Positions 1-64,000 of a stretch of DNA of 64,000 nucleotides are shown piece by piece. The DNA is taken from the NCBI RefSeq assembly GCF_006345805.1, contig NC_042997.1, positions 81,344,001 to 81,408,000 of the forward strand. The letters run 5' to 3'. The translations under genes were made by a program, and so were the position numbers. Under the pieces are notes generated by a model, which ran no database searches, was not told the DNA's origin, and saw only the letters and a program-made list of their open reading frames with translations. Position 1 is the stretch's first letter. Every line of letters begins with the position of its first letter. Origin of the DNA: Octopus sinensis. Taxonomy: Eukaryota.

Positions 1-411
1 ATGATTTGACCATTGAAGTATTTGAGCTGAGAATAGTAAACTTCACTTTTCTATGATTATCAATTTACAGTTAAATAACATATGTTCTGCTGAGAAGGAC
101 ATTACATTATTTCTTAAAAAATAGGTTTCAAAAATTTGTGATGCATTCTTGGGGATGGAGGTTATAATCATAATTTTCATAAGCCCAATTTTAATTCCAG
201 AGGAGGATGATCTATGTAAACTTAGTGTGTTTCTGCAATATAAAAGTAAAAGAAAAATTGTTGGCTATAAGTGACCAAGATCAAAATACCACTAAACCAT
301 TAATAAAACAAAATGTTTAGGAGTTTTCTTGCTGGCTATATGTATTTTGATGAGCACTGAGTAATTTGTAGGGATTGCAAGAAATATCACTGATGTTAGA
401 GTTTGCCATTC

Positions 412-442
412 AGTGTGTGTGTGTGTGTATGTGTGTGTGTGT

Positions 443-474
<32 letters not shown>
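412..474. repeat. (GT)n microsatellite
   Basis: Direct reading of the gtgtgt tract. Confidence 0.95.
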
Positions 475-478
<4 letters not shown>

Positions 479-1529
479 ATGCCAGGACCTCGATTATTTT
501 TGTCTTTTTTTTTTCAAAATTTTCAAGTAAAAATTAGAATGCTGGGAAATACAGAATAATAGTCCATTAAGATGGTTTGCATGGCTTATCAGGAAAAGAG
601 AGTTTCAAATGCCCTCTATAACTGTTGAGATTGATGTAGTCTATGTTCAGATTCTCCCACTGTTACCTAATGTTTACATGAAATACACTGGCAGGAAGGG
701 TATTTGAGAAGGATGATGGCTTAATATAGCAAGATTCACAAAACTGAAGAGTGTGAGCAGTGCTGTCTAAGGGTTTGGGTAAATTGGGCAATTGCCCAGA
801 GGAGTAAGCCTTACAGGTCTAAGAGCCCAGTTCTGATCCATGCATGCTGTGGCTATCCATCAATAAATAAATACTATAGGGCCCAGTACATTATTTACCC
901 AAGGGCCTATAATGCTGTTATGGTGACCCTGAATATGAGGCTGGAGCAGTAAGGATAGAGTAGGGGTAATGCAAGGAGGAGAAACAAGGAAGCCAAGTGA
1001 TCTTGGGTGGAAATGATATATAAGTAGCTAGTCTATTAACAATAAAATAGGCAGAGCAAAGATATAGTGTTATGGGGAAGTTGTTTCAGCTTAGATGACA
1101 TTGTTATTTTGAACATATATACTACTGATAAGAATCAAACAATCAGCTAATACATTAAGATGCTAATTATTCAGCCAGCTGTAATTTTTGCCTTTGCATT
1201 TTCTAGCTCAGTATACTATTTTATTTTGCCTATATATAAAGATATCTTACTAGCTGCAGATATGCGCTATGTGTATTAGTTTGAACTGCTTATGTTGATA
1301 TAAAGACTTTCCCTACATGTTTATTATGTTACTGTTATATATTCCTGGTGATTGTTTACATTTATTTAGTTTGTTACTATTTAACTAAAAATAAGCTCAC
1401 ATACTATATTTGCTGTTGGAATCCTACCACCCCCAAAAGATGCTATATCTTCATAATGATAGTGAAACAACCATTGTGAATAACTATCACAAATAATTCA
1501 GCCTTGTCAAACATGCACACACGTATATA

Positions 1530-2230
1530 TCATCATCATCATCAATAGCAGCAGCACCATTCAATATCTGCTTTCCATGCTGGTATGGGTTGGATGGTTT
1601 GAGAGGAGCTGACAAGCCATGTGACTGCATCATACATACATGCTTGTGCATGTGCATGTGTATGTGTATGGATGGTCATATGTATATATATATATATGTA
1701 TATATTATCATCATCTTTTAATGTCTTTTGTCAATGCTGGCATGTGTTGGACAGCTTGACCAGGGCTGGTAAGCTGAGGGGCTGCACCAGACTTCAGTTT
1801 GATTTGGCATGGTTTCTATGGCTCGATGTCATTCCTAATGCCAATCACTCCAAAAATGTTATGGCTGCCAATTACGTTACACCAGTATCTGCTTTGATTA
1901 CAATTGCACTTGATTTGATGGGTTTTCTACTCAAGCACGGCATATTACTAAGAGTTTGTCATTTATCATTGCCTCAGTGAGGCCCAACATTTAAAAGGTG
2001 CTTTTTATGTGCCACCAGCATGGGTTCCAGGCACATGAAACCAGCATCAGCCACATTGCCTCTGTAAGGTGCTTTTATGTGTCACCAGCACAGGTAACGA
2101 TTGGGTGACACTGGCATCAGCCACAACAAGGATTTCACTTGGCTTGACAGATCTCTTCAAGCATGGCATATTGCCAAAGGTCTCGATTGCTAGTCATTGC
2201 CTTTCTGAGGCCCAGCATTTGAAGATCATG
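1530..2230 (-). mobile_element. RTE-tail-derived interspersed repeat, interrupted by a microsatellite
   Basis: (cat)n tail followed by ttccatgctgg...ggttggatggtttga, plus short gtgccac/cagca tandem units. The same block recurs at ~15.2, 22.6, 33.0, 33.3, 41.8, 54.9 and 63.8 kb, often next to RTE coding fragments. Confidence 0.6.
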
Positions 2231-3620
2231 CTTCACCACCTTGCCCAGCTGTTTGCACACAGGCACCATACAGTCCACCTTTCAGTCTGAGGGAGAGGCC
2301 CTTTGTTGCCAACAGAGGTAGGAGCTCTCTGAACTTTGCCCAGCCTATTCTTATTCTAGTAGCTACACTCTTGGAGCATCCACCTCCACTACTGACTTGG
2401 TCACCTAGATAACAGAAGCTATCAACTATCTCTAGCTTACCCTGCTGGCATTCAATGGGATCTATTTTCTGTACATTTTTAGTGTTTATTGTACCTGTGC
2501 ACCTTCCACACACAAAACCTATTTTCCCAATTAACCTTCTTCTGATACATACTCTTATGCATCCAAAGCTTACACCGGGTACATCTTATGGAATTTCTGC
2601 CGATGCCTTTCCAACAGATTGAGCAGGGGATTCATGATTTGTTTGCTTTCCTGCTTACTAAGACTTTGTTTTTTTTGCTTGGTTAACTCTAAAGCCCTTC
2701 GATTCTAGACTTTGCTTCCACACCTGAAACATTTTCTCTAGTTCTGATAGTGATTCAGCAATAAGAACAAGGTTATAAGCACAGAGAAGCTCCCAGAAAT
2801 AGCCCATCTTAAATTCCTCTGTTATTGCATAGAGGATCATGATGAACAAGAGAGGGGGTGGGGCTGATCGTTGGTGAGCTCCTATTTGTACCTTGAATTC
2901 ATCATTATACTCATTGTCAACCCTCACCTTACTGACACCATCCCTGTATATGACTTACCAACCACTCATCTATCCCTAGTTTCTGCATTGACCATCAACT
3001 AAGGGATCAGAGGACCCTGTCAAAGGCTTTTTTCATGTCAACAAAAGCCAAATATAGAGGTTAGTCATTGGCTAGGTACATCAGAAGCTGCCTTTCCAGA
3101 AATATAGCATCAGTGGTGCTTCTCTCTTGCACAAAGCCAAACTGCATCACATCTAGACTAATCCTGTCCCTAATTAATTAGGATATGACTCTCTCTGTAA
3201 CTTTCATCATCTGATCCAACAATCTGATACTTCTGCAATTATTTTTATCTAAGGTATCACCTTTACCATTGTAGCAGTTGACTATGGTACTGCTACACCA
3301 GTCATTGCGTATGACTCCTTCTTGTACAACATGATTAACTACATAGGTGACTAGACCATAACCCACACCACCAGATATTTTAAGCATCTCAGTAGTTATT
3401 CAGACAAGCTAGGGGCTTTTCCCATCTTCATATTTTTCGTGGCTTTGTCTAACATTCTATTGTCCATTTGGATTGTGGGCCCCCTCTGTTGGATCCACAC
3501 TAGGCAGAATCTCTCTCTCTCCCATGAATTCTCCACATTTAGTAGCCTTTCATAGTGGCACTTCTAAGCCTCCTTCTTTGCAGGGTTACTAACTGCCAGT
3601 GACCCATCGTCCACACATAT
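2226..3620 (-). mobile_element. RTE-clade LINE reverse transcriptase relic
   Basis: ORF pieces CYNGKGDTLDKNNCRSIRLL, FKVQIGAHQRSAPPPLLFIMIL and LEIVDSFCYLGDQVSSGGGC..TRIRIGWAKFRELLPLL are degenerate RTE RT motifs, broken by stops and frameshifts. Confidence 0.85.
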
Positions 3621-4079
3621 GTATATATGCATGTCCCTATGTGTGTGTGTATATACATATATTTACATCATCATCGTCATTGTTTTAATATCTACTTTTC
3701 CATGCCTGCATGGATCAAATGGAATTTGTTAGGGAAGATTTTCTACAGCTTCTTCCCACCTGTTTTCAAATAAGTTAATATTTTCCCATGATCACACAGA
3801 TTTTCATAGAAGATTGGAAACAAAAGACAACACTTGAATGACAATGACATTCACAACTATCATGTAATGTCATGGTAAGGAGACAGTAACAGACACACTC
3901 ACACATACATAACTATACATATATAAATACAACTATATTATATTGGCAATGGTACTACTGCTGTTACCACTGCCAATATAATATAGTTGTATTTATATAT
4001 GTATAGTTATGTATGTGTGAGTGTGTCTGTTACTGTCTCCTTACCATGACATTACATGATAGTTGTGAATGTCATTGTC

Positions 4080-4306
4080 ATTCAAGTGTTGTCTTTTGTT
4101 TCCAAAAAAAGACGTCAACAAGAAACTATGGCATTACGAACAGCCAGGAACAGTCTTCGCTACATTTGCGGTACCTGCCAGAGGGAGTGTTTGTCCAGGA
4201 TAGGACTACACAGCCACAGCAGGAAATGTATCAGGACATGAAATGTAAAAGCCGGACTAGACTATTTTATGCGCAACTCCCGAGACAAAAAGGATGCCAA
4301 CAATAT

Positions 4307-4310
<4 letters not shown>
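4080..4310 (+). mobile_element. 3' end of an RTE LINE (C-terminal zinc knuckle plus tail)
   Basis: YICGTCQRECLSRIGLHSHSRKC is the typical RTE C-terminal CxxC..C.SRIGL.SH motif. It is followed by cgagac...ggatgcc and ends in (TA)n. Confidence 0.75.
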
Positions 4311-4345
<35 letters not shown>

Positions 4346-4439
4346 TTTGTATTACAAAATTCCTGATGTGAAGTCATGTGTCATATTAATTCTATTATAT
4401 ATTTAAATATATATATATATAAAATTGAAGTTATGCAAA

Positions 4440-6200
4440 TTAAAAATTGCACAAAGCTTTTATAACAAAGCATTTATAACGACCCAATAAATATGTGTAT
4501 ATATAGATACACAAACATACACATGCACACATACATTATATACATAATATATAAATATAAACACAGATAACTTGAGGAATTGACCATGAGATTTGTTAAT
4601 TGAAATACCAAAACTTAGTTTGACTGGAAACTGAAGCATCTTAAATTCAAATGGAACATCTGTAGGTATGAGTGGAATTTTTGGAATGAAATCGTTTTCT
4701 CTTTTGTGACTATCTGTTATGATTGTTGCCTGAAGGACACAGGGCTTCATGGAAGTAACAATTAAGCGAGTTCCATTACGCAGGTGAGATGGGTCAAGAT
4801 TCTTAATCAATATAATGGGAGCACCCAGTTTTAGTGTCAAGTTATGCAGTGGCATCTCAGTGGGTTTAAGTGTGTTCAGAAATTCAACAACCTGATCTTG
4901 ATTGATTATCGTCAATTGATCAAAAAGTCATTTGTGATGTATCTCTTAAGTTTTGAAGAAGTTCATGACTGAGTTTATCGACCATTTCATTAGTTGGAGC
5001 TGGTATAGCTCTTTCACATAGCCAGTTTACATCAGTGTAATTGACAGATAAATTAGGAAATACTTTATCCATAAGATCCCTAAGTATCATTTGACTGCAT
5101 GTAATTTCATGTGGCTGAAGTCTTGAGTTGAATGTTAATATCCCATTACCAATCTCAAGAAGCTCTGATGTTATTTGTAAGATGAAGTTTTTTCACGTCT
5201 CCAAAGGTATGGTTTTTTGAAGCATGCATTGACTTCACCAGCTTTTGATCCTTTGGGGATAACTGGCAACATTTGAAAATCTCCTGCAAGAAGAACTGTT
5301 ACTCCTCCCATGAATGTGCTATTGTTTTTTATGTCTTGGAGGGTATGGTCAAGTACCTCTGGAGCTCTACAATGTAACAGGGCACTCATCCCAAACAGTG
5401 AGGCAAGTTTATTGGAGAACTGTTGCTATTGCAGAGTTTTGGGAAATGTTGTTGCACATTTGAGATTCTTTCATTGAAAGGTTTAGAGGGAGCTTGAACA
5501 TGGAATGAGCAGTTCTTCCCCCATTGAGTGGGGTAGCTGCAATACCAGAAGATGCAACACTGGAAGAAGGTTAGATTTTATTTCCTTCCATTTAGGATTG
5601 CAGGTGAAAGTAACAAAAAGATCTGATTTTCCATATGTCCTGACATATGTTGTAGCATCTTGTGTTTGTTTGTGCATATATCAAGGACCACCTGTGAATG
5701 ATGATGGGAGGATTATACATTGCCCCATGTTTTGAATATCACCATCTGTCCTCAGAGCATTTTGGAGAAGAACAATTTTTAGCCCTTAACTTTTTTTGAT
5801 TATTATAAATGTAGAAGAGATGCTGACTCTCAACTTTAGCATAGATATAAACAGGGTATTGCTGAAATAGATCACAATACATGTGTAATTGATTTGTTCT
5901 GGTCTTAACATCAGTTGGTAAGAACAGAAGTCATTTGACGAGACCTTTTTGTTTGTAATTGACTCTCCTGTTACAGGTTCAATCTGTGGAATATTGAAAT
6001 GATACCCATCTTGTCCATTTCTCAAAATGAGAGGATACTGGAGAGTATCATAAGAGGGATGAGTTTCTGAAACATCAGAATTTTCATGGGGATCATCCAC
6101 CATAAGGATGGCTACTCCATTAGATGTGGGCTCATTAAAATGGCGTAAAATGTCCTTTACTATAGATGTAACAAACACAGAAACACACACACACTCAGAG
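4440..6200 (-). mobile_element. Helitron Rep/PIF1-helicase relic with internal deletions
   Basis: YDTLQYPLILRNGQDGYH, KSDLFVTFTCNPKWKEIKSNL (Rep), FMGGVTVLLAGDFQMLPVIPKG, HNLTLKLGAPIILIKNLDP..NGTRL and QFPVKLSFGISINKSHGQ (PIF1 helicase). Confidence 0.9.
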
Positions 6201-7576
6201 ACATACAAACACTCATAAAGTTGATAATACTGAAAACAGCAAAACGTACACACACAAAGTTCAAGTGAAATGAAATGTAGTCATTATAGGTGCAAAACAA
6301 ACTTTCTGTAGCATAGTTATGGTATAAAAACTTTTTTTAGGGAATATTTCCAAAAGAAATATTCCAGAGCTAGAAAGTCACCAATTTAGCAAAAATTACT
6401 ATGTAACAAAGTACAGAAAGTCAACATTTATTTGGAACATGTACTAAATGTTATAAAATTCAGGATTGAATGTGACAGTGAAGAAAGTCAAGCTCCAAGA
6501 AAATTCAGAAGGCATAATTCAATTTTTCATACAAAAATAATTTATTATTTTACAATTTTTAAACGAATGCTGAACAATGTGTGTATAAAGGAATATGCTG
6601 CTGTTGTAAATGTGAATGAATTTAAAACATTTGCTGTAGCAAGACATAAATCAATTTGATATCACTTGTTACATATTTTAAATGTGTAAGGTTATATGCT
6701 GTAGAATAAATACTAATGCAATAAAAAAGTTGCACAGTAGTGAATACTCACACTGATAAAGCAGCATAGCAGGAATACGATAAGGGCGCTAGGACTGTTA
6801 AAAAAGCATTATCTTCAAACTGGTTATAAGGACTGGAATAACATTTCTGTAATTATATTGAAAGAGCCGCTAAGGCTTTCTACTTCACCAAGTTTCCAAA
6901 TTTGTTATAATAACCAGAATGACATTTTTTTTAGATATATTTGCAAGTGTTGTGAGTGCTGACAAATCAGCCAAATCTTCATGTTGGTTATAAAAACCAG
7001 AATAATATTTCAGCATATGAGTAGTGATAATTGTTAATGCTGTTTAAACCAGAATTCTCCATGATGGAAAGGAAAATCAAAACAGTGGCACTTCAAAGTG
7101 AACGCTGTTGTCCGTTCAACATCAGGCTGCAACTAAACTAAAGTCTTTCAAAATTGGCACATTACACTGTTGGGTGGTACAGTCACATACATATACTAAG
7201 ACAGACACACGTGGACATACATTCATGCACACCTCAGGCTTATCTCTGTCCCTCTCTGTGTCTATTTCTGTCTTTAGATGTGTGTGTGTGAGTTGTCACA
7301 AAAATGTATGTATACTGACAGACACATACACCCTCAATTATACACATATACTTGTCAGTCGTCGGCCTAATGTACTTAACAAACACGCACACACACCCAC
7401 ACTGACAGACACATACACTCTCATATAGAAAATATGATGTCATCATCTTTGTGTTATAAAATGTCATTTACAGTAGGTGATTTATAGAAAGATTGTAATA
7501 TGAAATTTTTGTAATGCAAAAAAGTAAGTGAAAATAAAGTTTAATTGATAGCCAAAATTTACCCATCACATCCTGT

Positions 7577-7589
<13 letters not shown>

Positions 7590-7610
<21 letters not shown>

Positions 7611-7830
7611 CTGATCTTTTATCATTTCAGTCATTAGACTGCAGACATTTTGGGGCACCACCTTGAAGAATATTTAGTCAAACAAAGTGACCCCATTACT
7701 TTATTTATTTATTATTATTTTTTTTGTTAAGCCTGAATTTATTCTATTGGTTTCTTTTGCTGAACCACTAAGTTACAAGGGCATAAAGACACCAGCCCTG
7801 GTTGTCAAGTAATGTTAGGCGAGAGGCACA
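7590..7830 (-). mobile_element. SINE fragment (family A)
   Basis: tttcagtcattagactgc..caccaccttgaagaat..tacttattctattggt..gctgaaccactaagttac block, repeated at 10.3, 16.0, 21.0 and 31.9 kb. Confidence 0.7.
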
Positions 7831-7857
7831 TACACAATACATAGATACATATATATA

Positions 7858-8699
7858 CAAGGTGTGGTGAATAAACTGTCATCTAACTTAAAATAACACT
7901 GACATCTCATTTTAACATATATTTACCAAAATTATACAAAAATATCTTGAAATACTAAGGAGTATATTTATTCAATGAAATTGCCTTTAACTTCAACCAC
8001 AGCCTCCAGATTTCCTGCTACTCCTCTGGACAGTCCCCTTGTTTAAGTTGGTGAATACTGCCATAATCCTTGCCTTCAGTTCATCTTTGGTGTTACAAGG
8101 AGTTTTGTTGGTCTCTCACTCAATTGCGCCCCACACATAATAATCTAGGCGGTTGCAGTCTGGGAGGTTTGGTGGCCAGAAGTTAGGGGTAATATGGTTG
8201 CAGAAATTGTCTGACAGCCACGACTGGGTTCTCCTGCTTGCGTGATATGGTTCAGAGTCCTGTTGCCAGACATAGGGTCTTCTAGCAGCCACTCTCTTCC
8301 AGGCACTTTAATGAAGGCCTCCATGTTGAGTCTGAGGCCATGTGGGAAGATTCATGGAGGCATAGCGTCACCATCACTACTGATCACGCCAAACATCATA
8401 ATGTTGACTGGATATTTGATTTTTATCACTCTCAGTACATGTCCTCGGATTGCACTGTCATCAGATTGACACCCAAACACTCTGAAATGTTCATATTGGA
8501 GCTTCTGGCATGAATACTAAGCTGTACAGCATGTCGTTTCTAAATTTCTGACATAGTGAATTGCGTCATGGTGCTGTTTTCTCTCAGACAGTGCCCAACT
8601 GACCCTACTATATTATGTAGTCAACAAAATCAAAGACAAACAATGTGCATGTGCGAAATTGAAAATATAAAATGGCAACAATTTATTCATTGCACCCTG
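7858..8699 (-). mobile_element. Internally deleted Tc1/mariner-superfamily DNA transposon with TIRs
   Basis: Imperfect ~22-bp TIRs caaggtgtggtgaataaactgt / acaatttattcattgcaccctg, with TA on the left. The minus strand encodes WPPNLPDCNRLDYYVWGAIE-like transposase remnants. Homologous to 44.5-45.4 kb and 55.5-56.7 kb. Confidence 0.8.
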
Positions 8700-8703
8700 T
8701 GTG

Positions 8704-8735
<32 letters not shown>

Positions 8736-8769
8736 ATAATATATATATATATAAATGAATTTTTTGCAT

Positions 8770-9059
8770 AATAGGATAAAAATTCAAGGCTGTATCCCTT
8801 CATCGGAGACAAGGGATATTATTAATTAATATCCTAGAAACAACTGTAAGACCTTCTATCTATAAATGCTCTAATATCTGTACAGCCTTGGTTTTTTATT
8901 TTATTATGCAAAAAATTCTTATATACACACACTGACATAGAACCAACGTTGAACCCTTTATTCACAATATTACCAAATCTGGAACTTAAAACTATGGTCA
9001 GTCTATAGCACTTATTCAGCATTACCTGACAACTTTGGGTCTCAATGAAACCATTATCT

Positions 9060-9060
<1 letters not shown>
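8770..9060. repeat. Structured non-coding repeat between (TA)n tracts, probable PLE tail with a disrupted hammerhead
   Basis: 10-bp closing stem caaggctgta/tacagccttg, hairpin ggatatt..aatatcc, and GAAAC-aact-GTA-agac. See findings. Confidence 0.4.
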
Positions 9061-9111
<51 letters not shown>

Positions 9112-9119
9112 TACACACA

Positions 9120-9167
<48 letters not shown>

Positions 9168-9335
9168 CAATGGGCTTCTTTCAGTTTCCTTGGACCAATG
9201 AGCTTTATATGTTTACTCATTGAGTTAGTGATCATGAATACTTATAAATGCTTCTAAAATATACATGGCTATCTGATGATCAGTTGCATGAAACACTGAG
9301 TATCAGTTTGTGAAGTCTATTCTACTTCAATGAAA

Positions 9336-9384
<49 letters not shown>

Positions 9385-9912
9385 CCCCCACCCTCAGCCT
9401 AACCCACATCCCACCCTTGCTTTCCCCACTCTCGCCTCCCCCACCTCCCAAAACCATCTCACCACTACACCTTACACCATGATACCACACAACACATCAC
9501 ATCACAACACACCACCACGCACACATCAGCACTGATCGCTTCCCAGACCCACCTTTTCACACCTACAGACACACACACACACATGTCAAGATCACCAGCC
9601 CTCTTCCACACGCACATACAAACTCTCTTATACTCACGCATGCGCACCTTCGTTTTGAGATTACCACTACTTTATTATCTCCCTTTCTTCCTAGTTCTCC
9701 TGTGTGACCCTTCTGTCCGGCATTTGCCATGATAGATTGCTAGCCACTACACATTCTTTATTTTCTCTCCATTTTTCTTTTTGTGTTCCTTTCCTTGGAA
9801 GAGCATAGGCTCGAAATGTTAAAGACTTTTTTACTTCCCAAGCGTTATACTAATACATCTGTTTGTTTGTCTACACCACCTGTCTTCGTATTTTGTTTTT
9901 TTTGTGAATTCT

Positions 9913-9979
<67 letters not shown>

Positions 9980-9983
<4 letters not shown>

Positions 9984-10280
9984 CAGTGGTTAGAGTGTCA
10001 GGCTCACAACATGAGGTAGTGAGTTTGATTCATGGACCGGGCTGGGTGTGTTGTGTTCTTGAGTGAACATTGTTCCAGTTCACTCAGCTGTAGAAATCAG
10101 TTGCGACATCACTGGTGTCAAGCTTTACCTTTCCCTTGGATAACATTGATGGTGTGGAGAGGGGAGGCTGGTATGCATGGGTGACTGCTGGTCTTCCACA
10201 AACAATCTTACCCAGACTTGTGCCTTGGATGGGAACTTTCTAGGTGCAATCCCATGGTCCTTCATAACTGAAGGGCATCC
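9980..10280 (+). mobile_element. tRNA-derived SINE
   Basis: A-box-like cagtggttagag and B-box-like gagtttgattc, followed by gtgttcttgag central domain. Similar copy at 55.2 kb. Confidence 0.65.
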
Positions 10281-10299
10281 TTTTATGCATACACACACA

Positions 10300-10745
10300 C
10301 ACATCTTTTATCCTTTACTTGTTTCAGTCAATAGACTGCATCCATGCTGACCCACCACCTTGAAGAATTTTTAGTTGAATGAATCAAGCCCAGTACTTAT
10401 TCTTAAGCCTACTACTTATTTTATTGACCTCTGTTGCTAAACTGCTAAATTATGGGGACATAAACAAATCATTACCAGTTTAGTAGTAGTTGGGGACAAA
10501 CACAGACACAAAACACACACACACATGCACACACACACATACACAGACAGACAGACACACACACACACACACACATACGATGGGCTTCTTTCACTTTCCA
10601 TCTATTGATACCAAATCCACTTACAAAGCTTTGGTCAGCCCAGGTCTACAGTAGAAGGTACTTGCCCAGGGAGCCACACAGTGGGACTGAACTCAGAACC
10701 ATGTTGTTGGGAAGTTAACTTCTTATCACACAGCCACACCTGCAC
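10300..10745 (-). mobile_element. SINE (family A)
   Basis: Same conserved blocks as 15970-16375, including the internal (CA)n and gggactgaac..accatg head on the minus strand. Confidence 0.75.
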
Positions 10746-11680
10746 CTATTCTCACCATACAGCCATACCAACACACTTAAAATTACACTTTCCCTCACTG
10801 ACAAAGGAAGAACACAAAGACCTAGTTAGCAACATCTGGCGATCAAGTATTTCAAACTCAATAAGTTTGGCCCTTCTTCAAGGCATGAGTAGAGAGCATT
10901 CTTCTCTATGAAACTGAAACCTGAACAATAAAGTAGATGTTTCCAGCTTCTCTCCCAAATCTACTTACAAGGCTTTGGCTGGCTCAGTGCTATAATGGGC
11001 TTGTAGATGAGACACATGTTTAAGATGCACTGCAGTGAGACTGATCCTGCAAGCATGTGGTTGGAAAGTGAACTTCTTTCATAGCCATACTGTAATATAT
11101 ATTTTTCAAAGATAATAATGGAAATAAGGCAATTTTGTAAAATATTACCCTTGAGCAACAAATACATTTCCTGTATGGAATATTATACAGGCTGTTGATA
11201 CAGTGTGGAAAAAAGCTGTAAATGCAGTTTTCTTAGAATAAAACACCAGAATGTCAGAGACCAGTTAATGATAGCTATTTGTTCTTGAACTGGTGTGTGG
11301 AATGAGCACAACTTTGAAAACTGAATAAAGAGATCAGAGAAGAGGTAAAAGCTTTCTTACTTTCCTATGCAATATCAACAGCAAACTGGAATGGGAAATC
11401 AATTAATTGTGGAAGAGAATTACTGCAATATTTACTACCATCTGTATTCAGAATTATGCTGTTTCCTAGAATGTTTTAGATATGTTAAGAAGCACATTTA
11501 CAACCAAAAATCATCATATTGTTGCAAAGAATAAATGACTAGAAAAACCTATTTGAGCAGAAAATGACATTTATTTTGCAGACACCTGGAAAGAGTTGGA
11601 TCTGATTGTAAATGAAATGAGAGAAGGGGAGATGGGAAGAGAGGAGAGAGAGTGTGTATGTATGAGTGAGAGAAAGGGAC

Positions 11681-11714
<34 letters not shown>

Positions 11715-12194
11715 TGTGTGCATGCATGAAAAAGAGAGAGAAAGAGAGATAGAGGGAGAGAGAGAGAAAGAGAGAGAGAGAGAGAAGAGTAGGAGAGGAT
11801 TAATTTGATGAATATTGATCACCACCAAAGTCATCATGGGTATTCATAGGAAGTTACACTTCTGTTGTAAAAATATGACATAAATTATGTACAAATGTAA
11901 TTTTCTTTTGAATATATCTTTAAAATATTCATAGAAGTAGCATCAATGAAACTATTGGACCATAATACACCTTTGTTTAGGATGTTTGTTATATATCAGT
12001 GTAGGAAGTTTCATCACAAAACCCTTTACTGCTAAATGTATCAAAACCATTTAAAATTAAAATTTTAAGAAGCTCTTTACATTCAGTCTTGCAAACTTAC
12101 AACAAATATACAACTTCTATGTTAAAGATAAAAAGGTAAATATCTCTGGCAACATAAAGTTATTCCATATATGTTAGGAATTCGTACATACATG

Positions 12195-12197
12195 TAT

Positions 12198-12237
<40 letters not shown>

Positions 12238-12266
12238 ATATATATATATATAATATATATATATAT

Positions 12267-12309
<43 letters not shown>

Positions 12310-12418
12310 CATACATACATACATACATACATACATACATACATACATACATACATACTACATACATATACATATATACACACACACATATACATACATA
12401 CATACATACATACATACA

Positions 12419-12449
<31 letters not shown>

Positions 12450-12455
12450 GTATGT
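12195..12455. repeat. Compound (TA)n(GATA)n(CATA)n microsatellite
   Basis: Direct reading. A mirror-oriented (TATC)n(TA)n tract lies at 13135-13290. Confidence 0.95.
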
Positions 12456-12489
12456 ATAAACTGAACTACAAAAGAAACATCGCACACAT

Positions 12490-13050
12490 ACTAAATAGAA
12501 ACAGGTTTATTTAACAGAATGCCATAGCATTGATTGAGAAGTGCTAATTAAGAAACTGTTCTTTCCTAATGATAAAACGTCATTTCCTGAAACATGTTTG
12601 ATGTCACATGGTGTCATGTGATGACAGAGTGTCCTGGATCCAAAGAGATGAACTCAGTATCTTGTGTGACTACTGTTAGCATTGATTACTGCCAGACATC
12701 TTCTGTCACCAAACGATTGATGAATGCCATGGGGATAGCAGTCCGCACTCTGTTAAAACTTGCAATGAATTGTGCTGCAGTTGTCGACCTTGGAAGGATG
12801 TCATTTAGCCTTCTTTGGATTTTGTCCCACAGGTGTTCTATGGGGTTCAAGTCCAGACTTAGAGCAGACCATGGCAGACCATGAACTGTCTCTGCACAAA
12901 TGGGTCTGTGGTGTGTCACTATGGTCAGCCTAGCTGATTCCATTATATTGGTACTCTTGAGTTTCAAGTGTAATGCTAGTCATCAGCCATTTTTAATTTG
13001 GATTAAAATTCAAAATGGCATCACGCTTGAAACTCAAGAGTGCCAACAAA
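12490..13050 (-). mobile_element. Tc1-family transposase C-terminal relic
   Basis: LPWSALSLDLNPIEHLWDKIQRRL resembles the Tc1 WP..SPDLNPIE.LW motif around the catalytic E. Confidence 0.8.
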
Positions 13051-13140
13051 TTTGAATCAAACTTTTGATCTATACATGTAACTCCCAAAAGACTGGTTGA
13101 GTGCCCCTCTTTCATTTGTCCACTCACTCGTGTGTATGTA

Positions 13141-13287
<147 letters not shown>

Positions 13288-13894
13288 TGTATGTCTGTGT
13301 GTGTAGTGAAGCCCCTGCTGAGTTTTGAACTATAGCTCTCAGATTTTCATAGTATCATCTAGCAAGTTGTTTTACCAGAGAGTCATAACTGTTATGTTCA
13401 TTGAACGTTGTTCCATTAATTTGTTGGATGTGCACTTGTAAATGTAACGTTGCAGGATGAATAAAATATTTTAAATTTCAATTAAATTTTAATGTGGTCA
13501 TTGTCTTCACATGTAATCTATGAACAGTCACCAAAAAATAATTGACTTGCCACTAAATACGTATTATTTTTCTACATTACACTGCATAGATGGAACAATG
13601 TTTTATAGGATTCCTCATACATTGCTCTATATTGGATAAAGAGGAATGGAGTGATTTATTTCTTTTGACCTCTTAAATTCTTTAGTTAGCTTAGCTGAAG
13701 AATGTTTGAAAGTTCAGCGTTCCTAGATGCCATGTTTCCAGCATTTCATACACATGAAAGGACAATAAATCATGGATGTTTTACACAGTTTCACTGGAAA
13801 CTTTTCAGTTTGAAATAATTAAAAGATATATTTCAATGTAGTCTCAGGTTACATACAGAGGGTGACACTAATTATGCATGAAGATATTCTTTTC

Positions 13895-14050
13895 TACTCT
13901 AGGCACAAGGCCTGAAATTTTGGGGGAGGGAGCCAGTCGATGAAAAGCAAAGTCAACCTTGGCGAAATTAGAACTCAGAACACAAAGACAGACGAAACAC
14001 CGCTAAGCATTTCGCACAGCATACTAACGTTTCTGCCAGCTCCCTGCCTT
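13895..14050 (-). mobile_element. tRNA-derived SINE (family B)
   Basis: aaagtcaaccttggcgaaattagaactcagaac..gctaagcatttcgc..ctgccagctc block, repeated at 18.3, 23.2, 29.8-30.6, 58.0 and 62.3 kb. Confidence 0.75.
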
Positions 14051-14479
14051 CATTATTAGGGAAGATACTGAATATTTTATGTCACAAAATTTAACAATTT
14101 TTTCCTTTCTTCCTATTCCTCCTTTTCTGCCTTAGAAATTTTGTGTATTAATATTTTTAGTTCTTTATTTTAGTCATAATGATTAAAACCATGCTACAAT
14201 ATTTTACCGTCAGCGCACACGAGCATGCTTTTTTCCCTGGTTTTATTTTACGAATTTCTCACCAATGAAGACCTGGTTTCTAGACTAGAAACAAAGTTCT
14301 TTTGTTGGAATGTTGACAGCCTGAACAGGATAGTCTTGGGCTCAGCTAACTGCCAAATCTCCATACACTCTACAACAGCTTTCCAATGTAACTCCTTAAT
14401 TCAGCAATTCTCAGATACAGAAACTGCTTTCTGTATCCGAGAATTGCTGCCTTCCCACTGTCACAATTTTAGGGCCATA

Positions 14480-15330
14480 ACCTAGTACACAATTTTAGGG
14501 CCATGACCATCAACAATGGCACAATGAAAGGTAGGTCTGGTGAGATTATTGAAATGATGGAGCATCACCATGTTGATGTGTGTGGTGTGCAAGAAGTGAG
14601 ATGGGAGTCTCTGCTAGAGTCCCCATGGGTATAAATTGGAGGTTCAAATTCTTCTGGATAGGCAGGAGTGATGCAATGGGTGGTGTGGGCATACTCTTAA
14701 CAGAAAAGTGGATAGATAAGGTAATTGAGGTAGTCAGAGTATGCATTAGGGTTATTAAGCTGAGATGTATCATAGATAAATTAACAGTTACATTTATCTC
14801 TGCTTATGCTCCACAGGCTGGGCTGGTGACAGCCAGAAGGATCAATCCTATGAGATCCTTCTGCAGACTACCTCAATGACAAATGACAGACTTAGTTATT
14901 GTGGCTGGTGACTTTAATGGAAATGTTGGGCAGCATTCCCATGAATTCCATGGTGGTTATGGTTTTGACCCCAGGAATGAGGAGGGAACAAAGCTACTGG
15001 GGTTCTGTGATGTAAATGATCTCATGATCTTCAACACTAACTTATTAGAAAACCAGCCAGCCACCTAATCACATATCAGTCTGGTGGGTACATAAGCCTG
15101 ATCAATTACCTCCTTACCATGCAATGAGAGGCAGATGCTTACAAATGGAAAGTCTTTCCTAGTTGAAGAGTGTACACCCCATCGTGGTGTTAGGAAGGGT
15201 ATCCAGTTGTAAAAACCATGCCAAAACAGACACAAGCCTGGTGCAATCTTCTGCCTGGCTGGCTCCTGTCAAACTGTCCAACCCATGTCAGTATGGAAGA
15301 CAGACATTAAATGATGATGATGATGAATAT
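14480..15330 (+). mobile_element. RTE LINE APE-endonuclease relic joined to an RTE tail
   Basis: GGVGILLTEKWIDKVIEVVRV, ISAYAPQAGL and VAGDFNGNVG..GYGFDPRNEEGTKLLGFC; tail from ~15170 ends in (gat)n. Confidence 0.85.
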
Positions 15331-15969
15331 AAGGACAGACAAAAAGCACTATGCATTTTGTCCAGTTCATGATAAACACTGAATGAATAAAAAAAAATCA
15401 TCCAAAGGGTGTTGTTAATCACTTGTAGAAGTAACAGTTTCTCTTAATAAATTAAAGAATGTGAACAAAAGAGCAGATGCTGCAAATCATCTTAAAACTT
15501 TTTTTGCTATTTTAGATCTGAAACTGTTTTCATAGCATTTTCTATATCTTTCTTTTTCACAATATTTTCTATTGACAAAATTACCAGAGAATTTCATGCC
15601 ATTCTTTATAAGCTTTATTTCACTACAGTTTACCTCTCCTGTGGCTAAATAATTAAACACAACCCACAAATCTCGTATATCTTGGAACTCATTACTGTTG
15701 ATGAATCTAACTGCTTATATTGAAAACTTCACATTTCCAGGATAAATCTTTTGCAGTAACTAGCTCAAAAGATCACATTTGTTAATATTACTATTTTCTT
15801 GCTATCTTAATTTATCCTCCAAACCTTGACAGTTTATTTTTATTTGGCAAATCTTTATATGTTAAATAAAAATCTATTATGTGCTAGTGAAACTAGCTGT
15901 TCAAAATCTGTTTGATAAAAAATAGCTGGGTTGAGTACATGGTTTTTTTATATCTTTCTGGGTGATTGT

Positions 15970-16375
15970 TTACTTTTACTTGTTTCAGTCATTTGACTGT
16001 GGCCATGCTGGAGCACCACCTTTAGTCGAGCAAATCGACCCCAGGACTTATTCTTTGTAAGCCTAGTACTTATTCTATTGGTCTCTTTTGCCGAACTGCT
16101 AAGTTACAGGGACATAAACACACCAGCATTGGTTGTCAAGCGATGTTGGGGGAACAAACACAGACACACAAACACATACACACACACACACATACATATA
16201 TATACATATATACGACAGGCTTCTTTCAGTTTCTGTCTACCAAATCCACTCACAAGGCTTTGGTCGGCCCGAGGCTATAGTAGAAGACACTTGCCCAAGG
16301 TGTCACATAGTGGGACTGAACCCTGAACCATGTGGTCAGTAAGCAAGCTACTTACTACACAGCCACTCCTATGCC
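15970..16375 (-). mobile_element. SINE (family A), near full length
   Basis: Least degenerate copy: gacttattctttgtaagcctagtacttattctattggtctcttttgccgaactgctaagttac, internal (CA)n, gaagacacttgcccaaggtg. Confidence 0.8.
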
Positions 16376-17179
16376 TATGTGTAAACCTTATCAATACATT
16401 CATACTGAAACTACTGTTTTCCTTGTTTACTTTCTTTGTTTTTTTTTTACATATTCTTTTACTTTTACAAATTGGTTCCACATCTAATTCTGTAGCCGAT
16501 ATAGAAAACCTCCAAAATCCTAAGTTTTTCAAGTTAAGAGAAGCTCTGCAAATGGAAAATTACCAAAAAGCTTTCTGAAAGGTTTTAAAGGGAAGTGGGT
16601 GCTGTAGGTGAGCATAAAATAAAAGTGTAAAGGGAAAAGGTGACATGTAGATGTTTTATGTGAAAATGTAGTTGATGGCTTTGTTTTAGTGCAGTTTCCA
16701 AAACAAAATGGTTAAATGTGCAAAAATGGACTAGCATCAAATTTATATAAAAACTACCTTCACTGTATCAGCTGTTTTATGAAATATAATTGTATAGTGT
16801 GTTGAGATTTGGGTTCTATATCAAAGTTTTCCTATTTTATGGATCTAAATTATACAGTCATACCAAATGAAAAGAATATGAAAAAAATTTAAAGCCCTCC
16901 CATTTGGGATTTGGGGTTATGAACTGTACTAGTGCTCTTTCATATCTGTTTGCACAATAGTCTTTAAACTTGTGAAATTATGCACTTTTGAAACTTCAGT
17001 AGACAGTTCCATAGAGGCTTACTCTTCCTAAGACATTATGTAAAGCATTCATCCTCACAAGAAAACTGAACTATTTGATACAAAAGTTTTGGTTTCATGT
17101 CACGTTGTAGGATCAGAAACAGATATTTCTGAAAGTTGATAAAGAGCTTCTCAGATTCTTATAATCCCATGTCATATGT

Positions 17180-17218
<39 letters not shown>

Positions 17219-17304
17219 ATATAACAAAGTTGAGTTGTGGGGTATCGCACGAGTGGAATTATATACGAAAGAAGGTTTGAAAATGCAATTTAAAAGATGT
17301 TTAT

Positions 17305-17349
17305 TTACTTTACCGGTTTCACTCTTTGGAAAAAGATTGTCAAAAGTAA
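17305..17349 (-). ncRNA. Minimal type I hammerhead-like motif with U3-A8 core variant
   Basis: Minus strand reads ttactt-TTGACAA-tctttttccaaagagt-GAAAC-cg-GTA-aagtaa. Stem I is 6 bp perfect; stem II is imperfect at the junction. Confidence 0.45.
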
Positions 17350-18289
17350 CATGTGGAAGTTTGGTTGCGTTAACTATTGGTTGTTGCAAATTGCTACATT
17401 ACATATATATATACAGTCTTTGGTAACAGGGACATGTTAAGGACATAAAAAGTACAGCAGTATGTTGAGAATATAAAGAGGTTTAACAAGCTCATTGAAA
17501 AAATGGGCAGAAAAGATTAAAACAAATATATTATACATCTCAGGGTAATTTCCAGGAGGAATTATTAAAAAAGTTCAGTACAGAATATTATGAATTCAAA
17601 AAGATTTACATTAATGTAGTGGTGTGGTTGTTACTGACCTGTCCGTTTTAGCAGAAATGTGGAATTGAAAAGGATGTACCCGTTTTTTTCTTTTTTTGGC
17701 TCTCCTTCAAGCATCAACGATTTTGGGGTTAGGATGAGGTGAATATGTGTGTCTCTGCGTGTATGTGTGTGTGCATACATATACATGTGGTGTGAATAGA
17801 TGTGTCTGTGTGTCTGTAGTATTTGGTCAGATGGTGTCTGTTTGTCAACCGCGTGTGTGGTTGTCATGGTGTTGTGTGTGTGTGTGTGCATGCGCACGTA
17901 TGCATGTATGTGTGTGGATGGCATTTGACATGGTGCTGCGTGTGTATATATGTACCTGTATGGAGGTGAGATTGGTGTGAGTGTGTGTGTCCCTGTGTGC
18001 GTGCACATACACGTATACAAGTGTCTGTGTGTGTGGGGGGCTGTTTTTGATTGGTTCCAGGGTGGTGTAAATAGATGTGTGTTGTTTAAAGAATTTTTGG
18101 GGGTAGGATGGTGTGTATATATGCGTGCCCGCCCGTGCGTGCGCGTGTTCGTGCGTGTGCACGTCTACGGGTGTGTGCGGGCCATACACACACACTACAT
18201 ATACATATATATATACACACACATATATGTGTATATATATGTATATATATATATATGTGTGTGTGTGTATATATATATGTATATATTGT

Positions 18290-18530
18290 GGTAGAATTGT
18301 TAGTATGCAAAGCAAAATGCTTAACACTTTTTCATCTACCTTTGCATTCCGAATTCAAATTCCGCCTATAATGCCTAATTTGCCTTTGATCCTTTCAGGG
18401 TTGATAAAATAAGGACTAGTTACACACTGGGGTCGATGTAATTGACATAATCCCTTTATATGTCCTTGTTTGTCCCCTGTATGTTTAGCCCCTGTGGGCA
18501 ATAAAGGAACAGATATTAGTTGAGTATGGA
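18290..18530 (+). mobile_element. tRNA-derived SINE (family B)
   Basis: gtggtagaattgttag..gaattcaaattccgc..ctttgcctttgatcctttcaggg..ctggggtcgatgtaattgac. Confidence 0.7.
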
Positions 18531-20219
18531 GGTTAATGCAATCAGCTTATCCTCACCCCTGAAATTACTGGCCTTGTGCCAAAATTTGAAATAATTTTTA
18601 TTATTAAGGCAATGAATGGTGAAACTGTTAGCATGCCAGACAAAATACTCAGCAGCATTTTGTTCATGTTTACTTTCTGAGTTCTAATTTTGCTGAGTTT
18701 GACTTAGTGTTTTATCCTTTTGGGGTTGATATAATTGATTAGCCTCTTCTCCCATTATTTCAGTCCTTGTGCCTTTAGTAGAAAGGGTTACTATTATTAT
18801 TACTTTTATTATTGGAACTTGTTCCTGGAACGTTTTTAATCAACTTTAGTTTGATGAGAGACTAATATCCTCCTTAAATACAATGAGAACATGACAGTAG
18901 TTAGCATTCCCAAGTAATATCATTCTGGTTATTTATTATATTTTAAATTCTCACTGCTCCTATGCAAGTTGGTTGTTGTATTTGCAAACTGAGTTTGCTG
19001 TAAGTAATCTACTGTTGCTTGGACATAAAATTCTGTATAAGTCTCTACTTAAGTGAAAACTGACATACTTAATCTCGTGAGCCATAATCTTTATTTTAAT
19101 GAAATAAAATTAAGACTCATAATGAAAAGAAAAAATTATTAGCTTTAATGAATAATTAAAGAAAAGCAAAGAGGACCACTCAGAACTCTAAATTAATAAA
19201 AAATTGAGTGCGGTATGAAATGTGGAATAAGTGTCTTTTCATGTATAAGTCAGATGTAGCTTTCCTTACACTTACCTACCACTCCAACCTCTACTCCTTT
19301 AGTAGAACTAACAAACTGTACCCAATATCACCTCCCTTCCTCTGGTTATTCTTATCGCATCTTACCTTGTACCCCCACCACACATACACACACACACACT
19401 TTTTCAATCCTTCATCTCCTGTTTTCCTTCCTGGCTCACATTTTTCCTATTTGTATCAACTTACACAAGTTCAGCTTGAACATCAACTGCATTGGTCTCA
19501 CCAGTCTGGGAGAACCTATAATGGTCATGAGCACTGCTGCTGCTACTGCCCTCCCACCTTTAGTTTGATGAGAGACTAATATCCTCCTTAAATACAATAC
19601 CAGCATTCTTTTTATTCACTAAATGATAAAACAATCCTATAGTAATGCCTCTTTCATAATTGTATGATGAATCAGCTGTTTAGATAAACGTCATATCATA
19701 ATATGTCTGTAAGGAAGTAAACACCAGCTCTTTTACTTAGAGAAGAACTCAAACCTTTTCTTTCTGAAGAAAAGTCAAAAACTGCCAATTCATTCCAAAA
19801 TATAAAATTAGACTGTTTCATTGGCATTATTTAGTTCAGCAAGCAAACAATTGTTATTGCATCAGACAGAATACCTTTCTGTGTTCCTTCTGATGCTTTA
19901 CATTCTTAGTTAGCCCTAGGCCGACCAAAGCCTTGTAAGCCTGTTTGGTGGGCAGAAACTGAAAGAAGTTTGTCATATACAAGGTCTGATCAGTAAGTAT
20001 TTGGACTGTTGCCATAGTAACAAAGCTAAAGCACACAGAGTAAAGCAGCTTGGCACAGATTGACCCTGGATTCTGCTAGTGCATCTACACTAAGTTTTAA
20101 TGTTCTAGCTCACTTCTGCTGTTTACAGCAGTGCTTGGAAAGAACATGTGTAGTGTGTGATCATTGTATTGACCATGATAGAGAAAACTGTCATGGCAAT
20201 ACCTGCTCTGAGTTTAGTT

Positions 20220-20770
20220 GCAGAAAGTGTATGGAGAGGAGTGTATGAGCTGCACACAATTGTACAAGTGGTTCAGACATTTCGAAGATGGCTGAAAAAA
20301 TGTCGATAGTGATGAATGTTCTGGGAGATCCACAACCAGCAGAACTGAGAAAAACATTGCAGCTTTGGGGGAAATCGTCAAATCATCATCCTTGAGTTAG
20401 ATGTGCAGATTATTTACAGTTCAGTTCGGTCAATTATTACTGAAGATTTGGGTATGAGACGCATGTCTGCCAAAGCTGCTTTCAGCTGACCAAAAAGACA
20501 CTCGGGTTTCAATTGCACAAGATCTCCTTAATTGTGTTGAGAATGATGAAAACATCTTGAAAACTTTGCATAGGCCTCTGAGCAGGTTTTGCCAAGCTTT
20601 TGGCAAAATTTGATGCAGATTCTCTGCTCAACTTTCTCTGTCATTGTCAATGTAATGATCTCATGCTACACACATTTCTTCCAAGCACTGCTGTAAAAGG
20701 CAGAAGTGAGCTAGGATGTTAAAACTTAGTGAAAATGCACAGTAGAGTTCAAGGTCAATCTGTGCCAAGT
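20220..20770 (+). mobile_element. mariner transposase relic (HTH region, deleted)
   Basis: YKWFRHFEDG..VDSDECSGRSTTSRTE resembles the mariner N-terminal HTH/linker; multiple stops. Confidence 0.65.
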
Positions 20771-23119
20771 GGCTTCACTCTATGTGCTTTAGCTTCATTA
20801 CTATGGCAACAGTCTGGATACTTGTTGATCAGACCACATATCATCATCATCGTTTAATGTCCACTTTCCATGCTGGCATAAATATATATACATACATATA
20901 TATATATACACATAAACATTTATGTGTGTGTGTGTCTTTGTATGCGTGTTTGTCCCCCACCACCACTTGACAACTTGGTGTTGGTGTGTTTATGTCCCAA
21001 TAACTTAGTGGTTTGGCAAAAGAGACTGATAGAATAAGTACTAGGCTTACAAAAAGAAAAATTAGTACTGTAGTTGATTCATTCCACTAAAATTTTTCAA
21101 CGTAGTGCCCCAGTAAAACAAGTAAAAGATAATGAAATACCTCAATCTCTCTTTTGGGTCATTGTGATGTTCACATCTTTTCCATGAGTGAAATGAAATA
21201 ATTAGTTATGAAGCCAATTTTCAGACTCAGTTTGTCAGGAACGTACATTTTACTCTGTAGACTGTCCTCTTTCTTTCACTACAAAATAAAAAAAATATTT
21301 TTTCATTTTTTTTTTTGTCTTCTGGAATAATTAATTACCTTCTCACTCAAATACAAATCAGATATGAATAAATTTTGAAAATTACTCAATCTTGGTTCTT
21401 TATGTTATTTTCTTGGCTATGGCATAATATTTGTATTGACTGTATAATTGCAATAATCAACATCATTAATAATGAAAATTTATTTTCTGATTTAGCTGCC
21501 TTTGCCTCTATCAAACTTGTTACAACATGAAACAACCCCAACAACTATTAGTAAAACAGTAACTATCAAATGTAAAAAGATCTCAGCTGGCTGCAGAGAT
21601 AAATTTATGACCTTGATAAAGGATATCATTGGCTAGAGAGGGAAATGTGTATCTTGAAAGCTATTAATAAAACTGAATATGGGTTAGTTTTCACTAAGTC
21701 AAAGAAGAAAATATCGAAAAAGAAAGTCAAAAGATCATAAAAATGTTACTACAACTATGAGTAAGGCAAGGCTGATAAACAACCAATAAAAAACCAACTT
21801 GTTTCCTGATTACAGAATAACTGCCAAATTAGTTGTAATTATATGATAAGAAGGACTAAAAGTTATGGGGTAGCAGAAACTGTTATATGGTACATTAAAA
21901 AGGTGTTATAATTCTCAGTGCATTTTGAGCTCAAACTCTGCTTTGGTTGAATTTTGCCATTCAGCTTTCCAGTGTAAATAAACATTGGTTATATGAATAC
22001 ATTGTTTCATTCAACTGTATCTTCTTCCTTAAATGTATGGCTTTATTTTGCATATAAGAAATTATTATTAATAGTAACTTGCTGGAGCTAAAACAGTCAG
22101 ACTAATTGATTTACACTATTCCTGTTATTCTTTACTCTGAGTTCAAATCTTGCAAAGATCAATTTTGTCTCTTACGCTTTAAGTTAATAAAAATAAGTAA
22201 TAGTCTTATACTAGGGTTGGTTCTACAGGCAATATATCATATCTACAAATTTTTTGCCTTATGGCCATTATTAGCTGTGGAATATTTCTGAGGTTGGAGA
22301 ACTCCAGACTAAATAATGCAGTTCCTTATTTTACTTTCATCCATCCAGTTTGATTTTAAACTCCAATAATTGCTAAAATCAATCTGTACAACTGGCACAA
22401 TAATCACCTGCAAAAATTAGTCTTCATATATTATTTAGGCATCTATTTCTGTCCCTTTGTCATACTTTAACCTCTCATCATCTGGTATACAGCCACCTCC
22501 CTCGATACTACACTCCTTCAGATGAGGGACATTTGTCTTACAAGTTACTTGGTGGTCTCACTGATACTATTGTCATCCAAGAAACATCCTGCTCACTCTG
22601 TAAAGTGGTTGGTATTAGGAAGGGCATCTAGCCATAGAAACCTTGTCAAAGCAGGCATTGGATAGAGCTTAGCACAATCCTCTAGCTTCAGCTTCTATCA
22701 AACTGTCCAACTCATGCCAGCATGATGATGATGATGTTACGTTAATGAATTTGATGAAAATGTTAGGAAATTCAGTTAGAAATGTGTTTATTAATTTAGC
22801 AATTCACTGTTTTTGACGGGGGTTTATTTCCATATTTCAACCATTGCTTATTACTGAAAAAAGTATAATGTCATAGAAATGAGTTGAATTCTTTTACTTG
22901 CACATACTTTTATTTGATGTCAAAAAGGGGCAACATGAGAAAGTTTCTAGTTTTGGGGCATAAAATCTTATAGAACTGAGGGGGAATGTCTATAAATCTT
23001 GATATATCTGTCATGATATTGTAGTGATTTGGTTTCTGTTGCTCTCCTCTTCACTGGCTTTGCTGAAACAAAATGTCCTTTAATAGCAGAGATATAAAGG
23101 AAATATTTATTTCTTTATT

Positions 23120-23340
23120 GCCAACAAGGGGCTAAACATAGAGAAGACAAACAAGGACAGACAAAGGGATTAAGTCAATTAGATCAACCCCAGTATGTCA
23201 CTGGTACTTATTTAATTGACTCCAAAAGGATGAAAGGCAAAGTTGACCTCAGCAGAATTTGAACTCAGAACATAGTGGCAGACGAAACACCACTAAGCAT
23301 TTCGCCCAGCATGCTAACATTTCTGCCAGTTCGCTGCCTT
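23120..23340 (-). mobile_element. tRNA-derived SINE (family B)
   Basis: aaaggatgaaaggcaaagttgacctcagcagaatttgaactcagaac..gcatttcgcccagcatgctaac. Confidence 0.75.
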
Positions 23341-24209
23341 ATATATAAAGAAAATACTGTATGGTGCCTTATAGTTAAAAATCATAGCTGCACAAATAAC
23401 AACAACATCAATAACATGATCAATGAACCAACATGGGAAACTTTATATCACTGAGCCTGCTAGAAACAGAAGCCAAATCTCTCTTAAATCATAGTAAGTC
23501 ACTGGATAATGTAGTCCTGGATATACCATGTCTGAAACAAAGATCTGATGATCACTGTTGAAACAAATTTGATCTTATTGCCTATGGAACTAAGCATCAT
23601 CATCAAGAATAGTGACAAGATGAGGCATTCAGCTCGGCCATTGGAAGACAGAATTAATGGTTAATTTTTATTTCCAGAAATTTGGATAAGCTTGAGCTCA
23701 ATATTAGCAACATGGGGATCTTCTTGCCATTAAATTATGTATAATAGATAATTAGATGAACATAACTGCTCTGTTACTTCTGAAGCTTATCACCTCTCAA
23801 CTTCTCTCCACCCATTCATAAGCATAATTTATGTCACTGATGCCATTGCCATCAGTACTCCTCTCTTTCTCTCTAAATCTATTTCTTTATACTTCTCTCT
23901 CTCTCTCTCTACCAAAGAGAAACAAAGAAAGATTAACATGTCTGAAAAAGGACAAACCCCCACCATCCCAAGCAATCTGGCATTACATGAATATCTTTTC
24001 AAATCTTTCTTTTACCCACATTACCATATGTATGCATGTGTTAGTGTGTGTATGAGTGAAATTTTTTCTCCTCTTACCAGCATTCTTTTTATTTTAATAT
24101 CTTTTGTCTCCCTTTACTTTACTCTTTTTCTCTCCCTTCATTGTTTCCCCTCTTTCTTCTGTCTCCCTTCCTACTACTACTACAGAATAGAAAAGATACG
24201 TACATACAT

Positions 24210-24300
<91 letters not shown>

Positions 24301-24309
24301 TATATATAA

Positions 24310-25733
24310 ATAGATGAGTGTATTTTACCTTGTTAACATTTAACACGGATAAATCAATGAATAGTTACCAGGACAGCAAAAATCTCACAAGTAAAGATGT
24401 TGTAACTCCTTGTTTATAAAGGTTGAAACTTCGTGTTTACGTTGAATATTTGAATAATAGGAATAAAAAATGGAGTTAACGCAGGTTTAAACAAGTATTT
24501 TTTCTTTCTACATATGTTTCAAAAATTCCACTGATACTTATTCAAAAGAATAAAAGGTATAAACAATGCAATCTTCTCTTCGGGAAAGGGAAAAAACGAA
24601 ACTTGTCAATACGACATTTTAGCAAAAAATGATGGATTCGTATAGCGATAGACAGAACGCTATTAATATTGTTTAAAAAAACGTTATATGATATAACGTC
24701 ATAAGTAGCTAACAGAAAGAGTAGGGATATTAATAGTGAATGTTAAATATAAAGGAAATTAAAGTCTAAACTATATATAATGATAGAGACTACTTATATG
24801 CACTAAAAGTATGTTTTTGCCAATGCTTACATCTGTATGCTCGTTCTATAACCGTGTTTACTAGAGTATTTTTAGAAAAAATAATGAAAAATAGCTCAGA
24901 ATTGCAGAGAAGACAGAATTTCTTGCCTTTGTCATATGGTATCGAAATTGAGAGGATCAACCATTCCAAATGAAATTGTTCATTGTGGTCTTTTAAATTC
25001 CAAATCAGTTTGCTGAGACCGGTACTATTCCGTTTATTTCTATCCCTAAATGTTGAGTAATGGATAGAAATTCTCTTAGATAACTCTAACGATGTGCTTC
25101 CAATGTAAAATTGTACTTTATTACGAGTACTGATTATACACTGGTATATAGAATTTTTAATCTTAGAGTTACTTGACATAAATTTAATTCTATTGGGATT
25201 GACTTCAGATACAATAACCTTGTTATTAATATTTCTAGAGGGTTGGATGGTAGTAGCTAAATTAATGTTAGTATTAGTAAATGTATTAATATTTAACAGT
25301 TTGTTATTATGAGAAGATATAATTTGCAAGAGATTTTTTGTGTTTGAAAAACCTATCCTAACTTTATGTGAATTAATTATAGAGTAATATCTAGAATTAT
25401 TTGGAAAATTCCTAGCAATAGCTTGACGAAACAGCAGTGGGAGATTAGATTTAATTTGTCTCCCGTAAGGAATTATTAACCAAATATTTTTACATTAGCA
25501 GATAATTTAGATAATCTAAATGAAATATTCTTAACTAAATTCTTAGTAATTGCTCCAGGATGATTACTAAATTTGCTAATGTACTTAAGATTGGTCAACG
25601 GTTTATGATATGGGAAGTAAGAATCACTGTGTAAATTAAGCGTAATATCTAAAAAGTTGGCCTTCGTCAGATCGTCATCAAAAACGATTTTTAAGCCCAT
25701 TCTACTGAAAAAATTAACTAAACTGTTCAAATA
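24310..25733 (-). mobile_element. Penelope-like element, left arm: RT thumb fragment, linker, GIY-YIG endonuclease and 3' tail; 5'-truncated
   Basis: RT piece FDDDLTKANFLDITLNL..PYHKP..YISKFSNHP..KNISFRLSKLS (25494-25733). Linker KNIWLIIPY..NFP..IISSHNNKLL and EN IYQC..FYIGST..KRISIHYSTF..TGLSKLIWNLK..WLIL..CLLCNSE..CKH (open frame ~25490 to 24790). The tail ends at a (TA)n tract. Confidence 0.9.
24790..25329 (-). CDS. PLE GIY-YIG endonuclease domain (C-terminal part of the PLE ORF, uninterrupted)
   Basis: 179-aa ORF with IY..YIG, R, H and Cys motifs typical of PLE endonucleases. The frame stays open upstream to ~25490. Confidence 0.85.
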   Translation of the reverse strand: MQIISSHNNKLLNINTFTNTNINLATTIQPSRNINNKVIVSEVNPNRIKFMSSNSKIKNSIYQCIISTRNKVQFYIGSTSLELSKRISIHYSTFRDRNKRNSTGLSKLIWNLKDHNEQFHLEWLILSISIPYDKGKKFCLLCNSELFFIIFSKNTLVNTVIERAYRCKHWQKHTFSAYK

Positions 25734-26381
25734 AAATGTATATGGATGAATAATAAATTGAAAGAAGAGAAAGAACTTGTACTATATCCCAATAAAAATG
25801 GTAGAGTGTCTGATTTATTAGAAGAAGCTAAAAAACAAGTTGAATACTCAGAAGATGGATCAAAACGATTACGATTATTAGAAATCATCAGTTACAAAAT
25901 CCACTCAATTCAAAAGGAAGATACTTTATTAGAAAATCTCACGAATACATCTGCTACAGCAAAGACTTATCGTGTAGAAGAGACTCCAAAAGATGAAGTA
26001 ACCCTAGCTGAAGATGAGATGATCATCCCAGTTGCCCATTTTCACAAGGATCTCTTCTGTACATTTGGAACACCATTTCTTTTGAAAGTAAAACATAATG
26101 AGCCATTTTCTACTGTTAAAGAACGAATACAGAAAAAGTTAGATGTTGTTGACAAAGAATTTGAGAAGTATAAATTTGCTGTTGTGATCATGGGACGCCA
26201 GGATTACATCACTGATGATGGAGATTCAGACTTTCAGTTAAACTTGAGTAAATTTTTACCGCATCAAACATCAGGAGGAGGATTACAGACTCGGCCTTGG
26301 CTAGGTTTGGATCATGTAAACAAAACACCTAAAAGATCCCGTTACAATTATTTGGAGAAGGCAATTAAAATTCACAATTAA
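25734..26381 (+). pseudogene. USP7: Intronless 5'-truncated copy of USP7 (HAUSP): Ubl4-Ubl5 plus C-terminal activating tail; reading frame intact, ATG at 25746 gives 211 aa
   Basis: KCIWMN..LYPNKNG.V.DLLEEAKK..RLRLLEIISYKI, VAHFHK..FGTPFLL, EFEKYKFAVV.MGR and [29 protein letters not shown] match my recollection of the human USP7 C-terminus (..[27 protein letters not shown]). No splice acceptor precedes it and it abuts PLE sequence directly. Confidence 0.93.
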
Positions 26382-27590
26382 CTGTCAATAATTCCAAGAT
26401 AGTGGCTAATGAGGAAAAAGTAAGATATGCCAAAAGCAGCAGCAGCAGCAACAACAAGAGCTGTTCATATGCAGTCATCATTGCTGTTGGTGGTCAGCTT
26501 AATAAAGTGCTGGCAACAGCAAATTGTTGACATAGAAATGTTGGCTTGTTCTGCCAGTGGCACTTAGCTGTCTGTCCATGTGTGTGTTTGCCAGCCCTGC
26601 CACATCTCCTGCAATATTTCTGCTCTCTTCCTACATCCAATCTGCCTCTTCATCTTTTCTTCTTTTACCTTTTGTCTATACTTTTATTTTAAAAACTATT
26701 GATGACAGAGAGCGTGTAGATGTGAGCTATTTATATAAGGGTGACTTCATTGTTCTGACAGTGGAAACTGCAGCTGGCATTAACATCTTTAATCTCTCCC
26801 TTCTCTTTTTCTTCCCCATATCTGAAGCATTATGGCTATCACAGCTTGCTGCTTGTCCTAAACATAGTTACCAAGATTGTAACAACTTTATTTCTCTGTG
26901 GATATACCAAAAAGATAACTGAAAATAAATATCTAAGCCACAGTAAATACAACTGTTACCACCACTACAATCACATTGATTGCTGTTATTCACTGTCAAA
27001 AAAAAGGTACACACCACACACACACACACACACAAACATGCATACATGTAAAGGTTTTTAACATACATCTATATTGAGAAAAAAAGCACAAATATTGTTA
27101 TGTACACAATTTACATCCACACATATGAAACAAGTCTTTTGTTCATAAAAATCTGCAAAAATACACTGAAATTGTAATTGCTCTTTGCATACAGAAAAAG
27201 AAGACACACATCGTTTTAAATATATTTTTTTAAAGATCTTAAGGCAATTGATGTGTTTTACACATTGTAGTTTGTCTACTTTCTTGCTCTTGTATATTGC
27301 CTCTTGTCTACTATTCTCTACCGTCCACCAACACATTCTAGATCAATTTCTCCTTTCATCTATTTAGTTGTACTCTTTGGTGGTGATGGTGATGATGGCA
27401 CATCTTTTAGCTGTCTCACATTTTTTCAAATTTACTGAAAACATTAATAGCAATAGGAAAACCGTACACCAATTTGGTTCTTGAGCAACTTCTGAAGACA
27501 GCTAGCTTTGTGTAGGACTAGTGACCAGTCATTTCAATTGGCACTGACAATTTGCTGTACTTTAGTCCCCCCTCTCTTGTAAAACCCTCA
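26382..27590 (+). other. Presumed USP7 3' UTR carried with the retrocopy
   Basis: Unique non-coding sequence running from the USP7 stop to the second PLE arm. No poly(A) at the junction. Identity as UTR is inferred. Confidence 0.55.
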
Positions 27591-28683
27591 CTAAAACCGA
27601 TCTAAAAGTAAATATAACACCTTCAAAAGTAATTACGCTATGAATACTAGTAAAAATATTTGGTTAATAATTCTTTACGGGAGACAAATTAAATCTAATC
27701 TCCCACTGCTGTTTCGTCAAGCTATTGCTAGGAATTTTCCAAATAATTCTAGATATTACTCTATAATTAATTCACTAAAGTTAGGATAGGTTTTTCAACA
27801 CAAAAAATCTCTTGCAAATTATATCTTCTCATAATACAAACTGTTAAATATTAATACATTTACTAATACTAACATTAATTTAGCTACTACCATCCAACCC
27901 TCTAGAAATATTAATAACAAGGTTATTGTATCTGAAGTCAATCCCAATAGAATTAAATTTATGTCAAGTAACTCTAAGATTAAAAATTCTATATACCAGT
28001 GTATAATCAGTACTCGTAATAAAGTACAATTTTACATTGGAAGCACATCGTTAGAGTTATCTAAGAGAATTTCTATCCATTACTCAACATTTAGGGATAG
28101 AAATAAACGGAATAGTACCGGTCTCAGCAAACTGATTTGGAATTTAAAAGACCACAATGAACAATTTCATTTGGAATGGTTGATCCTCTCAATTCGATAC
28201 CATATGACAAGGCAAGAAATTCTGTCTTCTCTGCAATTCTGAGCTATTTTTTCATTTTTTTTCTAAAATACTCTAGTAAACACGGTTATAGAACGAGCAT
28301 ACAGATGTAAGCATTGGCAAAAACATACTTTTAGTGCATATAAGTAGTCTCTATCATTATATATAGTTTAGACTTTAATTTCCTTTATATTTAACATTCA
28401 CTATTAATATCCCTACTCTTTCTGTTAGCTACTTATGACGTTATATCATATAACGTTTTTTTAAACAAATTAATAGCGTTCTGTCTATCGCTATACGAAT
28501 CCATCATTTTTTGCTAAAATGTCGTATTGACAAGTTTCGTTTTTTCCCTTTCCCGAAGAGAAGATTGCATTGTTTATACCTTTTATTCTTTGAATAAGTA
28601 TCAGTGGAATTTTTGAAACAACATTGTAGAAAGAAAAAATACTTGTTTAAATAACCTGCGTTAACTCCATTTTTTATTCCTAT
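27590..28683 (+). mobile_element. Penelope-like element, right arm: linker, GIY-YIG endonuclease and tail; inverted copy of the left arm
   Basis: 27650-28683 is the reverse complement of 24457-25493. Over the ~600 bp I aligned base by base there is one substitution and several 1-bp deletions. It ends at (TA)n. Confidence 0.9.
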
Positions 28684-28999
28684 ATATATATATATATTAT
28701 TATATATTATATACATATATATACACACATACAAACGCATATCTGTGTGTTTTATAAATATATATAGGTATAAAATATTCAGGCAGGTACTGAACTTATG
28801 ATCTGGGTTCTGGCTAACCACATCAAGTTGTAAGGAGCACTTAAGATTGCTTAAGGTGGCAATCCCACTGTAATTCAGCTGATGGGTAAATCTTGGGTTT
28901 GCTTCATTGGATTACAAATATTTTACTGGGTGTGTATCCAAGATAGTTACAATAAATATGGAGAGTAGTACATCTGTATATTTTCTATTTCTATTTCAA

Positions 29000-29450
29000 T
29001 TATACAGCATAAGTGGTTGAATTTCTCTGTATGTTTCTGTTTCATAGAAAACTAGCAACTGCACTTGCATCCAGCTACTTTTGACTTGTTACCAGTCTAT
29101 GCAACTTTATTCAAGGTCCATCCACTACCAAGTGTTTGTAGGCTTGGCTAACATTATTTTTCTAGATTACTCTAGTTTTTGAGTTTATCCTGGACAGGTA
29201 ATGCCCTCTTCCTTACCTACTGTAGCATCACCAGGCCAGAGCTTTTGAAAATCATACATAATGCCCAACCTGAAAGTCTTCTGAAAGAGACAACTCTTGC
29301 TGTCCTCAGAATAATTCTCAGGCCATCATTGCTCATATACTCCAATATATCTCTTACAGAATTTGAGAGTTGATGTTCCATTGATTGCATGGTTTTTTCC
29401 ACTTATTCAACTGGTAGGTTATAGTGATCTTAATTGTGACATGCTGACTT
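29000..29450 (-). mobile_element. Highly degenerate LINE (RTE-like) C-terminal relic
   Basis: RDILEYMSNDGLRIILRTARVVSFRRLSGWALCMI weakly resembles the RRLRWAGHV.RM region. Confidence 0.3.
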
Positions 29451-29559
29451 TGTGAAAAGATTTTTTAAAATGCCACATATTTTATTTAACATGTCAATAA
29501 TCTGGAGTTTTAGGCTAGTTTTCTTTTCTGTTGACCATCCATAAGACAATATTAATTGT

Positions 29560-29740
29560 TTCTATCATAGACACAAGGTCTGAAAAATTAGGGAGAATGG
29601 TTAGTCAATTAAATCTATTCCAGTACTTGACTGGTACTCTATTTTATCAACCCTGGAAGAATGGAAGGTGAAGTTTTATAATTCAGAATGTAAAGAACTA
29701 GAACAAATACTACAGATAATTTCTCAGATAATCTTTTCCC

Positions 29741-29791
<51 letters not shown>

Positions 29792-30182
29792 TTCTATTTA
29801 GGCACAAAGCCTGAACATTTGTGAAATTACATTGACTCTAGGGCTCAAAAGAATAAAAGGCAAAGTTGCCCTCGGCAGAATTTGAACACAGAATGTGAAG
29901 ACAGACAGAATGCTGCTAAGCATTTTGTCCAACATACTAATGATTCTGCCAGTTTGCCACCATAATAATGATGATTTCAAATTTTTGCCACAAGAACAGC
30001 TTGTGGGAGGGAATTAAGTCGATTATATTAACCCCAGTGTGTAACTGGTACTTATTAAATCAACCCCAAAAAGATGAAAGGCAAAGTCAACCTCAGTGGA
30101 ATTTGAACTCAAAACATAGCGATGGGTGAAATACTGCTAAGCATTTCGCCCAGCATACTAATGATTCTGCTAGCTCATTGCC

Positions 30183-30261
<79 letters not shown>

Positions 30262-30620
30262 TGATGATAATGGTTTCAAATTTTGGTACAAGACCAGCAA
30301 TTTAGAGGAAGGGGAAAGTCAATTACATTAACCCCAGTACTTGACTAGTATTCTATTTTGTTGATTCCAAAAGGATGAAAGGCAAAATCAACCTTAGTGG
30401 AATTTGAACTCTGAACATAAAGAGCTAGAAAAAATTCTGCCGAGCATTTTGTCTACCATGCTAACAGTTTTGATAGCTTACCAACTTGATGATGATAGTG
30501 GATAGTAATCCTTTCTAATTTTGGCATATAGCCAGCAATGTTTGGGGGAGGGGCAAGTGAATTACATCAACTCTAGTGTTTGACTTGTACTTTATTTTGC
30601 CAACCCTGAAAGGCAAAGTT
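29560..30620 (-). mobile_element. Cluster of family B SINE copies separated by (AAT)n tails
   Basis: Repeated aaaggcaaagt..gaatttgaac..gctaagcatt blocks at ~29.65, 29.85, 30.07, 30.37 and 30.6 kb. Confidence 0.75.
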
Positions 30621-31290
30621 GATCCTGAATTGTGAAAGGAAAGAGCCATCACTGAATAACACAAGTAACTTTTTTACCAACACTGTAACATTTGTGCCAA
30701 TCCCAAATTCTCAATTATAACAATGATAATGGAACAAAAAATAGAAGCATTCTTGGCAATGACATAAAGAACATTTCATTTCATTTCCTTTTTAGTTTGG
30801 TTGATTTATTAACCTCTCAACTACAATTTATTTTTGGTACCTTCAAAAGAGCAAACAGATATCAATGCTAGAGCATAGGGGTGTAGAGAATGTCTTCTCT
30901 TTTCACCTTTCCATTACAAAATGTTTACTAGTTTTCTCAAGTGTTAACAGACAAAAGGGACTGAGAAAGGAAATAAAGGGGAAAAAGATAAAAATATTTG
31001 GCTTTATTTTTATTATTATTTGTTTGATTTTTATTAATGAAGCAGCAATAGGTATAAATTTTCTTTCCTAGCTTCTTCTCTCTGCTTATAATTAGCATTC
31101 GGTAGATCACATGGTATTTCCTCCAAAAAATAAATGTTGGTATTTTTGCTTTTATTTCTTTTTTGAATTTTTAGCATTAGAAATTTTACTTTGGGAGTTA
31201 GTGGTGGGTAGCAGGATGAATGTGTATTGTGATTGGATGTGGCTGATAACAGGAAAAAAAAATACAACAAAAATCTCCCAAAAATATAAC

Positions 31291-31321
<31 letters not shown>

Positions 31322-31889
31322 AAAGCAGGAAGTCTGGAGAAAAAAATGTGAAAAAAATAGTAATGTTAGTCAGAGAGAGATGTTCAGTTAAGTTGTATTA
31401 GATCTCTAATATGTTGTATTATTCTAACTTAAGCTTAAAACACATCCAAATTGTAAATCAGGAACATTCTTGCAAATTCAAATAAAAATTCTTCCACTTG
31501 TAGTTCGAATCAAGGTATTTGTTTTCTCCTTTATTTATATACTGTATCCAAGAATCAGGAAAGAATCAGTTTATTCTTTATATCTTCCTATCTTATCGTC
31601 ACCATCATCACCATTATTTATTTCTTCTTCTTTCCCTTGCTCCTCCTTTCTTTTTTCCTCCTTTTTTATTTGCCTATTCTTTTCTTCTACCTCCTCCTCA
31701 CCACCAACCCCACTATCATCACCATAATCATCAATATTTCCAGAACTGCAGAATTCTGGAACTCCTTTGCAACCCATGCTTCCCATACAGCTATCAATCT
31801 ACTAAATTTCCAACTAATCCTCAGCAGTGCTTCACCATTTTGAAAAGGTTTACAAAAACTTTCAATATAATTTTATCTTTTATCTTTTA

Positions 31890-32200
31890 CTTGTTTCAGC
31901 CATTAGACTGCAGTCATGCTGGGGTACCACCTTTGAATTTTGTTAGTTCAATGAATCAACCTCAGCCCCAGTATTTTTTCTAAAGCCTGCTATTTATTCT
32001 ACTGGTCTCTTTTACTGAACTGCTAAGTTACAGGGATGTAACACACTAACTCCGGTTGTCAAATAGTATTGGGAGACAAACAAAGACACACACACATGAT
32101 GGGCTTCTTTCAGTTTTTGTCTACCAAAGTGCCACCCAGTGGGACTGAACCTGGAACCATGTGATTGGGAAGAAGCTTCTTACCACACAGCCATGCCTTA
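31890..32200 (-). mobile_element. SINE (family A)
   Basis: tttcagccattagactgc..actgctaagttacagg..gggactgaacctggaaccatg. Confidence 0.7.
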
Positions 32201-32949
32201 TATTTTTTATTAAAAGAAAAAGACACAATTTTTTTTTCTTTTATAAAATGACAACTATAACAAGAGTTCTGGATCCTTGTAAGATATTGCCCATGTCTTA
32301 GGGTTTACTATAAACCATACTCATTTCTGTTGACCTGAAACCCTTTTCCACTATAGTCTTTGATGATCCTGTTCAGACGAATAAAAAGTTTCTGCATAGT
32401 TGTTTGAGCTGCAAAATATTCTTGAACAAATACACTATCTTCTTTACAATAGGATTATGCTCATATGAAGTATTAAACTCAGCTCTGCAAATCAATGAAT
32501 TGCTCTTCAATTTTACAGTGCTGCTACTACTTATAATAGCAAGTTTTTCCTGCTCTGTTACACCCATTTACCTTTTGAGAGTGGAATATATGGCTGTGTG
32601 GTAAGAAGTTTGCTTCTCAACCAACTAGTTTCTAGTTCAGTCCCACAGTATAGGAAATATGTTCTGTAGCCCCAGGTCAGCCAAAGCCTTATGAGAGGAT
32701 TGTGTTTTCCCCCACCCCACCCTGTTGCTTTATGTTCCTGTGACTCAGTGGTTTGGCAAAAGAGACTGATTGAATAAGCATAAGACTTTATTAAAAATTT
32801 TTTAAGTTTACATTATTTACATTTGACGGATATTTGTCCTAATCTTGTTTGTTGTTAACACAACGTTTTGGCTGATATACCCTCCAGTCTTCTTCAGGTG
32901 TCTTGGGGAAATTTCGAACCTAGGTTCTCATTCCTAAGGTATTTTTTGA

Positions 32950-33480
32950 TGTTGTTATTATTTGTAGTATTGTAGTAGACTGGCTCCTGTGCAGGTGGCA
33001 CATAAAAAGCACCATTTGAGCATGGCCATTGCTAGTACCACCTGACTGGCCCTCGTGCCAGTGGCACACTCTCAGAGTGGTTGGCATTAGGAAGGGCATC
33101 CAGCTGTAGAAGCTCTGCCAGATCAGATTGGAGCTTGGTGCAGCCATCTGGTTCGCCAGACCTCAGTCAAATCATCCAACCCATGCTAGCATAGAAAGTG
33201 GACGTTAAATGATGATGATGATGATGATATATAATAATAATGATAATAAAAGTATTAGGGAATATTATTCCAAACTTATAGGAAAAATTCAATTTAGTAA
33301 TACTAAATCAAATTTCACAATATATAATTGGCGTTAGGAAGGGCCTCCAGCTGTAGAAACTCTGCCAAATCAAGATTGGAGCCTGGTGCAGCAATCTGGT
33401 TCACCAGCCCTCAATCAAAATCGTCCAACCCATGCTAGCATGGAAAGCGGACGTTAATCGATGATGATGATGATGATAAT
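32950..33480 (+). mobile_element. Two tandem RTE-tail repeats ending in (GAT)n
   Basis: ggcattaggaagggcatccagctgtagaa..ccaacccatgctagcat..gacgttaa.(gat)n occurs twice. Confidence 0.75.
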
Positions 33481-33491
33481 ATATGTATATT

Positions 33492-33793
33492 AATTAGAGA
33501 AGAACCACCTTTAATCAATTCAACAATGAGATATCAATGATATAATTAAATTATACCATACAGAAAAAATTAGATATACAATAAAAACAAATACCAATGA
33601 AGTAAAGTATAAAATAATAAATATAATGTATATAATTGGTAAAAGAACAATTATATACTTTTTATTTATTATTTTATACTTTACTTAATTATTGGTGTAT
33701 AATTATTGGTATATATTTTTTTAATATGGCATAATTTAATTATATCATTGATATTTCATTCTTGAATTCATAAAAGGTGGTTTTTCTCTAATT
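33492..33793. repeat. ~300-bp AT-rich fold-back palindrome
   Basis: aattagagaagaaccaccttt..gatatcaatgatataattaaattat pairs with ataatttaattatatcattgatat..aaaggtgg..ttctctaatt; loop at 33639-33647. Confidence 0.85.
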
Positions 33794-33825
33794 TATATAT
33801 ATATGTATGTTTGTATGTATGTATG

Positions 33826-33885
<60 letters not shown>

Positions 33886-34110
33886 CAATCAATATAAGGG
33901 TAACAGAAAATTCAAGAAAAATTTTCTGCCACCAGCGGTCAAGTGAGAAAATAGAAATAGTCACAGACTATATAATACATTCAACAAAATATTAAGGAAT
34001 GACCCTGAGAAGGTCGTTCGACTCACTTGAAAAGAGCAACCAAACTCAAAACCGCAAAAATAGTAGTAATTCTGAAACTAGAGGAAAATAAAAACATTTA
34101 TCCCCTTCAA

Positions 34111-34206
34111 ACTTTGTACCCTGCAAGGTTTCAACATCTTCACGCAATCAAATTTAATTAAATTAAATTAAATCCGTTTACGCTTGGCTTGTCTCGTCAG
34201 CAAAGT
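34111..34206 (-). ncRNA. Type I hammerhead ribozyme with complete core and long stem II insertion
   Basis: Minus strand reads actttg-CTGACGA-gaca-(~55-nt hairpin)-tgtt-GAAA-ccttgcagg-GTA-caaagt. Stem I is 6 bp perfect; stem III is A-U, C-G, C-G, U-G with a palindromic tgca loop. Confidence 0.75.
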
Positions 34207-34441
34207 CACCAAAATAGGAGGCAGATATATATACACGAGGCTACACCATCTAAGCCTCGGGCCTATATATCCTAATTTTCGAATTCACCGTAATCGCGCC
34301 ATCTACTCAGCAGCAAATATAAACTGCTGATACAAATTTCAGAATTAGTCAAAAATTGTACTCATTATATATATATATATATTTAACGGCGGTGCATCAG
34401 CATGGCCGCAGCTCTGAGCTGAAACTAGAGAAAAAAAAAAA

Positions 34442-34486
<45 letters not shown>

Positions 34487-34690
34487 GTGTATATATATAT
34501 AATGTATATATGTATATATATATGTTTATATATATATAATGTGTATATATATCATGTATGTATATATATATATATTATGTTTATATATATAATGTGTATA
34601 TATATCATGTATGTATAAATATATATTATGTGTATATATTATGTATGTATGTATATATATATATATTATGTGTATATATATATATATGTG

Positions 34691-34725
<35 letters not shown>

Positions 34726-34731
<6 letters not shown>

Positions 34732-35460
34732 TAATAAATAAAATATATGCATACATACAAACATATATGTCCCTAGTTCAACTCCAGTGTGTTTCGAAGG
34801 TGAGGACAGAACACGTCTCGTCGAACTAGTCCTTCCTGCGAAAGAATTAAATAAAATTTCTTTGCAGAGGGGTAAAAAAAAAAAATTTTCCTCGTCTAGG
34901 CTTATAGGCCCTCATTATTTGTTTCCCTGTCCGGTTTCTACCCCTTCTTGTACTGTATTTTTTGTAATTGCATTTTTATTTTGTATTTGTTTTTAATTGC
35001 ATTGTTTTTACGTCCCGTTTTTGTCACATTTTTTTTCCTTGTTTTTACCTCTCTGCAAAGGAATTTTATTTAATTCTTTCACAGGAAGGACTAGTTTGAC
35101 GAGACATGTTCTGTCCTCACCTTCGAAACACGCTGGAGTTGAACTAGGGACAGCTGATGAAGGGGATTTTTCCTTGTGTAGTTGTCTTGTACTCTGTTTT
35201 TTCGTTGTTAAAAAAATGGTCCGTTCCATGCCGTTTTTACATTTTCGTTTCTCGTTGAGTTCTACGTCTATTTGTGGTGTCCTGTACACACGTATATATA
35301 TTTATATATGCATGTATATATACATGTAGATGTATGTACGTACATATATGTTTGTATGTATGCATATATTTTATTTATTACACTATTGTATGACTGAGCG
35401 CCCTCGCGTCGATTCGATTCGTTTGGTTTCATTTCGTTTCTTCTTCTCTAAGCTGGTTTT
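34726..35460 (+). mobile_element. Non-coding PLE-like repeat (family 1) with a 5' inverted partial copy
   Basis: 34726-34877 is the inverse of 35042-35150 fused to 35342-35386. The body is homologous to 40370-40935 and 39461-39960. Embedded in (TA)n. Confidence 0.7.
35091..35165 (+). ncRNA. Putative non-circularly permuted hammerhead (family 1)
   Basis: Order: ctagttt..atGTT^ctgtcc..ccttc-GAAAC-ac..gaactag-ggacag-CTGATGA-agggg. Confidence 0.55.
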
Positions 35461-35462
35461 TA

Positions 35463-35514
<52 letters not shown>

Positions 35515-35583
35515 GGAGTAAGCACATAAATGAGAAACAGGGTGGAAAAAAAAGTACTCAAATGCCAGAGGTAGAGTAATATG

Positions 35584-35714
35584 CTTTATTCAAAAGCAGC
35601 AGAAATATAACAAAAGATGTTACTCAGAGTTTTATGTTCCCGTTCGTCAGGATGAACGGGAGCATGAAACTCTGAGTAACAGCTTTTGTTATATTCTGCT
35701 GCTTTTAAATAAAG
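35584..35714. repeat. 131-bp hairpin formed by two head-to-head halves of a minimal type I hammerhead
   Basis: Near-perfect palindrome centred at 35649-35650. One arm keeps CTGACGA (minus strand); the other keeps GAAAC-tctga-GTA-acag. Confidence 0.75.
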
Positions 35715-35777
35715 TATATATATATATATATTATGTGTATATATATTATGTTTATGCATATATATATTATGTATATA

Positions 35778-35824
<47 letters not shown>

Positions 35825-36108
35825 GTTTATGCATATATATATATTATGTATAAATATATATAGATATGTGTATGTATGTATATATATATATATATTTGTA
35901 TGTATTTATATTATATATGTATATTATGTATATGTATATATATATATGTATTATGTGTATATATACAATGTATATGTATGTATATATTATATGTATATAT
36001 ATTAACTATTAATATATATATATACATATATATGTATATTATGTGTATATATATTATGTGTGTGTATATATATATATATATATTATGTGTATATATGTAT
36101 ATATATAT

Positions 36109-36155
<47 letters not shown>

Positions 36156-36237
36156 GGATAAATGTAAAAAAACACAAACTGGGACAAGAATGCAAAACAT
36201 TTAGAAGACGATACAAAAAAACGGACGGGACATTCAA

Positions 36238-36308
36238 AGCCTTCGATCTTCAGTCAAAAACCGGATCATCTTCGCAATTTCAGCTGATTAATTTTGAGAT
36301 TGCTCCAA
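36238..36308 (-). ncRNA. Putative non-circularly permuted hammerhead (family 2, copy A)
   Basis: Minus strand reads ttgga-gcaATC^tcaaaa-ttaatc-agct-GAAA-ttgc-gaagatga-tccgg-t-ttttga-CTGAAGA-tcgaa-ggct. Confidence 0.6.
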
Positions 36309-36935
36309 CCTGGCCAGCCCCAAAGGAAAATCTAAGCCAAGCGCATTAGATTCCTTGGTAGAAAGCCTCGAATGTATGCAAAACAAGGATGGGAACGAAT
36401 AAGAATACAAAAATACATAAAAATAATAATGATAACACGAATAAGAATACGAAAATACGTAAAAACAATAAAGATAATAATAATAATAACAAAAACAAGA
36501 CGTTACAGACAGGTGTCTTTTCAACAGGATGGGTGAACTTGAGCTGGCGCATTGAAAAATTGCCTAAAGGCGAAGAGAGAAATAAAATGTGTGTCTGGCC
36601 TATACGGCTGTTGATCACGAAAAGGCAGGACAGCAGTCCAAAGTTAGCGGGACAGAGGAAGAGAGAAAAAAGGGAACAAGGAACAAAGGAGGAGGAGGAG
36701 AAAGAGAGAGAGAGAGAAAGAGACGGGTCAAAGTGGGGTGCAAAGTGTGAAAGGCAGAGAAATGTAGGAGAGGGGGATAGAGAGAGACAGTGTTGTAGAG
36801 TCATACCATGTATTAGAGAAAAAATGTATTTCACACACAATATCAAAAAGGGGGTACGGGCGCCGCCATATAAAGGATAAATGTAAAAAAACACAAACTG
36901 GGACAAGAACGCAAAACATTTAGAAGACGATACAA

Positions 36936-37006
36936 AGCCTTCGATCTTCAGTCAAAAACCGGATCATCTTCGCAATTTCGGCTGATTAATTTTGAGATTG
37001 CTCCGA
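36936..37006 (-). ncRNA. Putative non-circularly permuted hammerhead (family 2, copy B)
   Basis: As copy A but with agcc-GAAA (canonical G10.1-C11.1) and tcgga/tccgg. Confidence 0.6.
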
Positions 37007-37066
37007 CCTGGTCAGCCCCAAAGGAAAATCTAAGCCAAACGCATTAGATTCCTTGGAAGAAAGCCT

Positions 37067-37450
37067 GGAGGCGCAATGGCCCAGTGGTTAGAGCAGCGAA
37101 CTCGCAGTCGTAGGATCGCAGTTTCGATTCCCAGTCCAGGCATTGTGTGTGTTTATTGATCGGAAACACCTAAAGCTCCACGAGGCTCCGGCAGGGGATG
37201 ATGGCGAACCCTGCTGTACTCTTTCACCACAACTTTCTCTCACTCTGTCTTCCTGTTTCTGTTGTACCTGTGTTTCAAAGGGCCAGCCTTGTCACAGTCT
37301 GTGTCACGCTGAATCTCCCCTGAGAACTACGTTAAAGGTACACATGTCTGTGGAGTACTCAGCTACTTGCACATTAATTTCACGAGCAGGCTGTTCTGTT
37401 CATCGGATCAACCAGATCCCTCGTCATCGTAACCAACGGAGTGCCAACCA
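37067..37450 (+). mobile_element. tRNA-derived SINE; duplicate at 38728-39112
   Basis: ggaggcgcaatggcccagtggttagag (A box) and gtttcgattcc (B box), ~380-bp body. Confidence 0.85.
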
Positions 37451-37747
37451 ACATATATATATATATTTGTATGTATTTATATTATATATGTATATTATGT
37501 GTATATATGTATATATATATATATATATTTGTATGTATTTATATTATATATGTATATTATGTATATGTATATATATATATGTATTATGTGTATATATACA
37601 ATGTATATGTATGTATATATTATATGTATATATATATTAACTATTAATATATATATATACATATATATATGTATATTATGTGTATATATATTATGTGTGT
37701 GTATATATATATATATATATTATGTGTATATATGTATATATATATTA

Positions 37748-37796
<49 letters not shown>

Positions 37797-37878
37797 GGAT
37801 AAATGTAAAAAAACACAAACTGGGACAAGAATGCAAAACATTTAGAAGACGATACAAAAAAACGGACGGGACATTCAA

Positions 37879-37949
37879 AGCCTTCGATCTTCAGTCAAAA
37901 ACCGGATCATCTTCGCAATTTCAGCTGATTAATTTTGAGATTGCTCCAA
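37879..37949 (-). ncRNA. Putative permuted hammerhead (family 2, copy A')
   Basis: Duplicate of 36238-36308. Confidence 0.6.
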
Positions 37950-38597
37950 CCTGGCCAGCCCCAAAGGAAAATCTAAGCCAAGCGCATTAGATTCCTTGGT
38001 AGAAAGCCTCGAATGTATGCAAAACAAGGATGGGAACGAATAAGAATACAAAAATACGTAAAAATAATAATGATAACACGAATAAGAATACGAAAATACG
38101 TAAAAACAATAAAGATAATAATAATAATAACAAAAACAAGACGTTACAGACAGGTGTCTTTTCAACAGGATGGGTGAACTTGAGCTGGCGCATTGAAAAA
38201 TTGCCTAAAGGCGAAGAGAGAAATAAAATGTGTGTCTGGCCTATACGGCTGTTGATCACGAAAAGGCAGGACAGCAGTCCAAAGTTAGCGGGACAGAGGA
38301 AGAGAGAAAAAAGGGAACAAGGAACAAAGGAGGAGGAGGAGAAAGAGAGAGAGAGAGAAAGAGACGGGTCAAAGTGGGGTGCAAAGTGTGAAAGGCAGAG
38401 AAATGTAGGAGAGGGGGATAGAGAGAGACAGTGTTGTAGAGTCATACCATGTATTAGAGAAAAAATGTATTTCACACACAATATCAAAAAGGGGGTACGG
38501 GCGCCGCCATATAAAGGATAAATGTAAAAAAACACAAACTGGGACAAGAACGCAAAACATTTAGAAGACGATACAAAAAAACGGACGGGACATTCAA

Positions 38598-38668
38598 AGC
38601 CTTCGATCTTCAGTCAAAAACCGGATCATCTTCGCAATTTCGGCTGATTAATTTTGAGATTGCTCCGA
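38598..38668 (-). ncRNA. Putative permuted hammerhead (family 2, copy B')
   Basis: Duplicate of 36936-37006, without the adjacent 21-bp deletion. Confidence 0.6.
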
Positions 38669-39273
38669 CCTGGTCAGCCCCAAAGGAAAATCTAAGCCAA
38701 ACGCATTAGATTCCTTGGAAGAAAGCCTGGAGGCGCAATGGCCCAGTGGTTAGAGCAGCGAACTCGCAGTCGTAGGATCGCAGTTTCGATTCCCAGTCCA
38801 GGCATTGTGTGTGTTTATTGATCGGAAACACCTAAAGCTCCACGAGGCTCCGGCAGGGGATGATGGCGAACCCTGCTGTACTCTTTCACCACAACTTTCT
38901 CTCACTCTGTCTTCCTGTTTCTGTTGTACCTGTGTTTCAAAGGGCCAGCCTTGTCACAGTCTGTGTCACGCTGAATCTCCCCTGAGAACTACGTTAAAGG
39001 TACACATGTCTGTGGAGTACTCAGCTACTTGCACATTAATTTCACGAGCAGGCTGTTCTGTTCATCGGATCAACCAGATCCCTCGTCATCGTAACCAACG
39101 GAGTGCCAACCAACATATATATATATATATTATGTATATATATATATATTATGTGTATATATATTATGTGTATATATATATATATTATTTGAATATATAT
39201 ATATATATTATGCATATATCTTATGTATATGTATATATACATATATATTATGTATATGTGTTGTGTGTGTGTG

Positions 39274-39317
<44 letters not shown>

Positions 39318-39430
39318 ACAATGTATTCAGAGATCTAGATGGTTGTACAACCATCCAGATCTCTGAATACCTTATTTTTTTTTAATATATAATATCTGTA
39401 CATCATCTCCAAACCTTCTGATATATATAT

Positions 39431-39462
<32 letters not shown>

Positions 39463-39673
39463 ATGTAATAAATAACATATATGCATACATACATATATGT
39501 ACGTACCTACATCTACATGTATATATACATGCATATATAAATATATATATGTGAGTACAGGACACCACAAATAGACGTAGAACTCAACGAGAAATGAAAA
39601 CATAAAAACAAGGGAACGGACACTTTTTAACAACGAAAAAACAGAACACAGGACAAACAACACACGGAACATT

Positions 39674-39748
39674 CCCCTTCATCAGCTGTCCCCAGTTCGA
39701 CTCCATGTGTGTTTCGAAGGTAAGGACAGGACACGCTCGTCGGACCGG
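39674..39748 (-). ncRNA. Putative permuted hammerhead (family 1, left palindrome arm)
   Basis: Reverse complement of 40596-40670 with one change (gaactgg). Confidence 0.55.
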
Positions 39749-40595
39749 TCCTTCCCGTGAGGGAATTAAATAAAATTCCCTTGCAGAGGGGTAAAAACAA
39801 GGAAAGAAAAAATGTGACAAGAAGAGGACATAAAAGCAATACAAATAAAAATACGAATACAAGATAAAAATACAAATATAAAAAATACAGTACACATAAA
39901 GAATAAAAACAGGACAAAAAAACAAACATTGAGGGCCTTTTTTAGCCTAGACGAGGAAAAAAAATTCAGAGCGCAGGAATAAGTCATCTTGACTTGAAGC
40001 AGGCTGGAGTGAAAAGGAAGTAAAGTCGACTCAGCCATGAGGGAGATGAGGAGGAGTGAGAGAGAGAGAGATAGAGAGGAAAGGAAACCAGAAAGGGGGG
40101 AAAATAAAGAGAGAGACAGACAGGAAAGAAGGAAAGGTCAAGCAAAAGGTTAGGAAGGAAGGAAAGGTCAAGCAAAGGGTTACAAAGGGTAACCCTTTGC
40201 TTGACCTTTCCTTCCTTCCTGTCTGTCTCTCTCTTTATTTTTCCGCTTTTCTGGTTTCCTTTCCTCTCTATCTCTCTCTCTCTCACTCCTCCTCATCCCC
40301 CTCACGGCTGAGTCGACTTTACTTCCTTTTCACTCCAGCCTGCTTCAAGTCAAGATGACTTATTCCTGCGCTCTGAATTTTTTTTCCTCGTCTAGGCTAA
40401 AAAAGGCCCTCAATGTTTGTTTTTTTTTGTCCTGTTTTTATTCTTTATGTGTACTGTATTTTTTATATTTGTATTTTTATCTTGTATTCGTATTTTTATT
40501 TGTATTGCTTTTACGTCCTCTTCTTGTCACATTTTTTCTTTCCTTGTTTTTACCCCTCTGCAAGGGAATTTTATTTAATTCCCTCGCAGGAGGGA

Positions 40596-40670
40596 CCGGT
40601 CCGACGAGCGTGTCCTGTCCTTACCTTCGAAACACACATGGAGTCGAACCGGGGACAGCTGATGAAGGGG
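40596..40670 (+). ncRNA. Putative permuted hammerhead (family 1, right palindrome arm)
   Basis: ccggtcc-gacgagc-gtGTC^ctgtcc-tta-ccttc-GAAAC-ac..gaaccgg-ggacag-CTGATGA-agggg. Confidence 0.6.
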
Positions 40671-41254
40671 AATGTTCCGTGTGTTGTTTGTCGTGTGTTC
40701 TGTTTTTTCGTTGTTAAAAAAAGTCTGTTCCCTTGTTTTTATGTTTTCGTTTCTTGTTGAGTTCTACGTCTATTTGTGGTGTCCTGTACTCACATATATA
40801 TATTTATATATGCATGTATATATACATGTAGATGTAGGTACGTACATATATGTATATATTTTATTTATTACATTATTGTATGACTGAGCGACCTCGCGTC
40901 GTTTCGTTTCTTTCCTTTCTCCAAGTATGCTTTTATATATATATATATATGCATATATAAATATCATGTGTATGTATATATATGTATATTTATTTACATA
41001 TATATATAGATGTATATGTCTTTATATGTATGATTATATATGTAAATCTCTCTAAAAGAAAAGAAGCATTGCTGTTGAAGTCTAAATGCCTTTGACCAGA
41101 GACAAATTATAGTACCTGTAATAATATGAACTTCCAATTATTGGCTGGTCAATTGGTATGTTCCCCACTAAGGTCTCTATGCTGTCAATCCATAAATAAG
41201 TGCTAGAAATCAGAAAAGGAATACTCTTATCACTGTTTATATCAAATGGTAACA

Positions 41255-41294
41255 ATATGTACTTAGCCTTTCGACTAAGATCAAAGTGTAGTAT
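41255..41294 (+). pseudogene. 3'-truncated U2 snRNA fragment (5' ~40 nt)
   Basis: gcctttcgactaagatcaaagtgtagtat against invertebrate U2 ggccttttggctaagatcaaagtgtagtat as I recall it: the last 20 nt are identical and include the branch-point recognition sequence GTAGTA. Similarity stops afterwards. Confidence 0.65.
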
Positions 41295-42399
41295 ATCTAA
41301 TGGAGATAATTAAATTGCTACTTCCTGTTCTGTCAATGACAACACCATAATAAAAATATAGCCTACTTGACAAATACTATGGTAATAGCTTTCAAACCAA
41401 AATGAAATAAAACAAAAACATTAAAATTTGGAAAGCTACAGGTTTGGACATCTAATCTAAATGGTTTCCAAAGAAACTGTTTATTGACTGCTGGCAATTT
41501 GTTGTGGCTTGCCTAGATTTACATAAAAGAAGTTTTGTGAAGGTAACAGTGCATGACAAGAACTAGTTCATTTGTACTTTTTGAATATTTATTAGTTGTT
41601 ATAAGATGGACACCTCTCATGGCATTATGGGACTGGTCTAGCTTGGAGTAGAATGGTGTGCATGTAAAGATATCAAAGTAATTCATCCTTATTAAAAAAT
41701 TACTTTGAGTTGGTGTTTAGTATAATAATGGGGGAGTTTAGAATGAAATTCTTTATCGTCATTTGCAATATCATGATTATTATCACCCTTATTTAATGTC
41801 TGACTTCCATGCTGGCATGGTTTGGATAGTTTGTCAAGATTTGACAAGTTGGAGGCCTACATCATACACTGATTTTCTTTTGTTTACATAGTTTCTACAG
41901 CTGGGTGCCCTTCCTAATATCAGCCACCTTACACAATGTACTGGGTGCTTTATTGTAATACTGGTATTAATGATGATGACCACCTAGTAACTTGTAAGGC
42001 TAAGGCTCTAAATGGCCCTTATAACTGAAGGAACAGAAAAGAGAGTGGTTAATGATTCTAAACAGCCGACTGAGAGAATGGTAAATGGTAAGTAAGAGGG
42101 GAGTATGGTAGGGAACAGGGGAAGGGAAGTAATTAATGACAGGGCTGAGAACAAATGAGATAGAGTTAAAAAGGGGATAGGATGGGTTCTGTAAGATGAT
42201 GGAGCCAGAGGTATCCAACATTATAAACAGAGAGTATGGATAGAAGGTGTGAGGGAAAGAGGACAGAAAGGGAGCAGAGTGTGTGTGTCATGAAAGGACA
42301 GAGAAGTGGGAATTTGTTATTATTGAGCTTAAATACAGGAATAAATACTGCAGTACATGGATATTTTCAACAAAATTTTAGAAACATTAAAAATATACA

Positions 42400-43450
42400 C
42401 TTCTTAGAGGCAACAGTAACAAAAAAGTGCAGTATTAACTACTTCACAACTGACATCCAGTTTAATAAAAAAAAATTAGGAGCAATCTCAGACATCAATT
42501 ATGGCAAAAATATATTTCAACATCAGGAAATTGAGAAATAAAAGAAGCAAAACAGAAAAAAAAAACGTCAACTACCAAAAAGCACTTAAAGAAGGTAGAA
42601 ACATAATTCAAGGTATAAACATACCAACCTTCTTTACTTCAATGAAACACTAGGAATCTATAAACTCAAAAACCTCAACAAAGAAATGCCTATGGGCTGA
42701 ATAGATGTATTGCTCTCAGCAATATCTTAAACTGTTCATACCAACACTATTAAGTCCCCAGTACCTGGAAACTAAATAGACTAATAATTTTGAATCTTAC
42801 CTGAAGCAGTATTTTACAGATCACCCTTCTATTGGTACCCTCAAAAACTTTAACAAACTTAACCTTGATATTGCTAACCTGTGTGTGCACTTTTCCAGCC
42901 CACAATGTTGATTCAGACCACTACACTTAATATTCATGTTATTCTCAAATCTCACAGAAATAATATATGGTGGGTTCAACAATAAATAAAAACTTACATA
43001 CATCATTCCGACTATTATTGGTATTGGCTAAACTTTTGACTCCATCCTTGCTATACACACACACATAATACCATACATGTCCTTACAATAAACCACAATA
43101 CTCTCTGAAAAATTGTTGTTCACTTCACCAAATCGTTTGAAAGATCTGTAAGAATACATCAAGTATTGCAATTTTCCAAACAAAGTACTTCAAGGATCCA
43201 TCTTTGCATTCACATCTTTTAACTTCTCACACACCACAAAGCATACACACCATAGTTGTTTTCTCCTACCATATCCTAGATATAGCTGCAAAACAACTCC
43301 AACCCTATATCAAGCACTTAGAAAGCTAGCAAACTGACCAAAAAGTGGCAATTAGCAATCTTACTATTTTGCTTCTGACCAACAACACCAAAGAACATGA
43401 GATACAACTAACCACCACACAAACACTCAAAAATATACTCACACATATAC
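42400..43450 (+). mobile_element. Very degenerate LINE RT relic (Jockey/I-like)
   Basis: Remnants such as VLQGSIFAFTSFN and AAKQLQPYIKHLES resemble GVPQGS..SP.LFN and downstream RT motifs. Confidence 0.35.
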
Positions 43451-44526
43451 ATTCTAGGAATAATTTCTAAAACTGCTACATTCATAGATCACACTGAGGA
43501 CAACGAAAGGAAATCATGATTGTGTGTGCACGTGCATGCACACACACTCGTACGCACACACGCACACACATGCACACCCACACACACCCCCACAGTGTGT
43601 TCACAGGCTTATAAGATCCATCTAGTTTATGGCTGAGTATCAGAACTGGTGACCAGAAAAAAAGTAAAGAACTCACTGGAAAAAAGGCACATTTTATTTA
43701 AATACTATAAACAATTAAAGTAATGAAACAGAAAATATTTTAAATCTGTTTTTAACTGACAGTACATGACTTATACACAATTTATATATGATGGCATTAC
43801 ACGTATGTGAAACAAAAAGCTTTTTCTTAATTTCTTAAGCAAAGTAAAACAATGAAACAAACAATTTAAGTCATTTATTGACAATATATGACATGTACAG
43901 ATTGAAATTACCTTACATAGCACTGTGGCATTACATATATATGTTCAGACTTTTTTCTGTAATTTCTTGGATTCGCTGAACTCTATGCAATAAATCACAA
44001 CACAAAACATCATGTTTCATATTATCACAAGTTGCTTAAGACCATGCCTACTGACCACCAAGAACAAAAATATTCAAAATGGAAGACCACTTGACATGTG
44101 AGGAACAGAGCTTTTTACTACTGCACAATAGATTAATCTCAAACACCAAAAACACATGAAGAACATTGAAAAACTTTTTTACAACACCATTCTAGGAAAA
44201 CTATCCTTCCTGCTCAGTCCAGACACACAAAAAAGTAGCATTTATAACCTCATTAGTTTCAAATATTTTACTAGGATGTACATCACTAGAAATTAATGCA
44301 CAAGAACTTTCCTTCTTCTTCCTCACAGTGTCTGCCTCAAGATTTTACAAGCACACAGGAACAAATGAGACAGCTTAGAAAGTGTCACTGCACCCATTAT
44401 GATAAAACTACTGTATGCCACCATACAGTGTGGTCTTCAATCAGGTGGAGTTAATGTAAGAGTGCTAGATCTTGCACTAGTCATTTGACCAACTAACTAC
44501 ATTATGTTGTGGGTCTGTTTATTCTA

Positions 44527-45364
44527 CAGGGTGTTTAAGCTAAATTTGACAATTTTTATGTTTCTTTTTTTTCAGGAACAGCTTAATGTATTGGTGAACC
44601 TTTAATGGCAATGGAGAGCATAAAAATTAAAGTTGTATTTGAGAAAAAGTTGACTGACATCGAGGACTGGAGGCCATCTGAATATTGGAAAAGAGTTACC
44701 TGTATCATGATGATTTGCACTGGGTATCAAAATGCCTACATCATGACAACTGCTCAGTGCTATATGAACATTGTAAAGGCTGTAGGACAGTTGCCATGAA
44801 AACTATGAAGCTGTGGTCAGTAGACACTCTGACGGCATTTGCATGCTGGAATTCATCCTCACATCTTTGAACAGGGCCTTAAAATCAATTCAGACAGCTA
44901 TATGAAGCTGCTGGAGAGTGGGTCAATCCCTGGTTTGAGAGTCTTGCTGCTTGAAGGTCATATGTGTGGCAGTAAGACTCAGTGTTGTGCTATTACTCCA
45001 GAAAGAGTCAGACGTGGTTGTCAGAGAATTTCTACAACTTTGCCAGCCCCAATTTCTGGCCTCCTCATTCCCCCTGTTGTAATCCCATGGATTATTATAT
45101 GTGAGGCATGGTTGAGAAAGACACCAACTGCTCTACCTGCAACAATGAGGCTGAGCTGGTGGCCAAGATCAAGGCAGTGTTTGAAGATCTTCTCAGTGAG
45201 AATACATGCACCATCTTGAGGCCATGGTGGAGACTGAGGGTGATCACTTTGAATAAACTGTTATCTCCCAGCCATAATTAAGTTGAAATATTTTTGTTTT
45301 GGGGTGGGATATTGTGTTTTCTTTTCCTTTTATACTAACTGTGAAATTTAGCCTGAACACCCTG
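44527..45364 (+). mobile_element. Internally deleted Tc1/mariner-superfamily transposon with TIRs and TA target duplication
   Basis: TA-cagggtgtttaagctaaattt ... aaatttagcctgaacaccctg-TA. Internal transposase remnants (ctggcctcc..ccc..ttgtaatcccatggattattatatgtgagg, WPP.SP.CNP.DYY). Confidence 0.88.
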
Positions 45365-46959
45365 TAACATGAATGAAGATTTCCTTTAGATTCAAATAAA
45401 GTCATCTCATAACATGCTGGAACTAAGATGAACCTCTAAAACCTTCTGTAATTCAAATACATCTACTATGACTTGTTTTCTTTCAACTTTTTTAGTTATG
45501 TTGATTCTGATAATTGAATAGATTTTCTCCAAAAGCTTTTTGTTTTGTATTGTTTTCTGCCCCACCTAGAATAACATCAGTGGCCTTCTTCATTTTAGTT
45601 TGTAAGATTTTGTAATGATTTGATGGATAAATACAGCTAATAAATAAACTCATATTTCTCTTGAAGCAAACTGTTATTTTCTATGTTTACATTTATTGAG
45701 TACAATGGTATTGATTATTTTACCTTACTGGCCATTCTTTCATTGACTTTTAGGCAATCTGTACAAGCATACAATGTATATTGGGGAAAAGAAAGAGAAT
45801 GAGTAAAAAATGTCCCTGTGAGTGTATGTGTATGTATGTATATATGTATATATAAATGCATGTGAGTATATTTATGTATGTATACATGAGTATGTGTTTA
45901 TTTAGCAAATAACTAAAAGGAGAATCAATGATTGAGTTGTAAATGTATTGCACCAGTCTGTTAGATTAGAATTAAAATAAAAATCTGATTCTAGTGATGT
46001 GTTAAGCAAGACACACTGCATGTTGAAATTTTGATAGCAGTCTTTCATTAATCATATTCAACTTATATCGAGAAAAAGGGTTTGATGAGAAATTAGAATA
46101 GTTATAATTTTATCATTCTGTTTAACAAATAAAAAAAAAAATTCCTTGATATCAAGAAAGAGCATGTCATAATAAAATATACACTCAAGTGGTTCATGGA
46201 AATGCACAATTCATGCTGTTCAGAAAATTAATTCAAAATACTATTATTAATAAAATGTGGAAAAAAATCATACAAGTCTTTATTATTGGAAATAACATCA
46301 GTCATTGATCCTTTGTAGAATATGTAGGCTCAATAAAATATACCTAGTGCTTATGAAAATATGAAAAAGATTTAGGATTTTGTTTGATTAATCAAACCAT
46401 TCATTTAAAATTAATTATGAGAGGGCTGGATACCAAAAATCCATTCAGTGAATAAAAAAAAAACAGTGCAATATCTGGTTTAAGTAAAGAAGCAAACTGG
46501 ACCATCAAATATTACACTACTTAAGGAAAATAAAATAACAACATACAACTTCCTTTTAAAAAGAAACAAAAAAAAACTATGAGATTAGATTTTATATTTT
46601 TACAATTTACCATAATGATAAAATAACAAATTTAAGGTTTGTGAGTGCTTTGATAGTTCTCTGACACCAGCAATTGAGAACTGTCTCAGTTAGCAATTGT
46701 TAAATCTGATTCTCTAAACTTAACTATTTCACTTGGAGATGTCAAGTATAATGGTAGATCACACATTGAGTCAGTGTCTTCTCTTACATTACTTTTCCAA
46801 ATGTTGGCAAACTTGTTTTATTCCAGTAGTTAAGCTTCTCCTAAAGTATCACTTTCATGTGAATATATTTTTTTTCTTTTTACAAACAGAAGAGATCAAA
46901 GAAGGTAAACACCAACTGCTGACTGACATTGAAAAAGTTGGAAGTAGAGATCAAGTTGA

Positions 46960-47400
46960 ATGAAATTCTCCAAAAACAACATTTACCCAATGAGATTCAG
47001 GAAAATTCCTTCACTTTAAAGCTAACAATATTGACATTCCATATTGTATTTCATTGTTCATTAGCTCTGGTGTTGTAAGGGATGATTCTATTTCACTCAA
47101 TTCTTTAATTATAGAGATAATTTGAGCTCTTCTATCACAGTTAATAGCACTGGGAGTACCATCTAGAGAGAACTCTTTGAGATATTAATTGCTTATAAGG
47201 TGATATCGACACAAAGAAAATTTAAAAGGCAATATGAGTATTATCATTTGATATCTGTTTTGAGCTTTTTTTTTGGACCCACAGAATTTTATAAGATACA
47301 GTCCATAACCTGAATAGCTTTTAGATGATGTTGATCTATAGAATTGTGACCAAAACAACTCACGTCTAACCTTAACCATCTTGATACCAATTCATCTGTA
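46960..47400 (-). mobile_element. Possible gypsy integrase relic
   Basis: FSLDGTPSAINCDRRAQIIS weakly resembles FG.P..I..DRGAQF.S. Confidence 0.25.
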
Positions 47401-47639
47401 CTGCTTCTGATTCTATGGTAAAAACTTCCTTTTTAAAGTACTCTAAATTAAAGTCTTTCATCAAAATTTCCTAAGTTATGCTCCAAGCATCAGCTTAATA
47501 ATGACAATGTTATTTCACTAAATTCTTTATTGGTTTCAAAATTAATTGAAATAAAGGCAGTGTTTTTGAATAGAAATATGGTAACAAAGGTTAAAGAATG
47601 CAATCTCAGCATTGTAAAGTATCAAACTATTAGGTTGAT

Positions 47640-47900
47640 AGGAAAATAATGGCTGGTTTTAAAAAATAAGCCTATATTCTTGAAAACAGAACTTATACAA
47701 AGGTTTAATTATTCAAAATATGATCCCTGAACAGCTATGCATTTCTCCCATCGATTAACAAGGTCATTTATGCCTCTTCAATAAAAATCCAAAGGTTTTT
47801 ATGCTGAAAAATCCTTGAATTCAGTTTCGATCTCAGTTTTGGAATGGAAATTGTTTTGCCCTAATGTTTTGCTCTCAATTGACTAGTATTTTACTATGAC
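47640..47900 (-). mobile_element. mariner transposase C-terminal relic
   Basis: F.IKPLDFY.RGINDLVNRWEKCIAVQGSYFE* on the minus strand. Confidence 0.7.
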
Positions 47901-48469
47901 ATGCCCTTTCTGCTCTCAATTGACAAGAGCTAGGGAGTGGTTATAGTCATTCTGATGCTCCAGTAAAACAGTGAGTGCTAGAAACGCAACTCTTCAGTAG
48001 AGGCAGTTTTAATTATTAACTTCAGCCATTGCTCTGTAATACTTCCACCATTATGACACTAATAACGTGACATCATCTTTGTAATATCCATGAATCTGGT
48101 GAACTTATCTTCTGTTCATATCAGGTAAAATATTAAATATTCTTGACAGATTTCATAATCTAATTTGTAATTTTCAATCGACTTTGTATCTTTAGGTTTT
48201 TAATGACATTTTTCACTGGGTAAATTTAAGAAGTTAACTCTTTAACAGCAAAAGTTAACTCTTTAACTGCAAAATTACACTTTATTGTTATTCCAGTAAT
48301 GATGTTAGATGTCTGCCACAAAATAGAATTGGTATTTTCTGAAAATCAAGCTATTTCAACAAACTTAACATATTTCAATAGAATAAACTGGTGTAGATAG
48401 ACTAGTGTATAAAACTGGTTTCTGCAGTTAAGAGTAATGTAATTTTGAGTAGATATATAGTGTGAAGCT

Positions 48470-49385
48470 ATATCCCCTTCCATTTCATCAAAAGCTTCGA
48501 GCATTATGTCTCTAAATCTCTGTCCATTCGCAGGATCATTAAGCTTCCAGACCTTTCTCCTCCATGCTGGTCGTCTTCTGGGCATCCATTTAGCCCTGAT
48601 CCTGAGGTTGCTAACTACCAGTCTATGATGTGGGGTACATTCTTCAACTGGGAAGGTTTTGGCATTTATAAGCAGCCATCTTTCCCTTTTTCTGGTGAGG
48701 ATGTAGTCAATTTGGCTAGTGTGTCTGCCAGATCGGTAGGTGACTGGCTGGTTTCCTGAAGTTAGTATTGCAAACCATAAGATCATTTGCATTGCAGAAT
48801 TCCAGCAGCCTGGTTTCCTCCTCATTGTGAGAACCAAAACCATAGCCTCCTTGTACGCCATGGAAGCCCCCTGTATGTTGTCCAACATGTCCATTGAAGT
48901 CACCAGCCACAAAGAGAAGGTCACTGTCATTTGTCAACGAAGTAGTCTACAAGAGGGTGTCATAAAATTGGTCTTTCTGTCCATCAGGTAGCCCCAGCTG
49001 AGGGGCATAGGCCAAGATAATGGTTGCTAACCCATGATGAAGCACTAATCTAATCTTAAGTATTCTGTTGCATACTCTGACTACCTTGATTACCTTATCA
49101 AGCCATTTCTTCACAAGAAGTATACCCACGTCCCTAATCCTGTCAGTGTTCCCTGCTCAGAAAATCTTGTACCTGTGTTCTTTGCCTGTGAGGAACCTAG
49201 TGGAACCTCCTCTCCACCTTACTTCTTGAAGGCAGCACAAATCGACACATCTCCATTCAAGCATCTCAACAATCTCACCAGACCTACCTTTCAGTGTGCT
49301 GATGTTCAGAGTGCCAACTCTGAAGGTGTGGGAGGTGTGGGCCCGTGAGACCCTGGGACGGGGGACACCAGCGTCATGTACCTGA
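48470..49385 (-). mobile_element. RTE LINE 5' part (APE endonuclease) relic
   Basis: GILLVKKWLDKVIKVVRV, AYAPQLGLPDGQKDQFYD, VAGDFNGHVG..GYGFGSHNEE.TRLLEFC and QIDYILTRK. Confidence 0.88.
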
Positions 49386-50029
49386 AATGAAAGCTAGCAT
49401 ATGGCACAATTCATAATATTATATGGAAAAATGCAAGCATGAAAAGTAATATTCTTAAGATTATAAACCTGGAAAAGTACAGGACAAGTTATTACACCTG
49501 GAAAAGTATAGGACAAGCTATTACTTCTAGTAAAGTAAAGAATAAGAATCTTTTTACTTAAAATACTGCAGCAAAGAATGCCAGTTCTTCTAATTTATCA
49601 CTCTTCACAGTCCTCATCTTTTAAATTTATTGTACAAAACTGTTCAGCTAATTTGTAAGTTTGTCTAATTAGTCACTTTTTTCTGTATTTAAGGTTGTAA
49701 ATCAGCCAAATTCTACTTAAATAAGTATAGTGTTATTTGTAAACTATAATAAAATAATTTTTAATATTCAAATTTAATATTCAAATTTATAATATTCAAA
49801 TTAGGAACATAAAATATAACTAAGATTTGGTGGAAGATTTTTAAAACAAGACATTTGTACTACAGAGCAAGAGGTGGTTTCAGCTGGGTTGATATTGAAA
49901 GGTTGATAATGTGGAAGGAATATGATTACATTCTTTTTTAAACCACAGTGAGGCTTTATAAAATATCAGCATTTCTTTATACTGATGTCCTCATCACAAT
50001 TCCATAACAGCACAATTTTCTTTCTTGTA

Positions 50030-50960
50030 CACTACATGTGATTCTTCATATGCCCAATTCTTTTCTCAGCACATTTGTTCTTAATCATTCATGCACACTT
50101 ACTTTGCACATCCATTGGAATAAACTAGCTTTTTTTTTTTTTTCTAGTTTTCTCAGGTCTTCTTCATGTTGCATTTCCATGTACTTCACTGTTCTAATAC
50201 AAGCATCATTCAGTCTGAGGGAAAAAAGCATTTTTGCTAGCAGTGGTAGTAAATCCCTGGACTTTTCCAACCCATTCTTATCCTAGCTACTATGCTTCCA
50301 GAGCAAGCACCTCCCGACAAACTGTGTCTTCTAGGTAACAAAAGTTATTGACTACCTCTAGTGAGTCATCAGGCATTTAAGAAACTCTGTTTCTGGTGTG
50401 CTCAGAGTATGCTCCAGTGCATCTGTCACATGTAAAACTTTCTCTGTTAATTTGTCTGTGATTCTACTTCACCTCTTAAGTGTCCATAGCTTATATTAGG
50501 TACAGTGTATGGAGTTTATACCAAACTCTTTTCTGCATATTGAGCAAAGCCATTTCCTTATCTACCTACAAAAATCTTGTCTTTGCAAAGTTTACCTTGA
50601 GGCCTCCCAACCGCAGGTCTTACTACTATTCCTGGAAATTCCTCTCTGATTTCACCATATATCTATCAATTACACATGGTGAAAGTATGTATGTGACCAA
50701 GTAAGACCACATCTTAAACTCTTTTCATTCTAAGGAACACTTTTCATTTGGTTTCCTTAATGTTGATGATGTCTCATATGGCTCTTAAGGCCTGCAAGCT
50801 ACTTGCAAGTCATTCCATATTGATTGCAAGTTTGCTTACCAGCAGCAGCAGCAAGCCAACTATCTGGATATTGGGATTGATAATACTGTGTGAGTTCACG
50901 CCACAGGTTGACCTACATACTTTGTTACACAAGGTGCACATGAAATTGAACTAGACAGGT
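50030..50960 (-). mobile_element. RTE LINE RT C-terminal relic
   Basis: RDLLPLLAKMLFSLRL..ACIRT..EEDLRKLE..LFQWMCKV. Homologous to 52290-52465 joined to 53430-53650. Confidence 0.7.
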
Positions 50961-52289
50961 GTATTTCTGTGACTACATTTGATCTGCTTTAGAGAAGCAG
51001 ACATGCCACACTGGTCTTTTATACCCTTCTCAGGAAGAGGGTTTACATCTTCCATTTCTGTTCAGTCTTTTGTTCTCAAATTCTTTAACAGCAGAAATTG
51101 TCAGATTTCACCATAGATGCTTATCTGATGTGGGACTTTCCCAGTTGTTAGTATCAATATTGATATTTTTAAAAGAGAGAGAGATATACACATACACACA
51201 CACACACATGAGCACAGACACAGCTGTGTGATTGAGAAGTTCACTTCCCAACCATGTTGCTTTGGGTTCAGTCCTGCAGTGTGGGACTTTCAGCATGTAT
51301 TTTCTATAGCTCCAAGTGACCAAAACCTTGTTAGAAGATTAGGTAGCTAGTGTAAAAATCTTGTAATATATCATGGCAGTGTCCTAGCAGGACCACAGTC
51401 TCCAGATGAAACACAATAGAATAATAGAGTATGTGCCCGTGTGTGTGTGTGTGTTGTGTAAGGAATAGATTTTGTTTCAACAGCTGTGCTGAAGTTTTAT
51501 TTGTTTTACTAAGGATTTTTCCTATTTCCCTATTAGTCATTAAGATTTTGTTTAAAACAGTCAAGTTCCTACTTCTATTGATGTTTATAGCTTTTACAGT
51601 CTTATCTTTTGATGAATTGGATATTGACATGTGTTAGAGCTGTTTTAGAGTGTGCTATCTACTTTTGCAACAAGAAACCACTGTAACAAATTTACAATGT
51701 ATAGCTATTACATCACATAAAACAAAACCAGAAAATAATAATAGTTTATTTGTTGATAAGACACTCCTCTGATATAGAAATTGGAAGTTTATAAATTAAA
51801 ATACAATACAGCACTTATGAGTCATTTTAACTCTTTGATAGAGCATTCTAATAACAAATAATGATCACTTTCTAATTACTGAAAAACATTTAGTCAAAAT
51901 TTCAAATAATCACCACAACTTCAATCTGATGATTGCTGTCTAATATACAAACAGCACAACGCACATTACCAATGACCCACTTCATCTAGATCTGCTAACA
52001 TATGTGGTTATTTGACCTGATAAAAATGCCATTGACATTTCCTTAACTCTAAAATAAATGAAGGCTACGTTGGATGATAATTGTTCTGATTATATAAAAA
52101 TATGGTCTGGCACTCTTTGGATCATAGATCTGCTTGATCAGACCTGTTTTGAAGCGTGACTACAACTTCATCAAGAAGATAAGATAGGGAAAGTTCAGAA
52201 ACATCAACGGACTTAGCAAGTTTATTGTTCCAAACAAAATGTGAAGGCTAAATAAAGAAGAAAAATCTTTAATAACAATAACTTTTCCA

Positions 52290-53650
52290 GTTCATTCTTA
52301 TCCTAGCTACAATACTTTCAGAGCAATCCCACTCCCTGCCAATTATATCTCTTAGATAAGAAAAGCTACCAATTACTAGTGAGGCATTCAAGCATTTAAG
52401 AGAATTTATTTCCATGATATTCGCAGCATGTATTGCTTCAGTGCATCTATTACCTACGAAACTTATGTAGCGTATGCTAGAGGGAAATTCCTCTCTCTCT
52501 GTTATATATACATAAATATGGACGTAGTAGATAACAGCTAGCCATAGGCCACCCTTTTGGACCCTGTTGTGTCCACTACTCTGATTGGTTGGTATTGGTG
52601 CAACTTGTCTCTTGCTCTAATGCACTCCAATATGCAACCCAACCAATCACAGCCTTCTGATAAGGTCACATGAGACAGTCTCTTCTAAACCTCCGGTGGG
52701 CTGACTTCACCCTATAAAACTCTAGCTTCACATTGAGTCGAGGTCTTTCGGTTCCAAAGTCTAGCCACTGACCACACAAGACACAGCCAGTTCCAGTGAC
52801 AAAACAACAGCAGCCATGTGGAGAGTCACCAACTTTGTCCAACAGCATTCGGCAACCTCCATCTCTGTTGCCACCATTCGTCCCAACGTCAACATCTCTC
52901 TACGTACTCACACTGGTTACAATACTGCACTGTTCAAGAATTACTTCACCATGGATCAATAGTGAATATACAACCTGCAAGAACTCCTGTACCAAGTAAC
53001 CCAGGCAGCAGCATTACAGCCACAACTTCGTACAACACATACTGCTCCAGCTCTACATCATCACCGCAACTTCTTCATACAGCATTTCAACTATCGTGTA
53101 CATTGACTATGGACTGGTATTTATTATCTTTGTGTCTGAACATTCTTCTAACGTCATATTATAGACTCTTTCAATGCTCTGTACTTATCGCACATGCATA
53201 CATCCATGTTTGTACACACACACTTTGTTCCCATGACGGCCTGTCTTTTATTATTCATATATGATGCACACACATGTTAACATATAAATAAAATCTTCTC
53301 TTAAACATTCTACCCGGTTGTGTCTCTCTTTTCCTTCTGGCACATATATGCATTTATTCTTTTCATATTTATTGTATCCTCTGTGCAAAGGAGCCATTCT
53401 CATCACTTCACTTCGCATGGTCGTTTACACTTACTTTCTCTATTAGTCTGCCTATGATTCTACTACACCTCAAGTGCGTCCATAGCTTTCAATGGGTAAA
53501 TCATTTGGAGTTCAAACTTCTACATTTTTTTCTGCATATCAAACAAGATGATTTTCTTGAAGATACCAGGACCTTACTAAAATCTTTGTCTTTGCTAAGT
53601 TTATTTTGGGGACTCTCTATGCCTGAAATTTCCTTTTTAATTCCCCTATA
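52290..53650 (-). mobile_element. RTE relic split by a solo LTR
   Basis: The flanks are colinear with 50280-50660 once 52466-53433 is removed. Confidence 0.7.
52466..53429 (+). mobile_element. Solo LTR (964 bp), probably Ty3/gypsy
   Basis: TGTA...TACA termini, exact 4-bp target duplication CTTA (52462-52465 / 53430-53433), internal ccaatca, ctataaaa and aataaa motifs in LTR order. Confidence 0.85.
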
Positions 53651-53659
53651 GATTGAGCT

Positions 53660-54740
53660 ATGAGAACCTGATCATCAGCAAATAGGAGTTCCTAAAGAGA
53701 GCCAGTCTGAAACTTCTATGTGATTGCGTGTAGAATTATGCGGAATGGGAAAAAACTGATGACTAAACCTAGTCATGACTCCTACAGTCACATCAAATTC
53801 ACCACTGAAATCATTGTTGACTGTCATTTTACCTATTGCATCTTTGTATCTAGCTTGTACAGCCTTCATAAGTCATTTGTCTACACCTAGTTTCTTTAGT
53901 GCCAGCTAAATTACTGATTGTGGTACCTAGTAGAATGCTTTCTCCAAGTCAACAAATGTCAGGAATAGTGGTTTACTCTTAGCCAAGTATTTCTCCTGCT
54001 GGTACTTCACAAGGAAGATTTCATCATCTCTCAGCACTATTCTGCTGCTGTAACTAAATATAAGCAGAACTGCATACTTCATCTTTTCTCTAATATCACT
54101 CCTTCACCCATCTTAGTATCCATCATCATCCAGAACCATTTCACTATTATTCATCTTTCATTCTTAATACTGTCCTTTCCACCCACATTTTACATTCCTC
54201 ACTCTCCTGAGCCACCAAATTATCTCTCCTCCACCACCATTCATTTGGTTTATTCTATCTCCTTTCCTCCTTTTCCCCCACATTGTCTCTATTTCTCCCT
54301 GTTTACTGTATCATTATTATTACTATTATTCTGCTGTTCTTCACCATTCCAGCCCTTTTCCACACACTGTCATCTCCACTTCCCAGCCTTCTCTAACTCA
54401 TGTATCATTGCCACAATTCAAACTTTCTCAACCCTACCCAATTTCTACAGTTGTCACTTTCTTTTCTTCTTAACATTTTCTCAGCACTTGTTCATAATAC
54501 TCACCCTCTCAACTACTCCCTGTCTCTCACCATCTTATATACTCTTGCAACCTTTTCCCACTCATATTTCCTGTTGTTCTGTCCCTGCTTGCTTCCACTC
54601 ACTTCATAACTTGGTGGTTCACCCTGACACCTCATCACCCCTATTTTTTATTCTCTCTATCTCTCCACTCTCTCTTCTACAAAGTGAGTAGTGTGTAGCT
54701 GCCCTATAGCAAAAAATCTGTTCTGTTTTGACCCCTTCTC
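53660..54740 (-). mobile_element. RTE LINE RT relic
   Basis: KMTVNNDFSGEFDVTVGV, KPLFLTFVDLEKAF remnants. Confidence 0.7.
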
Positions 54741-55199
54741 TCTCAGCTTTAAACCCTTATCACATTGCATAAAACCACCCCACCTCTCTACTGCAACCTG
54801 CCTCAGTTGAAGGGAATCTTAGGTTTTGCAGGCTGCATGGTGACCTCACTAGTGCTGTTGCCATGAAAAAGAAGGCATCCAATACATACTGCAAGATGTT
54901 AGGAAAGGCAACCACTCATAGAAACTATGCCAAACCATAATGCAGCCTTTGGACCTGTCAGATCCTGTCAAACTGCCCAACCTATTCCAGCATGAAACAC
55001 GGACATTATAGGATGATGATGACATGTATGTATGTATGCATGCATGACTGTCTAGGATGAAACTTCCACATGGTTCTGGATTCAGTTCTACTGTGTGACA
55101 CCTTGGGCAAGTGTATTTTACAATAGCCTCAGACTGACCAAATCCTTGTGAGTGGATTTGGTAGAGGGAGACTGAAAGAAGCCCATCATATATATATAT

Positions 55200-55500
55200 T
55201 GTGAAGGCCCATGGCTTAGTGGTTAGAGTGTTGCACTCATGATTGCAAGGACATGGTTTTGATTCCAAGACCGGGTGTTGTGTCCTTGAGCAAAGCACTT
55301 CATTTCATATTGCTCTGCGATCATTTTGTCATCTGACATGTGGCACAGGGTTTACCTATACAGATGATGTTGAATTGATGGAAGGAGTGAGCTTATGTGA
55401 ACACAAACATTTGATCACTATAAACAAATCATTTGTGTGGTTGTTCAGGAAGAAATTGCCGAATCCTCATACTTTTTCTAATGACTGGAGAGTCCGCTAT
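55200..55500 (+). mobile_element. tRNA-derived SINE
   Basis: tggcttagtggttagagtg (A box), ggttttgattcc (B box), gtgtccttgagcaaagcactt central domain. Confidence 0.7.
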
Positions 55501-55529
55501 GTGTGTGTGTTTATGTTTGTCAATCTACC

Positions 55530-56697
55530 CTCACTCCAGTTTACAGATGATGGTTGTTCAGAAACTTCTGCAACACCCCCAGTTTCTGGCCTCCCAATTC
55601 CCCCAATTGTAATCCCATGGATTACTATGAGCAGGATGCGCTTGAGAAAGATACCTACCACTCTGCCTGTAACACCAAGGCTGTGCTGGTGGTCAAGCTC
55701 AAGGAGGTGTTTGAAAATCTCCCAAGAGACACAGTGAAGAATGCACATGTCAGGTTCCGGAGCCTTCTTGCAGCTATGGTGGAAGTTGAGGGTGGCTACT
55801 CTGAGTAAACTGTTATCTCCCAGCTACAATCTACTTGCATGGTGCAGAGTCCTGTTGCCAGACATAGGGTCTTCCAGCAGTTATCCTCTTGACCCAGGGC
55901 AGCACTACCTCCTCCAGGCCCTTGATGTAGGCCTCTGTGTTGAGTCTGAGGCTATGTGGGAAGATGAATGGAGGAATAACATCACCATCACTAGTGATCA
56001 TTCAAAACACCATGATGTTGACTGGATATTTGATTTTTTTTCACTCTTGGTACATGTTTTGGGGCGCAGCAAACCAACGGTTGTTCTGTGTGTTCACTAT
56101 CTGATTTTGGAAGAATTTTTTCTCGTCTGAAAAAAAACCAAAGCATGTTTGGTTGGAGGGGATGCTTGAGTTTGTTCAAGTTTCGTAGCGTGGTCTTCCC
56201 TGTTGTCCTTGATGGCTTGGGATAAAAATTGGCTCTTTCTCATTTTGTATGAGGAATACCTTATGTCTTCATGCACTACCTGCCTGATAAGAGACAGACG
56301 CTCCCATGTCCCTGGTGATGGACCTGATTAACTTGGAGGGATCATTGCCAATCATGGCCTGGATCTCACCAACAAATTCAGGAGTTTGTTTCTTATCGGA
56401 ACAATCAGAGTGAGTTTTCTGAGCTGCCGTACCTTCGTAACCACCATTAGATTCATCCAACTCTTTCTGAATCCTCTGCACTATCCTCAGATTGACATCC
56501 AAACACTCTGAAATGTTTGTATTGGGGCTTCCAGTGTGAATGCTAAGCAGTAGAGCATGTTTCCAAATTTCTGGCAGAGTGACTTGTATCATAGTGCTGT
56601 TTTTCTCCCAACTAACTCTACTATGCAGTGTAGTCAACAAAATCAAAAGCAAACAATGCACATGCATGAAATTAGTAATATAAAATGGCGGCCCTGT
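55530..56697. mobile_element. Rearranged Tc1/mariner-superfamily relic: plus-strand C-terminal piece followed by a minus-strand N-terminal/central piece
   Basis: Plus: FWPPNSPNCNPMDYY (55554-55808). Minus: KHALLLSIHTGSPNTNISECLDVNLRIVQRIQKELDES (HTH, 56269-56667). TIR-like end ..aaatggcggccctg. Confidence 0.75.
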
Positions 56698-57229
56698 GTG
56701 TGTGTGTGTGTATGTGCACGCGCGCGCACATGTGTATTTTGATTCTTCAGCTTGTACCAGGTTTTGACTTACAATTCACAAAAGATAAAATAAATGTTAC
56801 ATGTTAAGATTATTTGTTATTCATTGAATAATATTTCAGGATTGCATTTCCTGATATTTTGAGCAGTTAGTTGTAGGTTGTAAACAATATGGTAAATAAC
56901 CAGGTGGGTTTGACCTTAAAGAAGTGGGGACAGACAAAGAAAACAGTTCAACTTAAAGTTTATAGTTGCAATTCTAACATACTCATTTAGCAGAGAAGTA
57001 TGTATATGATTTGGTCATTGCAGTTGACATTTCGTTTAATATGGCTGTTATTGCTGTTGCTGCTACTACTACTGTTGCTGCTTTAGCCCTTTTTGTAAGT
57101 CTGCTCCACCTCCTCATCATCCTCATCGTCGTCATTGTCATCATCACCATCATCATCATGAGTAGCACCACAACCATCACTGCTGCAACAACATCACTGC
57201 CATCTTCCCCACTACAAGTGGTGTCACCA

Positions 57230-57350
57230 CCACCACTGCCACCACCACCACCTCCACCACCTCCACCACCACCACCACCACCACCACCACCACCACTACC
57301 ACTGCTAGCACCACCACCACTGCTGCCACCACCACCGCTATCACTATTGT
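57230..57350. repeat. (CCA)n microsatellite
   Basis: Direct reading. Confidence 0.9.
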
Positions 57351-57788
57351 TTTAAGGTTTGTTTTATCATATTTGTATGAGTTAGATGGATTTGCACCAA
57401 GCATAAAACACCATTCTTCAGAATCCAATGTTATTCTGCCTGACAGACCTTCAAGTAGATTATGTGTCCTCAATGTTATTTCCAAATAGACTATTTGGTT
57501 TGCTCCTTTCTTTGAATTCTTCTTTCCTTCTGACATCATATGAAAGTCAGAACATCACCAGACAGCTACTATTGTTATCATTGCTGCTACTTTTGCTTGT
57601 ACTGTTTGCATTGTAGTTTAGAACAGAATGTTTGAAATGTCAATGGTTACCATATACAGAGCAATTGGTTCTACTGTCTGTTTCCCATATCCAATATGAA
57701 ACTTCTCTCCACTGAGTCTATTATGAAAAATATGGACCTGTTAAGCATTTTGTCTGGCATGCTAACAAATCTGCCAGCCTACTGCCTC

Positions 57789-57922
<134 letters not shown>

Positions 57923-58184
57923 TTTCAAATTTTGCCACAAGGGCAGCAGTTTTAGGGGAGGGGATGAGTTGATTACATCGATCCCAGTGTTCAACTGGTA
58001 CTTATTTAGCAACCCCGAAAGGATGAAAGGCAAAGTCGACCTCAGTGGAATTTGAACTCAGAACATAGCAATGGGCAAAATACTGCTAAGCATTTCGTCC
58101 AGTGTGCCAATGATTCTGCCAGCTTGCTACCTTGAGAGAGATGATGATGGTGATGATGATAAAAATAATAATAGTAATAATAGT

Positions 58185-61100
58185 TTCTTTTATTTGCCAC
58201 CATGGTGAAGGATGAGGGGAACAATACAAGGACAGACATAAAGTTTGGGGGCTTACTTATAATGGAATGATATACAACAACAAAAATTTTTAACTATGCA
58301 CAGTATACATTAAAGGAAGTGAAGTATACATAATATAAGCAATAAGGAAAAAAATTGTGATGGGGTCTTCCTGTATCAGAAGGACCTCTAGGGATAATCA
58401 AGAAATCTCACCATCCAAAGATCACCCTGAATATCATGGACAAATACTTTTCCCAACTCCTTTCCTCCAACTCATAGGTCTACACTGAAAGTGGTAACAT
58501 CTACTCTTGCCATTTCCACAACTTGCACCCACTTTTTCATAAATTCACTTGAGGACAGCACCTCCCTCTCCACCCTTACATTCCTTTTCAAGTGAAACTT
58601 GAAAAAGTCAATGAGGGCTTTACCAAAGAGGAATATGTCTGTCTTCATTCCTTTCAGCCTTGTCCACCAGACAACCTCTTTTGCTACTGCAACCAGGCAA
58701 TGGAACACTGCCTTGCCTGCCCAATCAAAGGAGGGTGGCGGGGTAATCATCACTATGGACTCAGATGACAATTTAATCCATCCTACATATGACAGCACCT
58801 GTTTGACTTAACTCCACAAGTCAGCAATTGCTGGACACTGAACGAGTGCATGCAGAACCATTTTGTCACTCTGCGCACACCTTGGACAAGCCCATCTGAC
58901 AGTACATCTGTGCCTGTAGAGTTTATCTCAAACCAGTAGCATCCCCCCACCCCCAATGGCACTGCCAAACCAAAGACATTTTGAAAGTCCTCTGGAACAG
59001 ATTAGTCAGTTTATTTTCATCAATGCCCAGAGTCCCCCCTAGGACGTTGTCACACATTCCTGCCACTAATCTTCTATAAATAGCCAAGGTGGAACATCCA
59101 CCAATCCTATTGTCTGATTGGTAGAGGACAGTGAGTGCCTGACAACATTCTAAGTCCCAGGTGCCCAATCTTGATCTATCCTTCACCCAGGACTGCAGCT
59201 CCATCAAAGAAATGAGTTGCAGAAATATGTACCTCACAAATGGAGCCCACACATGTTCACCTTCTAAAAATCATTGCAGGTGGTGTAACCTAAGCGCACA
59301 TCTGCATATCAAAAGCCATGGCATGCCTAAGCCGCTACTCAGAGGGAGCTGACAGCAGATTGACCACTTGAAGACTTGAAAGGGGCCTTTCCACAAGAAC
59401 ATGAACAAGAGACACTTCAACTTGATCAAACAATAACTGGGGCAAGGCACGACAATCAGATGATAAATGATAATGGAAGTGATGTAGGCATTCGCTCCCA
59501 CTGCCCGACCTTTCAAGAACAGCTTCCTCTCATCCCATTTCAACTGGCCACCCTGCTTTTTCACCTTGTCCCAGTTCTTATCCACATGGAATTCGGGACC
59601 AAACCAGACTCCAAGCAGTTTAGCTGGTCTGTCAGTCCAGTGTTTGACAATGCCGTCTGATGGAATCAACCTGCTTTTCCAGATGCCCAGTCGCAAGCCC
59701 ACCAACTTCTCAGTGTTGATTTTAGCCCCTGCAAATGACTCATATTCTTCTAGAATGGAACTGACTGTCTCCACTTCAGAGGTATCCAACACCATGAAGG
59801 TGATGCATGATGCTGCTCTCCTGAGTTCTACATCACCATGACGGTGATGTATGGCACTGCAGACACTGCCCTTCCGAGTTCTAGTTTAAAACAGATGTCC
59901 CTCAATTATTCCAACTTCCATGGCAGTGGCTCGAGAGCTAGTGCATACAGAAGAGGTGACAGCAGGCAGCCCTGATGGACTGAACAGGTGATGCTAAATA
60001 GTTCTGATAGGTGGCTATTTACTTTGACCACCGAGCAGGTGCCACTTCTGAAAACAGGTCCGAAACTGGCTGCTTTGAGGACAGCTTCCTGGTAGCGATG
60101 ATCGACTATATTGAATGTTTTTGATTGATCCAAATTGATCAGGGCCCCACTGAAGCCAGCTTTAGTTCATACCCTCTCTATGATGTTTTGCATAAGGTGG
60201 AGGTTGTTGTGGATAGATCTGTCTGGGATTACCAACAATAATTGCCAACCTTTTCATTTGGCCAAAATCTTAAACTCTGTGTTTAAATTCCCTAGTCTGT
60301 CCCCATTGTCGGTGTCCTTCTTCAGTAGTGTCACCACAGCCCGACTAACAGCACTGGTAATTCTTCCATTCTGTTGCCAGTTGTGGTAAACGTCTGCCAA
60401 GAGATTACCAAACAAATCTGGCATAAATATATAGAATGCATTGGGTAGACCATCTAAACTTGGTGATTTGTAACTTGTACAATCACTCATTGCCTCTTGT
60501 ATTTCAGTGGCTGTTATCAGCTTTTCACAGAACCTCACATCTGCTGCCAAGTGTCATGGCAGGCCATCTAGGTACAAATTAAAGTCTGCTACTATCATTG
60601 ACCCATTGCTCCCTCCAAACAGTTGCATGAAGTGTTGCTGAAAAGCCACACACATTTGCTCCGAACTGTTATAGTTTGCTGATCTGTTAAAGACCAGATC
60701 ATAGATTTGTTGTCATGTTGCATCTCCACTGTTCAAGCCCATTGGATGGCTTTAGTTCCCTCATGTTTTAGCACTCAGGCCTTAGCTCTGACAACACAAC
60801 CTTCGTGTTTCATCTCAAGAGCCATTCTCACCACTAGCATGTCAGTCATGATACCTTTACTAATTGCTAACTAGTTTGCTAACTAGTTCTCCCTCTAATC
60901 TGTTTCTTTCTATTGCTAACTTTTTGCTAAACTCTATTGATTCTGCTCTAATTGCCCTCTTCAGGGCTATCCACCACCAGTTGTTAATGATTGTCCCCAT
61001 CAACTGCCACTTAACTAGTTCACTAATTTGGTCCCTGTAGTCTTTGGATTCTGGAAAGGATGCATTCAACTTCCAGTAACTGGGTCCCTGTATATGCATC

Positions 61101-61570
61101 CTATCTAAATTGACTGTGTAGATCACAAATTAGTGGTCTGTGTATCTGACCAATTTTAATTGTGGACACCCCATATTATCCTTATCCGCTGACCTAACAA
61201 ATATTTTATTTAGATATGATCTGGATGACTCATTGTGATTGCTTCATGTCCACACTGGCACGTCAGGGAAATCCAATTGACATCTGTCAGAAATCTGGAA
61301 GTTTCTGACCAGATTTTTGAGGCTTTCACACCTCTTTCTTCTATGTACTAAACCCACACAGTCCTTCCACACGTCCAAAATACTATTCCAGTCCCCTACT
61401 TGTACTAAAGTGTGAGGTGTTCCCAGGAATGTTTCTAGACGCCTGAAAAAATCTGGCCTCCAGCCCCTGCCAGAGCATACACAGCAACCAATCTAAAGGT
61501 ACCACCTTCACTGCCATTCAAATCTAGGACCACCAACCTACCATCTGGGTCCAAGAAGATTGCTCTTACT
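58185..61570 (-). mobile_element. L1/Tx1-clade LINE relic (EN, RT, C-terminus, 3' UTR)
   Basis: DPDGRLVVLD and GDWNSILD, SYWKLNAS (EN); KSPSLDGLP, DQSKTFNIVDH, SVHQGCLLSPLLYALALEPL, KINTEK and LLGVWFG (RT). aataaa plus (att)n tail near 58185. A related 3' UTR fragment lies at ~62760-63000. Confidence 0.9.
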
Positions 61571-61756
61571 TTGAGACCTAAGGATTTTCAGAACAACATT
61601 GCTACATTGCTGCTTGCTCCCGACAGAACACAGGACAATGCAAGCAAAATACTTGTTGAATAAAATTTTGAATGAATGGGTTGCAACCAGTCAAAACACT
61701 TGATTAAACACAAATTATGGAGCTCCAACTTAGTACTTCTTCCCAGTATGGTGGCC

Positions 61757-61757
<1 letters not shown>

Positions 61758-61852
<95 letters not shown>

Positions 61853-61862
61853 ACAATAATAA
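61758..61862. repeat. (TAA)n(TAG)n compound microsatellite
   Basis: Direct reading. Confidence 0.95.
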
Positions 61863-62249
61863 TGATGAGCACTCAGAGAGTGCAAACCTTCACCAAGGCA
61901 ACACCAATGTCCTCTCAACGATTAGCCAGAGATGATTTTTAAAATATGCAGGGAAACATCATAGCCACGTGTTGAGAGGGATTCTTTGGAGTCTGAACCA
62001 TTCACCTCTGGAAACATGGGTATTTCATTCAACATCCTTAAACAACCCTTATTCAAGGACCTTTTGAGCAAAATGAGCTATTCAACCTGAAGAAAATTCC
62101 AACTAGGCACCATTCGCAAGGTCATGTTGCACACATGTGCCTCATGTACCTTTATCAGACAGGTGGTCATGATAGGTATACTGGGCTTTGCATATTTGTA
62201 TGCCAGTGTCACTTTGATGGCATGCATTGCTCCCTCACTCAATAATAAT

Positions 62250-62740
62250 AATTTCAAATTTTGGCACAAGGTTAGCAATTTTGAGGGAGTGGGTAAATTG
62301 ATTACATTGACCCCAGTACTCACCTGGTACCTATTTCATCAGCCGCTAAAGGATGAAAGGCAAAGTTGAATATGATGGAATTTGAACTCAGAATATAATG
62401 ACATGAAATGCCACTAAGCATTTTCCCCAGTGTGCTAATGATTCTGCCAGCTCACTGCCTTAATAATAAGATTAATAATAATAATTTGTTTTAGGCACAA
62501 GGCCAGCACTTTTGAGGGGAAGGAGTTAGTTAATTCCATGGACCCTAGTGCTTGATTGGTACTTTATTTATTCAACCCACTCAAAGGCTAACATCCACAT
62601 TGGCTTCAGTACTTGACCAATACTTTATTTTATTGACCCTAAAAGAAGAAAGGCAAAGTTGACTTCGATGCGATTTGAAATCAGAAACAGAAAAATATTC
62701 CAATGCATTTTTTCTGATACTCTAACAATTTTGCCTATTC
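62250..62740 (-). mobile_element. Family B SINE copies
   Basis: aaggatgaaaggcaaagttg..gaatttgaactcagaat..ctaagcattt blocks occur twice. Confidence 0.7.
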
Positions 62741-63559
62741 TTCACCTTAATATTTTTCATCCCTTTATTTGCCACAAGATCACAGATGATGGGACATTAC
62801 AAGGATAGTGGTGTTTTACATAGAATCCAATATGGAAAAAATAAACAATCATAAAAACCCAAAGAAAAAGATAGGAAAAAATTGAAATGTTCCAAAGAGG
62901 GACAGCTACCTAAGATCAAATAAGAAACCTCATAGATCCTGGATTGCCCTTACTACCAAGGGCAAGTACTCTCTCCCAGTTATGTTCTCTGGCCTACAAA
63001 TCATACTAAGAATTGGTCTTTACTATTTTCATGCATCTTTTAACAAATTTACTGGAGAGTAGTGTACTTCCCTTTACTCTCACATTTCTCTAGAAGTGGG
63101 ACATGAAGAAGTTAAGGAGAGCTTGCTTGATAAGGAAAGTATTTTTCCTCAACCTTTTTAATGTTGATCACTATACAACCTCTTCATAGAGAGGGTATAG
63201 TCAATAGACTCATCTTCAGTGTATTTGTTTCATTAACTTTAAATAAATTGAAGTTAGAGTATAAAAGAATGGAAATGAACAGAGTAGTAAGGTGTTTAAT
63301 TTTGGGTGGTTCTATTATTTCTGTCAGTTCAACTTAACTAAGAAGAAGAAGAGAGAGAGTGTAAACAATGATGTATGGTTAAGAAGGTTGTTTCACAATC
63401 ATGTGGTTTTAAGTTTAGTACCTTTCACATGGCAGTTTCAGCAAATATCATCTATCATAGCCTTATTTTGACCAATAACTTACAACTGGAATTTGGTAGA
63501 GAGAAACTGTGCAGATGCCTGTTATGTATCTGTGTGTGTGTAAATAAAACAGATAAGTA

Positions 63560-64000
63560 CATAAAGAAGTACTGATCTCTAACTGTGGAGGGCCTGTGGA
63601 AGAAGTAGACCTAAGAAGACATGGGATGAGGTGGTGAAATATGATCTTTAGATGTTGAGTCTCACGGGGTGTGATGGAAAGTGACTGAGGCTTTTGGCAA
63701 TTTGCTGTGCTTGAGAAGGTAAATCAAGCTAAGTGAAATTATAGTCGTGGCCAGTGCTGGTGATATGTAAAAGGCATCCATGCCTGTGACATGTAGAAGG
63801 CAGTCGTGCCAGTGACATGTAAAAGGCACTCGTGCCAATGACATGTTAAAGGCACCTGTGCCAGTGACACATAAAAGGCACCTGTGCTGGTGACATCTTA
63901 AAGGCACCCAGTACACTTTATGGAGTGGTTGGCACTAGGAAGGACATCCAGCCATAGAAACCATGCTAAAATAGAGTGGAGCCTGTTTTGGCTTGGTTTG
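63560..64000 (+). mobile_element. RTE 3' end and tail with short tandem units
   Basis: GRPKKTWDEVVK remnant, gtgccagtgacatgtaaaaggcac tandem units, gtggttggcactaggaaggacatccagc. Confidence 0.7.

What the first reader, a model, noticed from the sequence alone, without database searches (positions are those of the whole stretch)
24310..28683. Host mRNA (USP7) captured between two inverted Penelope-like element arms
Seen: (TA)n, then a minus-strand PLE (tail, EN, linker, RT thumb), an intronless USP7 3' CDS plus ~1.2 kb presumed UTR, a plus-strand PLE (linker, EN, tail), then (TA)n. Both arms are 5'-truncated, point outward and share ~1.03 kb at near identity. There is no poly(A) or LINE-type TSD. 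Established: PLEs form inverted structures and their RT is prone to template switching; classic retrogenes are LINE products with poly(A). Inference: both ends of a break in (TA)n primed PLE cDNA synthesis, and one strand jumped from PLE RNA onto USP7 mRNA inside its 3' UTR before joining the other strand. This would be a PLE-driven route to retrogene formation, giving a composite with ~1-kb inverted termini that might itself move as a unit. I do not know of this being described for cephalopods.
Basis: partly seen in the sequence, partly recalled or inferred. Interest (0 to 1): 0.88.

Follow-up and report, generated by a model that had tools for sequence, protein, structure and literature searches.

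The report
Spliced USP7 fragment inside a Penelope insertion
A very young insertion of a Penelope-like retrotransposon into a (TA)n microsatellite carries 1.87 kb of spliced, tail-less USP7 messenger RNA sequence exactly where its two inverted arms normally meet, which suggests that this class of element can copy host mRNA into the genome.

Summary
Between two (TA)n tracts lie:
- a minus-strand PLE arm (24313-25728);
- 1,865 nt of USP7 cDNA in sense (25728-27592);
- a 3-nt filler, AAA;
- a plus-strand PLE arm (27596-28687).

The parental USP7 gene is on another chromosome. It splits this stretch into seven exon pieces, with six GT..AG introns removed exactly here. The copy starts inside an exon. 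It ends inside the terminal exon, with no poly(A) and no nearby poly(A) signal.

The element is a recently active, Hydra-clade-like PLE: a telomerase-like RT with a C-terminal GIY-YIG nuclease. Nearly every copy I examined sits in (TA)n. About half of its insertions have the same layout, a "main" copy ending at ruler position 2863 plus an inverted "partner" ending at 2722, abutting head to head with 1-6 nt of overlap or 1-3 nt of filler. This locus has that layout plus USP7 in the seam.

The best reading is a single PLE integration in which the partner-arm cDNA moved from PLE RNA onto USP7 mRNA.

Limits:
- Read-level support for the assembly could not be checked.
- Only one such case was found.
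- A genome-wide census was cut short by a data quota.
- The composite has not multiplied.

Capture of intron-containing host genes by PLEs is already known in rotifers. I rate this a new variant of a known kind.

The parts
24204..24312 (.). Left (TA)n microsatellite, the target-site flank
   Evidence: TRF finds period 2, 55.5 copies. The family's 3' ends abut (TA)n in nearly all 29 surveyed loci.
24313..24453 (-). Tail extension of the left ('main') PLE arm, ruler 2723-2863. It is absent from the right arm.
   Evidence: Ruler mapping. Main copies at other loci end at ruler 2863 and inverted partners end at 2722.
24454..25493 (-). Left PLE arm, the part shared with the right arm (ruler 1683-2722): 3' UTR, GIY-YIG endonuclease and part of the linker. 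An intact 234-aa ORF lies at 24790-25494.
   Evidence: 99.8% identical to a genomic copy with an intact 778-aa ORF, with 0 indels. The AF2 model of the ORF (pLDDT 76.6) has T4 EndoII, Hpy188I and I-TevI as best PDB matches.
25492..25493 (-). Site of a private 269-nt internal deletion (ruler 1414-1682) in the left arm, with GT microhomology. The missing segment is coding sequence, not an intron.
   Evidence: Every other scored copy that covers both sides of this point carries the ~270-nt segment. The ORF is continuous through it in L047.
25494..25728 (-). Left PLE arm, RT thumb part (ruler 1177-1413). The 5'-truncated head is at 25728.
   Evidence: 100% identical to the ruler over 237 nt.
25728..26381 (+). 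USP7 retrocopy, coding part: the last ~217 codons plus the stop. It starts 42 nt before the end of a parental exon. Six introns are removed.
   Evidence: Pfam USP7_C2 E=1.6e-57. PDB USP7 E=6e-71. Seven exon pieces on C5 with GT..AG boundaries; the six coding pieces are 100% identical.
26382..27592 (+). USP7 retrocopy, 3' UTR part. It ends inside the parental terminal exon, with no poly(A).
   Evidence: 98.7% identical to C5:134447850-134449172, with 3 substitutions and 12 gap openings. The parental sequence continues 'ttctctcttg'.
27593..27595 (+). Three-base filler AAA that matches neither USP7 nor the PLE
   Evidence: Direct comparison of the window with L016 and L047. BLAST limits are 27592 and 27596.
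27596..28687 (+). Right ('partner') PLE arm, ruler 1629-2722: linker, GIY-YIG EN (frame broken by indels) and 3' UTR. It ends at the family's internal 3' end.
   Evidence: 98.3% identical to the ruler, with 13 indels. Pfam GIY-YIG E=8.9e-4 on the 27835-28239 ORF.
28681..28723 (.). Right (TA)n microsatellite flank
   Evidence: TRF. The pattern for a '2722 end + (TA)n' occurs 569 times in the genome against 3 for the control.

Best explanation
This is one recent integration of a (TA)n-targeting, Hydra-clade-like Penelope-like element (PLE).

The family's normal product is a 5'-truncated 'main' copy plus an inverted 5'-truncated 'partner' copy, tails outward, joined head to head. Here the two ends of the cleaved (TA)n each primed reverse transcription of PLE RNA. 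The left end primed at the RNA's 3' terminus (ruler 2863). The right end primed at an internal A/U-rich site (ruler 2722).

The partner-arm cDNA (the minus strand of the window) left the PLE RNA at ruler 1629 and added three untemplated bases. It then continued on a spliced USP7 mRNA, starting inside the 3' UTR, and copied 1,865 nt up into the coding region. It was then joined to the head of the main-arm cDNA through a 1-nt overlap. The main-arm cDNA itself had skipped 269 nt of its template.

Shown:
- the spliced origin of the USP7 segment;
- the exact junctions;
- the absence of poly(A);
- the family's target and standard architecture;
- the recency of the insertion.

Inferred:
- that the PLE RT did the copying;
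- that it was a single event;
- that the joins were template switches rather than ligations;
- the order of the steps.

The product is a truncated, promoter-less USP7 pseudogene. It has an open 211-codon frame from the ATG at 25746.
For: Spliced origin: seven exon pieces of the single parental gene on C5 are collinear with 25728-27592. The six coding pieces are 100% identical and the terminal-exon piece is 98.7% identical. Six GT..AG introns are removed exactly.

No LINE signature: the 3' end is internal to the terminal exon. There is no poly(A). No signal lies within 60 nt upstream, and the first AATAAA is 226 nt downstream.

Seam position: the USP7 segment abuts both truncated PLE heads directly, with a 1-nt overlap on one side and a 3-nt filler on the other. 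In 11 other inverted pairs of this family the heads meet with 1-6 nt of overlap or 1-3 nt of filler and no spacer.

Same end rule: the left arm ends at ruler 2863 and the right arm at 2722, as in the other pairs.

Pairing is common: 34 of 63 main-type ends on C1-C4 have an outward-facing partner end within 12 kb.

(TA)n targeting.

A jump-prone RT:
- a private 269-nt skip with GT microhomology in the left arm;
- internal rearrangements in L025, L042, L045 and L047;
- a 180-nt foreign piece at the head of L023.

Active family:
- an intact 778-aa ORF;
- copies 99-100% identical;
- a left arm with only 2 substitutions against the ruler copy, one of them private to the ruler.

PLE identity:
- TERT is the best fold match of a full-length relative, E=4e-8;
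- GIY-YIG nucleases are the best fold matches of the window's EN ORF;
- the Hydra-clade motifs are present.

Parental locus: no PLE and no (TA)n nearby.
Against: No raw reads were available, so the assembly at the two junctions is unverified.

The junction signatures (1-nt overlap, 3-nt filler) fit end-joining of separate cDNAs as well as they fit template switching.

Only one such locus is known. None of the 11 other pairs I inspected has a spacer.

The right half (26499-28690) is oddly rich in 1-nt indels. That could mean local assembly error.

The parental mRNA 3' end is inferred from signals, not from transcripts.
Confidence: 0.68

Rival explanations
1. Same PLE integration event, but the USP7 piece is a separate cDNA that was ligated by end-joining between the two PLE cDNAs at the broken (TA)n, rather than made by an RT template switch.
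For: A 1-nt overlap and a 3-nt filler are typical of end-joining as well. Capture of free cDNA at breaks is known from yeast Ty1 work (my own knowledge, not checked here). USP7 orientation does not discriminate, by a symmetry argument.
Against: A free USP7 cDNA that starts inside the 3' UTR needs a primer of its own. The nascent PLE cDNA supplies one in the switch model. The same family shows intramolecular skips that are most simply RT jumps.
Confidence: 0.14
2. The template was a single fusion RNA: a USP7 transcript reading into a 5'-truncated PLE that sat in the 3' UTR of some USP7 allele. It was retrotransposed in cis-like fashion through the PLE 3' end and was 5'-truncated within the USP7 CDS.
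For: USP7 and the right arm are co-oriented and contiguous, as a read-through transcript would be.
Against: The parental locus in this genome has no PLE and no (TA)n from -9.4 kb to +1.5 kb of the junction, and the family inserts almost only in (TA)n. Only one parental locus exists. The arm ends at the 'partner' end (2722), as expected for an ordinary pair.
Confidence: 0.07
3. Assembly artefact: the junctions or one arm are mis-joined or poorly polished, and the real locus differs.
For: Inverted PLE structures are known to trouble assemblies (PMC8557442). The right half carries 25 small indels against 0 in the left half.
Against: There are no gaps in the 64-kb window. A spliced cDNA cannot arise from mis-joining genomic reads. 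The layout obeys the family's end rule and sits between unique flanks. The arms differ in truncation point and end point, so this is not a missed-adapter palindrome.
Confidence: 0.06
4. Two unrelated events: a LINE-made USP7 retrocopy and separate PLE insertions, in either order.
For: LINEs are active in octopus genomes (PMC13282606).
Against: There is no poly(A), the 3' UTR is incomplete, there is no TSD, and there is no (TA)n or other target DNA between USP7 and either PLE head. Two independent PLE insertions would each need (TA)n at their 3' end and would leave target sequence at their heads.
Confidence: 0.04

Closest known systems
[quoted passage not shown]
   Same: Host gene sequence is framed by Penelope repeats, including an inverted one, and is attributed to the element's enzymes acting on non-element sequence. 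Microhomology junctions, internal deletions and 'template jumps' are invoked there too.
   Different: There the genes (NRPS, LRR) keep all their introns and are whole. They sit between intact pLTRs with 8-10 bp TSDs and share no internal PLE sequence. Here the host piece is spliced and partial. It is joined to internal coding positions of two 5'-truncated arms and sits in (TA)n with no readable TSD.
LINE template-switch chimeras and twin priming: U6-L1 chimeric pseudogenes (PMC4476161), the tripartite chimeric pseudogene of Magnaporthe (PMC2104539), L1 5' inversions (PMC2837659)
   Same: An RT engaged in target-primed synthesis moves to a second cellular RNA, which yields a chimeric retrocopy. 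Both strands of the target prime synthesis, which yields inverted segments.
   Different: Those are made by APE-type LINE RTs primed on poly(A), and they end in poly(A) with TSDs. The inverted parts are non-overlapping pieces of one RNA. Here a GIY-YIG PLE is involved, both arms copy the same 3' region, there is no poly(A), and the host RNA lies between the arms.
Standard insertion architecture of EN+ PLEs, and the Hydra clade (Craig et al. 2021, PMC8557442)
   Same: Shared features are 5' truncation, an inverted 5'-truncated copy adjacent to the head, a 'tail' extension at only one end, a (TA)n insertion bias, a short (<3 kb) single-ORF element, a DKT motif, no CCHH inside GIY-YIG, and CxxC/CxH around the conserved E and N.
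   Different: The tail extension is 141 nt rather than 30-40 nt. This octopus family lacks the CxCX5C linker cysteines and shows no hammerhead ribozyme. The seam contains host cDNA.

Membership tests
Penelope-like elements (EN+) | Reverse transcriptase of the PLE/TERT-related type | tested here: met
   The family profile hits a retron RT over motifs A-C (E=0.0035). The conserved FDIxxFYPSI, MGSxDGA and YRDD motifs are present. The AF2 model of a full-length relative (34% identical to the octopus ORF; pLDDT 85.6) has TERT structures as its five best PDB matches (E=4e-8 to 2e-7), ahead of retron, LINE-1 and R2 RTs. Pfam RVT_1 itself is only marginal (1 of 28 members).
Penelope-like elements (EN+) | GIY-YIG endonuclease fused to the RT (C-terminal in canonical and Hydra clades) | tested here: met
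   'IY...FYIGST...R..H' lies at the C-terminus of the 778-aa ORF. Pfam GIY-YIG E=8.9e-4 on the right-arm ORF and in 5 of 28 relatives, all below the gathering score. The fold of the window's own EN ORF matches T4 EndoII, Hpy188I and I-TevI as the top three distinct hits, each individually weak (E 0.14-0.27).
Penelope-like elements (EN+) | Insertion architecture: 5' truncation, partial tandems (pLTR), an inverted 5'-truncated copy at the head, a one-sided tail | tested here: met
   tandems are seen in L022, L023 and L047. Inverted partners are seen at about 12 of 29 loci and at 34 of 63 ends. The tail (ruler 2723-2863) is on the main copy only.
Penelope-like elements (EN+) | Hammerhead ribozyme motif in the repeat | tested here: not met
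   Rfam finds no match at E<=0.1 in L047 or L001, and none at gathering score in the window. There is no CUGANGA..GAAA core inside the unit. HHRs are also absent from Naiad and most Chlamys PLEs (PMC8557442), so this does not exclude PLE membership.
Hydra clade of PLEs (Craig et al. 2021) | Short single-ORF element; RW(K) and DKT motifs; no CCHH between GIY and YIG; CxxC and CxH flanking the conserved E and N; (TA)n target | tested here: met
   The unit is 2,863 nt with a 778-aa ORF. The motifs 'RIRW', 'SDKT', 'CLLCNSE...N...CKH' are present, and there is no Cys between IY and YIG. (TA)n lies at nearly all ends. No phylogeny with named Hydra references was made, so placement rests on motifs.
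Hydra clade of PLEs (Craig et al. 2021) | CxCX5C linker motif upstream of the EN, and a canonical HHR | tested here: not met
   All 27 relatives, including one from Argonauta, keep C-x-C-x5-C, but the octopus family has no cysteines there. No HHR was found. It is best called Hydra-like, a derived lineage.
Processed (mRNA-derived) retrocopy | Introns of the parental gene precisely absent; parental gene elsewhere | tested here: met
   Six GT..AG introns are removed. The parent is on C5 and the copy is on C1.
Classical LINE-mediated processed pseudogene | 3' poly(A) tail at the mRNA's polyadenylation site, and flanking TSDs | tested here: not met
   There is no poly(A). The end is internal to the terminal exon. 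The flanks are PLE arms, not target DNA.

The most novel reading that the evidence does not exclude
Template switching (or cDNA capture) during PLE integration is a recurrent, poly(A)-independent route by which invertebrate genomes acquire processed copies of host mRNAs. The head-to-head seam of PLE inverted pairs would then be a general 'pocket' for captured RNA. In addition, this composite would be biologically active, either as a source of a stand-alone USP7 C-terminal fragment or as a ~1-kb-stem hairpin RNA.
Probability: 0.12. Interest if true: 0.8.

Novelty: new variant of a known kind. Interest (0 to 1): 0.62.

Why it matters
How PLEs integrate is unknown. No in vitro system exists, and the origin of their inverted arms and one-sided tail is debated (PMC8557442, PMC3846280).

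This locus acts as a natural marker experiment. A foreign, oriented, spliced RNA trapped in the seam shows three things:
- the seam is made from RNA-templated synthesis running inward from the target ends;
- the partner arm's cDNA was the strand that continued onto another RNA;
- sense, spliced RNA can serve as a template.

The last point contrasts with the intron-retaining captures seen in rotifers, which prompted an antisense-template idea.

It also shows that retrocopies can arise without LINE machinery or poly(A). This matters for retrocopy surveys in genomes rich in PLEs, where pipelines that require poly(A) or TSDs would miss such copies.

Tried and rejected
Intron idea: I first took the ~270 nt missing from the left arm to be a retained-versus-spliced PLE intron. 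That was rejected because the segment is in-frame coding sequence in intact copies.

Shared variant: I tried using the shared 'C' variant of the two arms as proof of one source RNA. That was rejected because C is the family majority state, 18 of 20.

Partner-arm fidelity: partner arms looked more divergent than main copies in BLAST identities. A paired count over identical intervals shows equal substitutions (90 vs 90) and only a mild indel excess outside this locus.

USP7 orientation as evidence for the switch model: rejected on a symmetry argument.

Sequence-level family assignment was uninformative. Pfam on the 778-aa ORF gave nothing. phmmer against the PDB gave only noise.

Empty-site or haplotig search with joined flanks found only the locus itself, plus old repeat copies of the right flank.

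Exact look-up of the two ORFs in public protein collections found neither.

Other captures:
- L032's head abuts an old dispersed repeat, probably plain flank.
- L027's 103-nt piece gave no second hit.
- L023 has a 180-nt duplicated local or paralogous piece, unspliced.

I did not try to get those letters another way and used coordinates only.
Full report
OBSERVATION

A (TA)n tract lies at 24204-24312 and another at 28681-28723. Between them two long inverted arms face outward: 24454-25493 matches 28687-27650 at 98.3%. The central ORF at 25722-26381 is the C-terminus of USP7. It matches Pfam USP7_C2 at E=1.6e-57 and aligns with human USP7 residues 894-1102 up to the stop codon. The 64-kb window has no assembly gaps.

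THE USP7 SEGMENT IS A PROCESSED, PARTIAL cDNA COPY

The window is G000:C1:81344001-81408000. The only other USP7 locus in the 2.72-Gb genome is on C5.

Window 25728-27592 is collinear with seven pieces of C5:134440363-134449172. The pieces are separated by six introns, all with GT..AG boundaries, and all removed exactly in the window.

The copy begins 42 nt before the end of a parental exon, so it is 5'-truncated. It ends inside the terminal exon. The parental genomic sequence simply continues ('...ccctcact|ttctctcttg'). No AATAAA or ATTAAA lies within 60 nt upstream, and the first signals are 226-367 nt downstream. There is no poly(A).

The coding part (545 nt) is identical to the parent. The UTR part differs by 3 substitutions and 12 small indels in 1,321 nt. 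The composite occurs once in the genome.

WHAT THE ARMS ARE

A genome search with the left arm finds many copies 95-100% identical. One of them (L047) carries an intact 778-aa ORF in a 2,863-nt unit. I used that copy only as a coordinate ruler.

Pfam does not recognise this protein, so I tested membership in other ways:
- A profile of 28 relatives hits a retron RT across motifs A-C.
- A confident AlphaFold model of a full-length relative (pLDDT 85.6) has telomerase RTs as its best PDB matches, E=4e-8, ahead of retron, LINE-1 and R2 RTs.
- A model of the window's own 234-aa ORF (24790-25494, minus strand) has T4 EndoII, Hpy188I and I-TevI as its top three distinct matches. All three are GIY-YIG nucleases, although each match is weak.

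An RT of the TERT-related kind fused to a C-terminal GIY-YIG nuclease defines an EN+ Penelope-like element.

The motifs fit the Hydra clade of Craig et al. 2021: RW, DKT, no cysteines between GIY and YIG, CxxC-E...N...CxH, a unit under 3 kb, and a (TA)n target. Two features differ. This octopus family has lost the CxCX5C linker cysteines that all 27 relatives keep, and no hammerhead ribozyme is detectable.

EXACT ANATOMY

- Left arm, minus strand: 24313-25493 is ruler 1683-2863 and 25492-25728 is ruler 1177-1413. It lacks 269 nt of coding sequence (ruler 1414-1682), with GT microhomology at the join. No other scored copy has this deletion.
- USP7 runs from 25728 to 27592. Base 25728 is shared with the PLE head.
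- Bases 27593-27595 (AAA) match neither sequence.
- Right arm, plus strand: 27596-28687 is ruler 1629-2722.

The arms are also not symmetrical: the left arm carries a 141-nt tail extension and an internal skip.

THE FAMILY'S NORMAL BEHAVIOUR

In 29 other loci nearly every 3' end abuts (TA)n. There are two alternative 3' ends, at ruler 2863 and at an internal A/T-rich site at 2722.

Where an inverted copy is present (about 12 of 29 loci), the main copy ends at 2863 in all of them and the inverted partner ends at 2722 in most. In 11 of these loci the two heads meet with 1-6 nt of overlap or 1-3 nt of filler, and in none is there a spacer.

Genome-wide, the '2722 end + (TA)n' pattern occurs 569 times (control 3) and the 2863-end pattern 380 times (control 1). 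By coordinates alone, 34 of 63 main-type ends on C1 to part of C4 have an outward-facing partner end within 12 kb. The median span is 325 nt, and this locus, at 4,380 nt, is the largest.

So the window shows the family's standard product, with the correct end on each side and with 1.87 kb of host cDNA in the seam.

MECHANISM

The minus strand of the window reads, 5' to 3': the complement of the right arm, then TTT, then the complement of USP7 from the 3' UTR towards the CDS. That is what a cDNA would look like if it were primed at the right-hand (TA)n on PLE RNA, left that RNA at ruler 1629, added three bases, and continued on USP7 mRNA. The plus strand from the left (TA)n is the cDNA of the main arm.

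The two products meet at 25728. I take this as a single integration in which both target ends primed synthesis and the partner-arm cDNA changed template.

The same family shows other jumps:
- the private 269-nt skip here;
- internal rearrangements in L025, L042, L045 and the inverted copy in L047;
- a 180-nt foreign piece at the head of L023.

One caution: USP7 orientation does not test the model. The opposite orientation would fit a switch from the other arm equally well. It only identifies which arm's cDNA continued.

The junction signatures also cannot separate RT switching from end-joining of separate cDNAs. I prefer switching because it supplies the primer for a cDNA that starts inside a 3' UTR.

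RIVALS

- Fusion transcript from a PLE lying in the parental 3' UTR. This is unlikely. The parental locus has no PLE and no (TA)n within -9.4/+1.5 kb, and the family inserts almost only in (TA)n.
- Two independent events. This is unlikely because there is no poly(A), no TSD, and no target DNA between USP7 and either head.
- Assembly artefact. It cannot create a spliced copy, and the layout follows the family rule. However, I could not inspect reads.

An unexplained feature keeps the artefact option open for details. Window 26499-28690 carries 25 small indels, while 24313-26498 carries none. Under the UTR's rate, the clean 545-nt CDS has a probability of about 0.002. Possible causes are one-sided polishing failure, low-fidelity synthesis of that strand, or (for the UTR part) allelic variation of the parent.

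COMPARISON WITH WHAT IS KNOWN

PLE capture of host genes is on record. In Adineta vaga, intron-containing NRPS and LRR genes are framed by pLTRs with TSDs (PMC3846280; also cited in PMC8557442). RT template switching that makes chimeric retrocopies, and twin priming that makes inversions, are established for LINEs (PMC4476161, PMC2104539, PMC2837659).

Full-text searches found no report of a spliced host mRNA fragment inside a PLE inverted pair, and none for cephalopods. PLEs are reported as recently active in Octopus vulgaris (PMC13282606).

I therefore rate this a new variant of a known kind.

LIMITS

- It is a single case.
- There is no read-level validation, no empty allele in the assembly, and no transcript data.
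- The census of other pairs was stopped by the genome-letter quota.
The best named relative of the PLE protein is from Argonauta hians. From memory, the assembly statistics fit an Octopus chromosome-scale assembly, but I did not verify this.

Noticed in passing
window 26499-28690 versus 24313-26498: The right half of the composite (USP7 3' UTR part plus right arm) has 25 small indels and about 5 substitutions relative to the parent or the family. The left half (left arm plus USP7 CDS) has 0 indels and 1-2 substitutions. The indel:substitution ratio of about 5:1 is unlike ordinary divergence.
   Followed up: partly
L047:2701-5037 and alignment A1 (linker region, query residues ~620-660): This octopus PLE family lacks the CxCX5C linker cysteines that all 27 relatives keep, including one from Argonauta. 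Even so, nearly all of its copies sit in (TA)n. This argues against the suggestion that this Zn-finger-like linker is what recognises (TA)n.
   Followed up: partly
L047 and L001 (Rfam, evalue threshold); window (Rfam, gathering threshold); core-motif scans of L047 and the ruler unit: No hammerhead ribozyme is detectable in this family, although canonical HHRs are reported as universal in the Hydra clade.
   Followed up: partly
G000:C1-C4, coordinates: Most paired insertions of this family are tiny. The median distance between the two outward-facing 3' ends is 325 nt and some are about 100 nt, so both arms are usually cut off after a few dozen to a few hundred bases. The next largest pairs after this locus are C2:17466823-17470425 (3,603 nt) and C1:112548411-112551595 (3,185 nt). 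Neither was examined.
   Followed up: no
L023 (G000:C8:81277347-81281524) and L064/L066 (G000:C6:68492043-68492951): About 180 nt of non-PLE sequence sits between the flank and a truncated PLE head (ruler 1307). It duplicates a stretch ~900 nt upstream, and it is 99.4% identical to a PLE-free paralogous locus on C6. This may be a second, unspliced capture at a head junction.
   Followed up: partly
window 25728 and L035 (G000:C15:2032514-2036695): The left arm's head and the main copy in L035 are truncated at the same ruler position (1177). In this locus the two cDNAs also left the PLE RNA within 54 nt of each other (ruler 1683 and 1629). These may be pause or break hot spots in the RNA.
   Followed up: no
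window 35833-39312: A tandem duplication with a period of about 1.6-1.7 kb and 95.7% identity between copies, itself full of (TA)n/(CA)n runs.
   Followed up: no
window 4460-4927 (minus strand): An ORF fragment with a Pif1 helicase 2B domain (Pfam E=2.5e-15). It is probably the remnant of a Helitron-type or Pif1-like element.
   Followed up: partly
window 28790-29180; also 23166-23356 and 29832-30419: The unique-looking right flank of the insertion is partly an old dispersed repeat, with genome copies at 70-87% identity. SINE-like direct repeats lie on both sides of the locus.
   Followed up: partly
window 25746-26381: The retrocopy keeps an open 211-codon frame from an ATG. It encodes the last ubiquitin-like domains and the C-terminal tail of USP7. 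From my own knowledge, that tail activates the catalytic domain in the full protein. No promoter or expression evidence is available, and the exact protein is not in public collections.
   Followed up: partly
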